Below are positions 1 to 64,000 of a stretch of 64,000 nt of DNA, piece by piece. The position numbers were made by a program, and so were the translations under genes. Within the stretch, counting starts at the first letter, position 1, and each line of letters opens with the position of its first letter. Origin of the DNA: an uncultured virus (IMG/VR IMGVR_UViG_3300042564_002756) (lineage: Duplodnaviria > Heunggongvirae > Uroviricota > Caudoviricetes). Where the stretch lies: IMG/VR virus record IMGVR_UViG_3300042564_002756, positions 62,001 to 126,000 of that record. One strand, given 5' to 3'. A model generated the notes under the pieces. That model was not told where the DNA came from and ran no database searches. It saw only the letters and a list, made by a program, of their open reading frames with translations.

Positions 1-181
1 CAATTAAAATTTCTGCTTCTGCTTGACGTTTTTCAGCAAAAGTTGATCGAGAGTTTACTGCGATAAAGTCAAGATACATCAAATTCGAAAAGTGTTTTTC
101 ATATTGTTTAACTCCATCGTAATGATAAGGATCAAACGGACCTTCGAACTTAGAAGAAGCAGTATCGTAGATGATTCCCAT
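1..181 (-). CDS. hypothetical phage protein, runs off the left edge (MGIIYDTASSKFEGPFD...)
   Basis: ATG at 181 after a GGAG RBS; frame open to position 1; TTGACA-17-TATTAT promoter upstream. Confidence 0.6.
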   Translation of the reverse strand, partial: MGIIYDTASSKFEGPFDPYHYDGVKQYEKHFSNLMYLDFIAVNSRSTFAEKRQAEAEILI

Positions 182-272
182 GACATATTCTCCTGATTTA
201 TTAATCTATAATAATACAAGTGTTAAGAAATGTCAACTGTATTTTACGACACATAAACAACTTAAACTATCA

Positions 273-722
273 CTATCGAAGTGTTCTTCGATTTTCAACA
301 ACTGTGACCAAATCAAATCCAATAATCTTGACGGTAACCGATCCTTTATGAATTCCATCTACAGTAATTTCCATGAACCCCTCACCATTACCATATGCTG
401 TACCCCAAATGTCAAGCATTTCATGCACCATTTCTTCGGAGGCATAACCATCAATACACATACGAAGATTGTTTATAGAAGATGAATCCAGTGCATATGG
501 CGATGATCCATATTCAGTGTCAAAATTCATAAACTCAATTGGCAATTCGGGATACTCTTCATCCACATCACTGAGAAGTGGTCTAACTTTAGCATCAAAA
601 ACTTTTCGAGCCTGTTCTGCACCGTATCGTTCTGCACCCCAACCAGTCAACGCAACACAAACAATCTCGTCAACATTGCCAGCATACTGGTCCAGTTTTA
701 CTACTAGGAATTTATCTTTCAT
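273..722 (-). CDS. hypothetical protein, 149 aa
   Basis: Tiles with neighbouring minus-strand ORFs through an ATGA overlap. Confidence 0.65.
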   Translation of the reverse strand: MKDKFLVVKLDQYAGNVDEIVCVALTGWGAERYGAEQARKVFDAKVRPLLSDVDEEYPELPIEFMNFDTEYGSSPYALDSSSINNLRMCIDGYASEEMVHEMLDIWGTAYGNGEGFMEITVDGIHKGSVTVKIIGFDLVTVVENRRTLR

Positions 723-889
723 TTCAAATCATCCAATTCAGGGTCATACTTCAAAGTTACTTGGTATTCTTTTTGTAGGTGGTCGCGTATCCATTCTGCA
801 ACACCTGGCACCGCTTCACAGAGCGCCAGGTCTTCTAGTGTTGAATAGACTTCTTGAAGGTCTACTTGAAGGTCTACTTGAATTCCCAT
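719..889 (-). CDS. small hypothetical protein, 56 aa (MGIQVDLQVDLQEVYS...), not in the ORF track
   Basis: Translated by hand; overlaps both neighbours at start/stop codons; a 12-nt tandem duplication encodes QVDL twice. Confidence 0.55.
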   Translation of the reverse strand: MGIQVDLQVDLQEVYSTLEDLALCEAVPGVAEWIRDHLQKEYQVTLKYDPELDDLK

Positions 890-2040
890 CAATCGCCGCC
901 TTTCAGCAAAAACGAGTTGGAAATGGTTTTGAAGCTGAAGCTCGGGTCTTCATTGCACTTCCACACAAGGCCTTCGCGGATTTTGTGACTGATACTTGGT
1001 CCTTCTGCAAGAGCAAGACCTTCGTCAACGCTGTTAGGCGCTTTCCAGTCAGTGCCAAGAACAGGAACATGATCTAGCTCATGAAAATCGGCAACCCATT
1101 GGCGATTTGCCGGAGTAAGGTATTCGTGCTTTACAATGTCAAAAATGTCGAATACAAAGAAACGATGTTCCTTAAAGTTTTCACGGTTACCTTGGATCGA
1201 AGGCCCGCACATTTCTCCCTGAAATGCTAGACCATCTTTGATCTTATCACCAATCTTGAGAGCCATAGCAACAAAGGTGTTGCCTGCATTTTCTTCATTG
1301 ATCTTGAGCTCAAGGTTACGACTGCAAACACGAAGAACACCTTCCCAGCGGAAGATTGTGCAACTCGAACCGTCCAGTTTCATTGTAACTTCGTAGGTAG
1401 GTTCTTGGAAGTCAGCAGGAACAACGACAGGATGCTCTTGAAGAGTCTGAGTCTCAGCATTCCAGACCTTCTCAGTAGCAAACCTCTTGGCCCGCTTTTG
1501 AATATCACCAAAACAGTTCTGAATACGCTCTTGATCGGTCTTGGGGATCAAGGAAGTCGGAAACATACCCACAGCTTGGCCTTGAAGCTGAGCAGGAATT
1601 GGAGATTCCCACTTTTGGATGCCGAGGTATTCAGTGCAGTCGTATCCTTCAGACAATGATACTGAAGTATCATTTGCACCAAACCAAACTACATCTTTCT
1701 CATCTTCTGGATTTGTTGCTCGTGGGCCAAAGACATCAAGAATGTCGGTATCGAGTAGAAGCCCTTGAGAAACCTGACCACGCAAGCGAATAGTTCGTAG
1801 ACGTTCGCCTTTCACTCCGTTGTATTCGCGCGGTTCATTGCCTTTCGACAAGAAAGGAGCAAGTTCAGTTGGGACCCAAGCGTCAATTTCAATGTAGGCT
1901 GCAAGGTCACCGACCGCAAACTCACTTTTTTTCACTACGACTTTCCAGCCGTCAATAGTTGCTACTTCGATGGCGTCAGCACCTTCGATGGGCTGAATAT
2001 CGGCAATCCGACGAATAGAAGCAAGTTTACGTTCGGTCAT
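889..2040 (-). CDS. RNA ligase, DRB0094/Rnl2-like family, with N-terminal OB/tRNA-binding-like domain
   Basis: N-terminus RKLASIRRIADIQPIEGADAIE; motif I KLDGSS; FQGE, FFVFDI, REGLVWK, FKTISNSFL. Confidence 0.9.
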   Translation of the reverse strand: MTERKLASIRRIADIQPIEGADAIEVATIDGWKVVVKKSEFAVGDLAAYIEIDAWVPTELAPFLSKGNEPREYNGVKGERLRTIRLRGQVSQGLLLDTDILDVFGPRATNPEDEKDVVWFGANDTSVSLSEGYDCTEYLGIQKWESPIPAQLQGQAVGMFPTSLIPKTDQERIQNCFGDIQKRAKRFATEKVWNAETQTLQEHPVVVPADFQEPTYEVTMKLDGSSCTIFRWEGVLRVCSRNLELKINEENAGNTFVAMALKIGDKIKDGLAFQGEMCGPSIQGNRENFKEHRFFVFDIFDIVKHEYLTPANRQWVADFHELDHVPVLGTDWKAPNSVDEGLALAEGPSISHKIREGLVWKCNEDPSFSFKTISNSFLLKGGD

Positions 2041-2049
2041 GTGATTTCC

Positions 2050-2433
2050 TTAATCGGACGAGGATGAGTAAGAGGGGCCAGAGTCATACGACGAAGAACT
2101 CGAAGAGTCGTGTGAATGTGAGTGAGAAGACCAACTAGACCCAGAGTCGTGAGAGTGTTTTGGTGGATCATAGTCTGGTTGATTCAAGGGATTTAGAGGG
2201 GAAATTGGATTTAGTGGGTTGAAAGGATCCGTCAATGGATCGTATGTCGAGGATGGTGTTTCACGCCGATATGTCGAGTATTTGTTTCCACCAACAATAT
2301 CACCAGATGCTTTGGCACCTCGTTGATTTACAATATTTGTGGTTTGTGTAACACGATTACGGTTACTCGAGAAGTTGACCTCTTGAGTCACCTTCACTTC
2401 AGTCTTCTTTTTTCCGAAAAGCCATCCGAACAT
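2050..2433 (-). CDS. hypothetical protein with NPL repeats and a Ser/His-rich tail
   Basis: GGAG RBS and promoter upstream; low-complexity C-terminus. Confidence 0.6.
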   Translation of the reverse strand: MFGWLFGKKKTEVKVTQEVNFSSNRNRVTQTTNIVNQRGAKASGDIVGGNKYSTYRRETPSSTYDPLTDPFNPLNPISPLNPLNQPDYDPPKHSHDSGSSWSSHSHSHDSSSSSSYDSGPSYSSSSD

Positions 2434-2457
2434 CTATATCTCCTTCATTACAAGATC

Positions 2458-2486
2458 ATATTATACTGATTCTTTAACTATGTCAA
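2458..2486 (-). promoter_or_regulatory. sigma70-type promoter, class 2 (AGAATCAGTA box in the spacer)
   Basis: Minus strand TTGACA-TAGTTAAAGAATCAGTA-TAATAT. Confidence 0.65.
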
Positions 2487-5392
2487 CCGACAAGTTCAGA
2501 TTCATCGGTAAAGTATGCAAGTATTTTATGATCGTTTACAATTGATCCCATGGATTGATATTCATCAGGCCAACGTGGTTCATTGACTTTTTCATAGACT
2601 TGCATAAGATCAGGTTCTTTCCTGTGATCCGCATGTACTAGATAATGATTGCAATCATATTCAACGAGTACTTTCATTATTCTGTTCCTCTTGAATTTCC
2701 TTGATAATAGCAGCCATTTCATCAGTATTAACTTCGGCAAATTCATCAACATAGGCTTGAATTTCCCAAGCAACAGTTTTTGGTTCCCAATCCCAAACTG
2801 GTTGGCCATTTTCAGCAGAGTTCTGCATCAGTTCAAGCAATTGCTCTTTCATTTCGTTAACCTCCATAATATTCATGCCCGCTCCAGTTACAAAGAACTT
2901 TTCCGATTGCATCATATACGGGACTAACACCGCAATCGGTTGTAGGTTCATATTTAGCCGCATAATCATACAAGTCAGGAAACAAATAGATAGAAAGAAT
3001 ATGAATATTCATCGGCGGGCCTGGATGCCGTGGATTTTGGAACACGTCTACACGCTCGATCAGATTTTTAATATGTTCTTTTTGTTCTAGAGCATGAATT
3101 GCGGTTTTCATATCTCTCACTGTAACAATATTACTCGGAATACGCTCGTTAACATAAGAGAGACTTTTATTCAGATAAGCAATAATTGGTGTAAGATCAA
3201 TAGAATTTTTCTGATCATGTTCATCGATTGCTTTTTTAATATGTTTTCCAAGCAGTCGAGCTTTTGTTGCTGCAATGTCAGTCATAATTAATTTCCTTCA
3301 CAGCGAATGTAGGTAAGAGTTTCGGCATCAATTGCAGGTGCCAGACTTTTTCCATATCCACCTGCACTATCAAAATAATATTTGACACCATTCAAGCAAG
3401 CAACTTCAAACCCATTCACAACTTCATTTGTAGTTTCAGTTGGTTTACAAGCAACAAGAAATAGAACGGATACAATGACAAGATATTTCATTGGACTTCA
3501 CCTTCAACAAAAATATTGGTAGCATGGATTTCACGAACCGATTCATCATCCCATTGGACTTTAAGAATTGTTTGAAATCCATTATTTGAGAACCCAACGA
3601 TGTGACCAAACATAGGACGAGCATCTTCTCCAGTGTGTAGACCACCGCAAGAACCATCTTTCTCACGAACAACAGTTCCGATTTTATATTTCCACATTCA
3701 TTTTACTCCGAAGAAAGTTTTGACGTCCTTCCAGGTGCCCGTCACGAGCGGCTGATTGAATCCATTTTCATGACCCCAAACCTCGGCCCGACCTTTAGTT
3801 GCATTAAAACCGGAGGAAGGAATAATGGTGTAAAGAACATCACCGGTTACCATGTCGCAGATACGAATGTCGTCATAGAGACTACCGATCATCGGACAGT
3901 TATTCTTGAAGAACACATAGTTCTTTTCAGTGTCGATTTTGGAAGACTTCATGAGACGAAGAACTTTTTTGCCGAGGTTCTGGGTTTTTGCAGCAAGAGA
4001 AGTGTCGCGGCAGAACCAGTCATACCAACCGGCTTCAATCTGAGTGGATCGCTTGTTTGCATCAAAGTCACCGCGGAGAAAACGAATAGCAAAGTCGGCG
4101 ATGGGCATATTAGACATCTTGTAGGTTCCTCTGTTACCTTATAGAATCAGTATAAACTATTTGTAAGTAAATGTCAACCACTAAAAAGTTTCCAAAGTAC
4201 AAAAATTGGAATTGACAACGGCCAAAAAAGCCCCGCAGCACAAGATACCAGTGCATCGAGACCTTCAGGATCACCATCTTTATTTTGTTTATCAAAATAT
4301 TTAAGTGACTTAAAATAAACAAATAATCCAATAACTAGGTAACTTGCAAATAAAAGTTCAGTTACCATACACTCAATCCTTTCTTGCGGATTACATTATT
4401 AATCCGCTTCTTCAGAACATCTACGTTAATGTCATAATCTTCTTGGATATCATAGAATGCTTCCCATTTTTCATTCTGGGACATTTGCATCTTATTATCT
4501 ACAAACCATTCAATACGCTTATTGAGATTTAGAACACGAATTTTATCTTCGTAATCAAGCTCTTCGAGAAGATTTTTTCTTTGTTTTTCAAGTACTTCCA
4601 TCATGCTACGTTCCAATCAAGATCTTCTTTTGTTTCAACAGATTCATAACCATCATATTCAGTGATACGGTACAAATTGCCTTCTGGAACATCTTCGATC
4701 CGAAGTTTTGCAAAGGTGCCGCTAGCCTTGTCACCAAGCGTTTCTACGACTTGAACAAGAATCGGATCATCTCGTTTAATCGAGTGGGGACCATAGAAGT
4801 TTTCTAGTCCTTCTACTTTAAACGTATTACCCCATTTAGTTTTTTCTTCTGTATACTTGAAACCTTTTAGATCAAGATACATGCGAGTTGCTTCATCAGA
4901 AATACCAAATCCACCATAACAAGCATTATATACAATTTTAGTCATTTTGATTCCTCATATTGTTTTAAAACATTTGTAATACGATCATTAGATTCTCGAA
5001 ACCATTCTACACAAGATTCTGCGCAGGCTTTTGCTTGTGGATCATTAATATAAAATGAAAGCACATGAAATTTATCTTCTGCTTCAAACATATCAACAAG
5101 ACACCGTTTTAGTTCTGCAATTAAACTAGCTTCAGTCATTAGTCAAACCTTTCCAAAATGAATGTTCCAGAATATATTCGGCAGATATTATAAAAACTGA
5201 TTTATGTTCATCAGTCCGTTTTTCACCTTCTGGAAGTTTTCGTTCAATCAGATGAAATACTACAGAATGATCCAGTGGCTGGGGTTTCTCAATTCCAATC
5301 ACAAGTTTATTTCGATGTGTCGGTTTAATATGGTGCAAAAATTGCGTTGCACGGGCTAAATCACTGATAGAAGAATCTGCAAAGTCCACCAT
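2483..5392 (-). other. array of about 11 short tiled early ORFs (2483-2677, 2661-2876, 2857-3285, 3288-3491 lipoprotein-like, 3488-3697, 3698-4117, 4174-4368, 4362-4616, 4601-4945, 4942-5139, 5132-5392)
   Basis: Contiguous minus-strand ORFs with start/stop overlaps and RBSs; 3288-3491 has a lipobox LVAC. Confidence 0.65.
4137..4177 (-). promoter_or_regulatory. phage early promoter cassette, class 1
   Basis: TTGACA-17 nt-TATACT-GATTCTATAAGG; one of 12 copies. Confidence 0.85.
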
Positions 5393-5393
5393 A

Positions 5394-6521
5394 TTAAACC
5401 TCCATCCAGTTCATCATTGCTTCGTACTTCGGACCGTTACCAACAGAGTCACGTATCTTCTTGATTACAAGGGCCCGAAGTTCCTTTCCGTCAAGAGCAG
5501 AGAAGATGAAAGCAGCATCTTCTTTGTTAAGGAGGTTCGGAACAAAGTTGATAGCAACTTCCTTCTTTACTCCACCATGCAGGACACGAGCAAGAGTGAC
5601 AAGACCTTCGAGTCGACCAAGAACGTTTTCAATAGCAGCATCGAGTCGAAGTTCATATGCGCGAACAACAGCAAGATCAGTTGCATCCAACAAAGGCAGG
5701 ACGTCATCGAGTTGTTCATTCACGATGATATCAGCAATGTTCCGATCAGAACGGATCAGGTCCTTGGTCTTGTGGATACGGACATACCAATCATTCTTGA
5801 TTTTCAGCATGTGGCCCGTGGTAAAACGGATGATGTCACCCTCACGTCCCTGTTGTTGGCGGGCACGTACGATGTAGTCTGACAGCCCACCGTCTACAGA
5901 CCCATACTGCGGAACAACCTCGAAAGGAGCACCGAAATGCAAGTTGCTGATATACTCACCAGTAACAGTGTTACGAATGGCGGTCAGGATCAACTTCGGC
6001 TCAGAGTAGTCAATAACGATCTTGTTGGTCGGTGCAATGTATTCAAAGATCGGAGTTAAGCCATCGTCCATCATATATTCAAGCCAATCATACTGATTAG
6101 CATCAAGCAACTTTTCAGACTCGACAGCGATATCAGTCACACCCATCTTGGTGGCAAGACGAATCATTCCGTTCATGCGGAGCGGACGAATCATCGAGCC
6201 GTCCATCTTTTCCATGATAACATGAGGTTGAGTCATGTCAATCATATAAATCTGAGTCTCTTCACGCTCGTTCACGTTGAAGAACTTGTGATAGGGCCGC
6301 GACATGATGTTGCCTTCAGTATCGAAGATGATACCGCGGCACTCACGACGAATAGCAGCGCCAAGATCATCAGGACCAGCCATGTTGAAAGTATCCGCCA
6401 TGGCCACAACATAGTTAATTACCGTGCCAAACTCGCGCTCAGCAACAATAAATTCGGAACGGCCTTCGATGTAAGGAAGGACATCAGTGATGGTACGAAT
6501 TTCAGGAAACACATAGTTCAT
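5394..6521 (-). CDS. rnlA: T4 Rnl1-like RNA ligase
   Basis: RRECRGIIFD, SRPYHKFFNVNE, motif I EKMDGSMI, FEY, REGDII, KIKNDWY. Confidence 0.92.
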   Translation of the reverse strand: MNYVFPEIRTITDVLPYIEGRSEFIVAEREFGTVINYVVAMADTFNMAGPDDLGAAIRRECRGIIFDTEGNIMSRPYHKFFNVNEREETQIYMIDMTQPHVIMEKMDGSMIRPLRMNGMIRLATKMGVTDIAVESEKLLDANQYDWLEYMMDDGLTPIFEYIAPTNKIVIDYSEPKLILTAIRNTVTGEYISNLHFGAPFEVVPQYGSVDGGLSDYIVRARQQQGREGDIIRFTTGHMLKIKNDWYVRIHKTKDLIRSDRNIADIIVNEQLDDVLPLLDATDLAVVRAYELRLDAAIENVLGRLEGLVTLARVLHGGVKKEVAINFVPNLLNKEDAAFIFSALDGKELRALVIKKIRDSVGNGPKYEAMMNWMEV

Positions 6522-6718
6522 TTTCAGTCTTCCATCATTACAAAAAAGTTGTGGGTGCCAGCAAAGAAGTCGTTCAGCCAGTCATTGATCATTTGCTTGT
6601 AGTCGCTATAGTGAGCGACTGGATGAGTCAGGAGCTTTAGACCTTTGATTGGATCAAAGGTCGTGTAGGCAGTTTCATAAACCGTGTATTCTACATTGAT
6701 CATGGTCAGTTCCTCTTA

Positions 6719-6759
6719 CCTTATAGAATCAGTATAAACTATTCAGGTGGTAATGTCAA
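6719..6759 (-). promoter_or_regulatory. phage early promoter cassette, class 1
   Basis: TTGACA-17-TATACTGATTCTATAAGG. Confidence 0.85.
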
Positions 6760-7332
6760 CCCACTTAATCAAATTAAAATCAGGAAAAACAATTTTTGCA
6801 TGCACAACTTCACAGAGACCATTCTGAACTCTTGCTTTCCAAAAATCATCAGATCCTTCGCCCTTACCTTCAAGTTCAATTAGAATTTTTGGATATTGCA
6901 AGGAGACTCGCGCGCAATCTTCTTTCCAGTCATACCATTTTGATTCAAAATAATTTGTAAGTGTGGTCCCATCATCCAAAAATTCATAGTCATGAAGATC
7001 AAGATCTTTTGCAATCTTCAAACCTTGGTTTGCATTATCAAGATTTGAAATTTTTAACTCATATTGTGTGTAGTATCCCATTAAAATCCCCCGTTAGTGT
7101 CCCAGTATTCTGCATTTTCTTTTTCAATTTGATCCCACTGTTCTTTGAGAATCGACACATCATATTCATTAGCCAAATATGGCTCTTGCCAGTAAGGTTC
7201 TCCGACAGGTGCCATTACAGAGGTTCCACCTTCATGAACATAGAACATATCGCTGTAATCTGCATCTACATAGATGCGAATTTCCCCGCCTTCTTCATAA
7301 GAAGACCAGCTAGCTTCATAAACAAGTTGCAT
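6743..7332 (-). other. two hypothetical ORFs (6743-7081, 7081-7332)
   Basis: Tiled minus-strand ORFs. Confidence 0.6.
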
Positions 7333-7506
7333 TTTAAACCTTCATACATAGAAGTGTAAGTTTGGCATAGCGCCGAATTTCTTCATCGGATGATTCTGAA
7401 AAGTCAAACGAATACATTCGTTCATAGACTAGACTGGCAGTTTCCATAGGAATATTCAGAAGTTCAGAGATAACACTAACCCAGTACATTGTGTTTCCTT
7501 TTCATG

Positions 7507-7547
7507 CCTTATAGAATCAGTATAAACTATTTGAAATCAAATGTCAA
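7507..7547 (-). promoter_or_regulatory. phage early promoter cassette, class 1
   Basis: TTGACA-17-TATACTGATTCTATAAGG. Confidence 0.85.
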
Positions 7548-7548
7548 C

Positions 7549-7576
7549 AAAAAAGGCGAGGAATTTCTCCCTCGCC
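7549..7576 (-). terminator. rho-independent terminator after the SPFH gene
   Basis: GGCGAGG...CCTCGCC stem followed by a U-run on the minus strand. Confidence 0.75.
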
Positions 7577-7600
7577 GAAATTTATTTGTAAGGATAGATC

Positions 7601-8992
7601 TTATTTTGTAGTAATGGTTGTATCCACTGCAAGATCTTTTGCGGTTTTCACCATCAGCATGTTCATGAAACTTTCAACAGTCCCAAGGGCCGAACCAGAA
7701 TTTCCTGAACCATTGCCACCAGCAATAACTGTGGATGGAACATTGATCTTGGAAGCAGCATCAGCCCATACTTTTTGTGCTTCGGTCCATGCCGCAAGTT
7801 TTTGTGCAAGAGCACCATCGGCCTCAAGGATTACACGCTTTTCATATGCAGCAGCATCGGCACCAACTTGAACAGATTCAGCATCAATTCGAGCACGTTC
7901 AAGGTTAATAGCAGCAGTTTCCTTTGCTACACGAGCCTCTTCACGGACACGTTCAGCAGCAGTAATTGCAAGTTTCTTCTGGGTTTCGGCCTCGGTGGTC
8001 AACTGGATTTGTTCGGTCTTTGCTTCTGCTTGACGCTTTGCAATTTCAGTATCACCTTCTGCAATTCGGAGCAGACGCTGTTCCTCTTGTTCAAGCCGCT
8101 GTTCCTTTGCAATGACCCGACGAGATACAGCATCCTTACGCTTCTTTTGTTGTTCCTCGAATGCAGGGTCAGCCTCGATTTTTTCTAGGATTGCCTGACT
8201 AACTAGGATACCATATTGCAGATATTCCGGAACAGTACGAATTTCTTTACCATTACCATCAAGCACCTTTTCGGCAACCATGATAGTGACGGTGGTAGCA
8301 CCAACATCTGAAGTATCAGCTGCGTTTACAGTATCAGATGCAGCAGCACCGGAAGAATCAGCATTCAGTGCATCAATTACTTTTGGAACAAGTTGGACTT
8401 TGGGTTGACCTTTCATCAGAGTATCTTTGAACTCGATTTTAAATTGATCTCGCATCTGGCCAGAGAAATACTGTTCCATAGTAAACATGTTAGCAACAGT
8501 GTCGATTGCTGTAGTAACACTTGGACGAAGTGTCGTGGTAATCAGGCGCTCTGGTGACCGAAAGTCGCGGGCCATTTTCAAGAATTGGTCCGAATCTTGA
8601 GGAATACCGAAACGAGTTGTTTGGAATACATCGCCAGTCCAGTTATCACTCATACGAACATTATATGAGCCGCTAACTGAACTTCCTTCAGCGTCAGGAT
8701 CAAGTGTATGTGCTACAGTAATGAAGTAAGGCCATGCAGTTGAAGTTCCCCAGGCAGAAAAATACCAACCAGTTTCACAAGTTGAACTTTCAGATCCAAA
8801 AATTGTTCGGACGTGTTGGCAATAACCAGCATCATTATAACTGATGGCACCAAAACCACCGATGAGAAGACCAAATGATGCAAGAATAGGAACAAAAATC
8901 CTTTTCAAAGTACCAAGTTCTGCCGGCACCCTGACAAGTTTAAGTACAGTAGCAAGTACCAAAAATAGTACGGCCATAAAAATAGTAAACAT
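7601..8992 (-). CDS. SPFH/band-7 (prohibitin/flotillin-like) membrane protein
   Basis: Two N-terminal TM segments, a core domain, then a long Ala/Glu-rich coiled coil ending in the flotillin-like VPSTVIAGG. Confidence 0.7.
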   Translation of the reverse strand: MFTIFMAVLFLVLATVLKLVRVPAELGTLKRIFVPILASFGLLIGGFGAISYNDAGYCQHVRTIFGSESSTCETGWYFSAWGTSTAWPYFITVAHTLDPDAEGSSVSGSYNVRMSDNWTGDVFQTTRFGIPQDSDQFLKMARDFRSPERLITTTLRPSVTTAIDTVANMFTMEQYFSGQMRDQFKIEFKDTLMKGQPKVQLVPKVIDALNADSSGAAASDTVNAADTSDVGATTVTIMVAEKVLDGNGKEIRTVPEYLQYGILVSQAILEKIEADPAFEEQQKKRKDAVSRRVIAKEQRLEQEEQRLLRIAEGDTEIAKRQAEAKTEQIQLTTEAETQKKLAITAAERVREEARVAKETAAINLERARIDAESVQVGADAAAYEKRVILEADGALAQKLAAWTEAQKVWADAASKINVPSTVIAGGNGSGNSGSALGTVESFMNMLMVKTAKDLAVDTTITTK

Positions 8993-10270
8993 TGTATAGT
9001 TTCTCCTTAGTGTGTTTTATTTAGTTGTGTTTGTTGATCTTTGTATTCGGTGTAAACCCATACAAAGAATGGAATATATGCTAGAAAAAGTGCAATCGCT
9101 AAGTTCATTTATCTTGTTCCCTATTATCAACTACCTTTTCGACAATATTTCCATCTTCGTCCTTATCTTTGACATATGTATAAGTATTTTTACTTTTAAC
9201 AGGCCAGAAGATACCGATAACAAGAACGATAAAACATGTAATAAGAATTAGCGTAATCATGATAGAATCTCAGCTGGTTCAAATTCTGTTCGGACTGTTT
9301 CAGGAGTCCCGTAATAGACACTCCATTTCATACGAAACTTCTTTCCAGTTTTGTGTAAAAAATCACGGGTGAATACTCCATAATCCTCTTGACTGTCAAT
9401 ACATTCTTCATCTGAGATTGCAGTAAAAAGTGGATGAAGTTCATCAATGATGCAGTGTAGGTGTTGCTCGATAATTGATATTGTCATTAGGTTTTTCCAA
9501 TAAGTCCTCTGATAAATGCCCAAATGAAGAAGATAGGAGTTAGAAAAATCAGTAACAATAACCCTATCCAAAAATGTTCTACAAGTACAAGTGCAGAACC
9601 ATATACTGTTACTAGAATGAAAGCAAAAACAATAATTGCAAAAACCAGTTCAACCATTATGGTCTCACAATAATATTGTTGTCTCTATAGCGAGAAACTA
9701 GAATTACTTCATAACCTTTGAGTTCTGGGTGTTTCCGAAGATGCCGCAGGAATGCCCGATATGATTTGCAATCAGAATGAGTAGATGCACCCGCGGGTGT
9801 CATCGTATTAGCAGTTACCCACTTCTTTGTCTGAAAGCACCACCAAAGTGAAGGTTGATCATCATTCCGAAATACGGTGATTCCCATGAACCATCGACGG
9901 AGAATACGTTGACCTTTTGGTGCTTCGAAAGTGATGTTCATTTGATTCTTTAATGATATTAAGTAAGAAGATTTTGCGAGTTTGCTGTTGGTCATTACAC
10001 TTCCACATCTTGATATTGAACTTCCAAGATTTCATAGTCATGCTTTGGGTTTTTAGGAATCCAACGACCTGTTACATAACGATGTTTATTACCATGGTTT
10101 GGTAAATCCAAGTATGCTTCTTTCGATGTCGGCCACGATTCCAATACAGACCTGTCACCTCGTATGGACATACCATATTGATCTACTTGTTGAATGACGA
10201 CTTGCCACTCACATCGCATTGTTTTGATACGGAAATTCTTCGTTTGGTTCATTTTGTACCTCATATAGAC

Positions 10271-10299
10271 AATATATACTGATTCTCTACTGTTGTAAA
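10271..10299 (-). promoter_or_regulatory. sigma70-type promoter, class 2
   Basis: TTTACA-ACAGTAGAGAATCAGTA-TATATT. Confidence 0.7.
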
Positions 10300-10547
10300 C
10301 AAAAATATTATGCCAACACGATTTTAATTTCTTTCAACTCAAAGTCAGGAAGATCATCTTTTGCATATGAAGGTTGATTTGTCATTGTACGAGTTGCTGC
10401 ACCTTTCGATGTGTAGACACGAGCTTTCTGAAGCTCATCGGTCAATGTGTGACCCCATGCATCTGTTTTCTGCAGATATTTCAGAGTAAGTTTATCTCGG
10501 AGAACATATGAGGTCATGGTCGTTTCACCTTTTGTTTTCATAATAGC

Positions 10548-10576
10548 AATATATACTGATTCTATTTCATTGTAAA
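10548..10576 (-). promoter_or_regulatory. sigma70-type promoter, class 2
   Basis: TTTACA-ATGAAATAGAATCAGTA-TATATT. Confidence 0.7.
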
Positions 10577-10609
10577 CCAAATTATTTTACTTAAGTACGA
10601 TATTTTTAG

Positions 10610-10637
10610 TTGACATTATCTTAACACATGGTATAAT
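10610..10637 (+). promoter_or_regulatory. consensus sigma70 promoter on the plus strand, opposite to local genes
   Basis: TTGACA (10610)-16 nt-TATAAT (10632) with extended -10 TG. Confidence 0.65.
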
Positions 10638-11316
10638 TGGATTATCATCCATAAAGATATATGAATCAGTTAATTGAATTTAAACTGAAAGAATCAAGAA
10701 AAGTATATATTAGTCGTCCCAGGCAGCATTGCTCCATCCTTCATCCCAAGCAAGGTAAAAATCCCACTCGTCATTGTTGTTATACTGGTTATCCTCCGAT
10801 CCCATACCGTTTTGATATGCACGATAGCATTCTTCACGTGCATCCGATACAGTATGATCCGAAGAATGAACCCAGTTGTAGTATTCTTCGTCCATTAACT
10901 TGCTCCCAAAATTAACATCATCACGCCGAAAACAGTAAACAAGATTGCAAATGCAGTACCTACTTTATCGGTAGATATAACAAATAGCAATGGTGTGATC
11001 ACAAGCATAATTAGACCTGCGGCAGCCATTTCACTTCACTCCGTCACGAAGATAAGCGGATTCCAGAAGAAGAATGACGCCAAGAGCTTCAAGCGGATTA
11101 AGCTTTTCGCCGAGAGCACTTGCAGTCACAGCCCGTTTTTCAAAGAAGTCGATTGCTTCGCGAACCGGCTTGCCTTCCATGTATCCAATATTTGAGTGGA
11201 TACCCATCTTAACAATGTCGTAGTCAGCACGGTTCACCCATTCAGGGTTGTGAGGAGTAAGGTTTTCGCGCATTTGTTGAAGCAATTCTAGAAAGTTCAT
11301 GGTCGGTTCCTTTATA

Positions 11317-11357
11317 CCTTATAGAATCAGTATAAACTATTTGAAAGCAAATGTCAA
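11317..11357 (-). promoter_or_regulatory. phage early promoter cassette, class 1
   Basis: TTGACA-17-TATACTGATTCTATAAGG. Confidence 0.85.
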
Positions 11358-11637
11358 ACGTTATCAATACGCCTGTTGTGCATCTTTAAAAACTTTTTTG
11401 CATTCTTAAAAGTTTCACGATCTATAACATCAAAGTCAGGTGTCCATGGATGATTCGAAGAATAAGGATGATCAGAAAATCTGAACAAGTATGTTTTATT
11501 TCGTACATCCAGTTCAATATACCTTGAAGTTTGCGACCCACGCACACGATATTTGCACATCCTTTTGGTGCAAAGATTCTTGAAGAAACCGTAAAACTTA
11601 TTCTTTTCAGTAAAGTTTTCCATGCTGACCTCTTTGA

Positions 11638-11676
11638 TTATAGAATCAGTATAAACTATTTGAAAGCAAATGTCAA
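11638..11676 (-). promoter_or_regulatory. phage early promoter cassette, class 1
   Basis: TTGACA-17-TATACTGATTCTATAA; spacer identical to the 11317 copy. Confidence 0.85.
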
Positions 11677-11923
11677 CGGATAATTAGTTCTTTCTTTGCA
11701 AAAACCATTTCTGGATCCAACCCAACAAGATCAATACCACAAAGATCGAACTTCTTGTAACTCAAGCATTCTTTATAATCTAGAATTTCACCAAGAAGTT
11801 CCTTGATCTTTGCGATGTATTTCTCTGGTGCTGTGCTGTTTATTCTTGAAACATTTTCATAGAGACCAATTTCATCATATCTAATACCACTTTTTAATTT
11901 TGGAAATGTCGGTAATTTTTCCA

Positions 11924-13270
11924 TTATTTTAAACCTTTTGCCATGTCTTTAGTTTCAAGTGCCCGTTCCAGTGTATCGGTTTCGGTTTTATCATCACGGA
12001 CCTCAATGAACCGAGGATGTGAAAGTGCATAGTGCTCATTTGCACGACCACGAGTCAAGTCATTGCACCGAACAGTGACAATTTTACCGATCATTTCTGC
12101 TCGACGAGAATTGAAGTCCTGAAGTAGATCATCAGTAAAACCAGATGTCCGACCTTTAATCTTACCATCATCAGTTTCAAAGAGTATTGCACCAAACGTT
12201 TCTGCACGTGCAGTTCCAGGTGTTCCTTCTTGGAACCCAGTAATCCGAACCTCAAGATCAATTTCGAGCTTCAGCTTCAACTGATGTTTACTAGTCCCAT
12301 TCTTGAAAATACCATCTTTATCCTTCAAAACACCACCTTCAAGATCTTGATCCATCCACATTGAAGTCACTTCAAGTGCTTCATCAATGGTTTTGACCTC
12401 GTGATACGCAATCACGTGAATATTAGACGAATTCATTTCCGAAACAAGATTTTCAAGTTGTCGCAGTCGGTCTTTGTATTTGGTCTTGTTTGGCACTTTA
12501 TTATGTGCATTTGCATATTCTTCTGGTGTAATATAATCCCAAACATGAAAATCAATAATATCGTGTGGCGGTGTATCAGAATTGATCAAGCCGTTTGATT
12601 CTGCACGATTTGGTGACCCACGGACAAGCAACTCACCCACGTAGTAACCGTCTGGCGATTGAGCCAGGTACGATTCTAGCACAGGATATGTATATGATTC
12701 GCCAGATCGAGAAACAAATTCAACTTTGCCACCGGAGACAGATGCCTCACGATAAGTACCATCAGCTTTCAACTGAATATATGCAGGGAACTTGATGTCT
12801 TTTGCGGTTTTTGGACCAAAAATGCCGCAGCGCATATAGACGGGTTTCATAATCAGATCAGGGAACACTTTATTGATCTGAGTCCGACCCATGTTTGTAC
12901 GAAGGTCTCGGTTTAAAATTCGTGTCGCAACAATTGTATCTTCCGGAGAAAGTCCGATCAGACATTCATGCATCTTGGCAATAGCTTCATTGCCAGTAAC
13001 ATTACGAGTCGAAAGTTTATTTGCCATGAACTCGAGGACTTCATCAAGTGTGTGAGTTACAGTTTTTGTTTCCGCAAAAACTTCATCATGCATATCACCA
13101 GATAGCCAATGTTTAATAGAAAGACCATATGTAAACTTGACTCGATCATGTGTCATTTGGAGAACACGTTGTAATTGTGTATGATCGGTATACTTTTTGA
13201 GAACGGCTAGCTTGTAATTACTACCATTCTCGATGTTTAATTCATTGATAATTTCAAATACTGATTTCAT
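11924..13270 (-). CDS. gp30: ATP-dependent DNA ligase (T4 gp30-like); start revised to MKSVFEII
   Basis: Motif I QLKADG; YVGEL, FHVWD, EGGVLKD, KLKLE; C-terminal OB domain ending LSHPRFIEVRDDK. Confidence 0.93.
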   Translation of the reverse strand: MKSVFEIINELNIENGSNYKLAVLKKYTDHTQLQRVLQMTHDRVKFTYGLSIKHWLSGDMHDEVFAETKTVTHTLDEVLEFMANKLSTRNVTGNEAIAKMHECLIGLSPEDTIVATRILNRDLRTNMGRTQINKVFPDLIMKPVYMRCGIFGPKTAKDIKFPAYIQLKADGTYREASVSGGKVEFVSRSGESYTYPVLESYLAQSPDGYYVGELLVRGSPNRAESNGLINSDTPPHDIIDFHVWDYITPEEYANAHNKVPNKTKYKDRLRQLENLVSEMNSSNIHVIAYHEVKTIDEALEVTSMWMDQDLEGGVLKDKDGIFKNGTSKHQLKLKLEIDLEVRITGFQEGTPGTARAETFGAILFETDDGKIKGRTSGFTDDLLQDFNSRRAEMIGKIVTVRCNDLTRGRANEHYALSHPRFIEVRDDKTETDTLERALETKDMAKGLK

Positions 13271-15873
13271 TCTTTTTCCTTCCATTCAATCATAATATAT
13301 GCTTCGTCACCTTGGTCGTAGGCACCATATTCATGCCGGAATGCAACTTGAACAAGTTCGCAACCTTCAGGAATCCATTTATTGAAGAAACTCATATCAG
13401 AAAAAGCATCACAGTCCAACTCGTGCATTTGAACATTTACATAACCTTCAAAAGGCTTTTTCTTTTTCATTCCACGTTCCCCACAAGTTTATAGCCACGA
13501 TCTTCTTCCCAGATGAGCATTTGTGCGTCAATCCAGATTTCTGCCGATATAGCAGACGCAAAAGGTACCGAGTCGATAATCTCCTCGGTACGCATGTCTT
13601 TTACGAGAACAGTCATCATAGCAGGTTCCTTTATTCACCTTATAGAATCAGTATATACTATTTGTAAGCAAATGTCAACTCAGAAGTTGTGTTCTTCCTT
13701 ATATTTTTGAAGCCATTTCAGTCTTCATTCTTCATCACCATCATCAGTGTCGTCATCAATATCATCATCAGTTTCATCATAGATCGTATCTACTTCGTGA
13801 CCAAGAAGTTCTTCCAGAACATACCGATAAGCATCTTCTGTATTCATAAATAGGCGATCTTCGACTTCCTTGCCGTCAATATAAAGGATAGTTCCATACT
13901 CGGAGCAGCAACCAGGTTCACCACAAGTCCAGTAATAATCTTTTGTTACAATTTTCATTAGAATGCTACCTCATCTTCATATGTTTCTTTGACTCGTTTC
14001 TTTTTCTTGGCAAGAATATAGTTTGTCTCTTCACCTGATTTATATCGTTCTCTGGCATCTTCAATTACAGAATTATAACCAAAACCAACTGGATCACCGG
14101 CCCAAGTCAATTTTGTTTTACTTTCTGTCACTGGTTTCCAACCATTGGTTTTCTCTCCGCGGCCGTTATATGCTTGAAGAATACTTGAATTTTCATCAAA
14201 GTGTAGATACCAAGCACCATTCTCTACCCAACCAGTCCAGATACCATTCTTGTATGTGACATCAGAACAGTATAACCAATGGTTTTCATCAAATAGAAAT
14301 ACTTTACTAGCCACGATAATCACCTACACCGAGATCACTTTTTAGACCCTGTCCTCCTGGCATAAATCCCACAGAGGACCTGGTATTAGATTTTACTTTC
14401 AGACTAACATCAATCGTAATTTCATTCCCAAGTTGATAGATTTTATCACCATTCTCTGGTTTATATTCACCACTTTTGTAGACCTCAAGCGGATCATCAA
14501 TTAATCCTATAGCGCTTTCACCAGTTTCAAACTTTTTTATGAATACATATTTCATAACCAATCTCTCCCAATCTTTTTCTCTGGAACATTTGCAACAGCA
14601 ATAGAAATTTCTTCGATATAGAATTCGGATTTTAATCCATTTTCTTCATCATCATCGTGATACCATTCAGACCAATAATCATAAACAAGACGAAATGATT
14701 TACCATCTTCAAATACAAAATCATGTGTTTCATTACCACCGCAGTCGTAGTCCCAATGTCTGATGTGAGCATAAAAGTAATTTATAATTGAATTTTGATA
14801 TACATCACCGTGATCATCATAATTTTTGTCTGTATATTCAATCCAAGCTTTAGGTATATTACCAATACCAGCTCTATAGACAGTGTTTTTGGTGGTTGTA
14901 AATTTCATTCTTTGTATAACTCATCTGGTTTTAAAAAGTCGACTTGGCACGTTGTCGTGAATTTATTATCGGGAAATGCAGATTGCTTCAACTCTATTAG
15001 AGTATCTTGATCCGAATATGACGCATTTATATCACTCGCAATAAGTTGAGTTAGATCAAGACATTCTCCGAGTGTCTGGCCTTCGTATCCCATTGAAAAT
15101 ACTACGGTACCTGCATACCATAATGTAGCCCAATAAGTCATATTGTAGTGAACCACTTCTTGAGGTATTTTGCCATATCATCCCTGCATTCAAATGTAAA
15201 ACTTTTAGTAAATTCAGATGCGTCATATACCCATTCAAAGAAACTCATAAAAATAAATGTGATATAAGAAAATACAAGGAATGCAACAACAAATGGTGTT
15301 GCTGGTAATTTAATTAGTATACGAATTATTTTTTTCATTCATCATCATCCTCGTGAACCCATTCTTGGTCCTGATCGGTGAATCCATCTTCTAGCATTGC
15401 AGCAAAGATATCATCATAGATATGATCATCACCTTCGATAAGCATCATGCACCATTTTGCGTATTGTTCAGCCGTTGCCATCTTGTATTCCTTCTTTGTT
15501 AATAAGTTCAATTACTTTCAGTATTGAGTGCCGAGTCATATAACACTCATCCTTGTAGCGTTGTATAATTTCGTCTTTGGTAAGTGGACTGTGTCTGAAA
15601 CCAACTTCTAGCGGATTGTATGTTGGATTTTCTAGACAGTTTGCCCAATATTCAAGATTCACTAGAATATCAATAGTCTTCATCTGGACCAAATACTGTT
15701 AGGATACTTTGTATTTCTTCAAATACTAGTTTATATTGTCTGACTGCTTTTAATAGTTGTTTATCTTGAATATCATCAATGTTTAGATAATCAAGGAACG
15801 TATGTTCAATTCCTTCGTACTCTGCTTTATTCCACAGTTCTTCATTACTGAAACCTTTAACTAGTTGTGCCAT
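13267..15873 (-). other. array of short hypothetical ORFs (13267-13470, 13725-13958, 13958-14323, 14307-14561, 14552-14908, 14905-15156, 15138-15338, 15468-15692, 15670-15873)
   Basis: Tiled minus-strand ORFs. Confidence 0.6.
13638..13678 (-). promoter_or_regulatory. phage early promoter cassette, class 1
   Basis: TTGACA-17-TATACTGATTCTATAAGG. Confidence 0.85.
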
Positions 15874-16466
15874 TAAATCATTCCGATACTTTCAAATAGT
15901 AGCCTATCAATAGGCCACTGCTTTTCACGGTAATTCTTTGCATCAAGAGCAAGATCTTCAATATTGACTGGTGTATAGTTCCGCATTTCTACACATACGG
16001 AAGTATAAGGGCCCATTTTTGGCGAACCCATTGTATGGGTATGACCGTGAACTTGGAACATCGGTGTGTCAATATTCTTGCCACGGAATAGTGAAGATGG
16101 ATGTAATGGCACGTGATGAAAGACTAAACCATGATCAGTAAACATTCTCCAAAATAGTGTCTTCTTAAAAAATCCACCACTCGATAGAAATTGAATATCA
16201 TCGTGATTACCAACGATCAATCGCTTGGAGCCATTAAACTTTGGCCACGCGATTTTAAACTCGTCTTTGCTCCCAAAAAACGTGTCACCAAGTGTGTATA
16301 CAATATCACCAGGCTTCACAACAGAATTCCAACGGTCGATCAAGAACTCATTCATCTGATCTACAGTATCAAATTCACGAGTACGATTACCTTTATAGTC
16401 AATAAAATTCAAAATGTTAGCGTGATTGTAGTGTAAATCCGAAATAACCCAGATATCTTTACTCAT
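15873..16466 (-). CDS. calcineurin-like metallophosphoesterase
   Basis: SDLH, LGD, GNHD, HHVP and HGHTH motifs. Confidence 0.9.
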   Translation of the reverse strand: MSKDIWVISDLHYNHANILNFIDYKGNRTREFDTVDQMNEFLIDRWNSVVKPGDIVYTLGDTFFGSKDEFKIAWPKFNGSKRLIVGNHDDIQFLSSGGFFKKTLFWRMFTDHGLVFHHVPLHPSSLFRGKNIDTPMFQVHGHTHTMGSPKMGPYTSVCVEMRNYTPVNIEDLALDAKNYREKQWPIDRLLFESIGMI

Positions 16467-16517
16467 GATATATTCTTTCTTTGTACTCAGTTTACTATAT
16501 ACAAAATATAGTAAATG

Positions 16518-16784
16518 TCAACCATTTTTTAACTTTTCCCACACTTCTTGCATTATTTTTAGTGAAAGTTGATCTGGGTGCTCGAGAGCATAATCAACAC
16601 CATCACGTATCTCGGGAGTCCAACTTGTATCCCAGAGTTTAAATTCATTCCGAATTGTCCTTCCGATAGTTCCATGATATACTGACAATTTGTCTTTTGG
16701 TGTATTTACAAATTCTTTCTTTATTTCTTTAAGTGTTTCTTTATTCAGAAGTTGCACGACTTCACTTACCATATCATCAAACAT
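16518..16784 (-). CDS. hypothetical protein, 88 aa
   Basis: Follows the helicase directly. Confidence 0.6.
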   Translation of the reverse strand: MFDDMVSEVVQLLNKETLKEIKKEFVNTPKDKLSVYHGTIGRTIRNEFKLWDTSWTPEIRDGVDYALEHPDQLSLKIMQEVWEKLKNG

Positions 16785-16785
16785 C

Positions 16786-17895
16786 TTAGTTCCTCACCAA
16801 TTTAATTTTTTCACTTGCTCTTGTTACCGCAGTATAAAGCCACTTCCACCTATCATCACGGAAACACCACGACTCGTCTTGGATCAAAACATACGGCCAT
16901 TGAGAACCTTGTGCTTTGTGAGTTGTAATTGCATATGCATAATCAAATTGTTGTGAACCCTTTAGGAGTTTCCAATCTGGTTTTGCAACATCATCCATGA
17001 ATAAACTTTTGTGAACCTTTGCCATAATCGGTGGCCGTTCTTCATCTTGTGACTCAAGTCTCATGTGCATAAAACTTGTTTTATATTTAGAAGTAAGAAT
17101 TTGTTGAATGTCAAAAATCCCGCCATTGAAGATACCAAGGTCTTTATCATTCTGTAAACAAATAATCTTGTCTCCGACCACTGGTGTATCTGGATCAAGT
17201 TTCTTCAATTTACGAATTTTTCTATTCATTTCAAAACGAGTAATATTTCTTCCAACCAATAATTGATCTGCTTCTAGAACATCTTTAGAACTTATCTTTT
17301 CAACCACACTACTTTGCTCATAGTCACCATAATCTGGCATGATACCTTGCCGAACTTGAGTTGCTAGATAGATAATTGGATTGTCTTTTGCCTGGCGATG
17401 AATTTCAGTCAACATGAAGTCCGGTGTTCCGGCAGTAAAATATCCAGTGCCTGAAATAGGTGGCAACTGACCTGGATCACCTAGAACAAGAATTGGTTTT
17501 TTAAACCACAAAAGATCCTTGGCAAGATCTTCATCAACCATGGAACATTCGTCAATAATAATCAGTTTTGCACTATTAATGAACGAACCTTTATTTAAGT
17601 GAAAAGTCACTTCCCCTGTATTCTTATCTTGTTCTGCAAGGTAGATCATGCTGTGGATTGTTCGAGCTTCCTCACACCCATTTTTGCGCATGACCAGTGA
17701 TGCTTTACCTGTAAATGCCCCGAAAAATACGTCACCATCAATACCTTCCGCAAAATGTTTGGCCAGAGTAGTCTTACCTACACCAGCAAACCCGCCAAGA
17801 TAAAAGAATGGTTTGTCGGGTCTTCTGCTAGTGTAATACTCTTGCACCCATTTATCTACGGCCTTTAAAGCCTCATTTTGTTGTGATGTCCACAT
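16786..17895 (-). CDS. dda: SF1B Dda/RecD-like DNA helicase; start revised to MWTSQQ
   Basis: Walker A GFAGVGKT; IIDECSM, GDPGQLPP, LTEIHRQ, YAITTHKAQGS, LYTAVTRA. Confidence 0.85.
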   Translation of the reverse strand: MWTSQQNEALKAVDKWVQEYYTSRRPDKPFFYLGGFAGVGKTTLAKHFAEGIDGDVFFGAFTGKASLVMRKNGCEEARTIHSMIYLAEQDKNTGEVTFHLNKGSFINSAKLIIIDECSMVDEDLAKDLLWFKKPILVLGDPGQLPPISGTGYFTAGTPDFMLTEIHRQAKDNPIIYLATQVRQGIMPDYGDYEQSSVVEKISSKDVLEADQLLVGRNITRFEMNRKIRKLKKLDPDTPVVGDKIICLQNDKDLGIFNGGIFDIQQILTSKYKTSFMHMRLESQDEERPPIMAKVHKSLFMDDVAKPDWKLLKGSQQFDYAYAITTHKAQGSQWPYVLIQDESWCFRDDRWKWLYTAVTRASEKIKLVRN

Positions 17896-17953
17896 AAAAT
17901 ATCCTTTATAGTATAATGGTACCAATTTAACATATATATTTGATTAGTCAACT

Positions 17954-17978
17954 AAAAAAGCGACCGAAGTCGCTTTTT
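17954..17978 (-). terminator. intrinsic terminator with UUCG loop, potentially bidirectional
   Basis: AGCGAC-TTCG-GTCGCT flanked by A/T runs. Confidence 0.8.
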
Positions 17979-17979
17979 C

Positions 17980-18234
17980 TTATTTTGTCTTTTCAAGAAC
18001 TTTTTTCATGAACCTGTGCTCTTTAATCTTAGGGTATAGAGCGATTCCAATTTGTCTTGTATTTTCGAGCATTTTCTCTGTAACAACTGGCCGTGTCAAT
18101 TCAAATAATGCTTGATTTTCAACTTTGATCCGGTTATTTCGTGCATCATTGAGTTTCCAAACATTTGCCATCCATTTAACATACTCTTTATATTCTGGAG
18201 TATGCATTTCATCGGCTGTGAAGTACATTTTCAT
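17980..18234 (-). CDS. hypothetical protein, 84 aa
   Basis: Between NAMPT and the terminator. Confidence 0.6.
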   Translation of the reverse strand: MKMYFTADEMHTPEYKEYVKWMANVWKLNDARNNRIKVENQALFELTRPVVTEKMLENTRQIGIALYPKIKEHRFMKKVLEKTK

Positions 18235-18235
18235 G

Positions 18236-19735
18236 TTAATACCTATCTACAATAACGTCTTCGTACTCTGCTGGTTTGAGCTCAGACCGCTCACGAACTT
18301 GCTCGAACGTAGACTTGTTGAACAGCTCGCCGTTCAGGTATACCAGCTTCAAGAGGTTGTCTTCTGGTGTTACCATTTCCTCTGGTAGAGTTCTGTATCC
18401 GCAAGACCCCAAACCACATTGGCGTACCAGAGCAAGACGACCCTCTTTAGACTTTTTGCCGTGATCGCCAACTGGATCCTTGCTGAACCCAACCCAAGGA
18501 CCGTCAGCAATTCGAATTGCACTGGCCTTCATTGCATATTTCAGAGTATCACGATTCCATGCTTGCAACAGTCCGCCTCCCATACCAAATGCGATATTCT
18601 CTAGACTATAACCTGCCGCAATGATATTGTCAACAAGTACTTGCAGAGTATGTTCGTTCAAACCGTCACCTTGAATAACTTTGACAATAGGTGATCCGTC
18701 TGGACGTTTTGCAAGAACTTTGTAGCCCTTGCTATTGACAGTGTAGCCAAAGCATTCTGCGAGGATGTCCATGATTTCAATTGGAACGGTCATCGGATCG
18801 CCAGAGTCAGGGCGGACGACCAAAGTGCCACCACTGTCGATCACCAAGTCTTTGAGTTGATTACCCCAAAGTTCACGAACTGCTTCGTAGATGTTGTAAC
18901 TATCAGACACGCAGGCATAGATGCTTCCCGCAAAGCTGAACTGCGTAACCATATTGCGGTATGCTTCAACCTCGTTAGCACGACCCCAGCTGGTAACGGT
19001 GCTGTGCTCACTAGCAGGAATGGTCCGAGCAACAGGAGGTGCATCCAGACTAGTAATGTCAGCATCGTAGTATGCATATGCACCAAGAATACCTTCGACT
19101 GTATCCGACCCCCAGAAGTTAACCAAGTGACTCATACCACCAAGAACAGCACTTTCAGTTGAGCTTACACCGCGTCCACCAAAGTCGTGCAGAGCAAACT
19201 TGATCACCAAATTCATCAACACGTCAACGGGAATGTCAGAGGTTTTCACCAGAGCCTTTGCAATGATCTTCTTGAACTTACGGCTCTTGGTAGCAACAGT
19301 AGAAGGATACCAAACCCCACGCAACAGTGCCATTTCGATGTAGGAGGTCAGCCAGCCAAATCCACTCGTGGTATTTTTGACCTGCACTTGGACGTTATGA
19401 GTTTCCATAACGGTTCCCTCTGGAACGGCAGTGATTTCGAGTGGCAAAAATCCACCAAACTCGTTGAGCACACGTTCCCAACCTTCACGATTGAAGGGAG
19501 CGCCGTATACTTTGAAGATCAGCTCAGCAAAGTTGATGTCCGCCATAGTAATTGGTGTGGTCATGTAATCCATGATCCAAGCCTGTCCACCAAAGAAGGT
19601 ACTTTTGTCTTCCCCACCACGAGACTCAATATATGAGCTGATGTGAGTTGTGCCTGGCGGGTATTGTTTAAATTGGGATGGTTTGTAACCGTCAGTGCGC
19701 AGAATCGCAGTGAGTAGGTGTAGAATGTTTTTCAT
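18236..19735 (-). CDS. nadV: nicotinamide phosphoribosyltransferase (NAMPT/NadV)
   Basis: TDGYKPSQ, LHDFGGRG, GSDT, IPASEHS, CVSDSY, VRPDSGDP, IQGDG, FGMGGGLLQ, KKSKEGRL. Confidence 0.95.
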   Translation of the reverse strand: MKNILHLLTAILRTDGYKPSQFKQYPPGTTHISSYIESRGGEDKSTFFGGQAWIMDYMTTPITMADINFAELIFKVYGAPFNREGWERVLNEFGGFLPLEITAVPEGTVMETHNVQVQVKNTTSGFGWLTSYIEMALLRGVWYPSTVATKSRKFKKIIAKALVKTSDIPVDVLMNLVIKFALHDFGGRGVSSTESAVLGGMSHLVNFWGSDTVEGILGAYAYYDADITSLDAPPVARTIPASEHSTVTSWGRANEVEAYRNMVTQFSFAGSIYACVSDSYNIYEAVRELWGNQLKDLVIDSGGTLVVRPDSGDPMTVPIEIMDILAECFGYTVNSKGYKVLAKRPDGSPIVKVIQGDGLNEHTLQVLVDNIIAAGYSLENIAFGMGGGLLQAWNRDTLKYAMKASAIRIADGPWVGFSKDPVGDHGKKSKEGRLALVRQCGLGSCGYRTLPEEMVTPEDNLLKLVYLNGELFNKSTFEQVRERSELKPAEYEDVIVDRY

Positions 19736-19784
19736 AATAGAACTCCTCTATTGTTAGTGTTGTTACCAATTCTCTCTGAACTGG
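19736..19784 (-). promoter_or_regulatory. tandem-hairpin 5' leader, copy 1 (NAMPT)
   Basis: CCAGTTC-AGAGA-GAATTGG, 13 nt, AATAGA-GGAGT-TCTATT, then ATG. Confidence 0.75.
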
Positions 19785-19829
19785 ATTTAGTTTAAATATA
19801 TACTACTTTACTTGTTTGTCAACTGATTC

Positions 19830-20123
19830 TTATGCGGCTTGATCTTGGGCATCATGCCATTCTACAGTCCATTTTTGTAATTTTCTGTGGCCTTTTGGCC
19901 AATCATTCATGCCAAGGTATGTGACTTGATCACAGCATGGGCATTTAAAGCATACAGTTGGATTACAATCACATTTTTCATCAAAGTAACCTGGGCGATA
20001 GCGTAGATCATTCCAATCAATTTCAAGTAGTGCTTCGCAGCCTTCATTATCGCCACCCCAACCAGTGCAGCGATGTTGAATGGTCCATTGTTCTTTTGTT
20101 TTGCCTAGTTCAAGAATTTTCAT
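19830..20123 (-). CDS. Cys-rich hypothetical protein, 97 aa
   Basis: CxC/CPCC motifs; RBS present. Confidence 0.6.
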   Translation of the reverse strand: MKILELGKTKEQWTIQHRCTGWGGDNEGCEALLEIDWNDLRYRPGYFDEKCDCNPTVCFKCPCCDQVTYLGMNDWPKGHRKLQKWTVEWHDAQDQAA

Positions 20124-20299
20124 AGCTTCTCCAATACTTCATCTAATTCTTTCAGGAAACTCCAGGCGGGATTATCGCCCGAAGTATGTTTTCATTATCA
20201 ATATATAATGAAACCAAATAACCTAATTCTTGAAGTTCTCGTTTATTGGCAGAGATATTCAAGACATAATCTGATGCTGTTAGTTGTACATCCATTTGT

Positions 20300-21364
20300 T
20301 TATCCAATGTTAATGAAGTTGTCGATGATATGAAAATGATCTTCGAAGAGCTTCTCTTGTTTGACTTGGTTGAATGGAACCCAGAACGCTTTTTCAGCAT
20401 CATCGGAACCTTTGACCTTTGGAAGTTCACCAACACCAAGGTCAATCAAGAATGCCTGTGTGATGGTACGACCACGAGATGAGCGGTTCGGAGCATCAAA
20501 AGTCTTGGACTCTTTGATAGAACCCTTGAGAACGGGAACAGGAACCTTGATTTTTGTTTCCTCTTTCAACTCACGGATAGCCCCATCAAGCATAGTTTCA
20601 TCTTGATTGAGGAACCCGCCAGGCAGCGCCCATAGTCCTTTTCCTGGCATGTCGCCACGTTTCACGAGAAGGATGTGACCTGACTGAATAACAACAGAGT
20701 CAACAGTCATGAAGGTTGGTGGGAACGGCGCAGATTTCCAAGCTTCCTTGTATTTCTTGACCATATCATATTCTTTAGAAAGAGTATCCCATGCACCGCC
20801 AATTTTGGCATTTTGCATGATAGTATTAGCCATCGCATCATATGAAGGTTTTGGCATTGCGGCAGCAATTTTACTTGGGGACCCATTTTCACCGAACAAC
20901 ATCTTCCGAATATCAGTAGCATTGATACCGTTAACATCACCAACTTCGACATGGTCCTTCCAACGAGGAAAGATGTTCAAGTAGTAACTAGTACTGTCCT
21001 TCGAATGACCGATAAGACCAACATCTTTTGCATCAGGGACGGTTTCATCAACAATCTTCTGGATCGCGTTGACCCACTTGTTGTCGTCATATGGAAAGTC
21101 AGAGACTGGAACCACTTTGATGCGAGGTGTCTTGTTTCGACCCTGTGCACCGTCATAAGTGAAGTGCTTTGGTTCATTGAAGCAAGCTTCAATCATAGTC
21201 TTGCGTTCTTGGAATGTAAAGGGATTTCGGATATTTCGTGCGGCAAAAGAGGAACCGACTACGATTACTACTTCTTTTGCTTGTTCTAATGCAGCATCAA
21301 TAACTGCTTTGTGTCCATTGTGAAACGGTTGGAATCTTCCGATAAAAACTAGTGCATCGCGCAT
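20300..21364 (-). CDS. nadM: bifunctional NMN adenylyltransferase / ADP-ribose pyrophosphatase (NadM-Nudix); start revised to MRDALV
   Basis: GRFQPFHNGH, RNPFTFQER, INATDIR; Nudix box GGFLNQDETMLDGAIRELKEET; GSDDAEKAFW. Confidence 0.95.
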   Translation of the reverse strand: MRDALVFIGRFQPFHNGHKAVIDAALEQAKEVVIVVGSSFAARNIRNPFTFQERKTMIEACFNEPKHFTYDGAQGRNKTPRIKVVPVSDFPYDDNKWVNAIQKIVDETVPDAKDVGLIGHSKDSTSYYLNIFPRWKDHVEVGDVNGINATDIRKMLFGENGSPSKIAAAMPKPSYDAMANTIMQNAKIGGAWDTLSKEYDMVKKYKEAWKSAPFPPTFMTVDSVVIQSGHILLVKRGDMPGKGLWALPGGFLNQDETMLDGAIRELKEETKIKVPVPVLKGSIKESKTFDAPNRSSRGRTITQAFLIDLGVGELPKVKGSDDAEKAFWVPFNQVKQEKLFEDHFHIIDNFINIG

Positions 21365-21366
21365 TT

Positions 21367-21410
21367 GCAAAAACTCCTTTTGCTATATTGAGTGATCCTC
21401 TCTGGATCAC
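21367..21410 (-). promoter_or_regulatory. tandem-hairpin 5' leader, copy 2 (NadM-Nudix)
   Basis: GTGATCC-AGAGA-GGATCAC, 8 nt, GCAAAA-GGAGT-TTTTGC, AA, ATG. Confidence 0.8.
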
Positions 21411-21415
21411 ATGTT

Positions 21416-21446
21416 TATTTATAATCTATAGTTGGTATTTTGTCAA
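21416..21446 (-). promoter_or_regulatory. composite promoter: TTGACA-17-TATAAA overlapping a T4-type late promoter TATAAATA
   Basis: TATAAATA at 21423-21416; TTGACA at 21446-21441. Confidence 0.65.
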
Positions 21447-21449
21447 CAA

Positions 21450-22091
21450 TTATTTACGACCAGTTGGGCAATTTCGTTCGGCACCACGTTTCTGGTATGT
21501 TTCAGCAATCGCCAATTCATGATTAATTGAGTTACCTTTCAGTGCATACACATCTTTTGAAACACTGATTTTAACAAATGTACGAATACCAGGTTGAATG
21601 TTTGTATCAACTTTATGCAAGACTCGTTGATCAAGTTTCATGAGGTTCTTATTTGCATAACGGAATTGTTTTGACGGATCAGGTTCACATAATTGGTTCA
21701 TTTCATCTAGTGAATGAACATGATCAGCAGAAAAACTGTGAAGTGAATTGTCACAGAAAAACACTGTGGGATTTTTGTCAGACCAAATGTAGTTTAGATC
21801 ACCCGTCATAAAACCATCGCTGTGCCAACCAGGGCGATTGCCAGGTGTTTCGGGTTTGACATAAAGTGTTTTTGCAGTAATGTAAACATAATCATTGTCC
21901 CATTCATCGGCACGATCAAGTTTTACTTTTTCAACTAATGGCAAGAATTGCATTAGATTTGCGGGGATTACGGTATCAGACATGCCAGGAGTTTTAATTG
22001 GACAATACATCCAAAACATCATTTCAGTAGGATCAAGTTCTACCGGACCTAAATTTTCAGGTTGGGTTCCATAAATCTTATCAGTCGTCAT
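21450..22091 (-). CDS. uncharacterised protein, probable Fe(II)/2-oxoglutarate oxygenase-like double-stranded beta-helix fold
   Basis: RPGWHSDG (HxD), distal VLHKV and RTFVKIS match the HxD...H...R arrangement. Confidence 0.55.
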   Translation of the reverse strand: MTTDKIYGTQPENLGPVELDPTEMMFWMYCPIKTPGMSDTVIPANLMQFLPLVEKVKLDRADEWDNDYVYITAKTLYVKPETPGNRPGWHSDGFMTGDLNYIWSDKNPTVFFCDNSLHSFSADHVHSLDEMNQLCEPDPSKQFRYANKNLMKLDQRVLHKVDTNIQPGIRTFVKISVSKDVYALKGNSINHELAIAETYQKRGAERNCPTGRK

Positions 22092-22094
22092 GAT

Positions 22095-22136
22095 GCAAAA
22101 ACTCCTTTTGCGGTATCAATGATCCTCTCTGGATCA
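22095..22136 (-). promoter_or_regulatory. tandem-hairpin 5' leader, copy 3 (oxygenase-like gene)
   Basis: TGATCC-AGAGA-GGATCA, 8 nt, GCAAAA-GGAGT-TTTTGC, ATC, ATG. Confidence 0.8.
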
Positions 22137-22284
22137 GATGCTTATTTATTAATTTGCTTTACAGATGCGAACCATCCAACGGTAAAAACCGAATTTTCGG
22201 CTTTGACTGACTTTAGCACCTTGAGAAAGAATAAAGTCACGGTCGATATTCATCTTACGTAGAGGCATGTGTTGTTCCTTTTCA

Positions 22285-22325
22285 CCTTATAGAATCAGTA
22301 TAAACTATTCAGGTGGTACTGTCAA
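22285..22325 (-). promoter_or_regulatory. phage early promoter cassette, class 1
   Basis: TTGACA-17-TATACTGATTCTATAAGG. Confidence 0.85.
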
Positions 22326-22630
22326 CCCTTCTTTTCACAATCGGGATAAGTACAATGCAAATTATGTAAAGGGCAGTTACCGTTTTCATCTTTGTTTGGA
22401 CATATTGACTCTGTTTCTTCTAATAGACTAATGAGTCGTTCAGCACCTGCTTTTGCATCAGCTGCCATTACATCAGGTGAATATCCAAGCAGATATGCAG
22501 CAACCATGGCACCATAAAGGGAAGCAAGAAGATCATCAGCATCTTTACTATCTTCAAGTTGTTGCAGCCATTCCTGTAGGTGAATGGCTGCATTATTATT
22601 GATTTTCTTTACTCGTTCATCTTCACTCAT
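22322..22630 (-). CDS. hypothetical protein with a C-terminal Cys/His cluster
   Basis: ATGA overlap with thg1; CPxxxxxxxCPLHNLHCxxPxC. Confidence 0.6.
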   Translation of the reverse strand: MSEDERVKKINNNAAIHLQEWLQQLEDSKDADDLLASLYGAMVAAYLLGYSPDVMAADAKAGAERLISLLEETESICPNKDENGNCPLHNLHCTYPDCEKKG

Positions 22631-23406
22631 TTCACATATCCTACTCTCTGGTCAAGTGTATAGTCACCAAAGAACACAAGATCAAGTTCTTGAATTTTAG
22701 TTCGTTTAACAAGAACATCAGCATCTGGACGTTTATGTTCTGGTATCTTCATAAGTTCTGCTTGAGTCAAATATGACTCAACAGTAACTGGCTTTGCATA
22801 AGTGCCATACTTATATTTGTTTGGAAGCTCGGCCCAATCAGTAAAATAGTCAGACTTAAGAAGTGCTTTCATTTCTTCACCTGATAGACCGTGCATCTTC
22901 GAATGACCCACAGTCCAACGAAATAGTGATGAAATACTGTTCTTTCGAGCATCTTGAACACGCCACAAAAGTACGTTTGATGCTTCGGCAAGGTCAGGAA
23001 CAGCCCATGCACGGCAGTCAAAGAAAGCAGGTTTATCCATCTTTACACACTCAGAAAGAGTGGCATTAAAATGGAATGTTGCCATAGATGCAAGGATCGA
23101 GTTGATCTTTGATACTTTACCACCGAACATATATTCAGATGACTTCTCACCTGGTGTGTAGATCAATGTGATTTCGTCCGATTGTGTATACCCAATACTT
23201 GCATGAGTGTACTTGACAAGGTTCATCATAGTGTTGACCATGACACCACCAAGGATATCATCGAATGGCTTCTTGAAACCTTTTGTGAATTTACTGAAAC
23301 CTTTGCCGTCGATCCGAACACAAAGGATCTTATCAATTGGTACATAAGCTTCTGTATATTCGTGTTCGTGTGCTTTCATCCTGTCGCCAAATTCATCGTT
23401 TTTCAT
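22627..23406 (-). CDS. thg1: tRNA(His) guanylyltransferase Thg1-like protein (3'-5' polymerase)
   Basis: DRMKAHE, VRIDGKGFSKFT, KPFD, YTQSDEI, FGGKVSK, FDCR, WRVQDARKNS. Confidence 0.92.
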   Translation of the reverse strand: MKNDEFGDRMKAHEHEYTEAYVPIDKILCVRIDGKGFSKFTKGFKKPFDDILGGVMVNTMMNLVKYTHASIGYTQSDEITLIYTPGEKSSEYMFGGKVSKINSILASMATFHFNATLSECVKMDKPAFFDCRAWAVPDLAEASNVLLWRVQDARKNSISSLFRWTVGHSKMHGLSGEEMKALLKSDYFTDWAELPNKYKYGTYAKPVTVESYLTQAELMKIPEHKRPDADVLVKRTKIQELDLVFFGDYTLDQRVGYVK

Positions 23407-23882
23407 GTCTTGCTACTTCTTTCACAACTTCAATAAAATTATCCCATGTTAATTCTTCTCTGGTTATATTAATTTTCCTACCCTTATGAGAATCATTGGG
23501 CTCCAGTGTCACCCAAAAACAATCTATATCATTTTGTGACAAATGTAAAGGGAAAAATCCAAGTTCTCGAACCTTTGTTCTAAGATCTTCTAGAATATCT
23601 TCTCTTCGTCCAAAGTGACCTGGATCAAAACTTTCAATTGTCTGCTTTAGATTCATCTTTTGATTTCCAGTTAAGTTTAAACAACTTTGCAAGCATCCAT
23701 GCACTTCCGATAATAATAATAGCAGGGACTGTAATGAACCAAAGCATAGCAAACATAAACACCATGAAAAGTCCAAGTATTGTATCTTCAGTTAATGGAT
23801 ATTTCTTTTTATTTTGGTGGACAAATACAAAAATACTTCCGACAAGCATTGTAAGTGCAAACATAATAGCATAGATACTCAT
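23393..23882 (-). other. two short ORFs (about 23393-23656 and membrane protein 23634-23882)
   Basis: Tiled ORFs; the second has hydrophobic segments. Confidence 0.55.
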
Positions 23883-24505
23883 TACAAATCTCCTTTTAGA
23901 ATACGGGCTAGATTCATGGTAGATACGATACCTCGCATCACTTGTTTGTAAAATTCACGATGATCTGGATCAGTTTCCATGTTCTTTTGAACTCGATCAT
24001 ATAGACCACCCATGAACTTGATGTTGTTATCTACAAATGTGACTTCATTAATATTATAGAGGTTCATTGATTCATCCATAATAGATTGAAAATTGTAGAA
24101 GGTATCAAGTGGACTTGTCAATGCATGAAGGTCTGCACGAATGATAGCAGAAGAATTAACTACACTTGCATGAACAGCATGATCGGTGGTCCGCATAATC
24201 AGACTGTAAACCTGAGCTTGTGTCGAAGGACTCAATTCACATCCGCTATACTCAGAAACCATTTTAACAAAAATCTTAGCAGATCTAAGTTCTTTTTCCG
24301 GCAATGCGTCATACACAATATCATGAAATAGAACAGCCCAATCAAGAGCTTCATCATAAGGTTCGTCGGTTTTGTGTAGATACTCGTACATAGCAAGAAC
24401 ATGACATCCATTGTGGTATTCGCAATCAGAATAATCTAGAATATCCCAGGCGGCGCTTCCAAGTTCCGTATCTGCAATTTTGGTCCAGTTCATGTAATAA
24501 CCCAA
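23882..24505 (-). CDS. HD-domain metal-dependent phosphohydrolase
   Basis: YHNGCH, VLFHDIVYD, E-x-RSA, TTDH, ADL. Confidence 0.8.
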   Translation of the reverse strand: MGYYMNWTKIADTELGSAAWDILDYSDCEYHNGCHVLAMYEYLHKTDEPYDEALDWAVLFHDIVYDALPEKELRSAKIFVKMVSEYSGCELSPSTQAQVYSLIMRTTDHAVHASVVNSSAIIRADLHALTSPLDTFYNFQSIMDESMNLYNINEVTFVDNNIKFMGGLYDRVQKNMETDPDHREFYKQVMRGIVSTMNLARILKGDL

Positions 24506-24825
24506 TCATTTTTGTTAATAACATCCGTAGCATCAACTTCATCCAAAGTTTGGAAATGCGGTGCCAGTTTTTCTTCATACTGTTTTGCGACACTCATGCC
24601 ATATGAACTTGCGCCATATGTATCTTTATGACACGCATATGTGGAACCACTAGAACCAATGAAGAGATAATAATCATCTTCTTCAATCAGTTTAGTAATC
24701 CCGCTATTCATACGCCAGCTGTCACTGCCACCGTATCCACCATACCAAGATCCAAAGACTCGGTAGTGTGGATCTTTACCAGTAATCTTGATAATCATCC
24801 ACTTATCTGGTTGATAGTAACTCAT
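24490..24825 (-). CDS. conserved phage hypothetical protein
   Basis: YQPDKW...SWYGGYGGSDSWRMNSGIT...GSSGS pattern recalled from phage proteins. Confidence 0.7.
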   Translation of the reverse strand: MSYYQPDKWMIIKITGKDPHYRVFGSWYGGYGGSDSWRMNSGITKLIEEDDYYLFIGSSGSTYACHKDTYGASSYGMSVAKQYEEKLAPHFQTLDEVDATDVINKNDWVIT

Positions 24826-25511
24826 GGTTTACCTCTCTTTCGTTGCATCTCTGGCCACGTAACTTCCAATGTTTCCATATCTACGTCAATGTAGCTGAGT
24901 TCATTTAGGCAAATGAAGCGCGTTCCATCAATCACCTCGTCTGCATCGCAGTGCCAGTGGCCAAAAATGTGAAGTTTTGGTTTATGAATTTCAAACATCG
25001 TTTCAAATGCCGAACCTGTTCTAGTACGATATTGAGCACCAGATAGTGATTTATTCCGTTCAATAAACAACTTGTTTGAAACTGAAAGCGGACAATCGTG
25101 AGTCACCATCACTCGAGGCTGAACAGTTTCATAGATCGAGATCAGTCGATTAAATTCTTCATATGAAAGTTCTTCATCTTCAAATAGATCAATACCTTTT
25201 GTGCGCCATTGATAATCAATAGACCAAGCACCGCCAATAAACATCACGTCATTTTGAATAGTACCATCTTTAATCCATGGCAGCATTTCTCGGCACTGAG
25301 CAGGATTATCGTGATTACCACGGATGAAGTGGCCATTCACTCGAATTAACATATCTTCGAGTGACTCATGCCAAAAATCACCTTGACCCATGCCGACATT
25401 CATGTCACCGACTTGGATCACAGTATTGACATCATTGGGAATATTGTCTAGTACAAGACTCAACTCATATTTGTAACCGTGTACATCACCAATAAACCTA
25501 GTTTTAGCCAT
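24822..25511 (-). CDS. calcineurin-like metallophosphoesterase
   Basis: GDVHG, QVGD, RGNHD, VTHDCP, FGHWH. Confidence 0.9.
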   Translation of the reverse strand: MAKTRFIGDVHGYKYELSLVLDNIPNDVNTVIQVGDMNVGMGQGDFWHESLEDMLIRVNGHFIRGNHDNPAQCREMLPWIKDGTIQNDVMFIGGAWSIDYQWRTKGIDLFEDEELSYEEFNRLISIYETVQPRVMVTHDCPLSVSNKLFIERNKSLSGAQYRTRTGSAFETMFEIHKPKLHIFGHWHCDADEVIDGTRFICLNELSYIDVDMETLEVTWPEMQRKRGKP

Positions 25512-26314
25512 TCTTTTTCTCTTTCAAGTAAACATAGACTGTGTTCATTGAATTACTATGCGCTGGTCCTGCAAAGTTCCACTGAACGTGATCAACCCAC
25601 CCGCCTGCTTTATCACCGTCGACAAATTCACCAACTCGTGGGATGTGAAAAGGATCATCAATGTAAAATTTATTATCAGAAACTCCATTCTGATCAATTT
25701 CTATAACCCACATACGAAGTTTCATTTGATTCAGACTCATTTGATTCTCTCCATTGATATAGAATCAGTATATACTATTCTTCGAAAACTTCGACCCTAT
25801 CACTAAAGGTCTCGACCATTTCCAAAACCTCAAGTAACCGATTTGGCAGGTTTAACAGGCTTGTTAGCCTTGCGGAACTCGCGGCGGCGCCGCGCAACCA
25901 ATTCGCGAGTAGCACGGGGAGATTCGTTGCCTGGTGCCAAGAAAGGTTGGAAAACAGTTGCTCCTTTATTACGAAGGAATTCGTCAATCAGATCGCGGGA
26001 CTCAGGTGTAATATCGTCGCGGCCAGTTTGAGGTTGTGCCATGGGGTATTTCCTTTTGTTGTATTTTCGATATATTATATATATCAGGTTCTGTAGGTAT
26101 TGTCAACCGATTCTTTTGGTACTACGAGTTTTTATTTTACAAGTCCTTGGTCTAACCAATCCATCATTAAAATTTTGAGGTCCTCAATTGATTGACATTC
26201 GAGGACCTCTTGTATTCGTTTTTCTTTTTGAATTAGTTCACGTTGTTCTTTTATGATCTCGCGAACTTGACTTGGTGTCAGACCGATTTCTCTGCCTTTT
26301 GCAATCAAGTTCAT
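25504..26314 (-). other. short hypothetical ORFs (25504-25740, 25830-26042, 26132-26314)
   Basis: Minus-strand ORFs with RBSs. Confidence 0.55.
25758..25779 (-). promoter_or_regulatory. class 1 cassette with a degenerate -35
   Basis: ATAGTATATACTGATTCTATA present; no TTGACA at the expected position. Confidence 0.55.
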
Positions 26315-26814
26315 TAGATCTTGTTTCCATAGATATCATACAGATGAACCTCATCAAATCCTTCACCAAGAGTCGGTTCAACATATGAATCAGCCATGGT
26401 TTCAATGATATGCATTGGAATGATCTTACCAGGACGTGCACCTAGACGAATACCAAGTTCAAGCCATTCATCTCCAGTCTGTGGAGGTACACGACAGATA
26501 CAGATTTTCCGATACGACTTTGGAAACTTCGACAGGATACCAAGGCGCTTCTTGGAAGACATGTTTGTCTGGTCGATTATGACATCTTTGCCTTTTTGTA
26601 TAGCAAAACCAAGAAGACTATTACAGGCGGCTGTAGCAGCCTTGATAGTATGTGCAAATTCTTCATTGTAAGATGTACCCATTCGTCTAGCTACATCTTC
26701 AATATAATTATCGGTGCTGTAAATAAAACCATCAAAATCTTCAGGAATAGAAGTAGACTTGCCTGAACCAGGCAGACCAACGAGAACAGTTAAAGTAGGC
26801 ATTGTTAACTCCAA
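26314..26814 (-). CDS. stand-alone polynucleotide kinase-like P-loop protein (Pnk kinase domain)
   Basis: GLPGSGKST, STD, VIIDQTN, R..RPGKIIP, EPTLGEGFD. Confidence 0.8.
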   Translation of the reverse strand: MELTMPTLTVLVGLPGSGKSTSIPEDFDGFIYSTDNYIEDVARRMGTSYNEEFAHTIKAATAACNSLLGFAIQKGKDVIIDQTNMSSKKRLGILSKFPKSYRKICICRVPPQTGDEWLELGIRLGARPGKIIPMHIIETMADSYVEPTLGEGFDEVHLYDIYGNKI

Positions 26815-27091
26815 TCCATATCAATTTCTTCAGTTTGCGAACCGGGTGCATAAACGACACCATTCATGCTGATAGTACCCGGACCTATCCATGTCCAATT
26901 CATACCTGAGCGCCAGGTATTTTTTTCTGACATGCCAACCACTCGTAAGTCACCAATAGCAAGGGAGTGAGCAGAATATGATGCGTCAATTACAGCAACA
27001 ATTTCACCCGCAAGCAGTCTTTGCCTCGCATCTTCAACTTGTTTGACTTTTTCGTCATGCGACATAAGTTTCAGCATTTCTGTTTCCTCTA

Positions 27092-27132
27092 CCTTATAGA
27101 ATCAGTATAAACTATCTAAGAGATAATGTCAA
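27092..27132 (-). promoter_or_regulatory. phage early promoter cassette, class 1
   Basis: TTGACA-17-TATACTGATTCTATAAGG. Confidence 0.85.
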
Positions 27133-27594
27133 CTTGTTTGTTTGATAAATTCTTCATCAACAATACGAGTCATATTGATTCATCCAACCAAAATGGTATC
27201 TTTCCAGACTGACCAGTAACCTAGACCAAGTTCTTTTTGAAACCGAACATCTGGGCCGTGAACCGACCCCTTAAACATTTCCTTTCCGACTTCTGCTGAA
27301 GTGACAGCTAATGGGCAGGAAGGATCAGCGGCGAGAATACAAATATAATGAAGTTTTTTATTTGAATTTTTATCCCAAAACTTTCATATAATCACGACTC
27401 CAAGCATGGAGAGTTTGAAGAAGTGCATGGTATGTCCCGCACTTGATCTTTTTGCCGGACTCTTTGTGGATACCAATCCACCCGTTGCATGTGTACATTG
27501 TCCACTCTTTTTTGAGTTCATCGACAAGTTCAGCGGTAGGTTTGAAAACAGTGAAACCGGTCATATTGGGGTTATTCATTTGAGGTTCCTTTCA

Positions 27595-27635
27595 CCTTAT
27601 AGAATCAGTATAAACTATTCTAATGCAAATGTAAA
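27595..27635 (-). promoter_or_regulatory. phage early promoter cassette, class 1
   Basis: TTTACA-17-TATACTGATTCTATAAGG. Confidence 0.8.
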
Positions 27636-28211
27636 TAGTAAAAATTATCTTTTTGCTATTTTGTTTCCTCGAAGAAACCCCAAGTTGTTGATCTAGTATC
27701 TTTTTTTAAGTTGTTCCAAGACTTTCAGCAGAATTTCTCTGTCTTTGTAAGATCCGGTTCTGTTGATTAGTTGTTCTAATTCTTGGATGAGTGACATAAA
27801 GAATCTCCTTGTGCTCCAGAAGATTATTTATCTTCCACGGTCGAGTTTCAGTTGTTCAATACGGGCTTCAGCCTCTTCTCTACTATAGAACCATTTTTTT
27901 CGGTCTATATCAAAGATATCAGTTTCATCATACTCTGGATAAATTTGGCCATCAGAGTGTTTAAAATGATACTCTGTTTGTTTATCTTCATCGAATCGGA
28001 CATCACCTCTTGCGATAAATGTTACCTTACCGCAATATGTGATTTCTTCAATTTCGTAAGTAAACCGATCCCTATCATAGCGATACCATTCAATTCCATC
28101 TGTATCAATCATCGTGATTCGTTTTTGAGCAAAGACGTGATTATCTTCTTTGACAACATATACCTTATCACCAAATTTAAGTTCTTTTAACTTAATCATT
28201 TATTTCTCCAT

Positions 28212-28240
28212 ATGTCCCATCGGTTAAACCGATGGGACAT
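28212..28240. repeat. perfect 13-bp inverted repeat downstream of clpP
   Basis: ATGTCCCATCGGT-TAA-ACCGATGGGACAT. Confidence 0.8.
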
Positions 28241-28248
28241 TTGTCAAT

Positions 28249-28935
28249 TTATTCTTGAGTTTCTTTTGCTTTTCGTCTTGATTTAAATTTTGGTTTCTCT
28301 TCGGGTTCTTTATCAACTTCTTCAGTTGATTCTTTATTCTTTTCTTTTTCTTCTTCTGCATCCAGAATTTCTTGTCTAGACTTAAGTCTTTTAATTACAT
28401 CAGTCCCATCCATCCAGATGTCTTTGTTTTCTAGCATTGATGTAATTTCTTCGTCGGTAAGAAAATGCTTGTATATATCACGTAATAGATTTTCAGACCA
28501 TGCACGTTCGTGTTTCAGCTGGTCAAACATTTCACCACCTTTACCGAATACACCACTTGAATAGTTATGGAACATAAACATAGAATGTTCGGATATTTCA
28601 AATGTTTCACCACAGAGCATAATCATTGTTGCAGCTGAGGCACATAGACCTTCAACTGAAATAACTATATTTGCTGATGTTTCTCTCAATGCTCGCATAA
28701 ATTGAATTGCTGTAAATACATCGCCACCATGCGAGTTGACATATATTTTAATTACATCATTTTCTCCAGCGTGACGAATAGTATCAAACCATTGAATGTA
28801 ATTTTCCGAAGATTCAATATCTCCACTCAAATAAAATTCGTGGATATTTACCAATTGCTTATGGAATGTTCTATCGTCTTGTTTTACACCTTTACCTAGT
28901 AAGATGTCCATAAGATCTAATTTATTGGCTTTCAA
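28249..28935 (-). CDS. clpP: ClpP-like serine protease subunit
   Basis: YLSGDI, YVNSHGGDV, GLCASAAT (Ser), FMFHN (His), KDIWM (Asp). Confidence 0.85.
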   Translation of the reverse strand: MKANKLDLMDILLGKGVKQDDRTFHKQLVNIHEFYLSGDIESSENYIQWFDTIRHAGENDVIKIYVNSHGGDVFTAIQFMRALRETSANIVISVEGLCASAATMIMLCGETFEISEHSMFMFHNYSSGVFGKGGEMFDQLKHERAWSENLLRDIYKHFLTDEEITSMLENKDIWMDGTDVIKRLKSRQEILDAEEEKEKNKESTEEVDKEPEEKPKFKSRRKAKETQE

Positions 28936-29630
28936 TTATTATTCTCCTTTTTATTCCAATAGTCTGTAGGCATATTGGTCCATTGTGTAGACCAGTAGAT
29001 AGTAAAAAAGTATAGATTTAGTTGAGCATGTGGACAATCATACCAAAACTTGTGAAGTCCAAAGTTAGGTAAACCAAAAACTTTACGAACATGTGTATCA
29101 TTTTCAAATTCACGATATGCATCTCGCATATCTTTATCCATCAACCCCCAACGGAAGTAATAGAAGTAGTGGTTGGTTCCAAGAGTTTTCTCAGATTGCC
29201 ACCATTCAATTCCCGTCCAGTCGAGTTTAAATTTCCAAGGATACTGTTTCATTATCAATTCCCTTAAAATATAATTCATATGCAGATGGGCATACATCGC
29301 ATTCTTTGCCGTCAACTTCGCCATATCCGCCATTGCAAGTATTATTTCCGCATTTACCGCAGATTACAACCTCGTGGTCGCAGAGACTACAATGTATCCA
29401 ATAATGTTTATCTGTCATTGATCTTCCATCCAAAATTTTTTGCAATCTGGGCACCTAAATTCAATCCAATAGCAATCGGAACTTCGATCGTAATTTCCAC
29501 TGCTACCATCTTTCTTCTTGCTTACATTCGGATGAGGACACAGATTCTGAAGAATTGTTTCTTCAGTATCCCATTTCAGTTGATTTTTAGTAATTGTTGC
29601 AAGTTTACGTCTTACTTGTGCTGGTGTCAT
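28932..29630 (-). other. short hypothetical ORFs, two of them Cys-rich (28932-29251, 29227-29454, 29415-29630)
   Basis: Tiled ORFs with CxxC motifs. Confidence 0.55.
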
Positions 29631-29881
29631 GTTTCATCCCATACTCTTTCACAGATCTTACATTTACATTCTGTATATTGCAGGAAACCACCGCCTGAAG
29701 TACATTCACTAATTGATTTTCGTTCAACATTAGAACTTATAATACTACGAATTGTATGTGCTACATTCCAGCATTCACATCTTTCTTTATTCATTTTCTA
29801 TCAAACTCACTTGGATTGAATGCAGCAATCAATACAATTATAACAATAGTAACAAATATAGAACTTATCATAGTCACCTCT

Positions 29882-30316
29882 TTAAAATAATTTTGTTATA
29901 TCATCTCGGACAGACATTAGGATTTTACCTAATTCATTGCGGCCTGTCCCGAGAGGTGACTGTCCCCAAAATTTGTCACCCCAGGTATTCCCTTCAATCA
30001 ACTCGTATGATCTTGTTTCTTGGAGTAATTTCATTAAATTTGCATTCTGGTCAAATTTTGACTCTACTATATTCTTCATGATAGAAACTTTAATAGAGTC
30101 CCAGTTGGATTTTAATTTCAAAGTTCTCCCGAACCGTTTTACATCAGAAGTATTTGGTATTTCTGATATTGCTATTTTTTGAAGTTGATTGTCAGTCTTT
30201 GCTGCGACATACGCGTGTTCAGAAGAAGGATATTCAATACCTTCATATGAGACATTACACGGATAGAAATTTGAAAGAAACCTAAAAGAACCAGAAAATG
30301 ATGTTATTTTAGCCAT
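29882..30316 (-). CDS. NADAR-family protein (ADP-ribosyl/N-glycosidase)
   Basis: FLSNFY, YPSSEHAYVAAK, KRFGR, W..IKVSIM, KFDQN, LIEGNTWGDKFWG, GRNELGKILMSVR. Confidence 0.92.
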   Translation of the reverse strand: MAKITSFSGSFRFLSNFYPCNVSYEGIEYPSSEHAYVAAKTDNQLQKIAISEIPNTSDVKRFGRTLKLKSNWDSIKVSIMKNIVESKFDQNANLMKLLQETRSYELIEGNTWGDKFWGQSPLGTGRNELGKILMSVRDDITKLF

Positions 30317-30714
30317 GTAATCCTTTTGCCTTCATTCACTCGGCGCTGATATTCTTCTTCGGAACCAGGATATCTCCAACCCCAAATTGCAACAAGTAAC
30401 ATAAAAATACCAGAACCAAGAATAGCAGCAATATTACCAGTAGTAAACCACATAATGATAAGTGAAGAGGTCATTGTTGCAATCATGAAATATTTGAATT
30501 TAGTAGGGAAAATTTTCTTCTCTTGCCAACCAATAAGGAATGGGCCGAAAATCTTATGTGAATATATCCACTTATGCATACGGTCACTCGATTTAGCAAA
30601 GCAAAAGGCTGCTCCAACCGCTGGTGTACTCCAAGGAATACCTGGGAGCACCACACCAGCATATGCAACAGCCAATAAAAATATTCCTAAACTAAACCAC
30701 AGTATCTTTTTCAT
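30304..30714 (-). CDS. ybaN: YbaN/DUF454 family inner-membrane protein
   Basis: GVVLPGIPWSTP..AAFCFAKSSDRMHKW...FGPFL..W. Confidence 0.85.
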   Translation of the reverse strand: MKKILWFSLGIFLLAVAYAGVVLPGIPWSTPAVGAAFCFAKSSDRMHKWIYSHKIFGPFLIGWQEKKIFPTKFKYFMIATMTSSLIIMWFTTGNIAAILGSGIFMLLVAIWGWRYPGSEEEYQRRVNEGKRITWLK

Positions 30715-33528
30715 TTTTCTCTTTCCGGCAATATGAACATTCTATATAACTTTTCATATCACTCATGTTAAACACGTGGTGGTATTGGTGATTTCCAAAT
30801 AAACAGTTAATCCAGCCTTTGAAGAATCTGTAATAACCTTTGATACCACCACCGTGTGCGGTTGCCATTAGATGTATATTTATCCAATGTCCGCCATACC
30901 ATACAAACACTCGTTTATGTTTAAAGAGAATTTTCAAGTCCAAAGACTATTTCTGTTTTTAATCAAACGTATCAGCATTTCGGTATCTTCTGCTTCATAT
31001 GCAGCCTCAATCTCTCGATTTTTGTCAAGAATCTTTCTAGTCTCTACGTGATCTTCCTCTGGATCATCATGCATGAAACCAATTCCGCGCACACGTTTAC
31101 TTTTGCAATGTGCAGACCAACCGCTTAGATCATAAGGGTCTGGGCGGTTAGGATACACCTCTGTCCACCATTTATAAAGTGCAATGATTTCTGTTGCTAC
31201 TAGAGCTTGAGCAGTAGGCTTTACTTCGTGCTTTTTATCTTCATCGAGCCACTCTTCATCTGTAAGACTAGTTTCCCACTCGAGGTGTTGAAGCCCAGCT
31301 TCAGGACTACGCCAGGTTCGAGTTCGCCAGCGACCTACCTGCCACCACTTCATACCTTTTTGTTTTTCTTCACTCCAGCGATAGTTGCTGTAAGCCTTTT
31401 CAATCTCGACAAAATCCGCAAGTTCGTCAAAGAGACATATAAGAATTCGACTATCAAAATCACGATACTGCCCGGGTTTGATGTGTTTAGGGTGAGATAC
31501 AAGAGCATGACTCTGGTCCACCCAACGATTCACAACGTAGTACTTTAAACTATAAACGCGGTCGGGAACCCATGTAATAATATTCTGGATATAATCTATT
31601 AATTCATCAGCAATCCAATAACGAATAGGATACTTACTTTTAGCATCAGACTCCCAGTCTTCCCAACCTTTCGCACTAAGCACAAGTGGTTTACCAGTAC
31701 CTCGAATGATATTCGCAATTTTGCTACACGACCAGTAGTTCTTCATGATCTAATCTCCTTGAGTAATTACTTTATATCATCAATTAGTAGGTTTGTCAAC
31801 ATTTTGTTTGGACTTAAATAACTTTATATCATTGATAGCACTCTTGAGTGTTTCTGCATAGTTGAGTGCAGTCTGTTCATTCATCACGATGGTTGTTTCC
31901 ATTTCAGCATGCCCTTTAGTAAGGATTTGCCAAATTTGTTTCCAACGATTATTTTCCCACCACTTTGTGTGATTTTTCACATAAACATGAACCTGAATAC
32001 CGCATTCATCTGCTTCAATATTTACTTCATGAGAACAATCTTCATTTCCACAATCACAGCGAATGTGGTACCACTTACTATCACCCCATTCAGATGTTTT
32101 TAAGATACCTTCAGCTGGTTTTTGTACTCGCATTATCCGTGCCTCTCCATTGTATCAATAAGTATATCTACATTATCTTCTAAATCTTTTTTGCCGGTTC
32201 CGCGGACCTTATCTAGGTTCTTCATAATACAAAGATCACAAATAGCCAAGTCAAGATACTCACCGGTTCCCATTGGATCAAATATCGAAGACCCGTAGTG
32301 CCCATATGTACGAAAATGAAGACCACCCATAGGATGAACTTCAACTATCTTGTCTTTCATATCATATTCGAGATTATCAAGTTCTTCTCCACATGCAATA
32401 CAATCAATTTTGGTTTCAGTTTTCATTGTCCCTCAATCAGTTCCCAGCGAGCATCAATTGTTAATTCATTGTGATAATTAGTTGTAATAATTTTTTGGTA
32501 TAGTTTGCCGTTGATAAACCTTAGTTCATTAGTTTTTTGTTCGCCGAGGATAAATTCCCCAGCATCATCAGCAATTATAATGTCTCCATCATAGATATTA
32601 TCTTCTTCCATTACTGTGTTTCCTTAACTTCTTGCATTCGTTTATAGTGTTCATATGACTTTACAAGAAATTCAAAACGTTTTGGATACTGAAATGGATT
32701 TGGAATGTTTTCTACACCATAATGCTCTATAAATTCTTCAATAAATGCATCATCTCTGTTCACCGAATAAGTCATAAATGTCCTTTTTTAATCTTTTAGC
32801 ATATGGTGTTAACATTTCTTCATCTTCTAAAATATAATCTTTGATGAGAAACTTAAGATAGTTTTGAAGTTCTTTCATATAGTTTGGAGTATCAGAAACT
32901 ATCACTCGTTCTATGAAACCTGAAGGATACCTAAGTCCGAATACCTGGTATTCACATGATCGCTTAATACGAAAGAATGGAAAATACTGTGTTGAGTAAA
33001 GTTTTCCTTCGTATTCTACTTGCATTTAATCCCAGACTTGTGATACTCGATACGAATATTTATTATACTTTTCTTGTTTTGGGTCTGACCATTCAAGAGT
33101 ATTTTTATCAGCAACTTGTGAAAGTTTAATTGCTTGATCAGATGTTGCAGCTTCGACTGTTAGGACTGCAGTCCTATATGAAGTTGCAATATCTTGAACT
33201 TCTACTGAATACTTACGGAGAGGCTTTCCTTTTGTCTGCTTTTTAATACCAGTTACCATTTCTTTAAATTTGCCATAAGGCAAATCTTGCCATTCTTGAA
33301 CTTTTTCGGGAGTTGGTTTTCCAAGAATACCCCATGAATTCATTTTCTAGTCTCCTGTTCTTTTCTAAAATCACAATATAGTTCAAAGATTAGATATGGT
33401 ATGAATACAAGTATGCTACCTACAAAAAGCATTGCTGTAAGATAATCAGCAATTAAGAAACATACAATGTAATCATACCATTTCATTTTGTTACATCCTA
33501 TAGAAAGTGTGTTCACCAATAGTTCCAA
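30692..33528 (-). other. hypothetical ORFs (30692-30943, 30934-31746 270 aa Trp-rich, 31780-32133, 32133-32426, 32423-32611, 32750-33025, 33026-33343, 33340-33486)
   Basis: Tiled minus-strand ORFs. Confidence 0.6.
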
Positions 33529-33952
33529 CCTTGGTGAATTTTCTTGCCCACCTTGGCAATCTTTTTATGTCATGTTTATTAATAAAGTGTGTCGCTAAGT
33601 GACTATATGATGTAACATTTTCATCTAATAGTTCTTTTGCAATTGACGAAGCTTGTTCCCAAGCTTCGTGTTCACTAGGTGTTTTATTCTTTCTAGAACA
33701 AGTCCAAGCAAATTGGCAACCTTGATATACTACAGCGCATATAGTGTCAGGATAATGCAGTGAAGCAACACGATTGATGGTGACTTCACCAACCATTCTC
33801 ATTCCTTTTTCTGATTCTCCGCGTGCCTCGTGATAGATATTTAAAGCGAGTGCTTGCAATTCTGCCCGTTCATCGCAATTTCCGGCGACGGCAGCAGTAC
33901 TCATCAAAGATAAAGCAATACATACAGTCGCCACAAATGTGAATAATCTCAT
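33491..33952 (-). CDS. SleB/Hydrolase_2 cell wall hydrolase with signal peptide
   Basis: LALNIYHEARGE, VTINRV, YPDTICAVVYQ, QFAW, IGEHTFY. Confidence 0.9.
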   Translation of the reverse strand: MRLFTFVATVCIALSLMSTAAVAGNCDERAELQALALNIYHEARGESEKGMRMVGEVTINRVASLHYPDTICAVVYQGCQFAWTCSRKNKTPSEHEAWEQASSIAKELLDENVTSYSHLATHFINKHDIKRLPRWARKFTKVGTIGEHTFYRM

Positions 33953-33984
33953 TTGTAGTCCCTTTTTGTTTGTTACAGATAGAG

Positions 33985-34008
33985 CAAAGGGAGCATAAGC
34001 CCCCTTTG
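33985..34008 (-). terminator. GC hairpin, possible terminator
   Basis: CAAAGGGGGC-TTAT-GCTCCCTTTG; weak U-tail. Confidence 0.5.
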
Positions 34009-34247
34009 AAGTTTTATTTATTTACGAGTGATACCCCGAGATCCTTCAAAGAAGTGGCGTTCAAGAACTCGATTGTTCTTTCGAGAGAACTTGATATTCT
34101 TGATATTATCACCAAGGATGATTTCATCTTGAGTTCGTGAAACAATGACAAAGTCAGATGAAAATTCTTTAAGAACAGATTTCATCAATGCATCACCGCC
34201 GATACGAGTCACTTCAATAGCATATTTGTTCATTGAGGTTCCTTTCA

Positions 34248-34288
34248 CCTTATAGAATCAGTATATACTATTTGAAATGAAATGTCAA
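34248..34288 (-). promoter_or_regulatory. phage early promoter cassette, class 1
   Basis: TTGACA-17-TATACTGATTCTATAAGG. Confidence 0.85.
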
Positions 34289-34289
34289 C

Positions 34290-34871
34290 TCATTTGTTTA
34301 GAATAAATGCCCCACGGCGATTTTGTGACCAAGCAGCTTCAGTGGAACCTAGGACAGACGGGCGCTCTTTTCCATAACTAACTGTTTGAATTCTGTTGGC
34401 ATCAATTCCTTTGGAGATAAGACTTGCTTTAAGAGTCGATGCACGCTTCTCTCCTAGATACAAGTTATATTCTCTTGTTCCACGTTCGTCCGCATGCCCT
34501 TCGATGGTTACCACATATGCAGGATAGTCTTTCATAAACTTTGCTACGTCATCAATAAGCCAATTACTCTCAACATTAGCAGTATCTGCGCTATAATTAA
34601 AAAATGCGCGAGTATGTCCAATTTTATCTTTGCGAGTCATTTCATCAACTATTGATTTTAATTCAACAACTTGGTTTTCTAAAACTTCAAAATTTGTCTG
34701 AAGTTCGGATTTATGATCTGTAATAGTATTAGTTAGTTGTGTCACTGCATCAGTAATCTGATCATTGATATAAGTTTTAATATCTTCTGCCGGTGCAGTA
34801 ATAGGGGTCGTAGTTTGTGCAAATGCAGCCGTACCTAGTAACATAGCAGCAATTAGTGTAAGTTTTTTCAT
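34290..34871 (-). CDS. OmpA/Pal-like peptidoglycan-binding protein with a non-lipoprotein signal peptide
   Basis: IEGHADERGTREYNLYLGEKRA, TVSYGKERP, SQNRR; signal MKKLTLIAAMLLGTAAFA with no Cys. Confidence 0.88.
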   Translation of the reverse strand: MKKLTLIAAMLLGTAAFAQTTTPITAPAEDIKTYINDQITDAVTQLTNTITDHKSELQTNFEVLENQVVELKSIVDEMTRKDKIGHTRAFFNYSADTANVESNWLIDDVAKFMKDYPAYVVTIEGHADERGTREYNLYLGEKRASTLKASLISKGIDANRIQTVSYGKERPSVLGSTEAAWSQNRRGAFILNK

Positions 34872-34907
34872 TTTATTCTCCATTATAAATTAAATTCTGA
34901 TATTTGT

Positions 34908-35633
34908 TTATTTCCACCATTTCTCGCCTTTAGACTTTGATTCCCAGAAATGATCAATAATTTGATTGCAGATAAAAATACCTTCTTTGTTTAGATATCT
35001 ATCACATATTGAAATACTTAAACCGATCTGCTCGTCTAGTTTATTCCCATATCTAAGTTCTGGATCTTTTCCGTCATTTAACCTATCAACAATCCAAAGT
35101 GCTTTTCTGCAAATTTCTTTTCTATCTAGTTTTGGTATGTATATAACGCCAGTATTATACATGATGTATGATGTATTAAAGTCAATATCAACTTCATACC
35201 ATGGTAAAGATGGAAGAATTTTATCCAAATTACGGAATTGCGTAATATAATATTCGGCAGACCATAAAATTGGATTATTTCCCCAGATAGAATTATCTAT
35301 ATGTGATTTAAATGCCGTATCAACATCTAATAGTACAACATCTTCACTATCTGAGAAGTCCATTAAAATAAAGATCTTTTCGATCAAGATTCTAATCAGA
35401 CCAGTAAAAGGTCTGCGGGACGTGATAATTTTAGAGATATATCCATTTTCTTGACAATACGTCTGGATTTCTAAATCTGAGAAAGAGTGATAAATGTATA
35501 TAGCAGGATTTACTGTATACATTTTCAAGCATTCTATTGACTTCTTTAATTGCTCGAAGAAGTCAACTTTATCTTGCGCATTTTTGTACTCGTTAATATA
35601 AAGATATGCAAAATTCAAATTAATACTCAGCAA
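34908..35633 (-). CDS. putative GT-A glycosyltransferase-like protein
   Basis: LLDVDT (DxD), YNTGVIY, DEQ, HFW; visibly AT-rich. Confidence 0.55.
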   Translation of the reverse strand: MLSINLNFAYLYINEYKNAQDKVDFFEQLKKSIECLKMYTVNPAIYIYHSFSDLEIQTYCQENGYISKIITSRRPFTGLIRILIEKIFILMDFSDSEDVVLLDVDTAFKSHIDNSIWGNNPILWSAEYYITQFRNLDKILPSLPWYEVDIDFNTSYIMYNTGVIYIPKLDRKEICRKALWIVDRLNDGKDPELRYGNKLDEQIGLSISICDRYLNKEGIFICNQIIDHFWESKSKGEKWWK

Positions 35634-36167
35634 CTGCTGTAAAGTTATCCATTGTCATGCCACTTTTAAAATTTTGAAAACGACGGATAGTGTGGCGCCC
35701 TTTAAACGCCACACCAATCTCGGTATCATGCCTGTATGGATGCACCTTGTGACCACTCCCACGGCCATTTGTAGTAATAGTATAAAGCAGTCCGTTTTTC
35801 TTGTAGCGGAACAGTGTCATGATCAAGCTCCTAGATTATATTTGCCGATATTGACAAAACCGAAGTTGTCAACGATGTAACAATCACCGTCCTTGACAAA
35901 GATATCACCGACAGATCCACTCGAACCACGAGCAAGCCGCCGAACCAATCCATCTTCCCAGAGGTTTGTCGATTCAAATGCTTGATCTAGGTCATCAGTA
36001 TCAACTTCATAAGTTGCATCGTAATACTCTACAAAGTCTTCATTCCACTTACGAGCACCGAGCATCATATCTGCACGAGCAACTGCTTTAGGAACTGCGT
36101 CCCAACCTCGTGCATTGACAGCGATAATGTCAGAATCACTCAGTCGGATTTGGTAAATAGTGATCAT
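35620..36167 (-). other. two short ORFs (35620-35826, 35823-36167)
   Basis: Behind a class 1 promoter. Confidence 0.6.
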
Positions 36168-36186
36168 GTTAGGTTCCTCTGTGTTA

Positions 36187-36227
36187 CCTTATAGAATCAG
36201 TATAAACTATTTAAAAGCATTTGTCAA
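36187..36227 (-). promoter_or_regulatory. phage early promoter cassette, class 1
   Basis: TTGACA-17-TATACTGATTCTATAAGG. Confidence 0.85.
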
Positions 36228-36413
36228 CCCACCAAAGATACTTTTTTCAACTCATCCAACTTTTTACAGACTTCATCCACTTGTTTCCAATCTTGAGCAT
36301 TTTTAGCGGTTACCAATGCAAGAATTAGATCAAGTTTGGTATTTACACGATCAAGAGCAACATTCACATCACGGAAGTTTTTCATGGTGTCTCCTTTTAT
36401 TCATTACGGTACC

Positions 36414-36442
36414 ATTATATACCGATTCTTTACATTTGTAAA
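36414..36442 (-). promoter_or_regulatory. sigma70-type promoter, class 2 variant
   Basis: TTTACA-AATGTAAAGAATCGGTA-TATAAT. Confidence 0.7.
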
Positions 36443-36445
36443 TAG

Positions 36446-36469
36446 AAAAGAGGCCCGAAGGCCTCTTTC
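36446..36469 (-). terminator. intrinsic terminator after nrdA-C, UUCG loop
   Basis: AAAGAGGCC-TTCG-GGCCTCTTTT. Confidence 0.85.
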
Positions 36470-37489
36470 TTAAGCTTCACATGCAGCGCACCCAGCGGCT
36501 GTTACTCTTTTTCTGGTCAATGCTTGGGCGGCCGACATTGAGTAACTGTAATACAAGCTCTTGACACCCATTTCCCATGCATATAGATAAAGTGCATTTA
36601 TTTCTTTTACAGGCATATCTGGATCAACCATCAAGTTCAAACTTTGACCTTGGTCAATGTATTGTTGACGAACACCAGCGTGATCAATAATAGTGTAAGG
36701 GTTAATTTCAGCAAAGGTCTTGAATACTTCTTTTTCATTTGGAGACAAGAAGTCTAGATGTTGGATTGAACCATCTGCATTTTTAATTGTTTCCCATACC
36801 TCTGTTGTGTTTTTACCTTTTTCTTCTAGCAATTCCTGAAGGTAAGGATTTTTAATAGTCACTTTCATCTTTGCAAGATCTTTGACATAGCAATTAGAGA
36901 ACTCAGGCTCGATAGACTGACTTACCTGTCCTAGAATAAAACTACTAGATTTAGTAGGTGCAATTGCCATGGTTGTAGTATTACGCATACCATAACCCTT
37001 AAGTAATGGTGGTTCACCTAGTTTTATTGCAAGTTCACGTGATGCAGCGTGTGAACGTTCCTGTAATGTTTTTGCAATTTCCATGTTCTTCTTTGCTGCT
37101 TCTTTAGATTCAAAACCAATCATATTAGATTGAAGATATGAATGCCAACCAAGAATACCAACACCGATTGCACGATGATTAATTGCAAATTCACGTGCAC
37201 GCTTCAGATATTCTTGACCTTCAGCTTTACGGATAAACTCTTCACAAACTGTATCAAGGAACATTGTCATAACTTCGATAGCGTCTGTTTCAATAATCTC
37301 ATCCCAGTGAAGAGCATTAATTGATGAAAGGACACAAGTAAAAGTTTCAGTGACAGACGACGGAAGTGCAATTTCGATACAATTATGTACCAATATATCG
37401 TTGGCAAAAAAAGATGATGTTTCCGGAACTGTTATATCGTACACGGGTATTTCTTCATCATAATCAATGTATTCTATTCTTATACCCAA
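36470..37489 (-). CDS. nrdA: ribonucleotide reductase class I alpha, C-terminal half, preceded by the 36-aa C-half of a split intein
   Basis: MGIRIE...VYDITVPETSSFFANDILVHN/CIEI; CVLSSIN, RAIGVG, AIAPTKSSS, DQGQSLN, KSLYY, CAACEA; TTG start. Confidence 0.93.
   Translation of the reverse strand: MGIRIEYIDYDEEIPVYDITVPETSSFFANDILVHNCIEIALPSSVTETFTCVLSSINALHWDEIIETDAIEVMTMFLDTVCEEFIRKAEGQEYLKRAREFAINHRAIGVGILGWHSYLQSNMIGFESKEAAKKNMEIAKTLQERSHAASRELAIKLGEPPLLKGYGMRNTTTMAIAPTKSSSFILGQVSQSIEPEFSNCYVKDLAKMKVTIKNPYLQELLEEKGKNTTEVWETIKNADGSIQHLDFLSPNEKEVFKTFAEINPYTIIDHAGVRQQYIDQGQSLNLMVDPDMPVKEINALYLYAWEMGVKSLYYSYSMSAAQALTRKRVTAAGCAACEA
37382..37489 (-). mobile_element. split intein C-fragment (IntC)
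   Basis: Block F VYDITV, block G ILVHN, +1 Cys. Confidence 0.92.
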
Positions 37490-38328
37490 TTTTTAGTTTC
37501 CTTTTTTGTAAATTGTCTCCATTCGTTTGAATGGAAGCTGTTATATTTTTCTAAAGTTATTCCATCTTTTTCGGAACATTTTATTAATTCATCTACCATA
37601 CCCCAAAATCCTCTATTTGAAAATCTAAACATTTTCCAATGTTTTAGATGAGGTAAATTATAGTAAACAGAATGTTGAATCCAAAAACTACCATTAACCA
37701 GTTTATTGTACTTATAGCAACAATTTTTATAAGATTCTAATAAATCTGTGTCGGAATATTTGCTATTTTGATTAGCATATCCTAGACTCTCGTTACTTCT
37801 TATTTTATTCTGTTCAGCAGTTTTCTTTAATCCTTTAGTAATATGAACCCATTCGCCATTTAAAACCTTTGGATCATTCATTGATACTATACCCAATCTT
37901 TCGCCAGTAAGTAGATTTTTTGCTGGCATAGTTCCAGTTTTACCTTTACTTATAGCTTTATTTGTTTGTATTTTATATTTTTCATATATTCTTGAACTAT
38001 AGTTATATACAGACCTTTTATTATTTACAGGGCCGCCATTTAAAAACATTTTTAATGAAAGATAGCAGCGATATTCCCATTTTGTATTATTCCATATCTT
38101 ACAAAGTATTAAATGTGCTATAAAATGTTCTCTTGGAGTAAGATATGTAATATTACCTACGTGCTCGCCATCACCTTCATATATTCCATCATTATGACGA
38201 AGTTTTCTTTTATTATTTTTATAAAAAAATACCGGTACTATATGATGTTTTTCCAAACTACCGCCCCGAATTTTTTTCCTTCTTATACCTCGTTGGCACA
38301 TATTTTGGTATATTTTTTCATAATTCAT
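37480..38328 (-). CDS. free-standing HNH homing endonuclease inside fractured nrdA
   Basis: MNYEKIY, EKHHIVP, GNITYLTPREHFIAHLIL; AT-rich; lies between the intein halves. Confidence 0.88.
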   Translation of the reverse strand: MNYEKIYQNMCQRGIRRKKIRGGSLEKHHIVPVFFYKNNKRKLRHNDGIYEGDGEHVGNITYLTPREHFIAHLILCKIWNNTKWEYRCYLSLKMFLNGGPVNNKRSVYNYSSRIYEKYKIQTNKAISKGKTGTMPAKNLLTGERLGIVSMNDPKVLNGEWVHITKGLKKTAEQNKIRSNESLGYANQNSKYSDTDLLESYKNCCYKYNKLVNGSFWIQHSVYYNLPHLKHWKMFRFSNRGFWGMVDELIKCSEKDGITLEKYNSFHSNEWRQFTKKETKNWV

Positions 38329-38381
38329 GCAGTAAAATCTCCTTTTTATTTTTATTTATAATAAGGGAGATTTCACTACAT
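38327..38381 (-). promoter_or_regulatory. RBS-sequestering 16-bp hairpin with a late promoter (TATAAATA, 38360-38353) in its loop
   Basis: ATGTAGTGAAATCTCC pairs with GGAGATTTTACTGCAT, covering the SD and the start of the ATG of the HNH gene. Confidence 0.85.
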
Positions 38382-38398
38382 TATAGAGTGTTTAGAGA

Positions 38399-38716
38399 TT
38401 ATTCACCTATTAGAAGTTCATCATCTTCTGTAAGATCTTTAGCTTCTACCCAACCTCTGTTTTGAGTAAAGATTTTATGATCTGGTGTGCACTCAACAAC
38501 TTTGCCTGTTTTATCATCAGTAATACGTATCATTTTTTTAGTAGAACCAGTTTGGGCGGCCGCAGTAACTTTACAGAAACCTTTTTCTGTTTTTACTTTA
38601 GTCTCAGCTGGTATTCCACCTATTGACCAAAGTTTAACAAATGTTTCTATATCTATTGTTTGTGGTTCTTTTTCAAACGGAAACCACACTGTCATAATAC
38701 TATCACCACGTAGACA
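38399..38716 (-). mobile_element. split intein N-fragment (IntN)
   Basis: Block A CLRGDS from 38716; block B CTPDH. Confidence 0.92.
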
Positions 38717-39487
38717 CATGTTTGACGCATGGATCTTCATCTTTTTATCTTTATAGACTTGAGGCTTGTTATTGTTAACATTATCACCAAATAGGATATA
38801 AGGATACCCAATCTCTGATCTACGCTGAAGTACTTTTGCCCAGATTCGGCGCTTCTCTGCATCACCTTTTTTCATTGACTCTATAAATGAGTCTGAAACA
38901 ACAATACCAGTAGTTAGTCCCTGAATTGGATTTCCTTCGGTTCCAATATCTAAAAACTCGTCGGCATCTGGATGATCAATATCTTGATATGCAGCAAAGA
39001 AACCTCTGCGAACTGAACCTTGTGAAACTACTGATGCGAGTGTATCATATAGTTGCATAAAGTGGACGGAACCTGATGATGCGCCGGAATCTGTAATATT
39101 AGCCCCACGGTGACGGACTGCACCGAAGTAACCGGAACAACCACCACCATTTTTCATTAACATACCGTTTTCTGCAACGCCAAAAAGAATTGATTCCATA
39201 TTATCATCAATATAAGAGCCAAAGCAAGAAACTGGTAAACCACGCTTCTTACCATAATTAGCCCAAACAGGTGATGAGAGAGAATAGAAACCACGTGACA
39301 TATAATCATAAAATTTGTCTGCATATCCAGGAATACCTAGATATTTTTCTGCTGTTGCGGCGATCTCTCTAATTCGACTTTCTGCAGTTTCACCCGCATC
39401 TTCATTGATGTAGCCCCTTGAAAGAAACTTTCGTGAGTCTTCATTCAACCAATAAAATTTTTCGTACGTCTTTGTTACCTCTATCAA
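38399..39487 (-). CDS. nrdA: ribonucleotide reductase class I alpha, N-terminal half (no ATP-cone), followed by the 105-aa N-half of a split intein
   Basis: SLSSPVWAN, LPVSCF, GGGCSG, SQGSVRRG, HPD, GYPYI, ASNM/CLRGDS...CTPDHKIFTQNRGWVEAKDL. Confidence 0.93.
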   Translation of the reverse strand: MIEVTKTYEKFYWLNEDSRKFLSRGYINEDAGETAESRIREIAATAEKYLGIPGYADKFYDYMSRGFYSLSSPVWANYGKKRGLPVSCFGSYIDDNMESILFGVAENGMLMKNGGGCSGYFGAVRHRGANITDSGASSGSVHFMQLYDTLASVVSQGSVRRGFFAAYQDIDHPDADEFLDIGTEGNPIQGLTTGIVVSDSFIESMKKGDAEKRRIWAKVLQRRSEIGYPYILFGDNVNNNKPQVYKDKKMKIHASNMCLRGDSIMTVWFPFEKEPQTIDIETFVKLWSIGGIPAETKVKTEKGFCKVTAAAQTGSTKKMIRITDDKTGKVVECTPDHKIFTQNRGWVEAKDLTEDDELLIGE

Positions 39488-40764
39488 AATAGATCATCCT
39501 CCGTAAATGCTTTTGTTTTCTTTGAATATGCTGTGCTTCTCTTAACAAAGAAGTCAACATTTTTTGTACTTAAAATTTCTTCAACAAACCAATCTGTGCT
39601 TGAAACTGCAACTTGATCTACTTCATAAATTGGTTTAATATCAATTGCTTGTAGTGATTGGTTGAAACGATGCTTTAGAAATTCCTTGACGGTCTCTTTT
39701 GGAAGGAAGTCTAGATCTGAATCACCATAGATCCAATCTACAATCATGGACTCTGCCTTATATGCTTCTTTGCAGAGTCGATTTACCTCTGAAATTGTGT
39801 CTTTGGTCCACCAATCTGGATTTTCAGCTTTGATAATGTTAACAAGTTCAAAACCGAATCTAGCATGAATGTCTTCTTCTTTTGAAGTCGCTTCCACTGC
39901 ATTAGAGATGCCTTTCAACATATTCTTATGCTTGTTGAAAGCCATCATGATTAGAAATTGCGAGAATAATGAAACATTTTCTACAAACATAGAAAATAGG
40001 ACAATATTGTGGAAGTAATCTTTATCATCGACTGGGTTCTGAAGAGCTTGTTCTAGGTATGCAATACGCTTTTTTATTGCAGGAACATCTACTATAGTTT
40101 CAAACTCTTCATTTAAACCCATGATTTCAATGAGATTTGAATAAGCATCGGCATGGCGAACTTCAGATTCTGCAAATGTTGCGCCGACTGCTTGTACTTC
40201 TGGTTTCTTTAGTCTATCACCGACTTTACCCCAGAATGCTTTGACTTGAACTTCTATTTGTGAAATTGCAAGCATTGCTTTCTTTACAATTTCTACTTCT
40301 TCTTTTGTCATTCTTACTTTCATGTCTTGGATATCAGATGAGTAATTAAATTCTGTATGAACCCAATATGAATGACGGATAGCATCTTTATATTCGTCTA
40401 GTTGTGGATACTCGTAAGGTTTTAAATTAGTTCTTTTACGAAAAATATCTGGCATGTTATTATGGCGATATACAATGTATTCTCTTGCCAGATCGTGTAG
40501 GCCCATGTCCATTATTACATTTTCAACGGTTCTATGAACTGTATCGACACTTACAATAACATCATTTACTGCACTTTTATTTAAAATATCTGTTACTTCT
40601 GTTGCCACTTCTTCTGGCATTGTTTTACTTCTGATACCGATGGACTTCATTGCTTTAGATACAGCAGTGCTGATCTTGTCTTTGTCATAAACTTCTGTAG
40701 TCCCGTTTCGTTTGGTAACGTAATTTACTGTCTTAGAATGTTCGTTTGTTGAACTATCTAACAT
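39484..40764 (-). CDS. nrdB: ribonucleotide reductase class I beta subunit with an N-terminal ATP-cone
   Basis: VTKRNG...YDKDKI...VENVIM...AREYIVYR, then KPYEYP, YWVHTE, SQIE, ESEVRHADAY, ENVSLFSQF, EEDIH, DFFVKR. Confidence 0.93.
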   Translation of the reverse strand: MLDSSTNEHSKTVNYVTKRNGTTEVYDKDKISTAVSKAMKSIGIRSKTMPEEVATEVTDILNKSAVNDVIVSVDTVHRTVENVIMDMGLHDLAREYIVYRHNNMPDIFRKRTNLKPYEYPQLDEYKDAIRHSYWVHTEFNYSSDIQDMKVRMTKEEVEIVKKAMLAISQIEVQVKAFWGKVGDRLKKPEVQAVGATFAESEVRHADAYSNLIEIMGLNEEFETIVDVPAIKKRIAYLEQALQNPVDDKDYFHNIVLFSMFVENVSLFSQFLIMMAFNKHKNMLKGISNAVEATSKEEDIHARFGFELVNIIKAENPDWWTKDTISEVNRLCKEAYKAESMIVDWIYGDSDLDFLPKETVKEFLKHRFNQSLQAIDIKPIYEVDQVAVSSTDWFVEEILSTKNVDFFVKRSTAYSKKTKAFTEDDLF

Positions 40765-40935
40765 ATGTAAGTACCCTTTCGTTTGAATTGTTAATAGAGA
40801 AAATAATTCATAGCCCTAGAAACAGGGTTACAATAAATATATTTAAAGGATTTTTAGTCTGTTTTGGTCAACATATGATATTTATTATCTACTATCTTCA
40901 ACATATTGACTTGTTACAACAAGTTACCAAAATTT

Positions 40936-41823
40936 CTATACGGCCATAGTTGCTTTTATAGTATCATGACTTTGATAGTTTGTCAACTTAAAACAGTCTA
41001 CATCATTCAATCTAAAACCACTTTTCAATCTATCTTCCAAATCAAACTCAGTGTCAATTTCCAGCCCGGGTAATGGATATTCTTCTCTTGAAAGTTGTTC
41101 TCGAACTTGATCAAAGTGATTTGAATAAATGTGTGCATCGCCAATTGTGTGCACATAGTCACCGACTCCAAGACCAACTTCTTTTGCAAGAATATGAGTC
41201 AAAAGTGCGTATGATGCAATATTAAATGGGACACCCAGAAACACATCTGCGCTTCTTTGATACATTTGGCAATTCAACTTGCCGTTAATAACCCTAAACT
41301 GGGCGAATGCATGACACGGAGGGAGTGCCATTTCATGTAGCTGGTTAGGGTTCCATGCTGATAGGATAATTCGTCTTGAATCTGGATTGGTTCTAAGTTG
41401 GTGTAGTATGGTTGTGATTTGGTCGACACCATTGTCGACCGAGAACCCGCCGAATTTACGCCACTGGAAACCATAAACGGGTCCGAGCTCTTTTGTAAAC
41501 TCGTTGTTGATATAGCCGAGGTCCTTACCCTGTTTATCGGCATTTGCAGTCCAGATTGTATTTCTTCCAACCAATTCCACTCGGTGTTTACCAAATGTGA
41601 GTTCTGAAAGCCGTCTTTCATCTGTACTTCCTTCAAGGAACCAGAGAATTTCTCCGACGACTGATTTCCACGCAAGCTTTTTCGTTGTAACCGCCGGGAA
41701 ACCTGCCGAGAGATCGAACCGCATTTGATATCCGAAAATGGATCGTGTTCCCACTCCAGTTCTGTCATTTACATCTTCTCCATGTTCTAAAATATCTTCT
41801 AATAGCTTATGATATTGTTTCAT
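40936..41823 (-). CDS. thyA: thymidylate synthase; start revised to MKQYHK
   Basis: DRTGVGT, LGPVYGFQWR, MALPPCH, YQRSADVFLGVPFNIASY, GDAHIYSNH. Confidence 0.97.
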   Translation of the reverse strand: MKQYHKLLEDILEHGEDVNDRTGVGTRSIFGYQMRFDLSAGFPAVTTKKLAWKSVVGEILWFLEGSTDERRLSELTFGKHRVELVGRNTIWTANADKQGKDLGYINNEFTKELGPVYGFQWRKFGGFSVDNGVDQITTILHQLRTNPDSRRIILSAWNPNQLHEMALPPCHAFAQFRVINGKLNCQMYQRSADVFLGVPFNIASYALLTHILAKEVGLGVGDYVHTIGDAHIYSNHFDQVREQLSREEYPLPGLEIDTEFDLEDRLKSGFRLNDVDCFKLTNYQSHDTIKATMAV

Positions 41824-42302
41824 ACTTTGCTCCAAATACTAAATGATAACCCATCTTGTTCTCGTGATGCCATTTCAGCGTAATCAGAAAGATATTCTTT
41901 CATCGGAACAAAAGTATCACATTGATAGTCACCAGGAATATGTGTTGTATAGATATTATCACATAAATGTAATGTTTGTTTATAGATATCAGCTCCACCG
42001 ATAAACCAAGTTTTTAGATCGGGGTATTCGAGTTTCAAAAGACGAATTAGTTTATCCATATCTCCAAAATAGCGACCATCGGGTTCACCTTTTATTTCAG
42101 ATCTTGTAACAACAATATTAGTTCTATTGGGCAATTTTTTATTACCTAATGATTCCCATGTTTTCCTGCCCATCACAACAACATGACCATTTGTACATTC
42201 TCTAAACCATTTCATATCAGCCGGATTATGTGGCCAGGGCAGCCCACCATTTTTACCAATACCATAATTGTCATCATGGGCTAAAATTGCATTTATCGTC
42301 AT
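41820..42302 (-). CDS. folA: dihydrofolate reductase
   Basis: GIGKNGGLPW, DMKWF, VVMGRKTWES, LPNRTNIV, FIGGA, CDTF. Confidence 0.95.
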   Translation of the reverse strand: MTINAILAHDDNYGIGKNGGLPWPHNPADMKWFRECTNGHVVVMGRKTWESLGNKKLPNRTNIVVTRSEIKGEPDGRYFGDMDKLIRLLKLEYPDLKTWFIGGADIYKQTLHLCDNIYTTHIPGDYQCDTFVPMKEYLSDYAEMASREQDGLSFSIWSKV

Positions 42303-42315
42303 AATATCTCCGTTT

Positions 42316-42323
42316 TATAAATA
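42316..42323 (+). promoter_or_regulatory. T4-type late promoter for the two plus-strand genes
   Basis: TATAAATA about 70 nt upstream of the ORF at 42394. Confidence 0.7.
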
Positions 42324-42393
42324 CTCAGTGAAATTCGTTCTGTAAATATTTGACCTATACCATGAATTTCATCACTAGAAAGGGAATAGGTCG

Positions 42394-42726
42394 ATGAATA
42401 TAGGAATACTTGGAATGTATATGTATTTACCAATAATTGCCTTAATAGTTGGTCTTGGTTTTGTATTTTTCTCCGGTGACGTGTTTAGATATCCGTGTCA
42501 AGATCCATTAAATTGGGAAAATGCAGAGTGCAAACCACCAGTTTGTAAAGCTGCAGGCTTGTGTACAGAAGATCTAATAAAATTTGATACTACCACAATA
42601 GAAGAAAAAATTACCGAAGATGTAATTGCTACTGATAATATGTCCGCTGTAGATGCTTTTATTGAAGATACTCCAGTAATTAATGACCAATTAAACACAT
42701 GCGAAGGGTCGTCAAATGTCCAATAA
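42394..42726 (+). CDS. membrane-anchored Cys-containing protein
   Basis: N-terminal TM segment, RYPCQDPxNW...CKPPVC...C; late promoter upstream. Confidence 0.7.
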   Translation: MNIGILGMYMYLPIIALIVGLGFVFFSGDVFRYPCQDPLNWENAECKPPVCKAAGLCTEDLIKFDTTTIEEKITEDVIATDNMSAVDAFIEDTPVINDQLNTCEGSSNVQ

Positions 42727-43015
42727 AAGAAAAACAGAAATTACCATAGAACTATTAAATGCTAAACTTAGATTCATTGTTGGAATTTGTCTAGCGTTTA
42801 CTCTTACAGGAACAATTTTTGCTGTTTTATACTCGTTGATACATGTTACTCAACCCATGTATACTTCACCTAATGATCAGCAATTCTTTGAATTAATACA
42901 ACCGATTGCAACATTTTTAACTGGAACACTTTCTGGTATTATGCTCGGTGGTGCAACTATATCAGGCCGCAGAAAAGAAGACGATGAAGACTCAGTAACT
43001 GAAACAAAAGAATAA
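42716..43015 (+). CDS. two-TM membrane protein with charged C-tail
   Basis: Two hydrophobic helices; overlaps the preceding gene; followed by a terminator. Confidence 0.75.
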   Translation: MSNKRKTEITIELLNAKLRFIVGICLAFTLTGTIFAVLYSLIHVTQPMYTSPNDQQFFELIQPIATFLTGTLSGIMLGGATISGRRKEDDEDSVTETKE

Positions 43016-43030
43016 AGTAAATACATACTG

Positions 43031-43062
43031 AAAGGTTGGTGCTTTATGCGCCAACCTTTTTC
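43031..43062 (+). terminator. intrinsic terminator between convergent genes
   Basis: AAAGGTTGGTGC-TTTAT-GCGCCAACCTTTTTT. Confidence 0.8.
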
Positions 43063-44063
43063 CACGACATCATTTTTAAATTAGCTTTCAGACCTTTGTA
43101 CGTATTATCTAATAATACTTTTTCAATATCAGTCATACCATTCATTACCATTTCATTAATATCTTTGCCTGGTAAATTAGATGGCCAAATGCATATTGAA
43201 TAACCATCACGGATAACTTTTTCCATTCGTTTGTGAATTTCTTTATTTCTTGGTTCAGAATCAAATACAAAAATTGCATTTTCAGGATTCTTTAAACCAG
43301 AAACATTACCATCAGCACCTGCCATGGCAACAGCATTTGATAAAAACATACTATCAATTGCACCTTCAACAACAAAGTATCTTTTGGTAAAATCAACTTT
43401 ATCAAGTCCAAAAACTTTTGGAACTTCTTCCAACATAATTGTAATATAGCGAAGACCATTTGGTTTAAACCCACGAGCAGATAATCCAAATACCTTTCCT
43501 TCACCATCAATAAAAGGTATTATTAAACGAGGTTCATCTTTGACCACATTAGGAAATTTATTCGGAATTAATGTATTGATCCATGTCATAAATTTCGGTG
43601 CATAATATAGTCTATAATGCTGAGCTGTAGGTATCTGTCGTTTATCAATATATTGTTTTACTGGATGGTCAAACGCAAGTTGACTAATCTTTTTGATAGT
43701 CTTTAGTGGATTGACATATTTCTTAAAATCTGGTTTTGATGATTTTAATTGATCCAAAGGCTGTGGCTGGGCATCTTTGGCATTTTTCATATATTTTTCA
43801 GTGATATAATCATTATATACAAGGTTATCAACATCTTTTAGAAATGTTTTGAATGTCTTGCTTGCATAACAATTATGACAATAAAAATGAAATGAATTGT
43901 TCTTTTCAAGTAACCAGCCGCGGGCCTTTACTCTGCTTTTCTGTGAATCGAGACATACAGGACATCTGAAATTTATTTTATATGGGTTGGTCGATTTAAC
44001 TTTAAATCTTTCTAGCCTAGAAGACAAAAGCATAGTATATTGAAGATCGACATAGTCAACCAT
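43044..44063 (-). CDS. gp61: T4 gp61-like DNA primase
   Basis: Zn finger NFRCPVC..KARG..YCHNC; EPRLIIPF, TOPRIM VVEGAIDSMF, FDSEPRNKEI, KDINEM. Confidence 0.95.
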   Translation of the reverse strand: MVDYVDLQYTMLLSSRLERFKVKSTNPYKINFRCPVCLDSQKSRVKARGWLLEKNNSFHFYCHNCYASKTFKTFLKDVDNLVYNDYITEKYMKNAKDAQPQPLDQLKSSKPDFKKYVNPLKTIKKISQLAFDHPVKQYIDKRQIPTAQHYRLYYAPKFMTWINTLIPNKFPNVVKDEPRLIIPFIDGEGKVFGLSARGFKPNGLRYITIMLEEVPKVFGLDKVDFTKRYFVVEGAIDSMFLSNAVAMAGADGNVSGLKNPENAIFVFDSEPRNKEIHKRMEKVIRDGYSICIWPSNLPGKDINEMVMNGMTDIEKVLLDNTYKGLKANLKMMSWKKVGA

Positions 44064-44121
44064 TTCTAATCACCTATTAATGTAATATTATTGTACCATT
44101 ATATATTCAAGTTGAAATTTG

Positions 44122-44595
44122 TCAACCGAAAAATATCGCCCAAGGTAATTTATTGATTATAAAGAGTAGAACTGCACCGATTCCTAGAATGTACCAGCGC
44201 CAGTTTTCTAGTGCCTGTATTCTTTTATCTTGGGTTTCAAGTTTTTCTGACATATTCCTGTTCATATTTTCAATAGAATCCAATAGTTCACGATGATGGC
44301 GCTCTCTTTCTTTCTGAGATGTTTCTTTCATATCATCAAACTTTGTTGTTAATTCTTTTCGAAATTGTACTTCTTCATCGTTGTGTTTTTTAATTGTCTC
44401 TTCGAGTGTTGTCACTCTTTTTTCATTATTTTCCAAGATATTTTCCTGAACTGCGATAGTTTTAAGTATTTCAGACATTTGACCAACAGCGCTGTCTATT
44501 TTAGTAAAAACATACTCAATCTGCTTTATATCTTTTTGTATCAATGCAATGTCGGTTTTTAAACTATTGATTTCATTGTCTACCATTGGTGACAT
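44122..44595 (-). CDS. coiled-coil protein with C-terminal TM segment
   Basis: Heptad-rich body; LENWRW followed by a hydrophobic tail. Confidence 0.7.
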   Translation of the reverse strand: MSPMVDNEINSLKTDIALIQKDIKQIEYVFTKIDSAVGQMSEILKTIAVQENILENNEKRVTTLEETIKKHNDEEVQFRKELTTKFDDMKETSQKERERHHRELLDSIENMNRNMSEKLETQDKRIQALENWRWYILGIGAVLLFIINKLPWAIFFG

Positions 44596-44863
44596 CCTCG
44601 TACTCAGTTTTTAATCGTTGGATTTTTTCGTTACCACGAGTCCAAGCAGCAACACCAAGAACTGCGCCCATTGCAGCATGGAAAATACCGCCTGATAGTA
44701 AAGTCAAAGGACTCCATTGCAATGATACTACACCTGTCACACCATATACCTGCACAATACTCCAAAAGATTGGAAATACTATAAAATCGAACAAGATAAT
44801 AACCATATAAACTACGGCCATCATAGGTCGCCAATATTTTTGTAACCAGGTATCTGCTTTCAT
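44573..44863 (-). CDS. putative holin (3TM/GTA-holin-like); start revised to MKADTW
   Basis: WRP motif, TM segments, GVAAWTRGNEK tail; next to spanin-like genes. Confidence 0.65.
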   Translation of the reverse strand: MKADTWLQKYWRPMMAVVYMVIILFDFIVFPIFWSIVQVYGVTGVVSLQWSPLTLLSGGIFHAAMGAVLGVAAWTRGNEKIQRLKTEYEDVTNGRQ

Positions 44864-44867
44864 ATGC

Positions 44868-45212
44868 TTATTTATATTGTGATTCATATATAGCTATAAT
44901 CTTCTTCTGTTGATCAATTAGTGCTCTCACATCAGATAAATTTAATGCTATATTTTCATATCCGCTAGTAGTCAATGCAAAGAATACAACTTCACCAGTT
45001 TTAATTTCTTTAAATTTTTCAACTGCATTTTCGGGAGTTATGATAATCCATTTAACTTCACGTAATCTAAGTTGATCTACTGTAGGAACTACTGGTGCTG
45101 GTTTTTGTATTTCAATAGTTCTAACTTCGACCGGTTTTACTGGTTCTATTTTAGTAGATGATCCGCAAGCTGCAAGAAAAACAATAGATGATAGCATTAC
45201 ATATTTTATCAC
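44868..45212 (-). CDS. putative o-spanin lipoprotein; GTG start at 45212
   Basis: Lipobox LAAC, Pro-rich segment; overlaps the i-spanin-like gene; GGAG RBS. Confidence 0.65.
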   Translation of the reverse strand: MIKYVMLSSIVFLAACGSSTKIEPVKPVEVRTIEIQKPAPVVPTVDQLRLREVKWIIITPENAVEKFKEIKTGEVVFFALTTSGYENIALNLSDVRALIDQQKKIIAIYESQYK

Positions 45213-45682
45213 TGCTTCAACTCCAAGAATAACCAGGGACATTCCGAATTAAATTGGCGCTCAGTTGTTGCCGCCATTTCTTTTTCATTTAGCGGCGCGC
45301 CGGACATCAATTCAAAACATCTTGTTGCATTTGACGAAGCACTATTTATAGTTCTTTCTACAAGACCTGGTTTTGCTGCGGCAAGAGCGCCTAGTTCATG
45401 ACGACCTAGGCGCTCTTTTAACTCGTTATTTTGTAATCGTACTATTTGAAACTCAGACTGTACTCGTGAAAAATCTTCTTGAACTTGTTGATATGATGCT
45501 TGTAGATTATCAATAGTTTGAACATTTTGATTATTAGCATTAGTAATAGTAAGATTATTTGCTTCAAGGGTAGCAGTATTTTCTATAAGTTGAGCAAGTT
45601 TCTTTTGAGTACTATAATAATAGGCGCCGGCAGCACTACTCATTAAAGCAACTAAAACACCTATGATAATCCACGATTGCAT
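45209..45682 (-). CDS. putative i-spanin
   Basis: N-terminal TM segment, long coiled coil, AKPGLVER, two C-terminal Cys. Confidence 0.65.
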   Translation of the reverse strand: MQSWIIIGVLVALMSSAAGAYYYSTQKKLAQLIENTATLEANNLTITNANNQNVQTIDNLQASYQQVQEDFSRVQSEFQIVRLQNNELKERLGRHELGALAAAKPGLVERTINSASSNATRCFELMSGAPLNEKEMAATTERQFNSECPWLFLELKQ

Positions 45683-45685
45683 TTA

Positions 45686-46342
45686 TTAATCTCTTGTAAG
45701 CTTCTTGATTGCTAAATCAACACCTGCAAGGCGCTTAGCTGCCTTTTCGCGTGGTGCATTAACATCTTTGTTGGTGGTTTTCATGATACTGCGCATCTTG
45801 TCTTTATCATCATAAGACATATGACGGTTCATCATACGATCCATTTCATCGGACTGTGCTTTCTTTTCACCATATTTAATAGCATTTGAGGCAGCATTAT
45901 CTGCAGCTTTGCTTACATATGATGCAAGTGTTGACTTTTTAAGTTCGTCAAGTTCTTCAGCTTCTTCAGACATCTTTACTTCGCCACTGCGACGCTTAAG
46001 GGCCATTGCACGACCGGCTGCTCTCTTCTTAAGAGTCTCGGTGTCTTTGCCGTCTTTAGACCAATCACCACCACCGACCATCATTTTGCCGGTGATGTCT
46101 CTGCCTTGCTCACCAGCCTTATTGTAATAGTTACGGACAGTGTCTTTTGAGAGTTCGTCAAGTTCTTCAGCTTCTTCTTTCATGTCTTCTTCATCATCAT
46201 CTTCATCTTCTTCATCTTCATCGTCGCTCATTTTTGCTTCAAGAGCAAGACGAATACGGCCACGAAGTTCTTCTGTAAGTGCTTCTTTTAGATCACGAGG
46301 ATTTTTATTAATTGCCTCTTGAATGATTCTTTGAATTGTCAT
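45686..46342 (-). CDS. probable prohead core/internal protein (gp67-like N-terminus plus two repeated modules)
   Basis: Helical N-terminus and acidic run as in T4 gp67; EEAEELDEL twice. Confidence 0.55.
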   Translation of the reverse strand: MTIQRIIQEAINKNPRDLKEALTEELRGRIRLALEAKMSDDEDEEDEDDDEEDMKEEAEELDELSKDTVRNYYNKAGEQGRDITGKMMVGGGDWSKDGKDTETLKKRAAGRAMALKRRSGEVKMSEEAEELDELKKSTLASYVSKAADNAASNAIKYGEKKAQSDEMDRMMNRHMSYDDKDKMRSIMKTTNKDVNAPREKAAKRLAGVDLAIKKLTRD

Positions 46343-46366
46343 TTGTCTATCCTTTAGTTGTAAAAA

Positions 46367-47089
46367 TTATTTTTTCTTTGCCGCTTCTTTTGCAGCAGCC
46401 GCGGCGGCCTGAGCTCTTACTTTATCAGCCTCTTTATCCGCTTTTCTTGATGCTCTCATCATATTTTGTGCACCACTATCACGATATGAGATTTCATCAA
46501 GTTCTATTTCTTCATTTGCCTTTTTTCTATTTGCAAATTCAGCCTTATCATATCCTTTATGATAAGCGGTTTCAGCACTATATTTGCCAGAGCGCATTCC
46601 AAAATGTGGGCCATAACCACGACCTAGTCCGTGTTTAAATGCCATTCTACCAGCTTCTTCGTGTTCACCGGTAGATTTTAGTTTGTCAACAATTTGTCGA
46701 CCTTCTGCTTCACTCAATTCAGTTTCTTCTTTCATCTTAACTGGAGATTCACTTGAAGTAAGGTGCCATTTAGCAGAGTCTTTGGCTGCTGCAAGAGATG
46801 ATTCAGTACCCACTTCGTGCTTTGCAGTATTACCGCCGATCCGAACTGAGTAACCATTACTTCCCATGGAAGAAGTTTTAGTAATTCTACCTACGGGGTT
46901 ACCATTGTGGTGAATGTGATGGTCGCCAGAATCCGTTTTCTTAAATGAAACTGATTCATCAAGATTAGCTTCTTCCATCTTTGCGGCAAGTGCTTCGGCA
47001 ATTCTTGCTTTTAGTTCTTCAACAAGTGCTTCTTTCATCTCTAAAGGGGCACCGTTTATTGATTCTTGGATTATCTTTTGAATTGTCAT
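46367..47089 (-). CDS. probable internal head protein; N-terminus paralogous to 45686-46342
   Basis: MTIQKIIQESIN...; NLDE, ELSE and ELDE linkers. Confidence 0.55.
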   Translation of the reverse strand: MTIQKIIQESINGAPLEMKEALVEELKARIAEALAAKMEEANLDESVSFKKTDSGDHHIHHNGNPVGRITKTSSMGSNGYSVRIGGNTAKHEVGTESSLAAAKDSAKWHLTSSESPVKMKEETELSEAEGRQIVDKLKSTGEHEEAGRMAFKHGLGRGYGPHFGMRSGKYSAETAYHKGYDKAEFANRKKANEEIELDEISYRDSGAQNMMRASRKADKEADKVRAQAAAAAAKEAAKKK

Positions 47090-47090
47090 A

Positions 47091-47981
47091 TTAGGCTCCT
47101 AATAATTTTCTGATTTGTTCATTATCCATAATACCATCTGCAGTATATTTATTAGTTCTCTGCCATGATCTGACTGCTATTTCAGTCTGGAGACCATAAA
47201 CACCATCAGCACCTAGACCTAATTTAGCTTGAACCTTTTTAACAACATCACCAGTTGATTTTTTCTGGATTGTTGGATAACTTGCAGGAGCTGCCTTTTC
47301 AGTTACTACAGCGGCAGCAGGTGCAGATTTAACCGCAGGTGCTGAACTTACTGAACCACCAACAATTGCTTTTGCCTTTTTGTATCTAGCAGTTCTATCT
47401 TCAAGACCGATAGTCCCACCATTAATTTTCTTTGTCATGCCTACGATATCATCTGCATCTGCAAATTTTTCAAGACCATTCTTTTTCCAGAACCAGCAGG
47501 CAGACTCAAGAGCACCTTTCTTTGTTCTTACATAAGCGGCAGCTTCATCGGCAGTCATACCAATGTCTTTAGCAAAGACGGAATAATTATTTCTACCGGT
47601 AAGTTGCTTTACGCCACCACCACGGAACTTCCAACCATCACCTGGTTGTGTATTGCCTAGCGCACCTTGCTTTGATCTATTTACATCCATGTAAACATAA
47701 TTAGCAATTTTTTCTGGATTTCTTGCATATGCAGCTGCATCTTCCTTACCAGCACCAAAATATCTTGGAAATACCTTCAAAAGAGACTCTGTGCTATAGT
47801 TAAGATTTTCCTCAAGTGCACGAAAGTCTTGTGACTCATGCGAACACTGAGCCATAAAACTAGCTATACGTAATGGTGTAGTTATATTATACTTTTCAAA
47901 AAAGTCAACTGCTATATCATACCACTCAGCTGCTTCTTTATTTGATGGGATCATTTGTTGAAATTGTGAAGTTGTAATCAT
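47091..47981 (-). CDS. glycoside hydrolase family 19 endolysin with C-terminal peptidoglycan-binding domain
   Basis: FMAQCSHES, ENLNYS, GDGWKFRGGG..QLTGRNNY, SACWFW, TKKINGG; ADGVYGLQT..AVRSWQ. Confidence 0.9.
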   Translation of the reverse strand: MITTSQFQQMIPSNKEAAEWYDIAVDFFEKYNITTPLRIASFMAQCSHESQDFRALEENLNYSTESLLKVFPRYFGAGKEDAAAYARNPEKIANYVYMDVNRSKQGALGNTQPGDGWKFRGGGVKQLTGRNNYSVFAKDIGMTADEAAAYVRTKKGALESACWFWKKNGLEKFADADDIVGMTKKINGGTIGLEDRTARYKKAKAIVGGSVSSAPAVKSAPAAAVVTEKAAPASYPTIQKKSTGDVVKKVQAKLGLGADGVYGLQTEIAVRSWQRTNKYTADGIMDNEQIRKLLGA

Positions 47982-48688
47982 TGTACTGCCATTGTCCTTA
48001 TATGTTTATTATATCTTTTCTTTGGGCGATAACCACTGACTGCGGTGTCGCCGGTTCCAGGTTCACCAACTACTGTATCAGATACTTTAATATCGGGCAC
48101 CGTTAAATCATCTTTTAGAAAATCTGAAAATGTTTTTCTACGCTTTAAGGGATCTGAATTAAAAGTTGCAGCTGCTCTTGTTCTATGCTTTTTCTGTTGA
48201 GCACGAGTTAAACCAGGTTCACCCTGTGGTCCAACACCAATACCTGCAATAGCACCAGAGCCAACTGACATACCAATTGCTCCATCTTCCTTTATTTTTT
48301 TGTTGACATCTTCTGAAAGTATGGTATAATTGATATACATATCATAAAATAAATCTATTGATTCATCCAATACATCTTCCGATATATCCTCATTGAGAGT
48401 AGAGGAATCAGAAAATTCGTTCCATTCACGGATTAACCAGAGTGCAGCCGCATATGATGCAACTTTAGATGAACCACCTGGTACTTTTGCAAGTAGTTTT
48501 TTCAATTTTAAAATCATAAGATCATATGTACGCAGGGAGTCTTTTTCTTCCTGGGTTTTTCGTTGATCTTTTTTCTTAAGAATATTCCCATCGGTATCAA
48601 TAATACCTAGTTTATAGGCACTCCAATCCTCAAAGGGTGTTGTTAGTCTTCTTAAGAATTGATAGACAAGATATAGATCTACTAACAA
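47978..48688 (-). CDS. conserved T4-like phage protein, possibly virion-associated
   Basis: YQFLRRLTTPFEDWSAYKLGIID.DGNILKK and SYAAALWL pattern recalled from T4-like phages. Confidence 0.7.
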   Translation of the reverse strand: MLVDLYLVYQFLRRLTTPFEDWSAYKLGIIDTDGNILKKKDQRKTQEEKDSLRTYDLMILKLKKLLAKVPGGSSKVASYAAALWLIREWNEFSDSSTLNEDISEDVLDESIDLFYDMYINYTILSEDVNKKIKEDGAIGMSVGSGAIAGIGVGPQGEPGLTRAQQKKHRTRAAATFNSDPLKRRKTFSDFLKDDLTVPDIKVSDTVVGEPGTGDTAVSGYRPKKRYNKHIRTMAVQ

Positions 48689-48702
48689 ATCAGTATTCCT
48701 TA

Positions 48703-49299
48703 TTATTTAGTAAGACGATTAACAGCACGATTAATCCCAGTTTTTCGATTTAATCTCATTTTATTGAGTTTCTTGTATTCTGGGCTTTTCATATCGGAGG
48801 TATGACCAATATCTCTTTGAATATGAGTAAGATCATCTGCTGATTTCTTGACATATGAACCAAGAGTTTTCTTGTCCAGTTCATCAATCTGTTCTACTTC
48901 TTCATAATTCATTTTAGACATCATGCGCTTCTCACCTTCTGCATATGCGTGTAGAGTTTGCATTTGGTCGTGTATGGATGCAAGTTTATTCTGATACCAT
49001 TCTTCAGGGTCTGAACCCATGTCAAGGTATTCCATGATTTCCTCTGCTGCGTATGCAATGAATTGAAGTTGACGCATCATCATTGGAACTTCTTCCCATG
49101 CATTTTCATCAAGATCAGTTTCTTCGTTTTTCTCGATACCCTTAGCAATCTTATGAGCTTTTCTAATTGTGCTCTTTTCAAGCGGTGGTTCGTCACCAGT
49201 GGCCTTCATAGCAGCAGCCATACCTATTGCATATGGATTTGTCGCTTTTTCTTCGAGCTGTTCTATCATCATTGAGATAACTAAATCTTTCATCGACAT
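48703..49299 (-). CDS. modular probable internal head protein
   Basis: NPYAIGMAAA module; DLDE and QIDE linkers; C-terminal repeat module. Confidence 0.6.
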   Translation of the reverse strand: MSMKDLVISMMIEQLEEKATNPYAIGMAAAMKATGDEPPLEKSTIRKAHKIAKGIEKNEETDLDENAWEEVPMMMRQLQFIAYAAEEIMEYLDMGSDPEEWYQNKLASIHDQMQTLHAYAEGEKRMMSKMNYEEVEQIDELDKKTLGSYVKKSADDLTHIQRDIGHTSDMKSPEYKKLNKMRLNRKTGINRAVNRLTK

Positions 49300-49674
49300 T
49301 TATATTTCTCCTAGTTTTTCGGTTATTATAGGGTCAGAATTAATCTTATTAGCATATATAATTTTGCCATCATATTCTATATAATCTGGCATAAAATTTA
49401 AATAGTCTACAAATGGTTTTAAATAGTCTTGATAATCACTTAGTTTCATAAAAAGCATATTAGTTGCTTCTGTTCCGAAACAATTATATATGATAATAAG
49501 ATGATTGAGAATCAACCTCTCTTTCAAATCCCCAAATTGTTTGTATCGACCAAAAAGTTTTCGTAGATATTGAAACCTTTTCATGTCTTCTTCAAATTCA
49601 GTAATATCATAACAATGTGGGTTATCATAATGCTTTGCAGCATATAATAGAAAAGTTGATTCCCCTAGTTTCAT
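49300..49674 (-). CDS. conserved T4-like hypothetical protein
   Basis: LYAAKHYDNP.C...EFEEDMKRF.Y..LKERLILNH. Confidence 0.75.
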   Translation of the reverse strand: MKLGESTFLLYAAKHYDNPHCYDITEFEEDMKRFQYLRKLFGRYKQFGDLKERLILNHLIIIYNCFGTEATNMLFMKLSDYQDYLKPFVDYLNFMPDYIEYDGKIIYANKINSDPIITEKLGEI

Positions 49675-49680
49675 TCCAGA

Positions 49681-50307
49681 TTATGATGAAGTTACAGTTA
49701 GAATTGCTGTAGATGATGTTATAATCTGAGAAGTATTAGTTGGTGCTGAAACAAGTACACGATACTTGTCGCCATTTGTTGCACCAGCTCCTGGAGCTAC
49801 TGCAGTTGCACCTGTGGTATAACTAGCAGTTGTTCCGCCGCTACCTGTGGATACGTTGGTCCAAGTAGTACCAGATTCAGTGGATTGCTGTACTTGCCAC
49901 TGATAGGTAATTGTGGTTGAAGGTGTTGCTGTTGCTGTAACAGAGAATGTTCCAGTAGCAGGCGCGACTCTAGAAATACTTGCAGGTTGTACTGTAATTG
50001 CAAGCAATGTATCTGGAACAGTAAGATCTTCTGTTGCAGTATTATTAGTAATACCAACGTCAGTTGCATCAGCAGCAGATACTTTCATTGGAATAAGTGG
50101 TTCTACGCGAAGTCTTCCATTACCAATATCTTGAACTAGGTTCCAACCTGGTGTCTTGATACCTTTTGCTCTATTTGTCTCTACTGCAGCTTCTGTAGTA
50201 TCTACAAAGAATGCATTATCAACATCAGTTTGTGGTGATGCTCCGGAAGCACTGGTTAGATACTTTGGTGCTGATGCAGCAGTATCAGTTTTTCCCCATA
50301 GTGGCAT
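49681..50307 (-). CDS. virion protein with C-terminal Ig-like domain
   Basis: MPLWGKTD N-terminus; ITVQP...FSVTA...TYQWQ...YRVLVS...AILTV. Confidence 0.75.
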   Translation of the reverse strand: MPLWGKTDTAASAPKYLTSASGASPQTDVDNAFFVDTTEAAVETNRAKGIKTPGWNLVQDIGNGRLRVEPLIPMKVSAADATDVGITNNTATEDLTVPDTLLAITVQPASISRVAPATGTFSVTATATPSTTITYQWQVQQSTESGTTWTNVSTGSGGTTASYTTGATAVAPGAGATNGDKYRVLVSAPTNTSQIITSSTAILTVTSS

Positions 50308-50411
50308 TTTTAGTCTCCTTTTTAATTTCTTCTTTTGTTAATTCAAGTCTGGTAAGTTCATTAATATGATACGGATCAAAGTTATTAATTATGTCTTGTA
50401 ATAAAGTACCA

Positions 50412-51440
50412 TTAAATAATTTCTTCATTTGTAGCACCAACTTTAACATACATCTTACGCTTAGGTGCTTGACCAAACTTATATGGTTGTTCAACACGAC
50501 CTTTTAATTTAGCATCGGCAGTGGCGCCACCAATCATACGTCCACGGAATTTTTCACGTGTAGAATACTTTGGATTTGCTTCGCGCTCTGCAGCTGATTT
50601 GTCTAGATAACTTTTTGCAAGTTTCTTTGAAATTTCATCAAGTTCAACTTCTTCTTTTAGTGCATTTGCTTTATCACTTAGTTTTTCAGCATATGCGCCA
50701 AGTTCTCTTGCGGGATTTATGTAATATGCAATATCTTTTGTACCATGTGATAACTGAGCATGTGCAATTTTATGTCTTTCAGCTGCTTCTTTATGTGCGG
50801 CTGCAGCGGCAGAATGTGCTCTTACATATTCAGGTGAACCCTTTGTTGATTTTTTATCATGAATCTCCATGGTGTCTTTATGAAATTCAACTGCATTCTT
50901 AAGAGCGGGAATAGCTCTTTTTACATAAGCAGCATCATATGTTTCATCAAGTTCAACTTCTTCTTTTTTGACAGCAGACATGACTTTAGAAATATTCTTT
51001 GCTAAAACTGCTGCATTATGCCCAGGTTTTGGTTTTTTAGCCTCATCAAGTTCTTCATTCTTATTTTTCCAAAACTGGTGATGTCTAGCAGCTGCTTCAA
51101 GTGCGTGCTTAGGATTAGCATGACCATACTTACTTGAAACAGACATATCTTTGGACGATGATGGACCCTTATCTCTTTCGAAGTGAATACCATATTTAGT
51201 TGCATCAGTCCTACTAGTAACAATTCTAGCACCAGGTTTTCTTTTTTCATTATATGCGGAATATGGTTCCACTGTTCCAATTTTTTCACCATTATGATGA
51301 ATTTCGTGAACAAATTTTCCTTCTGGGTGCTTTGATGTAGGCATTTTCTCTTTTGTTTTTACAAGCGAATAATCACCTGATGTAATAGCAGCCTCATCAA
51401 GTTCTATATTTTCTAAAAAGAATTTTTTAAAACTCTTCAT
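50412..51440 (-). CDS. probable internal head polyprotein with CTS-like N-terminus
   Basis: MKSFKKFFLE; four ELDE linkers. Confidence 0.6.
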   Translation of the reverse strand: MKSFKKFFLENIELDEAAITSGDYSLVKTKEKMPTSKHPEGKFVHEIHHNGEKIGTVEPYSAYNEKRKPGARIVTSRTDATKYGIHFERDKGPSSSKDMSVSSKYGHANPKHALEAAARHHQFWKNKNEELDEAKKPKPGHNAAVLAKNISKVMSAVKKEEVELDETYDAAYVKRAIPALKNAVEFHKDTMEIHDKKSTKGSPEYVRAHSAAAAAHKEAAERHKIAHAQLSHGTKDIAYYINPARELGAYAEKLSDKANALKEEVELDEISKKLAKSYLDKSAAEREANPKYSTREKFRGRMIGGATADAKLKGRVEQPYKFGQAPKRKMYVKVGATNEEII

Positions 51441-51702
51441 TTATTTTAATCCTTAATTTAGTTTTACCAGGTATAATTCTATGATAGACCATTTTTGGTA
51501 TTTCAATAATATTATTTCTATTTATAAAGAATGGTAGTTCATTATCAAATTGGAATTGCCAATCATCACCTTCAAGTATTTGTACTTTTCTAGTATTTAA
51601 ATCTCTGTGCCAGACATATTCTTCAGATTCTGTTAGTTCAGGATTAAATTCTCGGATCCATTCTGTATCTGATATTCTTGTATCTGTATATGGTTCATTC
51701 AC
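51427..51702 (-). CDS. small cupin-like protein; GTG start at 51702
   Basis: VWHRD...WQFQ...IPKMVYHRI; GGAG RBS. Confidence 0.6.
   Translation of the reverse strand: MNEPYTDTRISDTEWIREFNPELTESEEYVWHRDLNTRKVQILEGDDWQFQFDNELPFFINRNNIIEIPKMVYHRIIPGKTKLRIKINEEF
51519..51526 (-). promoter_or_regulatory. T4-type late promoter
   Basis: TATAAATA about 80 nt upstream of the 51440 start. Confidence 0.55.
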
Positions 51703-51755
51703 GTTTTCAACTCCACATATTAAACTTATAGTCCATTCTATAAAATCCTCTTGGC

Positions 51756-52301
51756 TTACCAAAAGAATGAGCCACCTCCAGAAAGACCTAGTGCTTTGGC
51801 ATACATTGGCGTTCTGCAAGCCCAGTACCCAGGCGCGGTTTTATCTGTTTTAGTAGAGCATTGATGTCTAGCAGCAAATGATTTTCTGGCCGCAGGGTCA
51901 TTAATCTTGACACTGAGACCTGTTGTATCACCCCATTGAACCTTTTTTACATTACCAGATGATGGATCTTTGACATAGACATAGAACTTCTTTTCACCGC
52001 CACGTTTTGGCTTGCCTAGTTCTACTTCACTACCTTTGTACTCTGCTTCCTGTAATGGGAAGTCTAGCGGAACAGTTTCACCTTCATATACATCAAAATC
52101 TCCAATATCAGTTTCAAGTAGGTCCTTTTCAAACCAATCTTTTGGTTCATAAGCACCTTCATTATATAGTCTCTTTGCTTCCATAAAGAGCTTGTTGCTC
52201 ATTTCAGAGTGAGGACGAAATACATTTTCATAGAAAGGTACTTCATTCTCAACATGATAGGAGATTGCTCTATTGAGAGTGTGTTCCGCTAGAGTTTTCA
52301 T
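51756..52301 (-). CDS. conserved phage protein
   Basis: KKFYVYVKDP...KKV.WGD...ARKSFAARHQC...GYWACR. Confidence 0.75.
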   Translation of the reverse strand: MKTLAEHTLNRAISYHVENEVPFYENVFRPHSEMSNKLFMEAKRLYNEGAYEPKDWFEKDLLETDIGDFDVYEGETVPLDFPLQEAEYKGSEVELGKPKRGGEKKFYVYVKDPSSGNVKKVQWGDTTGLSVKINDPAARKSFAARHQCSTKTDKTAPGYWACRTPMYAKALGLSGGGSFFW

Positions 52302-52310
52302 TTTACATCC

Positions 52311-53624
52311 TTACTTAGATCTTGGACCAATTTGTTTTTGCTTAAGGTAGGCGCCGACTCTTTGTGCTTGAGTCTGTGGTTTACTTGGAGCTCCAAAGTT
52401 TGCTTTCATGTGATCTGCTACTGCCTTTGTAATTCTATGGGCAGCACCAATAGAAATACCGGCAACAGTTTCAAGATCGTCTTTTGTTTTTGTTCCAAAG
52501 TTTTTTGCTTTATGTAGATGATCTACGATCTTATCGTGTTTTGGATCATCTTTAGGTACAAAAGTGTGTACTACATCTGAAATATTCTCGCGGTGGACTG
52601 GATCATTATAGCCTTCAGCAACTTCTTCTTTCACTGGGCCCTTATATGGTGAGAGGTGCTCATGTTTTGCTCTAACAGTGGTTGTATCATATTTGTTTTT
52701 AGGACTTGGGTGTAGTAAGTTCACGCTTCCAGTTCTAGCATAAGTAACTGTATGACGTTCACCAGCGTGCGGCCCAGCATGAACTATTACTTGATCACCT
52801 TCTTTGAACTTAATATTATGCTTAGGAACTGTTCCTCTTGCTGGAGTAGGTAAAGTATCACCAACTGGAGCCTTTTGAAATTTTTGGTTCCATGGGTTTT
52901 CAGAGAGTTGTTCAACTTCTTCAGCAACTTCTTCTTTACCAGATGCTTTATCACGGAACATCTTTTGAAGTGTTGCTTTTGCTACGCGCTCAATACCTCT
53001 AATCATGTCAGGGTTCTTGACTACTTTTCTAAGATTGTTCTTAATCTGTGAGGGATTGTCACCTTTGACATACATCTTTGGAAGACCTTCAACGTCTACT
53101 TCGTAGTCTGTTTCTTCATTCTTATAAGTTGGACTCTTATAGCCAGCTTCAGAATACCCTGGCCATTTCTTTCCTACATTTTTAGCTTTCCATGTATCTC
53201 TAAAGAATTTTTGACTAGCATATTCACGATCAGATTGATCTGCAGAAGCTGCTCTATGTATCTTACCTTGTGGACCAAGTAACGGTGCTTCATCAAGTTC
53301 AGTTTCTTCACCATACATAGAAGGATATTCAAAGCCAACATACATTGGTTCTTCTTCATCATATTCATCGGAATCAGTATCCATCATATCATCTTCCATT
53401 TCGTCTGCACTCATACTAGTGTAGACTGATGCAAGCTCTTCCTTTGCTTTCACAATTGCACTAATCTGCCAGCGCTGGATCATTGCTCCATCTTCTAGTC
53501 GCTCAAGGATATTGCTTGCTGCATAGCAAGCAATCTTCAATTCACTGATAGTCATTTCATCGGCTGGATACATTTCGCCGCCTTCATTAAATAGTTCTTC
53601 TGTGAGTTCTTTAAATCTCTTCAT
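52311..53624 (-). CDS. probable internal head polyprotein with CTS-like N-terminus
   Basis: MKRFKELTEE; ELDE, VAEE, QLSE and VAE linkers. Confidence 0.6.
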   Translation of the reverse strand: MKRFKELTEELFNEGGEMYPADEMTISELKIACYAASNILERLEDGAMIQRWQISAIVKAKEELASVYTSMSADEMEDDMMDTDSDEYDEEEPMYVGFEYPSMYGEETELDEAPLLGPQGKIHRAASADQSDREYASQKFFRDTWKAKNVGKKWPGYSEAGYKSPTYKNEETDYEVDVEGLPKMYVKGDNPSQIKNNLRKVVKNPDMIRGIERVAKATLQKMFRDKASGKEEVAEEVEQLSENPWNQKFQKAPVGDTLPTPARGTVPKHNIKFKEGDQVIVHAGPHAGERHTVTYARTGSVNLLHPSPKNKYDTTTVRAKHEHLSPYKGPVKEEVAEGYNDPVHRENISDVVHTFVPKDDPKHDKIVDHLHKAKNFGTKTKDDLETVAGISIGAAHRITKAVADHMKANFGAPSKPQTQAQRVGAYLKQKQIGPRSK

Positions 53625-53625
53625 T

Positions 53626-53826
53626 TTATCCTCTGTGTTTAAAATATTGTATTCTACGTTCTACTTTATTGAACCATTCTTTGGAAGGTTTTCCATCACC
53701 TTGATAATACTGTAAAACTTTAGAAGGATCGGATTTGCTTACAACAGCCCATTTTGTTTCGCCTTCAGGTGTTTTAACTTGTTTAAGCATTTCATCTAAT
53801 GCTAAAAATGATTTAAACGAGATCAT
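53626..53826 (-). CDS. small protein with CTS-like N-terminus
   Basis: MISFKSFLALDE. Confidence 0.65.
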   Translation of the reverse strand: MISFKSFLALDEMLKQVKTPEGETKWAVVSKSDPSKVLQYYQGDGKPSKEWFNKVERRIQYFKHRG

Positions 53827-53828
53827 CC

Positions 53829-54884
53829 TTAAAACTCCTTAATCATTTTTTCTTCGGAAGGCATCTTCATCATAGAACCATCTGCCAATTTAACATTCTT
53901 AAATCTTGTCGGATATTGGAAGAATAGGTTACCTCTGGCACTATATTTGTAAATAACACTACTTTCTAATGTAAAACTACTAGAATCTTCAAATGTAAAC
54001 TTCATGGTATTTTCTACCATTCCATTACGAATATTAGTCTTTACTATTTCGTGTGATTTAGGTTGACCTTTCTTCTGAAGGATCAAAGCAAGTTTGGAAG
54101 TATTCTTAGAAACAAACCCATCAACAATTTCGGATACATTATTCTCGATTAGTTTCTTAATTCTTGCAACTGCGTCTGGCATCTTTTCAAGATACTTCTT
54201 GCCTTCTTTTGTTCTCACAATAAAGATTGTAGTTGCAACAAGTTGGGATGTTTCATCTTTTGGTAGATCAGGACCACGAGTAATGTCACGAATATTTTCA
54301 TATGCTGTCATAATTTGACTTGTGACACTTTCCTTCAATTCAGTTTTAAATGAATCGGTGGCTTCCTGCATGAATTTAAATGCAGATTTTGTCGCATCAA
54401 ATGAAGCAAGAGGTTTTATAAATTGACCTGGTTTTGGTTCTTTCGGTGGCTTGCCTTTTTGAACATAACCTTTGATTACACTTAGTGCTTCTGGTATATC
54501 TTTTACGGAATTAAAAAATGTTTTTAATTGTGAAGGCAGATCAGTTATCTTTGCTGTATCTTTGATTGCCTTCTTAATATCACCAGCAGTATAGATTGAA
54601 TATGGTATTTTTTCAGATGCATCTCTATTGGATTGGCGATAATCTATAATTGTTTTTGAAACTATATCATATGTTAATCTGATAATATTAAGTAAACCAG
54701 ATGAAGCTTCGGTAAATCTTGCATTGTAAATTGATTTATCTTCTGCTGCCTTTATAAGTATATCTAGATATTCAACACCTTTGGTTTTATATCTATCGCT
54801 AACCATATTTAAAATAGGTTTTACTTTTGCAAGCGCGGTGCCTGCTTCAGAACTTTCAACAATATATGATTTAAATGTAAACAC
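53829..54884 (-). CDS. hypothetical protein with CTS-like N-terminus; GTG start at 54884
   Basis: (M)FTFKSYIVES; start lies just after the upstream stop codon. Confidence 0.65.
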   Translation of the reverse strand: MFTFKSYIVESSEAGTALAKVKPILNMVSDRYKTKGVEYLDILIKAAEDKSIYNARFTEASSGLLNIIRLTYDIVSKTIIDYRQSNRDASEKIPYSIYTAGDIKKAIKDTAKITDLPSQLKTFFNSVKDIPEALSVIKGYVQKGKPPKEPKPGQFIKPLASFDATKSAFKFMQEATDSFKTELKESVTSQIMTAYENIRDITRGPDLPKDETSQLVATTIFIVRTKEGKKYLEKMPDAVARIKKLIENNVSEIVDGFVSKNTSKLALILQKKGQPKSHEIVKTNIRNGMVENTMKFTFEDSSSFTLESSVIYKYSARGNLFFQYPTRFKNVKLADGSMMKMPSEEKMIKEF

Positions 54885-54885
54885 A

Positions 54886-55422
54886 TCAATCTTCCTTGTA
54901 ATATGGGTTTTTAGGATCAGTATCACCAGTTACATCCGGCCACCAATCTAATTCAAACCTTTTACCATCGGCGAACATTTTTTTCATAGATTTGATACGT
55001 GTTTCATATTCTGATTTAGAAGGAGTTATATTTCCTTCAACAACATCTATTACATACTGTATTGTAACTGCGTTAGCACTCAAACTAGCACATCTAGCAC
55101 CAACTTCACCCTTTAAATGGTCTATTAAAATACTCTCACTACTTTTAGCAAGATCATCTGATAAATCATGCGATACCTTTAAATCTACATAAGAATAAAC
55201 ATAATCATAATGTGGTAGTGGAGATGAATGTAAAATAAACTCATCTAATACTTCAATTCGTTTAAACCCATCTTTATTATACCAAATTGCTCTCTTACTG
55301 GTTAATTCGGTAGGCATACCAAAGAATTTTTGGAGCTGTTTTACGTAATTAGCAGGTTCAGTATTTTCCCACTGATTTAAAATAGAATTAGATTCTTTAA
55401 TATATTGTTTAAAACCTATCAT
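54886..55422 (-). CDS. hypothetical protein with CTS-like N-terminus
   Basis: MIGFKQYIKES. Confidence 0.65.
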   Translation of the reverse strand: MIGFKQYIKESNSILNQWENTEPANYVKQLQKFFGMPTELTSKRAIWYNKDGFKRIEVLDEFILHSSPLPHYDYVYSYVDLKVSHDLSDDLAKSSESILIDHLKGEVGARCASLSANAVTIQYVIDVVEGNITPSKSEYETRIKSMKKMFADGKRFELDWWPDVTGDTDPKNPYYKED

Positions 55423-55829
55423 ACTTTTAGCACCGGGTTTGGAGTAGAGAAGTTCTTCTTGCGCATGATAGTTTTTGCAATAACAACTAAATCATCACTT
55501 TTGCGATCATATTCAACTGCGATTGGCATATTTAGGTCACTTTGAAGATCCTTTACTACTGCCTCTGCATCTACAAATTTACTAAGTGACTTTTCACCGT
55601 GTTGATACTTCTTATAGATCTTTTGGATCATAGCAGCAAGTTCTTTCATGTCGATGCAAGGATCATTTCGTGAATCTGTCATACGCTCACGGAAGTGCTT
55701 TGTGAAGTCAAAGTCAATATTAAACTTTTCGAACATCTTGTCAACAAACTTTTCAAATGCCTTCATATGTTCGGTAGTTAGTATTGGGCATGTTTCTGCT
55801 TCTACTACAAATTGCTTAAATCTTAGCAT
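55419..55829 (-). CDS. protein with CTS-like N-terminus, possible RelE/BECR-like fold
   Basis: MLRFKQFVVE; FTKHFRER...VIAKTIMRK. Confidence 0.6.
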   Translation of the reverse strand: MLRFKQFVVEAETCPILTTEHMKAFEKFVDKMFEKFNIDFDFTKHFRERMTDSRNDPCIDMKELAAMIQKIYKKYQHGEKSLSKFVDAEAVVKDLQSDLNMPIAVEYDRKSDDLVVIAKTIMRKKNFSTPNPVLKV

Positions 55830-58498
55830 TATTCTCCGTCTCCGCTTCCGCCATCTGAACTACTACTTTTGCCACCTGGAACTGATTTTAGTTTTCCATC
55901 CATTGTTCTGATTTTTGTATTTGGTACATCAATCATCTTGCCTTCAAATCCTCTTGCTTTACCTTCGAGGAATGTTTCAAATTTTTCATCAACACTTTCA
56001 AATGCAACACCAACTTTAGTATGTTTTGCTTCTTTTTCATACTTTTTTCTCATTTTTGATGTTGCTTCGCCTGGTGTCTTTGTTTTATCAAATGAAGGGT
56101 CTGCAACAAGCTCACCGCCACCAACTGATTTAGTATCTTGTGCATCAACATCACCGTCACTATCTGTATCTTTACTTTTGAGAGCATGTTGTATCATTTG
56201 CTTTAGATTAAGACCAACACCAAGGTGGTGCTGATTGTGCTTTGAAACTAGAGCTGAAATATCAGGTGTTGCTGGTTCTACAAAGTCTGGTACAGTAGTC
56301 TTAGAGTGCTTGAGTGGTGGAACATATTTTATTTCATCTAATTCACCCGGTGTATCACTTTTTAGTATTCTAACAAGACTATCAGTACCATCTTCTCTAT
56401 TAGTAGCTTTTGATTTGTCAATGTTTATCTTGAATGATTCCCAAGCATCAACATTACTATATGCCTTTTCATAATGTTTTGCATTTTTAATTCTATGGTA
56501 AAGTTTTACAAGATCGGCTGAAGTCATTGCCATATTATGAGACTTGACTACTTTTTCCGCATGATGCGTGTGATCACCCGGACCTGCATTTTTAACAAGT
56601 TCAGAGAAATCTTTAAGAGCTTTTGCCATCTCTCTATGCTTCTTCTCACGTGCAATAATCTTATTAATGATTTCAGATGATTCTGTATTCAATGAACGGC
56701 GGGTTGAATCAACCTTACGAGCATTATCAAGCATATTCTTGTGCTTTTCAGCATCAGCATCTTTTTCTCTCGATATAGAAGCCCTTACCATATCCAGCGC
56801 ATTACCTTCTTGGACACAGTTTGGAACCATTCTATTACCTTTTTTCTTTAGACCGATTTGTTTATAACCGTCCCAGCAATCTTCCTCTACCGATTCTTTG
56901 CGAACTTTTGCTGCTAGATCAGCGTCAGCTTTGCCCCAGGTTCCAGGTCCTTTTGTTGCAAAGCTATTGACTCTGGCATAACCCCATTGTTCTGGAGTTG
57001 TTCCTGGTCTGTGACCTGTTCTCCAAGCAGCAACCCCGCGATCAAATACCTTCTTTAGAATACCATATGAAATACCAGTTTTCTCTGCCTTTTTCTTTAA
57101 ACCCTCTTTTGGTTCTTCGAATATCATTTCTACTGAATTAATAAGATCATCTAATTCTTCAAAATATACTTCGGTTGATTCATAGATATTGACTTTTGGT
57201 TTATATCGCTTAAATCTCATGTCGTGTTTGACAGTACCTTCTTTATTAAAGATTTGGTGAAATCTTTTTGTGTGCATAGAAGGTTTTGTTTTAGCACGAG
57301 CATCACCCGGTGCTGGTTTATATGCAGCAGGATTATTATCATCCATTGCGGCACCTTTATTAAAATGTGCTTGTCTTTTTGCTATCGTTGATTTTGAGAG
57401 TCCGGCATGATAGTCTTTATTTAGATTGGCGGACTCCAGCATAAAATTTTCAAGAAATATCTCGAATTGATCATCAACACTTTCAGTTTTAGATCTGGAC
57501 ATCGCGCTTATACGGTCTGATTCTGCTTTGCGTACAATTGGTAATTGTTTGGTTGCAATTCTATTAATAACTGACTGTGGTATTCTAGATAATCTTTGAT
57601 CTAGTGATAATTTTTCAGCAGATGACATGTCACCATACGATTTAGTTTTTGAAATTTTAGCACGAAGAATTGCTAGTGCTTTCTTTTGTGCCCGATCTTT
57701 GATTTTTTCTGGTGATGCTCTTCTCTTTTGTGCTCTCTTTCTTGCAGCTTCAATCTTACCATGATATCGTTTCATGACCATCGAGCGCTTGAGTCTTTGC
57801 ATAAATGTAAGAGGAGTTACCTTTTCTTCTAAGGTTTCATCTTCAAAGTCTTCCATTAATTTCATTCCCTTTAAAATTGCTTTATATACTTCTTCGGCAT
57901 GTGATTTTAATTTAGAAGGAAGTCCCTTCTTGAATGTTTCAAAGTCACCTTCTACTGCAAGTGATCTTAATTTTGAAGCAGACATTCCAGAAACATCATC
58001 TGCATCAGGATCTCTTTCACCTGCTGAGACAACATCTATAGTTTTAAAGTCAAATTCTTTGCCATTATATTTGTCAAGTAATGTCTGAAATTCTAATACT
58101 CGATCAGATCCTACTACAGCAATAAGTGTATCATATTTGCCAGACAGTTCTTTTGCTACTTCAATAATTGTTCTTGCAGTTGTCCTTTTAACTAATGACC
58201 CAAACGCAGTTTGAAGAAAGTTTATCTTTTCATCATATGTAAGTGGATTTTTCTTCTTATCATATGTATGTGATGTAAATACCATAGGATCTGCTTTACG
58301 AGAAACAGCAACATCTTTTATCTTATTTACAAGTTTTTCGTGCCCTACTGTTGGGGGTGAAAATCTTCCAAAGGTCAATACAACTGATTTATTTTTAGCT
58401 TCAGACATTGTTCTGTCACTCAATGTTGGCTCAATGTCTATATATTTCTTTGGATCAAAGCCTTTAGGATTTATTTTTTTTACTGATTTCTTTTCCAT
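55829..58498 (-). CDS. 889-aa multidomain protein: N-terminal cytidylyltransferase-like (HxGH superfamily) domain plus several phage modules
   Basis: TFGRFSPPTVGHEKL, KNPL, VVGSDR, SAGERDPDA, MSASKLR; later RGVAAWRTGHRPG...ARVNSF and CWDGY...VPNC. Confidence 0.8.
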   Translation of the reverse strand: MEKKSVKKINPKGFDPKKYIDIEPTLSDRTMSEAKNKSVVLTFGRFSPPTVGHEKLVNKIKDVAVSRKADPMVFTSHTYDKKKNPLTYDEKINFLQTAFGSLVKRTTARTIIEVAKELSGKYDTLIAVVGSDRVLEFQTLLDKYNGKEFDFKTIDVVSAGERDPDADDVSGMSASKLRSLAVEGDFETFKKGLPSKLKSHAEEVYKAILKGMKLMEDFEDETLEEKVTPLTFMQRLKRSMVMKRYHGKIEAARKRAQKRRASPEKIKDRAQKKALAILRAKISKTKSYGDMSSAEKLSLDQRLSRIPQSVINRIATKQLPIVRKAESDRISAMSRSKTESVDDQFEIFLENFMLESANLNKDYHAGLSKSTIAKRQAHFNKGAAMDDNNPAAYKPAPGDARAKTKPSMHTKRFHQIFNKEGTVKHDMRFKRYKPKVNIYESTEVYFEELDDLINSVEMIFEEPKEGLKKKAEKTGISYGILKKVFDRGVAAWRTGHRPGTTPEQWGYARVNSFATKGPGTWGKADADLAAKVRKESVEEDCWDGYKQIGLKKKGNRMVPNCVQEGNALDMVRASISREKDADAEKHKNMLDNARKVDSTRRSLNTESSEIINKIIAREKKHREMAKALKDFSELVKNAGPGDHTHHAEKVVKSHNMAMTSADLVKLYHRIKNAKHYEKAYSNVDAWESFKINIDKSKATNREDGTDSLVRILKSDTPGELDEIKYVPPLKHSKTTVPDFVEPATPDISALVSKHNQHHLGVGLNLKQMIQHALKSKDTDSDGDVDAQDTKSVGGGELVADPSFDKTKTPGEATSKMRKKYEKEAKHTKVGVAFESVDEKFETFLEGKARGFEGKMIDVPNTKIRTMDGKLKSVPGGKSSSSDGGSGDGE

Positions 58499-58531
58499 TT
58501 AAAACTCTAATATGAGGGATAATATTGTGAA

Positions 58532-58539
58532 TATTTATA
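58532..58539 (-). promoter_or_regulatory. T4-type late promoter heading the internal-protein cluster
   Basis: Intergenic TATAAATA about 34 nt upstream of the 58498 start. Confidence 0.7.
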
Positions 58540-58556
58540 ATGCATTAACTTTACAT

Positions 58557-59117
58557 TTATGATCTTAATCTTACATTTGATAATGATAAAAATTCTGTAG
58601 TAATATATGCCTTTTCTGTAGCAAAATCGTGTGGACAACCTCTATCTTTAATTCGTTTTGGATCTGTATATGTTGGAGTTTCTTTCCAGTCAAATCCATA
58701 TATATCTAAAGATGCAGGGCTAGAACTCATTATCCAATCTAATGCAATTAAACCAGTAGTTGGATTATTATGTTGTCCTGATTTTTTTCTTAGTTCTGTA
58801 TAATTTGGTATCATTGGATAAACAAAATCAGTTTGTTTTGTATTTGCGTCAAATCTTGCCTGGTGGCCTGCGTGCATTTTCTTTACTTTTGGATATTTGG
58901 AAAATTGATTCTTGTATTCACTAGTATTCCAAAATATCCAAACATCTGTCTTTTTACCATGACTTTTTTCAACATCCATTCTATCATATAGCATTGCAGC
59001 TTTATTTAGTCTTACTACTACATCATGTGAATCAATTTCTTTGCCATAATTTTTATCAAAGAGAGACATTGCGTTGCCGATAATGGCAACTGTTTTACCT
59101 TCAAACCATTCTTTCAT
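58557..59117 (-). CDS. GT29 sialyltransferase-like protein
   Basis: Sialylmotif-L-like VAIIGNA...EIDSHDVVVRLN..GKKTD; S-like PTTG...IYGFD; VS-like HDFATE. Confidence 0.8.
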   Translation of the reverse strand: MKEWFEGKTVAIIGNAMSLFDKNYGKEIDSHDVVVRLNKAAMLYDRMDVEKSHGKKTDVWIFWNTSEYKNQFSKYPKVKKMHAGHQARFDANTKQTDFVYPMIPNYTELRKKSGQHNNPTTGLIALDWIMSSSPASLDIYGFDWKETPTYTDPKRIKDRGCPHDFATEKAYITTEFLSLSNVRLRS

Positions 59118-59617
59118 TTTCTTAACTCAAAAATATTAGTATTAAAAAATTTATTTGCACAATATTTATTTTCTAATTGAAAATCGTGCCTAATGTCGTG
59201 TAGCTTAGTATCATGAAAAGATGGAGTAGCTTTCCAATCAAATCCATATACACAAACCTTTTTAGGATTATAAAGAGAAATTAAATGTAAAATTCGCAAA
59301 CCGGTTGAGGGTCTGTGGTGACCTAAATCACTTTTTAGCCATTCTATATCTATTAAAGGGCTATTTAATATTTCTATAGTATGATTACAAGTTTTTGTTG
59401 TGACCTTTTTCGGGTTCATTGTTTTAAACCAATTTAGAAACCAAACATCAGTTCTTTGGCCATGTGATTTTACATCACTTGGTTTTAACATGAAAAATCC
59501 CCGTTTAATTCTACAGACAACTTCCGAAGAGTCTATTTCGGCTCCATAATTGGTATTGAATAGACTTTTAGCATTACCAACTAGAGAGATTGTTTTACCT
59601 TCAAATAGTTCTTTCAT
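59114..59617 (-). CDS. GT29 sialyltransferase-like protein, tandem paralogue
   Basis: LVGNA...EIDSSEVVCR..GQRTD; PSTG...VYGFD; HDFQLE. Confidence 0.75.
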   Translation of the reverse strand: MKELFEGKTISLVGNAKSLFNTNYGAEIDSSEVVCRIKRGFFMLKPSDVKSHGQRTDVWFLNWFKTMNPKKVTTKTCNHTIEILNSPLIDIEWLKSDLGHHRPSTGLRILHLISLYNPKKVCVYGFDWKATPSFHDTKLHDIRHDFQLENKYCANKFFNTNIFELRK

Positions 59618-60291
59618 AGTCCTCTCTGTAAACTATAATCCATATAAATTCGTTCTCTGTGCCATTCATCTGCCATAGGTGTTGTCGCAAAATCATGGAA
59701 ACAAGGGGTGCCTAGTGTATAGTGAAGCAATTTTGCACTTTTATTTTCACCGAACTCATCTGGTAACCAGTTCCATTCAATAGGAAGTTCACCTATTAAA
59801 CTATCATCTAACCAAGAAAATCTATGTACTTGTGCACCTGTTGCATTCTGAACAAACTCCGGTGTTACTACTTTGTTTGATTCGTGTCCACAGTTCCATA
59901 ATATCACACTTGACCAATTTTTTCTAGGATAATTTTCATTTTTTGCACCAAGATATTTCTCTGCCATTCGTGTTTTATAATCATGTTTCACCACCATTGC
60001 GGCTTTCGACTCATCTCGCATGTTCCATAGTTCTGTAATATCCCCACGGAGAATCATATCACCATCTAAGAATACAGCCCACCCTTTGTAACCCATTAAA
60101 TGTGGTATTAGAAAACGACTGTATATAAAATGATTACTTCCATCTGTATGCTTTTCTTCATAACCATTCAAAAGATTTAATGAAAGTGGGTTTAAACTTA
60201 TTGGACTGGATGATAGTCTTATAATTGAATTGCTGCAAACGTGGTATGCTGTTGCTTCTCTCTTATCAAATCCTATAAAAATTGGTATCAT
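59614..60291 (-). CDS. GT-A glycosyltransferase (GT8-like)
   Basis: IFIGFDKRE, FIYSRFLIP, FLDGDM, VVKHDY, YPRKNWSS, EWNWL, HYTLGTP. Confidence 0.85.
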   Translation of the reverse strand: MIPIFIGFDKREATAYHVCSNSIIRLSSSPISLNPLSLNLLNGYEEKHTDGSNHFIYSRFLIPHLMGYKGWAVFLDGDMILRGDITELWNMRDESKAAMVVKHDYKTRMAEKYLGAKNENYPRKNWSSVILWNCGHESNKVVTPEFVQNATGAQVHRFSWLDDSLIGELPIEWNWLPDEFGENKSAKLLHYTLGTPCFHDFATTPMADEWHRERIYMDYSLQRGL

Positions 60292-61064
60292 TTAGGTTTC
60301 CTTCTCATTAATTCTTCATATGCTTTAGTAAAAAATCTTTTTCTATAAGCACCACCTTTGACATCTATGACTATATCTAAGCTTTTAACAACTAAACGGC
60401 CAGTAGCATCTAATGGTTTTACATATGCAGAACCATCATAGTCCATAATTTTTACTTTTAGGCCATCATAATCAAAGAAGTGATTATTTTTATTTTCAAA
60501 ATACTTTGTAATTAAGCCTTTGCTTTCGAGTGCTCTATTAATACTATACATATCAGCACCCCATTTCTTTTCTTCCTCGGTAGATTTGTAATAAAATTCT
60601 TCTCTAGTTTGAAAGAACTTGTCAATTCTATCTTTATTGTTTTCATTTGAATTGACTAAAACTACAGAGTTTCTTACATACCTTTTTTTAGGGTGCACAA
60701 AGAAACAAAGATCAAATTCATCTTTAAAGAAAGCTTCAACACTACCACATATTAAATGATCAGCACCTGTTAGGATTAATTTACCCATATGATTTTTTAC
60801 AAAATTAGTATTTGCTTTTACTATTGCACCCATTAATGGAACATCAGATAAATTACTTCTAAAGCAATCTATACCATTAGTTTCAGTAAATTCATCAGTT
60901 TGTATTACGAATTTATGGTCTTTAGAGTTATATGCATAGAATGTATTCTTTAACTTTTCTATTGCATCCATATAATCAAAGAAATTTACTCTTTCTCTTA
61001 ATTCTGTAGACATATTTTCGGAAGATTTTTTTAAATTTTTATAGAACGGTGCAAAGGTTATCAT
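60288..61064 (-). CDS. putative nucleotide-sugar transferase-like protein
   Basis: QTD, GADHLI, NSVVLV, WGADMYSIN, VKG; located in the sugar cluster. Confidence 0.5.
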   Translation of the reverse strand: MITFAPFYKNLKKSSENMSTELRERVNFFDYMDAIEKLKNTFYAYNSKDHKFVIQTDEFTETNGIDCFRSNLSDVPLMGAIVKANTNFVKNHMGKLILTGADHLICGSVEAFFKDEFDLCFFVHPKKRYVRNSVVLVNSNENNKDRIDKFFQTREEFYYKSTEEEKKWGADMYSINRALESKGLITKYFENKNNHFFDYDGLKVKIMDYDGSAYVKPLDATGRLVVKSLDIVIDVKGGAYRKRFFTKAYEELMRRKPK

Positions 61065-62106
61065 CTATGGTTTCCTTAATTATTTCAATAACTGTATTTA
61101 CATCAAGATTTGGATATATCGGAAGACTAAGTTGTTTCTTTGCGAGTTTATTTGTGTTTTCTAAGCCGCTTGTATTAAATATGTAAGGACTTTGTGAACT
61201 TACGGGAATATCATAATATACTCTAGTCTGTAATTTACTACTAATTTTACTTATAACATCTTCTCTATTATTTACTAAAATAGTATAAATGTTATAAGAA
61301 TGATTTACGCCAGGTTTAGTTTTTATATTACTAAAATATTTGCTATATTCTCCTGCAATATCTTTCTTTGCAGACATGACGCGACTATAATGTTTAAGTT
61401 TTACGGATAGAAATTCTGCTTGAATATTATCCATTCTATAGTTATAACCAATATCTCCAACTTCCCAATTCCGTAATCGTTTGACTTTATCATAATGTTT
61501 TTCATTATTTGTGATTATGCATCCTGCATCTCCAAGTGCACCTATATTTTTACTTGGATAAAAACTAAAAGTACCTATATCACCGAATGTTCCAACGTGT
61601 TTATCATTTATAGTAGTACCATGTGCCTGACTGCAATCTTCTATTACAGGTATACCATACTTATCTGCTATTTTCATAAGTTCTGGCATATCTACCGCAT
61701 TACCAAATAAATGCACTGGTATGATACACTTGGTCTTCTCTGTGATTTTTTCTTCAACCTTTGAAACATCCATGCAAAATGTTTCTGGATCTATATCTAC
61801 ATATACTGGTATTGCACCTTCATACATTATTGCAGAAACAGTTGCTCTGAATGTATATCCAACTGTAATTATTTCATCACCTGGTTTTATGTTTAATGCT
61901 TTGATTGCAAGATGAAGTGCTGCAGTACCACTAGCAACACATGCAGAATATGATGAACCTACAAAATTTGCAAATTCTTCTTCAAACTTTGATGTACCTA
62001 AAATGTAGTTACCACTTTGTATTATTGTTTCTGCACTAGCATTTAATTCATTAATACAATCTTTATGTATTGCTTGTAGATTAAAGAATGGTATTATTCC
62101 AGCCAT
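61039..62106 (-). CDS. DegT/DnrJ/EryC1/StrS sugar aminotransferase
   Basis: SGTAALHL, IIPVHLFG, IEDCSQAHG, FSFYPSKNIGALGDAG, GYNYRMD, LSLPIYP. Confidence 0.95.
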   Translation of the reverse strand: MAGIIPFFNLQAIHKDCINELNASAETIIQSGNYILGTSKFEEEFANFVGSSYSACVASGTAALHLAIKALNIKPGDEIITVGYTFRATVSAIMYEGAIPVYVDIDPETFCMDVSKVEEKITEKTKCIIPVHLFGNAVDMPELMKIADKYGIPVIEDCSQAHGTTINDKHVGTFGDIGTFSFYPSKNIGALGDAGCIITNNEKHYDKVKRLRNWEVGDIGYNYRMDNIQAEFLSVKLKHYSRVMSAKKDIAGEYSKYFSNIKTKPGVNHSYNIYTILVNNREDVISKISSKLQTRVYYDIPVSSQSPYIFNTSGLENTNKLAKKQLSLPIYPNLDVNTVIEIIKETIDDNLCTVL

Positions 62107-62996
62107 TTTTGTATCCTTCTTGCCTGATAGATATCACTAATCATATTGTCATTATTAGCAATACCATTTATAAATGCTTGTTTAGCCATTTCTAAACCAG
62201 GCATTTGTTTAATTTTTAATTCAATTCCATTTTTACAATTTTCAAATGAAAAGTTTTCATCTATTGGTTTATCAATATTTAAAACATTACAGCGACCATC
62301 TAGATAATTTAAAAGCAATTTTGAACCAGCAATAAAAATTTGTCGTTGTTTAATCGGAGATACCCAACTACATGTAATAGTTGCTCTAAAACCACTTTCA
62401 AATTTTAAATTTATTATAGCGTGATCTGATAATATATTTACATGATAATTCTTTATTTCAGTCTTAGAAATAAGTTTTTGATTTGGAAAAAGAAAATCAA
62501 TGATACTCAAATCATGAATTGCTAAATCATATAGTACATCAACATCCGGTTGAAATAGACCTTGGTGTAATCTATAACTTTCAAAATATAAAGGTTCACC
62601 AAAATCAATATTTTCTTTTATGTGTTGTATTGTAGAGTCATGGCACATAATATGATCAACAAAAACTTTTACTCCCATGTTCTCAGATAGAACAATAAGT
62701 TCATTTATTTCAGTTAAAGATGTGCACGCAGGTTTTTCAATCCACACATGTTTGCCTGTTACTATTGCCTTTTTAGCAAAATCAAAGTGTGTAGCAGCTT
62801 TTGTCGCTATAAGTACTGCTTTGATATTAACATCATTTAATGCTAAATCAAAATTATCATAAATGATTGCATGTGGATATAATTCTTTTAATTGTGGATG
62901 TATTGAGTGATTAGATTCACATATAGCATATAATTCTTTATTGAATGTTCTTGCTATATTTTTACCCCAATAACCATGACCTAATAATAAAAACAT
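62094..62996 (-). CDS. Gfo/Idh/MocA NAD-dependent oxidoreductase
   Basis: GHGYWGKN, GKHVWIEKP, DLAIHDLS. Confidence 0.9.
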   Translation of the reverse strand: MFLLLGHGYWGKNIARTFNKELYAICESNHSIHPQLKELYPHAIIYDNFDLALNDVNIKAVLIATKAATHFDFAKKAIVTGKHVWIEKPACTSLTEINELIVLSENMGVKVFVDHIMCHDSTIQHIKENIDFGEPLYFESYRLHQGLFQPDVDVLYDLAIHDLSIIDFLFPNQKLISKTEIKNYHVNILSDHAIINLKFESGFRATITCSWVSPIKQRQIFIAGSKLLLNYLDGRCNVLNIDKPIDENFSFENCKNGIELKIKQMPGLEMAKQAFINGIANNDNMISDIYQARRIQKWLE

Positions 62997-63584
62997 TTAA
63001 TTTAACTTTCGAAGTTGTTGATATCTATTTATTTCAACGTCTAACATTGCTTCATCTATACTATTTCTAGTCAATGCAATTGTATTTTTCTTTAAATATT
63101 TTGCAGGTGAACCAACGTATGTATTTCCTGGTAATATTGTACTCTTTTTAGTAACAATTGTTCCCATACCTAACATTGAATAAGATCCAATCACTTGAAA
63201 TTGGTGTATCATACAACCAAAACCTATATTAGCATTTTTCATTATTCTACAATGCCCGCCGATCTGCACGGAATTTGATATAGTAGTATTATCTTCTACT
63301 ATGCAATCATGTGCTACATATGAATACATCATTAAATAATTATTAGAACCTATTTCAGTTACTTTAGATAAAACAGTTGGTTTATTTATTGAACAATACT
63401 CTCTAATAACATTGTTATTTCCTATCTTTACAATGCCGTCAGATTTCTCTCGCATATGAACAGCATCAAACCCAATTGTAACATAGGGGTATATTATATT
63501 ACCTTTACCTATGTCAACTACATCCCATTCAATTATTGCAGTTTCATGAATTAGATTACCATTTATCTCTTTAAACCCTTGCAT
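62997..63584 (-). CDS. left-handed beta-helix acyl/acetyltransferase (LpxA-like); start revised to MQGFKE
   Basis: IHETAII, IGNNNVIREYCSI, VAHDC, IHQF..IGSYSMLG, GSPAK. Confidence 0.85.
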   Translation of the reverse strand: MQGFKEINGNLIHETAIIEWDVVDIGKGNIIYPYVTIGFDAVHMREKSDGIVKIGNNNVIREYCSINKPTVLSKVTEIGSNNYLMMYSYVAHDCIVEDNTTISNSVQIGGHCRIMKNANIGFGCMIHQFQVIGSYSMLGMGTIVTKKSTILPGNTYVGSPAKYLKKNTIALTRNSIDEAMLDVEINRYQQLRKLN

Positions 63585-64000
63585 TTTTTTCCTCAAAAAA
63601 TTTATATGCTGCTTTATATAATAAACCTTTTCCAATATCATCATAACTAAAATGCGACATTGCTAAACGCTCTAACCATTCTTGTCTATTATCTGGCATA
63701 TCTGGATTTTCAATTAAACCAAGATTTATATTTGACATAGGATATGCTTGACTCTTTTTTGGATCAAGATCTAATAAAAATACAGGTATACCTTCAATAG
63801 TACTAACAACTGAAGGTGAACTATTATATACTATACAGCACCATGCATCTTTTAGATCTTCTTCTATTCTAGTATTTGATGTTGCACGAATCATATTTTT
63901 AATTTTTGTTTTGTAACTTGCCATCACATGTTCAACTGCAGTATGTAACCGCCCATCACCTGGGTGTTTTCTTATTACTATTTTTCTATCTGTGACTTTA
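63571..64000 (-). CDS. GT-B/capsule-biosynthesis-like protein, 5' end outside the window
   Basis: Frame open to the window edge: RKIVIRKHPGD ... VYNSSPSVVSTIEGIPVF. Confidence 0.65.
   Translation of the reverse strand, partial: KVTDRKIVIRKHPGDGRLHTAVEHVMASYKTKIKNMIRATSNTRIEEDLKDAWCCIVYNSSPSVVSTIEGIPVFLLDLDPKKSQAYPMSNINLGLIENPDMPDNRQEWLERLAMSHFSYDDIGKGLLYKAAYKFFEEKNARV

Follow-up and report, generated by a model that had tools for sequence, protein, structure and literature searches.

Three genes on the minus strand of a lake-water phage (those for nicotinamide phosphoribosyltransferase (NAMPT), for a fusion of NMN adenylyltransferase with a Nudix domain (NadM-Nudix), and for a 213-aa protein) each carry a common two-hairpin leader in front of their start codon, which we consider to be a functional translational leader specific for NAD salvage, with a probability of roughly 0.85. 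Phage NAD-rebuilding genes have recently been described as a counter-defence against bacterial NAD-depleting immunity. No description of their control was found in the literature searched, and the leader, which looks like an undescribed genetic switch, marks a concrete, compact, and widely conserved candidate control element for these genes.

Architecture of the three leaders

The window, i.e., the whole stretch of DNA that was analysed, spans 64,000 nucleotides of a 137,360-bp IMG/VR record. Each of the 24 sequencing runs listed for this DNA is a DNA metagenome from lake water, and none is of RNA. Going from 5′ to 3′, each leader (L1 to L3) consists of hairpin 1 with an AGAGA loop and a C-G closing pair, a G-poor linker, and hairpin 2, whose loop is the Shine-Dalgarno (SD) sequence GGAGU and whose stem ends 0–3 nt before the ATG. 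A preliminary description of this DNA had reported this shared architecture, and the coordinates and sequences on the minus strand, listed here with scores of the covariance model R2, confirm it:

18236..19735, minus strand: NAMPT, 499 aa; PF04095 (7e-47), PF18127 (1e-17); phrog_448 (3e-142)
19736..19752, minus strand: L1 hairpin 2, aauagaGGAGUucuauu (AAUAGA-GGAGU-UCUAUU), SD in the loop; the ATG at 19735 follows immediately 3′
19753..19765, minus strand: L1 linker, UAACAACACUAAC, 13 nt, without G
19766..19784, minus strand: L1 hairpin 1 (NAMPT leader), ccaguucAGAGAgaauugg (CCAGUUC-AGAGA-GAAUUGG), 7 bp with one G-U
19795..19822, minus strand: predicted sigma-70-like promoter, TTGACA-16-TATATT, 11 of 12 consensus positions matched, a consensus match only
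19830..20123, minus strand: Cys-rich protein of 97 aa, encoded between the NadM-Nudix gene and L1, without a leader of its own
20300..21364, minus strand: NadM-Nudix, 354 aa; PF01467, PF00293; phrog_395 (3e-83)
21367..21383, minus strand: L2 hairpin 2, gcaaaaGGAGUuuuugc (GCAAAA-GGAGU-UUUUGC), 2 nt to the ATG at 21364
21392..21410, minus strand: L2 hairpin 1 (NadM-Nudix leader), gugauccAGAGAggaucac (GUGAUCC-AGAGA-GGAUCAC), R2 56.1 bits
21418..21446, minus strand: putative promoter, TTGACA-17-TATAAA, read from the sequence
21450..22091, minus strand: 213-aa protein, phrog_1843 (function unknown), predicted 2OG-Fe(II)-oxygenase-like fold
22095..22111, minus strand: L3 hairpin 2, same sequence as L2 hairpin 2, 3 nt to the ATG at 22091
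22120..22136, minus strand: L3 hairpin 1 (leader of the 213-aa gene), ugauccAGAGAggauca (UGAUCC-AGAGA-GGAUCA), 6 bp, R2 46.3 bits
22152..22268, minus strand: 38-aa basic open reading frame, ending 15 nt upstream of L3 hairpin 1

R2 matches L1 over 19733-19784 with 49.2 bits, and the linkers of L2 and L3 are 8 nt each. All three copies described before are thus present, but L3 differs little from L2, which leaves only two independent leader versions in the window. That no other copy could be found by eye is corroborated on the whole 137,360-bp record: a hairpin scan yields no further GGAGU-loop hairpin and one unrelated AGAGA hairpin that lacks hairpin 2, and R2 returns only L1–L3 (E 1e-9 to 1.4e-7), with the next match at E 2.75. 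Single-sequence folding of the three leaders is modest (z = -0.86, -2.25, and -0.82). These scores are unremarkable, and the case for the leader is one of comparison and not of stability.

Conservation of structure

Across the aligned leaders, 12 of 13 base pairs vary on both sides, and the covariation score amounts to 1.03, compared with 0.21 in shuffled alignments and at most 0.11 with slid pairing partners. The compensatory stem changes that had been proposed from the window are hence borne out. RNAalifold recovers the same two hairpins from the alignment, which contains 27 G-U cells; the alignments A1 and A3 were picked with structure-aware filters, which makes their percentage of paired cells a circular measure.

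Hairpin 1 is stable and its stem sequence is free to vary, while its loop reads A-N-N-G-A in 65/65 cases—the fixed bases A, G, and A each occurring in 65 of 65. The canonical set with this loop comprises 64 distinct leader sequences. Their linkers measure 6–14 nt, with 18 G among 579 nt in total, and in all 64 hairpin 2 is followed by the start codon at a distance of 0–3 nt. Hairpin 2 pairs the spacer between SD and AUG with an A-rich stretch immediately 5′ of the SD, so that the GGAG is looped out in a GGAG[U/C] loop; its stem is weak, with a mean of -2.8 kcal/mol. In the RNAalifold structure, a G-U or G-C pair closes this loop further and leaves a GAG triloop.

The phage forms show no conserved internal loop, junction, or pseudoknot, and their hairpins bear no conserved bulges. 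Loop 1 and loop 2 are unable to pair with each other, and nearby five-base complements that could engage loop 1 in a pseudoknot number only 5, 7, and 3 in the 64 leaders. A conserved anti-SD pairing by the 3′ strand of hairpin 1 was considered and dropped, as it is present in few leaders.

Distribution and gene specificity

The leader is specific to NAD-salvage genes, namely those for NadM-Nudix, NAMPT, and—in relatives—the transporter PnuC. A structural scan without any model was applied to 78 IMG/VR loci with NadM-Nudix; all of its 78 matches lie on the gene strand and none on the opposite one. The way in which the loci were collected accounts for part of this co-occurrence with NadM-Nudix. 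The genes behind these copies are NadM-Nudix (40), NAMPT (33), PnuC (3), and the 213-aa gene (2), and no others. The covariance model R1, run over both strands of the window and 64 loci (615 kb), gave 66 matches at E<=1, of which 65 lie on the gene strand. With three duplicates from locus L001 left out, the remaining 63 precede NAMPT (30), NadM-Nudix (26), PnuC (3; PF04973), the 213-aa gene (1), phrog_33851 (1), and no gene (2). Searching phage genomes with a covariance model and tabulating the downstream genes, as the preliminary description had suggested, therefore uncovers homologues that are linked to NAD salvage.

Searches of whole genomes agree with this. Five IMG/VR genomes (1.39 Mb) hold 11 strong matches, all at NAD loci, and one match elsewhere at E 0.3; five GenBank phages hold 7, each ending at the start codon of NadM or NAMPT; and all 9 matches at E<=1e-10 in five jumbo phages (1.83 Mb) are NadM or NAMPT leaders. 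Altogether, strong matches are confined to regulon genes in the 16 phage records that were searched whole. Pattern scans of IMG/VR blind to gene content placed 19/24 and 10/24 distinct matches upstream of regulon genes. Eighteen of the 19 leftover matches have no model match at E<0.01, and the other one, L168 (E 1.2e-6), lies upstream of a fragment resembling the 213-aa gene. NadM-Nudix is encoded in 5/5 records recovered in this gene-blind fashion.

The carriers include phages of Rhodobacterales, Ralstonia, and Synechococcus, and among the cultured ones are Phaeobacter phage MD18, Rhodobacter phage RcXuper, and Synechococcus phage B23. The leader is thus present in cultured phage–host pairs, and it is open to reporter, probing, and binding assays. 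KVP40, ACP17, and Cp1R7A-A1 carry the enzymes without the leader.

The idea of a phage regulon stands insofar as the leader is widespread in phages, but it is not restricted to them: in bacteria, 11/80 nadM loci have it, always on the strand of the gene and never on the opposite one. The bacterial chromosomes concerned belong to Methylococcales, Oceanospirillales, Caulobacter, and Rhodospirillales, and in a chromosomal nrtR-nadM-nadV locus of Neptuniibacter the leader sits beside the nrtR gene. Stricter counts are lower (R1, 2/80 nadM loci; R2, 1/127 genomes of one order), as neither model detects variants whose hairpin 2 has a GGAUU or GAG loop; a near-absence from bacteria was rejected once the looser structural scan and inspection had given 11/80. 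The 69/80 loci without the leader encode NadM-Nudix of equal similarity (35–49%). Since most similar bacterial loci lack the leader, as do KVP40, ACP17, and Cp1R7A-A1, the NadM-Nudix family does not require the RNA. Loop 1 differs by lineage, ANNGA being replaced by GWWGUA in jumbo phages, and loop-1 types and motif classes cluster by NadM clade.

Promoters and operon context

The -10 box of the predicted promoter at 19795..19822 ends 10 nt upstream of L1 hairpin 1. For the putative promoter at 21418..21446—not listed by the promoter scan because its -10 box ends in A—this distance to L2 hairpin 1 is 7 nt, and from the position of this box L2 hairpin 1 would begin at about +2 of the transcript. 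About 7–10 nt between -10 box and hairpin 1 is also found for NadM leaders in general. The 38-aa open reading frame ends 15 nt before L3, which would hence be internal to a transcript from a predicted promoter at 22297-22325. Leaders within operons and without a promoter of their own include L3 as well as the NAMPT leaders of locus L005.

The proximity of hairpin 1 to promoters could be taken to indicate a DNA-level element, i.e., a palindromic operator, for example of NrtR, or an antisense terminator; the reverse complement of hairpin 1 together with T-rich DNA indeed scores terminator-like on the plus strand. NrtR is described as a family of transcriptional regulators of NAD synthesis with regulons that include genes for this synthesis (PMC2330246, in which nadV and pnuC are both mentioned). 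This parallels the gene set of the leader, and the Neptuniibacter locus carries both nrtR and the leader. Nevertheless, we regard a DNA-level element as highly improbable. NrtR is a DNA-binding repressor with conserved operators, whereas the stems of the leader are unconserved and it is an asymmetric centre that is conserved, unlike in an NrtR-type operator. The opposite strand bears 0 matches against 78 viral and 11 bacterial ones on the gene strand, G-U pairs are tolerated, some copies lie within operons and far from any promoter, and the T-run is an AT-rich promoter read from the other strand. Both this asymmetry between the strands and the 27 G-U cells point to an element that acts as RNA and not as duplex DNA.

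Mode of action

We tentatively favour a protein-bound translational operator that gives feedback control. The leader itself is most probably a cis-acting RNA controlling translation initiation of a small NAD-salvage regulon, comprising NadM-Nudix, NAMPT, in relatives PnuC, and the uncharacterised phrog_1843 and phrog_33851. A trans-acting factor, for which a dimeric protein of the pathway (NadM-Nudix or NAMPT) is the likeliest candidate, would recognise hairpin 1 as its specificity site; it would also touch the similar GAG loop of hairpin 2, lock this weak hairpin, and thereby exclude the 30S subunit. The outcome would be feedback repression of a costly pathway, lifted by occupancy of the protein or by NAD depletion; that control is by repression and not by activation is a guess.

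An invariant loop on a varying stem is the pattern of operators of phage RNA-binding proteins, and the leader places an invariant-loop hairpin at or next to the SD or AUG. A protein is hinted at by this loop, which stays invariant while the stem varies, by loop types that differ by lineage and cluster by NadM clade, by a hairpin 2 that is too weak to repress alone, and by the presence of NadM-Nudix in all gene-blind records. The earlier proposal of a dimeric protein that binds two GAG loops is a reasonable hypothesis, and the predicted GAG triloop of hairpin 2 is compatible with it. However, we know of no RNA binding by NadM-Nudix or NAMPT, and neither protein bears an extra domain in Pfam, which counts against such an operator, as do the leaderless bacterial loci and phages. 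A further hint for it comes from the cost of the phage NAD+ reconstitution pathway 2 (NARP2), described together with the toxicity of the KVP40 operon in E. coli (bioRxiv 10.1101/2024.02.11.579819).

The main rival, which we consider somewhat unlikely, is a new riboswitch class: the two loops would come together on a small ligand related to NAD (NAD+, NMN, nicotinamide riboside, nicotinamide, ADP-ribose, or PRPP), which would steady hairpin 2 and hide the ribosome-binding site, or do the opposite, in an architecture resembling guanidine-II. The leader shows the signature of such a regulon, as one small covarying structure precedes several unrelated genes of one pathway—a transporter included—in distant lineages, and the hosts are so diverse that no host-specific protein could serve all. 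Next to the NrtR gene of Neptuniibacter, it would add a second, RNA-level layer of control. On the contrary, the few fixed nucleotides (A, G, and A of loop 1 plus the SD) make metabolite binding less likely, the phage forms lack any conserved internal loop, junction, or pseudoknot and have loops that cannot pair, a lineage-dependent loop 1 is odd for a ligand pocket, and the element is rare in bacteria. Also unlikely is a reading of the leader as an NAD-pathway riboswitch of a third class that is unrelated in structure to the other two and, as the first of them, mainly phage-borne; its loops would clamp a small substrate or product of NAD breakdown or repair (nicotinamide, ADP-ribose, NMN, or NAD+). 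If so, the NAD-rebuilding enzymes would be translated only once the host defence starts burning NAD, and the NAD counter-defence pathway would have phrog_1843 and phrog_33851 as members that have so far gone unnoticed.

Alternatively, the leader might sense nothing and travel with the NAD cassette as a portable element, either an insulated ribosome-binding site or a stabiliser of the mRNA, that secures expression in any host the cassette reaches. The SD shown in a loop, the A/C/U-rich linker, and the weakness of hairpin 2 would suit this, and so would hairpin 1 of the NadM leaders, which at its distance from the -10 box would form a 5′-terminal hairpin. Motif classes tracking NadM clades are expected for inheritance with the gene, and L3 resembles a copy of L2. 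We nevertheless hold a constitutive role to be quite improbable, as a general enhancer should spread, yet none was found outside the gene set in the 16 whole phage records; an insulator needs no invariant loop; unrelated genes in or beside the NAD cluster (PnuC, phrog_1843, and phrog_33851) have recruited the leader; and copies lie inside operons without a promoter.

Comparison with known systems

Searches of Rfam 15 with the region and each leader (E<=10) and with four other motif-bearing loci (E<=1) returned noise alone, and nothing resembling the leader appeared in the literature search. The earlier view that it is unlike the nadA and pnuC riboswitches and belongs to no existing Rfam family holds, with no Rfam 15 match to either model. 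Whether riboswitch or protein operator, the leader would be a new RNA family.

The NAD+-I riboswitch (nadA motif) has tandem bulged stem-loop domains, while the leader has no conserved bulges. The guanidine-II riboswitch (mini-ykkC) likewise consists of two small hairpins with conserved loops and a variable linker adjoining the SD, and the leader may work similarly by docking of its two loops; however, guanidine-II has ACGR loops that pair mutually, whereas the ANNGA and GGAGU loops of the leader do not pair and the gene context differs. Protein-bound translational operators—the E. coli ThrRS operator, the MS2 coat-protein hairpin, and the T4 RegA and gp43 operators—share with the leader few invariant loop bases on a free stem at or beside the SD or AUG, and a dimeric protein could bridge the two similar hairpins, as ThrRS does. 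Unlike these, the leader has no known cognate protein, stands before several genes of the same metabolic pathway, and is spread over many unrelated phages and bacteria. T4 RegB-type GGAG cleavage, PeSL cassettes, and HK022 put RNAs were set aside, as they explain neither the restriction to NAD genes nor the spread over unrelated phages.

The NAD+-II riboswitch (pnuC motif), for which P1, P1a, and a pseudoknot including the ribosome-binding site are described with a tested representative from Streptococcus (PMC7749635), is also a short 5′ leader of an NAD-related gene whose conserved fold contains the ribosome-binding site, and three PnuC genes stand under the new leader as well. The latter differs in its two plain separate hairpins without pseudoknot and in its main genes, nadM-nudix and nadV of phages and Proteobacteria.

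NARP2 is described as a pair of Nampt and Nmnat (bioRxiv 10.1101/2024.02.11.579819), and the leader genes form such a pair with NadM-Nudix as the Nmnat. The words 'riboswitch', 'hairpin', 'stem-loop', and 'UTR' have 0 occurrences in the main text of that source, and KVP40, whose NARP2 operon it names, has no copy of the leader.

Genes under the leaders and their neighbours

Pfam and PHROG assignments place Nampt and Nmnat together in this phage. No PRPS-like Adps gene adjoins them in the region read, and megablast of the region against GenBank phages gave no match. Two neighbours were rejected as a universal trans-factor. The 97-aa Cys-rich protein is confined to close relatives, occurring at the same position in nine related distinct IMG/VR loci (L008-L013, L016, L017, and L019) and in the near-identical L001 and L002, and being absent from the remaining motif-bearing loci; the 38-aa basic peptide has homologues only in near-identical contigs.

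The preliminary description had assigned the leader to NAD+ salvage genes throughout. This is correct for NAMPT and NadM-Nudix, but not for the third gene, whose 213-aa product has no Pfam match and gave empty sequence searches of PDB and NCBIfam. Its predicted structure (pLDDT 92.3; Foldseek E 2e-4, TM 0.3–0.4) suggests a 2OG-oxygenase-like protein, which is not a known salvage enzyme, and all of 34 homologues keep H90, D92, H159, and R170. In the manner of a riboswitch regulon, the leader suggests that phrog_1843 and phrog_33851 probably have as yet unrecognised roles in NAD metabolism.

The leader and its genes in the window

All genes across 16.8–23.4 kb of the window lie on the minus strand, and three of them bear the same leader directly 5′ of the start codon:

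18236–19735, minus strand: NAMPT (Pfam PF04095 + PF18127)
20300–21364, minus strand: NadM-Nudix (Pfam PF01467 + PF00293)
21450–22091, minus strand: 213-aa protein (no Pfam family; phrog_1843, function unknown)

Hairpin 1 has an AGAGA loop, a C–G closing pair, and a stem of 6 to 7 bp; a linker of 8 to 13 nt leads to hairpin 2, whose 6 bp enclose GGAGU, with the ATG 0 to 3 nt downstream. The coordinates and loops given in the preliminary description for this tandem-hairpin architecture are reproduced here. The NAMPT leader has the same loops as the other two but different stems. The 213-aa-gene leader, on the other hand, is nearly identical to that of NadM-Nudix—hence, all three copies are present, but the window offers only two independent versions. 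Likewise, the assignment to three NAD+ salvage genes holds for NAMPT and NadM-Nudix, but the 213-aa protein is not a known salvage enzyme. The statement that there is no further copy agrees with the whole record (137,360 bp, 36.8% G+C, CheckV completeness estimate 68%), in which a hairpin scan found no other GGAGU-loop hairpin and a single AGAGA hairpin without a partner, and a covariance model returned the three known copies only.

Near-consensus promoters of the sigma-70 type lie immediately 5′ of the NAMPT and NadM-Nudix leaders. The 213-aa-gene leader is preceded by a 38-aa ORF and is, hence, internal to a transcript. This very basic ORF (22152–22268, minus strand) sits directly 5′ of the leader, has a near-perfect promoter (TTGACA-17-TATACT, 22297–22325), and has homologues in near-identical contigs only. 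Terminator-like scores arise on the plus strand at 21392–21420 and 22120–22146, where hairpin 1, read in reverse complement, runs into T-rich DNA; this is probably just the AT-rich promoter viewed from the opposite side.

Comparative evidence for the structure

Single-sequence folding recovers both hairpins with ordinary z-scores (−0.86, −2.25, and −0.82), and the case for more than chance rests on comparison. Among 78 IMG/VR loci collected via the NadM-Nudix protein (34–100% identity), many have this architecture in the 110 nt 5′ of the NadM-Nudix gene, built on stems of clearly different sequence. A first alignment of 35 distinct leaders shows changes on both sides in 12 of 13 pairs and a covariation score of 0.93, versus 0.23 in shuffles and ≤0.15 with slid partners; its leaders were chosen by a perfect-hairpin filter, which makes its pairing percentage circular. 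A second, model-guided alignment (66 matches, 64 distinct) again gives double changes in 12 of 13 pairs, with a score of 1.03 versus 0.21 in shuffles, and RNAalifold returns the same two hairpins. The compensatory change claimed for the NAMPT copy and the covariation proposed with it thus extend across the relatives.

Anatomy of the family

Loop 1 reads A-N-N-G-A; its A, G, and A are invariant across all 65 rows, position 2 is G or U, and position 3 is mostly A; the closing pair tracks position 2, being C–G with G and G–C with U. The linker (6–14 nt, 18 G per 579 nt) ends in W-W-A-A-Y throughout the family. Hairpin 2 is the spacer between Shine-Dalgarno (SD) and AUG, paired with an A-rich stretch 5′ of the SD. 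Its outer three pairs vary freely, and the inner three (A–U, A–U or G–C, A–U) are kept around GGAG[U/C], where RNAalifold pairs G1 with U5 or C5 to leave a GAG triloop. The start codon follows 0 to 3 nt past hairpin 2 in all 64 leaders. No recurring complement of loop 1 that could form a pseudoknot was found near the leaders.

Mean stabilities are −6.8 kcal/mol for hairpin 1 (trimmed to 7 bp) and −2.8 ± 0.9 kcal/mol for hairpin 2. The latter is weak yet conserved by covariation, as expected if something else locks or opens it. Hairpin 1—fixed loop, free stem—looks like a recognition hairpin. In several NAMPT leaders (e.g., L003:5259–5304, a collected locus), the linker end and the 5′ strand of hairpin 2 read UUAACUUUAGAGGAG, which we take to resemble the 'epsilon' enhancer of T7 gene 10 followed by an SD.

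Jumbo phages of 355 to 378 kb bear the same design 5′ of NadM-Nudix and NAMPT, with G-W-W-G-U-A as loop 1, covarying hairpin 1 stems, and CUAAG-GGAGU-CUUAG as hairpin 2:

L027, L029, L035–L044, L051–L053, L077: jumbo-phage variant loci (e.g., L027:3935–3982, 5624–5670)

On five complete genomes (1.83 Mb), a model of this variant gives nine matches at E ≤ 1e-10, those leaders only, and everything else has E ≥ 0.04; the variant is as specific in whole genomes as the ANNGA form.

Distribution in viruses

The covariance model R1, run on both strands of the window and 64 loci (615 kb), yields 66 matches at E ≤ 1, and all but one of these fall on the gene strand. Omitting three duplicates in the contig L001, 63 were classified: 26 precede NadM-Nudix, 30 NAMPT, three PnuC (PF04973, E 2e-37 to 4e-33), one the 213-aa gene, and one a phrog_33851 gene encoding a 120-aa protein, while two weak matches have no downstream gene. 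The homologues anticipated for phage genomes are hence present and linked to NadM-Nudix, NAMPT, and PnuC. A model-free scan of 78 viral loci—demanding an ANNGA or GWWGUA loop in hairpin 1, an SD-like one in hairpin 2, and a start codon after it—gives 78 matches on the gene strand and none on the opposite strand; they precede NadM-Nudix (40), NAMPT (33), PnuC (3), and the 213-aa gene (2) in 43 loci. This strand asymmetry, together with tolerated G–U pairs, start-codon adjacency, and copies inside operons, places the action of the leader at the RNA level, at translation initiation. An operator or terminator acting in the DNA is contradicted by the strand data and is hardly credible.

Five whole IMG/VR records (195–382 kb, 1.39 Mb) hold two to three strong matches each, all at NAD loci, and one extra match (E 0.3) outside these. 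Phaeobacter phage MD18, Rhodobacter phage RcXuper, and Synechococcus phage B23 have two matches apiece and Ralstonia phage RsoM2USA one (E 0.0096) in their whole genomes; all seven GenBank-phage matches end at the annotated start of a NadM-type or NAMPT gene. No leader was found in the whole genome of Vibrio phage KVP40, despite its NadM-Nudix gene, or by R1 in the NAMPT loci of Mesorhizobium phage Cp1R7A-A1 and Acidovorax phage ACP17. Across 16 whole phage records, no leader precedes a gene outside the regulon set. A constitutive ribosome-binding site that is simply portable would account for inheritance together with the cassette, but leaves this complete absence from other genes, as well as the invariant loop, unexplained, and we consider it improbable.

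Two IUPAC patterns, covering loop 1 and the top of hairpin 2 only, were run gene-blind across all IMG/VR contigs. The GGATAGACC pattern has 24 distinct matches, of which 19 precede NadM-Nudix (9) or NAMPT (10); for the CAGAGAG pattern, it is 10 of 24 (NadM-Nudix 7, PnuC 2, 213-aa gene 1). Among the 19 matches away from regulon genes, the model recognizes one (E 1.2e-6), in contig L168, where the leader precedes a fragment (profile E 7e-5; start codon ambiguous) akin to the N-terminal part of the 213-aa proteins. The others, with E ≥ 0.03 or no match at E ≤ 1, look like chance. Over metagenome contigs, the first pattern matches at least 123 stretches, and 80 loci with DNA were examined. Among the matches listed, 21 of the 80 loci have a model match at E < 0.01: six before NadM-Nudix, 10 before NAMPT, one before phrog_33851, and one before a 213-aa-like fragment, the remaining three being on stretches cut too short or without an ORF.

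Bacterial leaders

R1 matched a single Rhodospirillales MAG among 80 bacterial nadM-nudix loci, and R2, a second covariance model, only the same MAG among 127 Rhodospirillales genomes. A near-absence from bacteria was nevertheless rejected: both models are too strict, and a looser structural scan of the 80 loci gave 11 matches in nine loci, all on the gene strand and none on the opposite strand. With two loci added by eye, 11 of the 80 loci carry the leader; they belong to Methylococcales, Oceanospirillales, Caulobacter, and Rhodospirillales:

L081–L084, L103, L116, L120, L125, L130: bacterial loci from the scan
L108, L143: bacterial loci added by eye

Five matches were checked and precede NadM-Nudix or NAMPT; the others were placed by position. 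The proposed phage regulon is specific to NAD-salvage genes, but not confined to phages.

In the complete Neptuniibacter chromosome (L120:2124–5611), the leader lies 5′ of nadM-nudix in an ordinary chromosomal locus, between a divergent nrtR (Nudix domain and NrtR winged helix) and a downstream nadV; here, control at the RNA level seems to be layered on transcriptional control. L116 and L108 have in common a palindrome 5′ of the leader, CAGCGGATCGCTGG, which may be a DNA operator. A quickly built tree covers 152 NadM-Nudix proteins; it is midpoint-rooted, has several long branches, and is supported by SH-aLRT values only. In it, 50 betaproteobacterial proteins form a clade that appears to lack the leader, as labeled by a regular expression that over-calls 'none'. 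Phage and bacterial sequences are intermixed in the other half, loop classes group by clade, and bacterial carriers occur in at least three places.

Relation to known RNAs and possible function

Rfam 15 contains no match to the leader, as the preliminary description had expected. Among the papers listed in searches of the open-access literature and bioRxiv, none describes a leader of the NAMPT/NadM-Nudix/nadV/pnuC type, and for structured RNA with phage, NAD+, nicotinamide, and covariation only the yjdF motif paper came up. The main text of the preprint on the phage NAD+ reconstitution pathway NARP2 uses 'riboswitch', 'hairpin', 'stem-loop', and 'UTR' 0 times (bioRxiv 10.1101/2024.02.11.579819). 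The claimed unlikeness to the pnuC riboswitch stands: the pnuC motif—tested in a Streptococcus representative—has P1, P1a, and a pseudoknot (PMC7749635), a structure different from that of the leader. In our view, the leader therefore forms an RNA family that has not been described, although RNAs of this general kind are known.

Two readings fit. A riboswitch might explain a regulon of unrelated genes from one pathway—transporter included—in hosts as distant as cyanobacteria and Proteobacteria, and its presence alongside NrtR. Against it speak the very few fixed bases, the lack of a junction or pseudoknot, and two loops unable to pair, so that we hold it possible but doubtful. Somewhat ahead stands an operator for a protein of the pathway itself, to which we give a probability of roughly 40%: the protein would bind hairpin 1 and the similar loop of hairpin 2, block the ribosome, and so exert feedback control. 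The operator-like design and the lineage-specific loop types argue for a protein operator, as does the constant co-occurrence with NadM-Nudix and NAMPT, including five of five gene-blind records, although most loci had been gathered via NadM-Nudix. Against it count the many homologues without a leader and that neither NadM-Nudix nor NAMPT is known to bind RNA. As to why control would pay, the NARP2 preprint gives context: the pathway consumes PRPP and overproduces NAD+ even where no defence acts, and cloning the KVP40 operon in Escherichia coli proved impossible (bioRxiv 10.1101/2024.02.11.579819).

Candidate families and neighboring genes

Three separate links tie the 213-aa family to NAD salvage: the window leader, a relative directly 3′ of NAMPT in RsoM2USA (L223:3937–4740; profile E 2.5e-20), and the fragment under a class-2 leader in the unrelated contig L168 (197–242, minus strand). 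The predicted fold (pLDDT 92.3, pTM 0.89; 34 homologues) weakly resembles 2OG-Fe(II) oxygenases (Foldseek E 2e-4, TM 0.3–0.4), and H90, D92, H159, and R170 are invariant (H-x-D...H...R). The second family, phrog_33851 (~120 aa, function unknown), has the leader upstream in three contigs:

L012:503–862: phrog_33851 gene
L063:3639–3989: phrog_33851 gene (weak leader match, E 0.064)
L282: phrog_33851 gene (leader match 339–388, minus strand)

It conserves the stretch W-R-x-x-G-E-D-x-N-C-D-x-G-G-x-H-Y. Through these leader and NAMPT links, phrog_1843 and phrog_33851 are candidate families for new functions tied to NAD salvage.

Between NadM-Nudix and the NAMPT leader, the window encodes a 97-aa Cys-rich protein (19830–20123, minus strand; CxxW...C...CDC...CFKCPCC) without a family match, found in the same place in nine related distinct contigs and the near-identical L001 and L002, and absent from the remaining motif-bearing loci. 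A helicase resembling RecD or Pif1 is encoded at 16786–17925, and a Thg1-like tRNA-His guanylyltransferase (22627–23406, minus strand; PF04446, 1.6e-28; phrog_4717) immediately 5′ of the NAD cluster.
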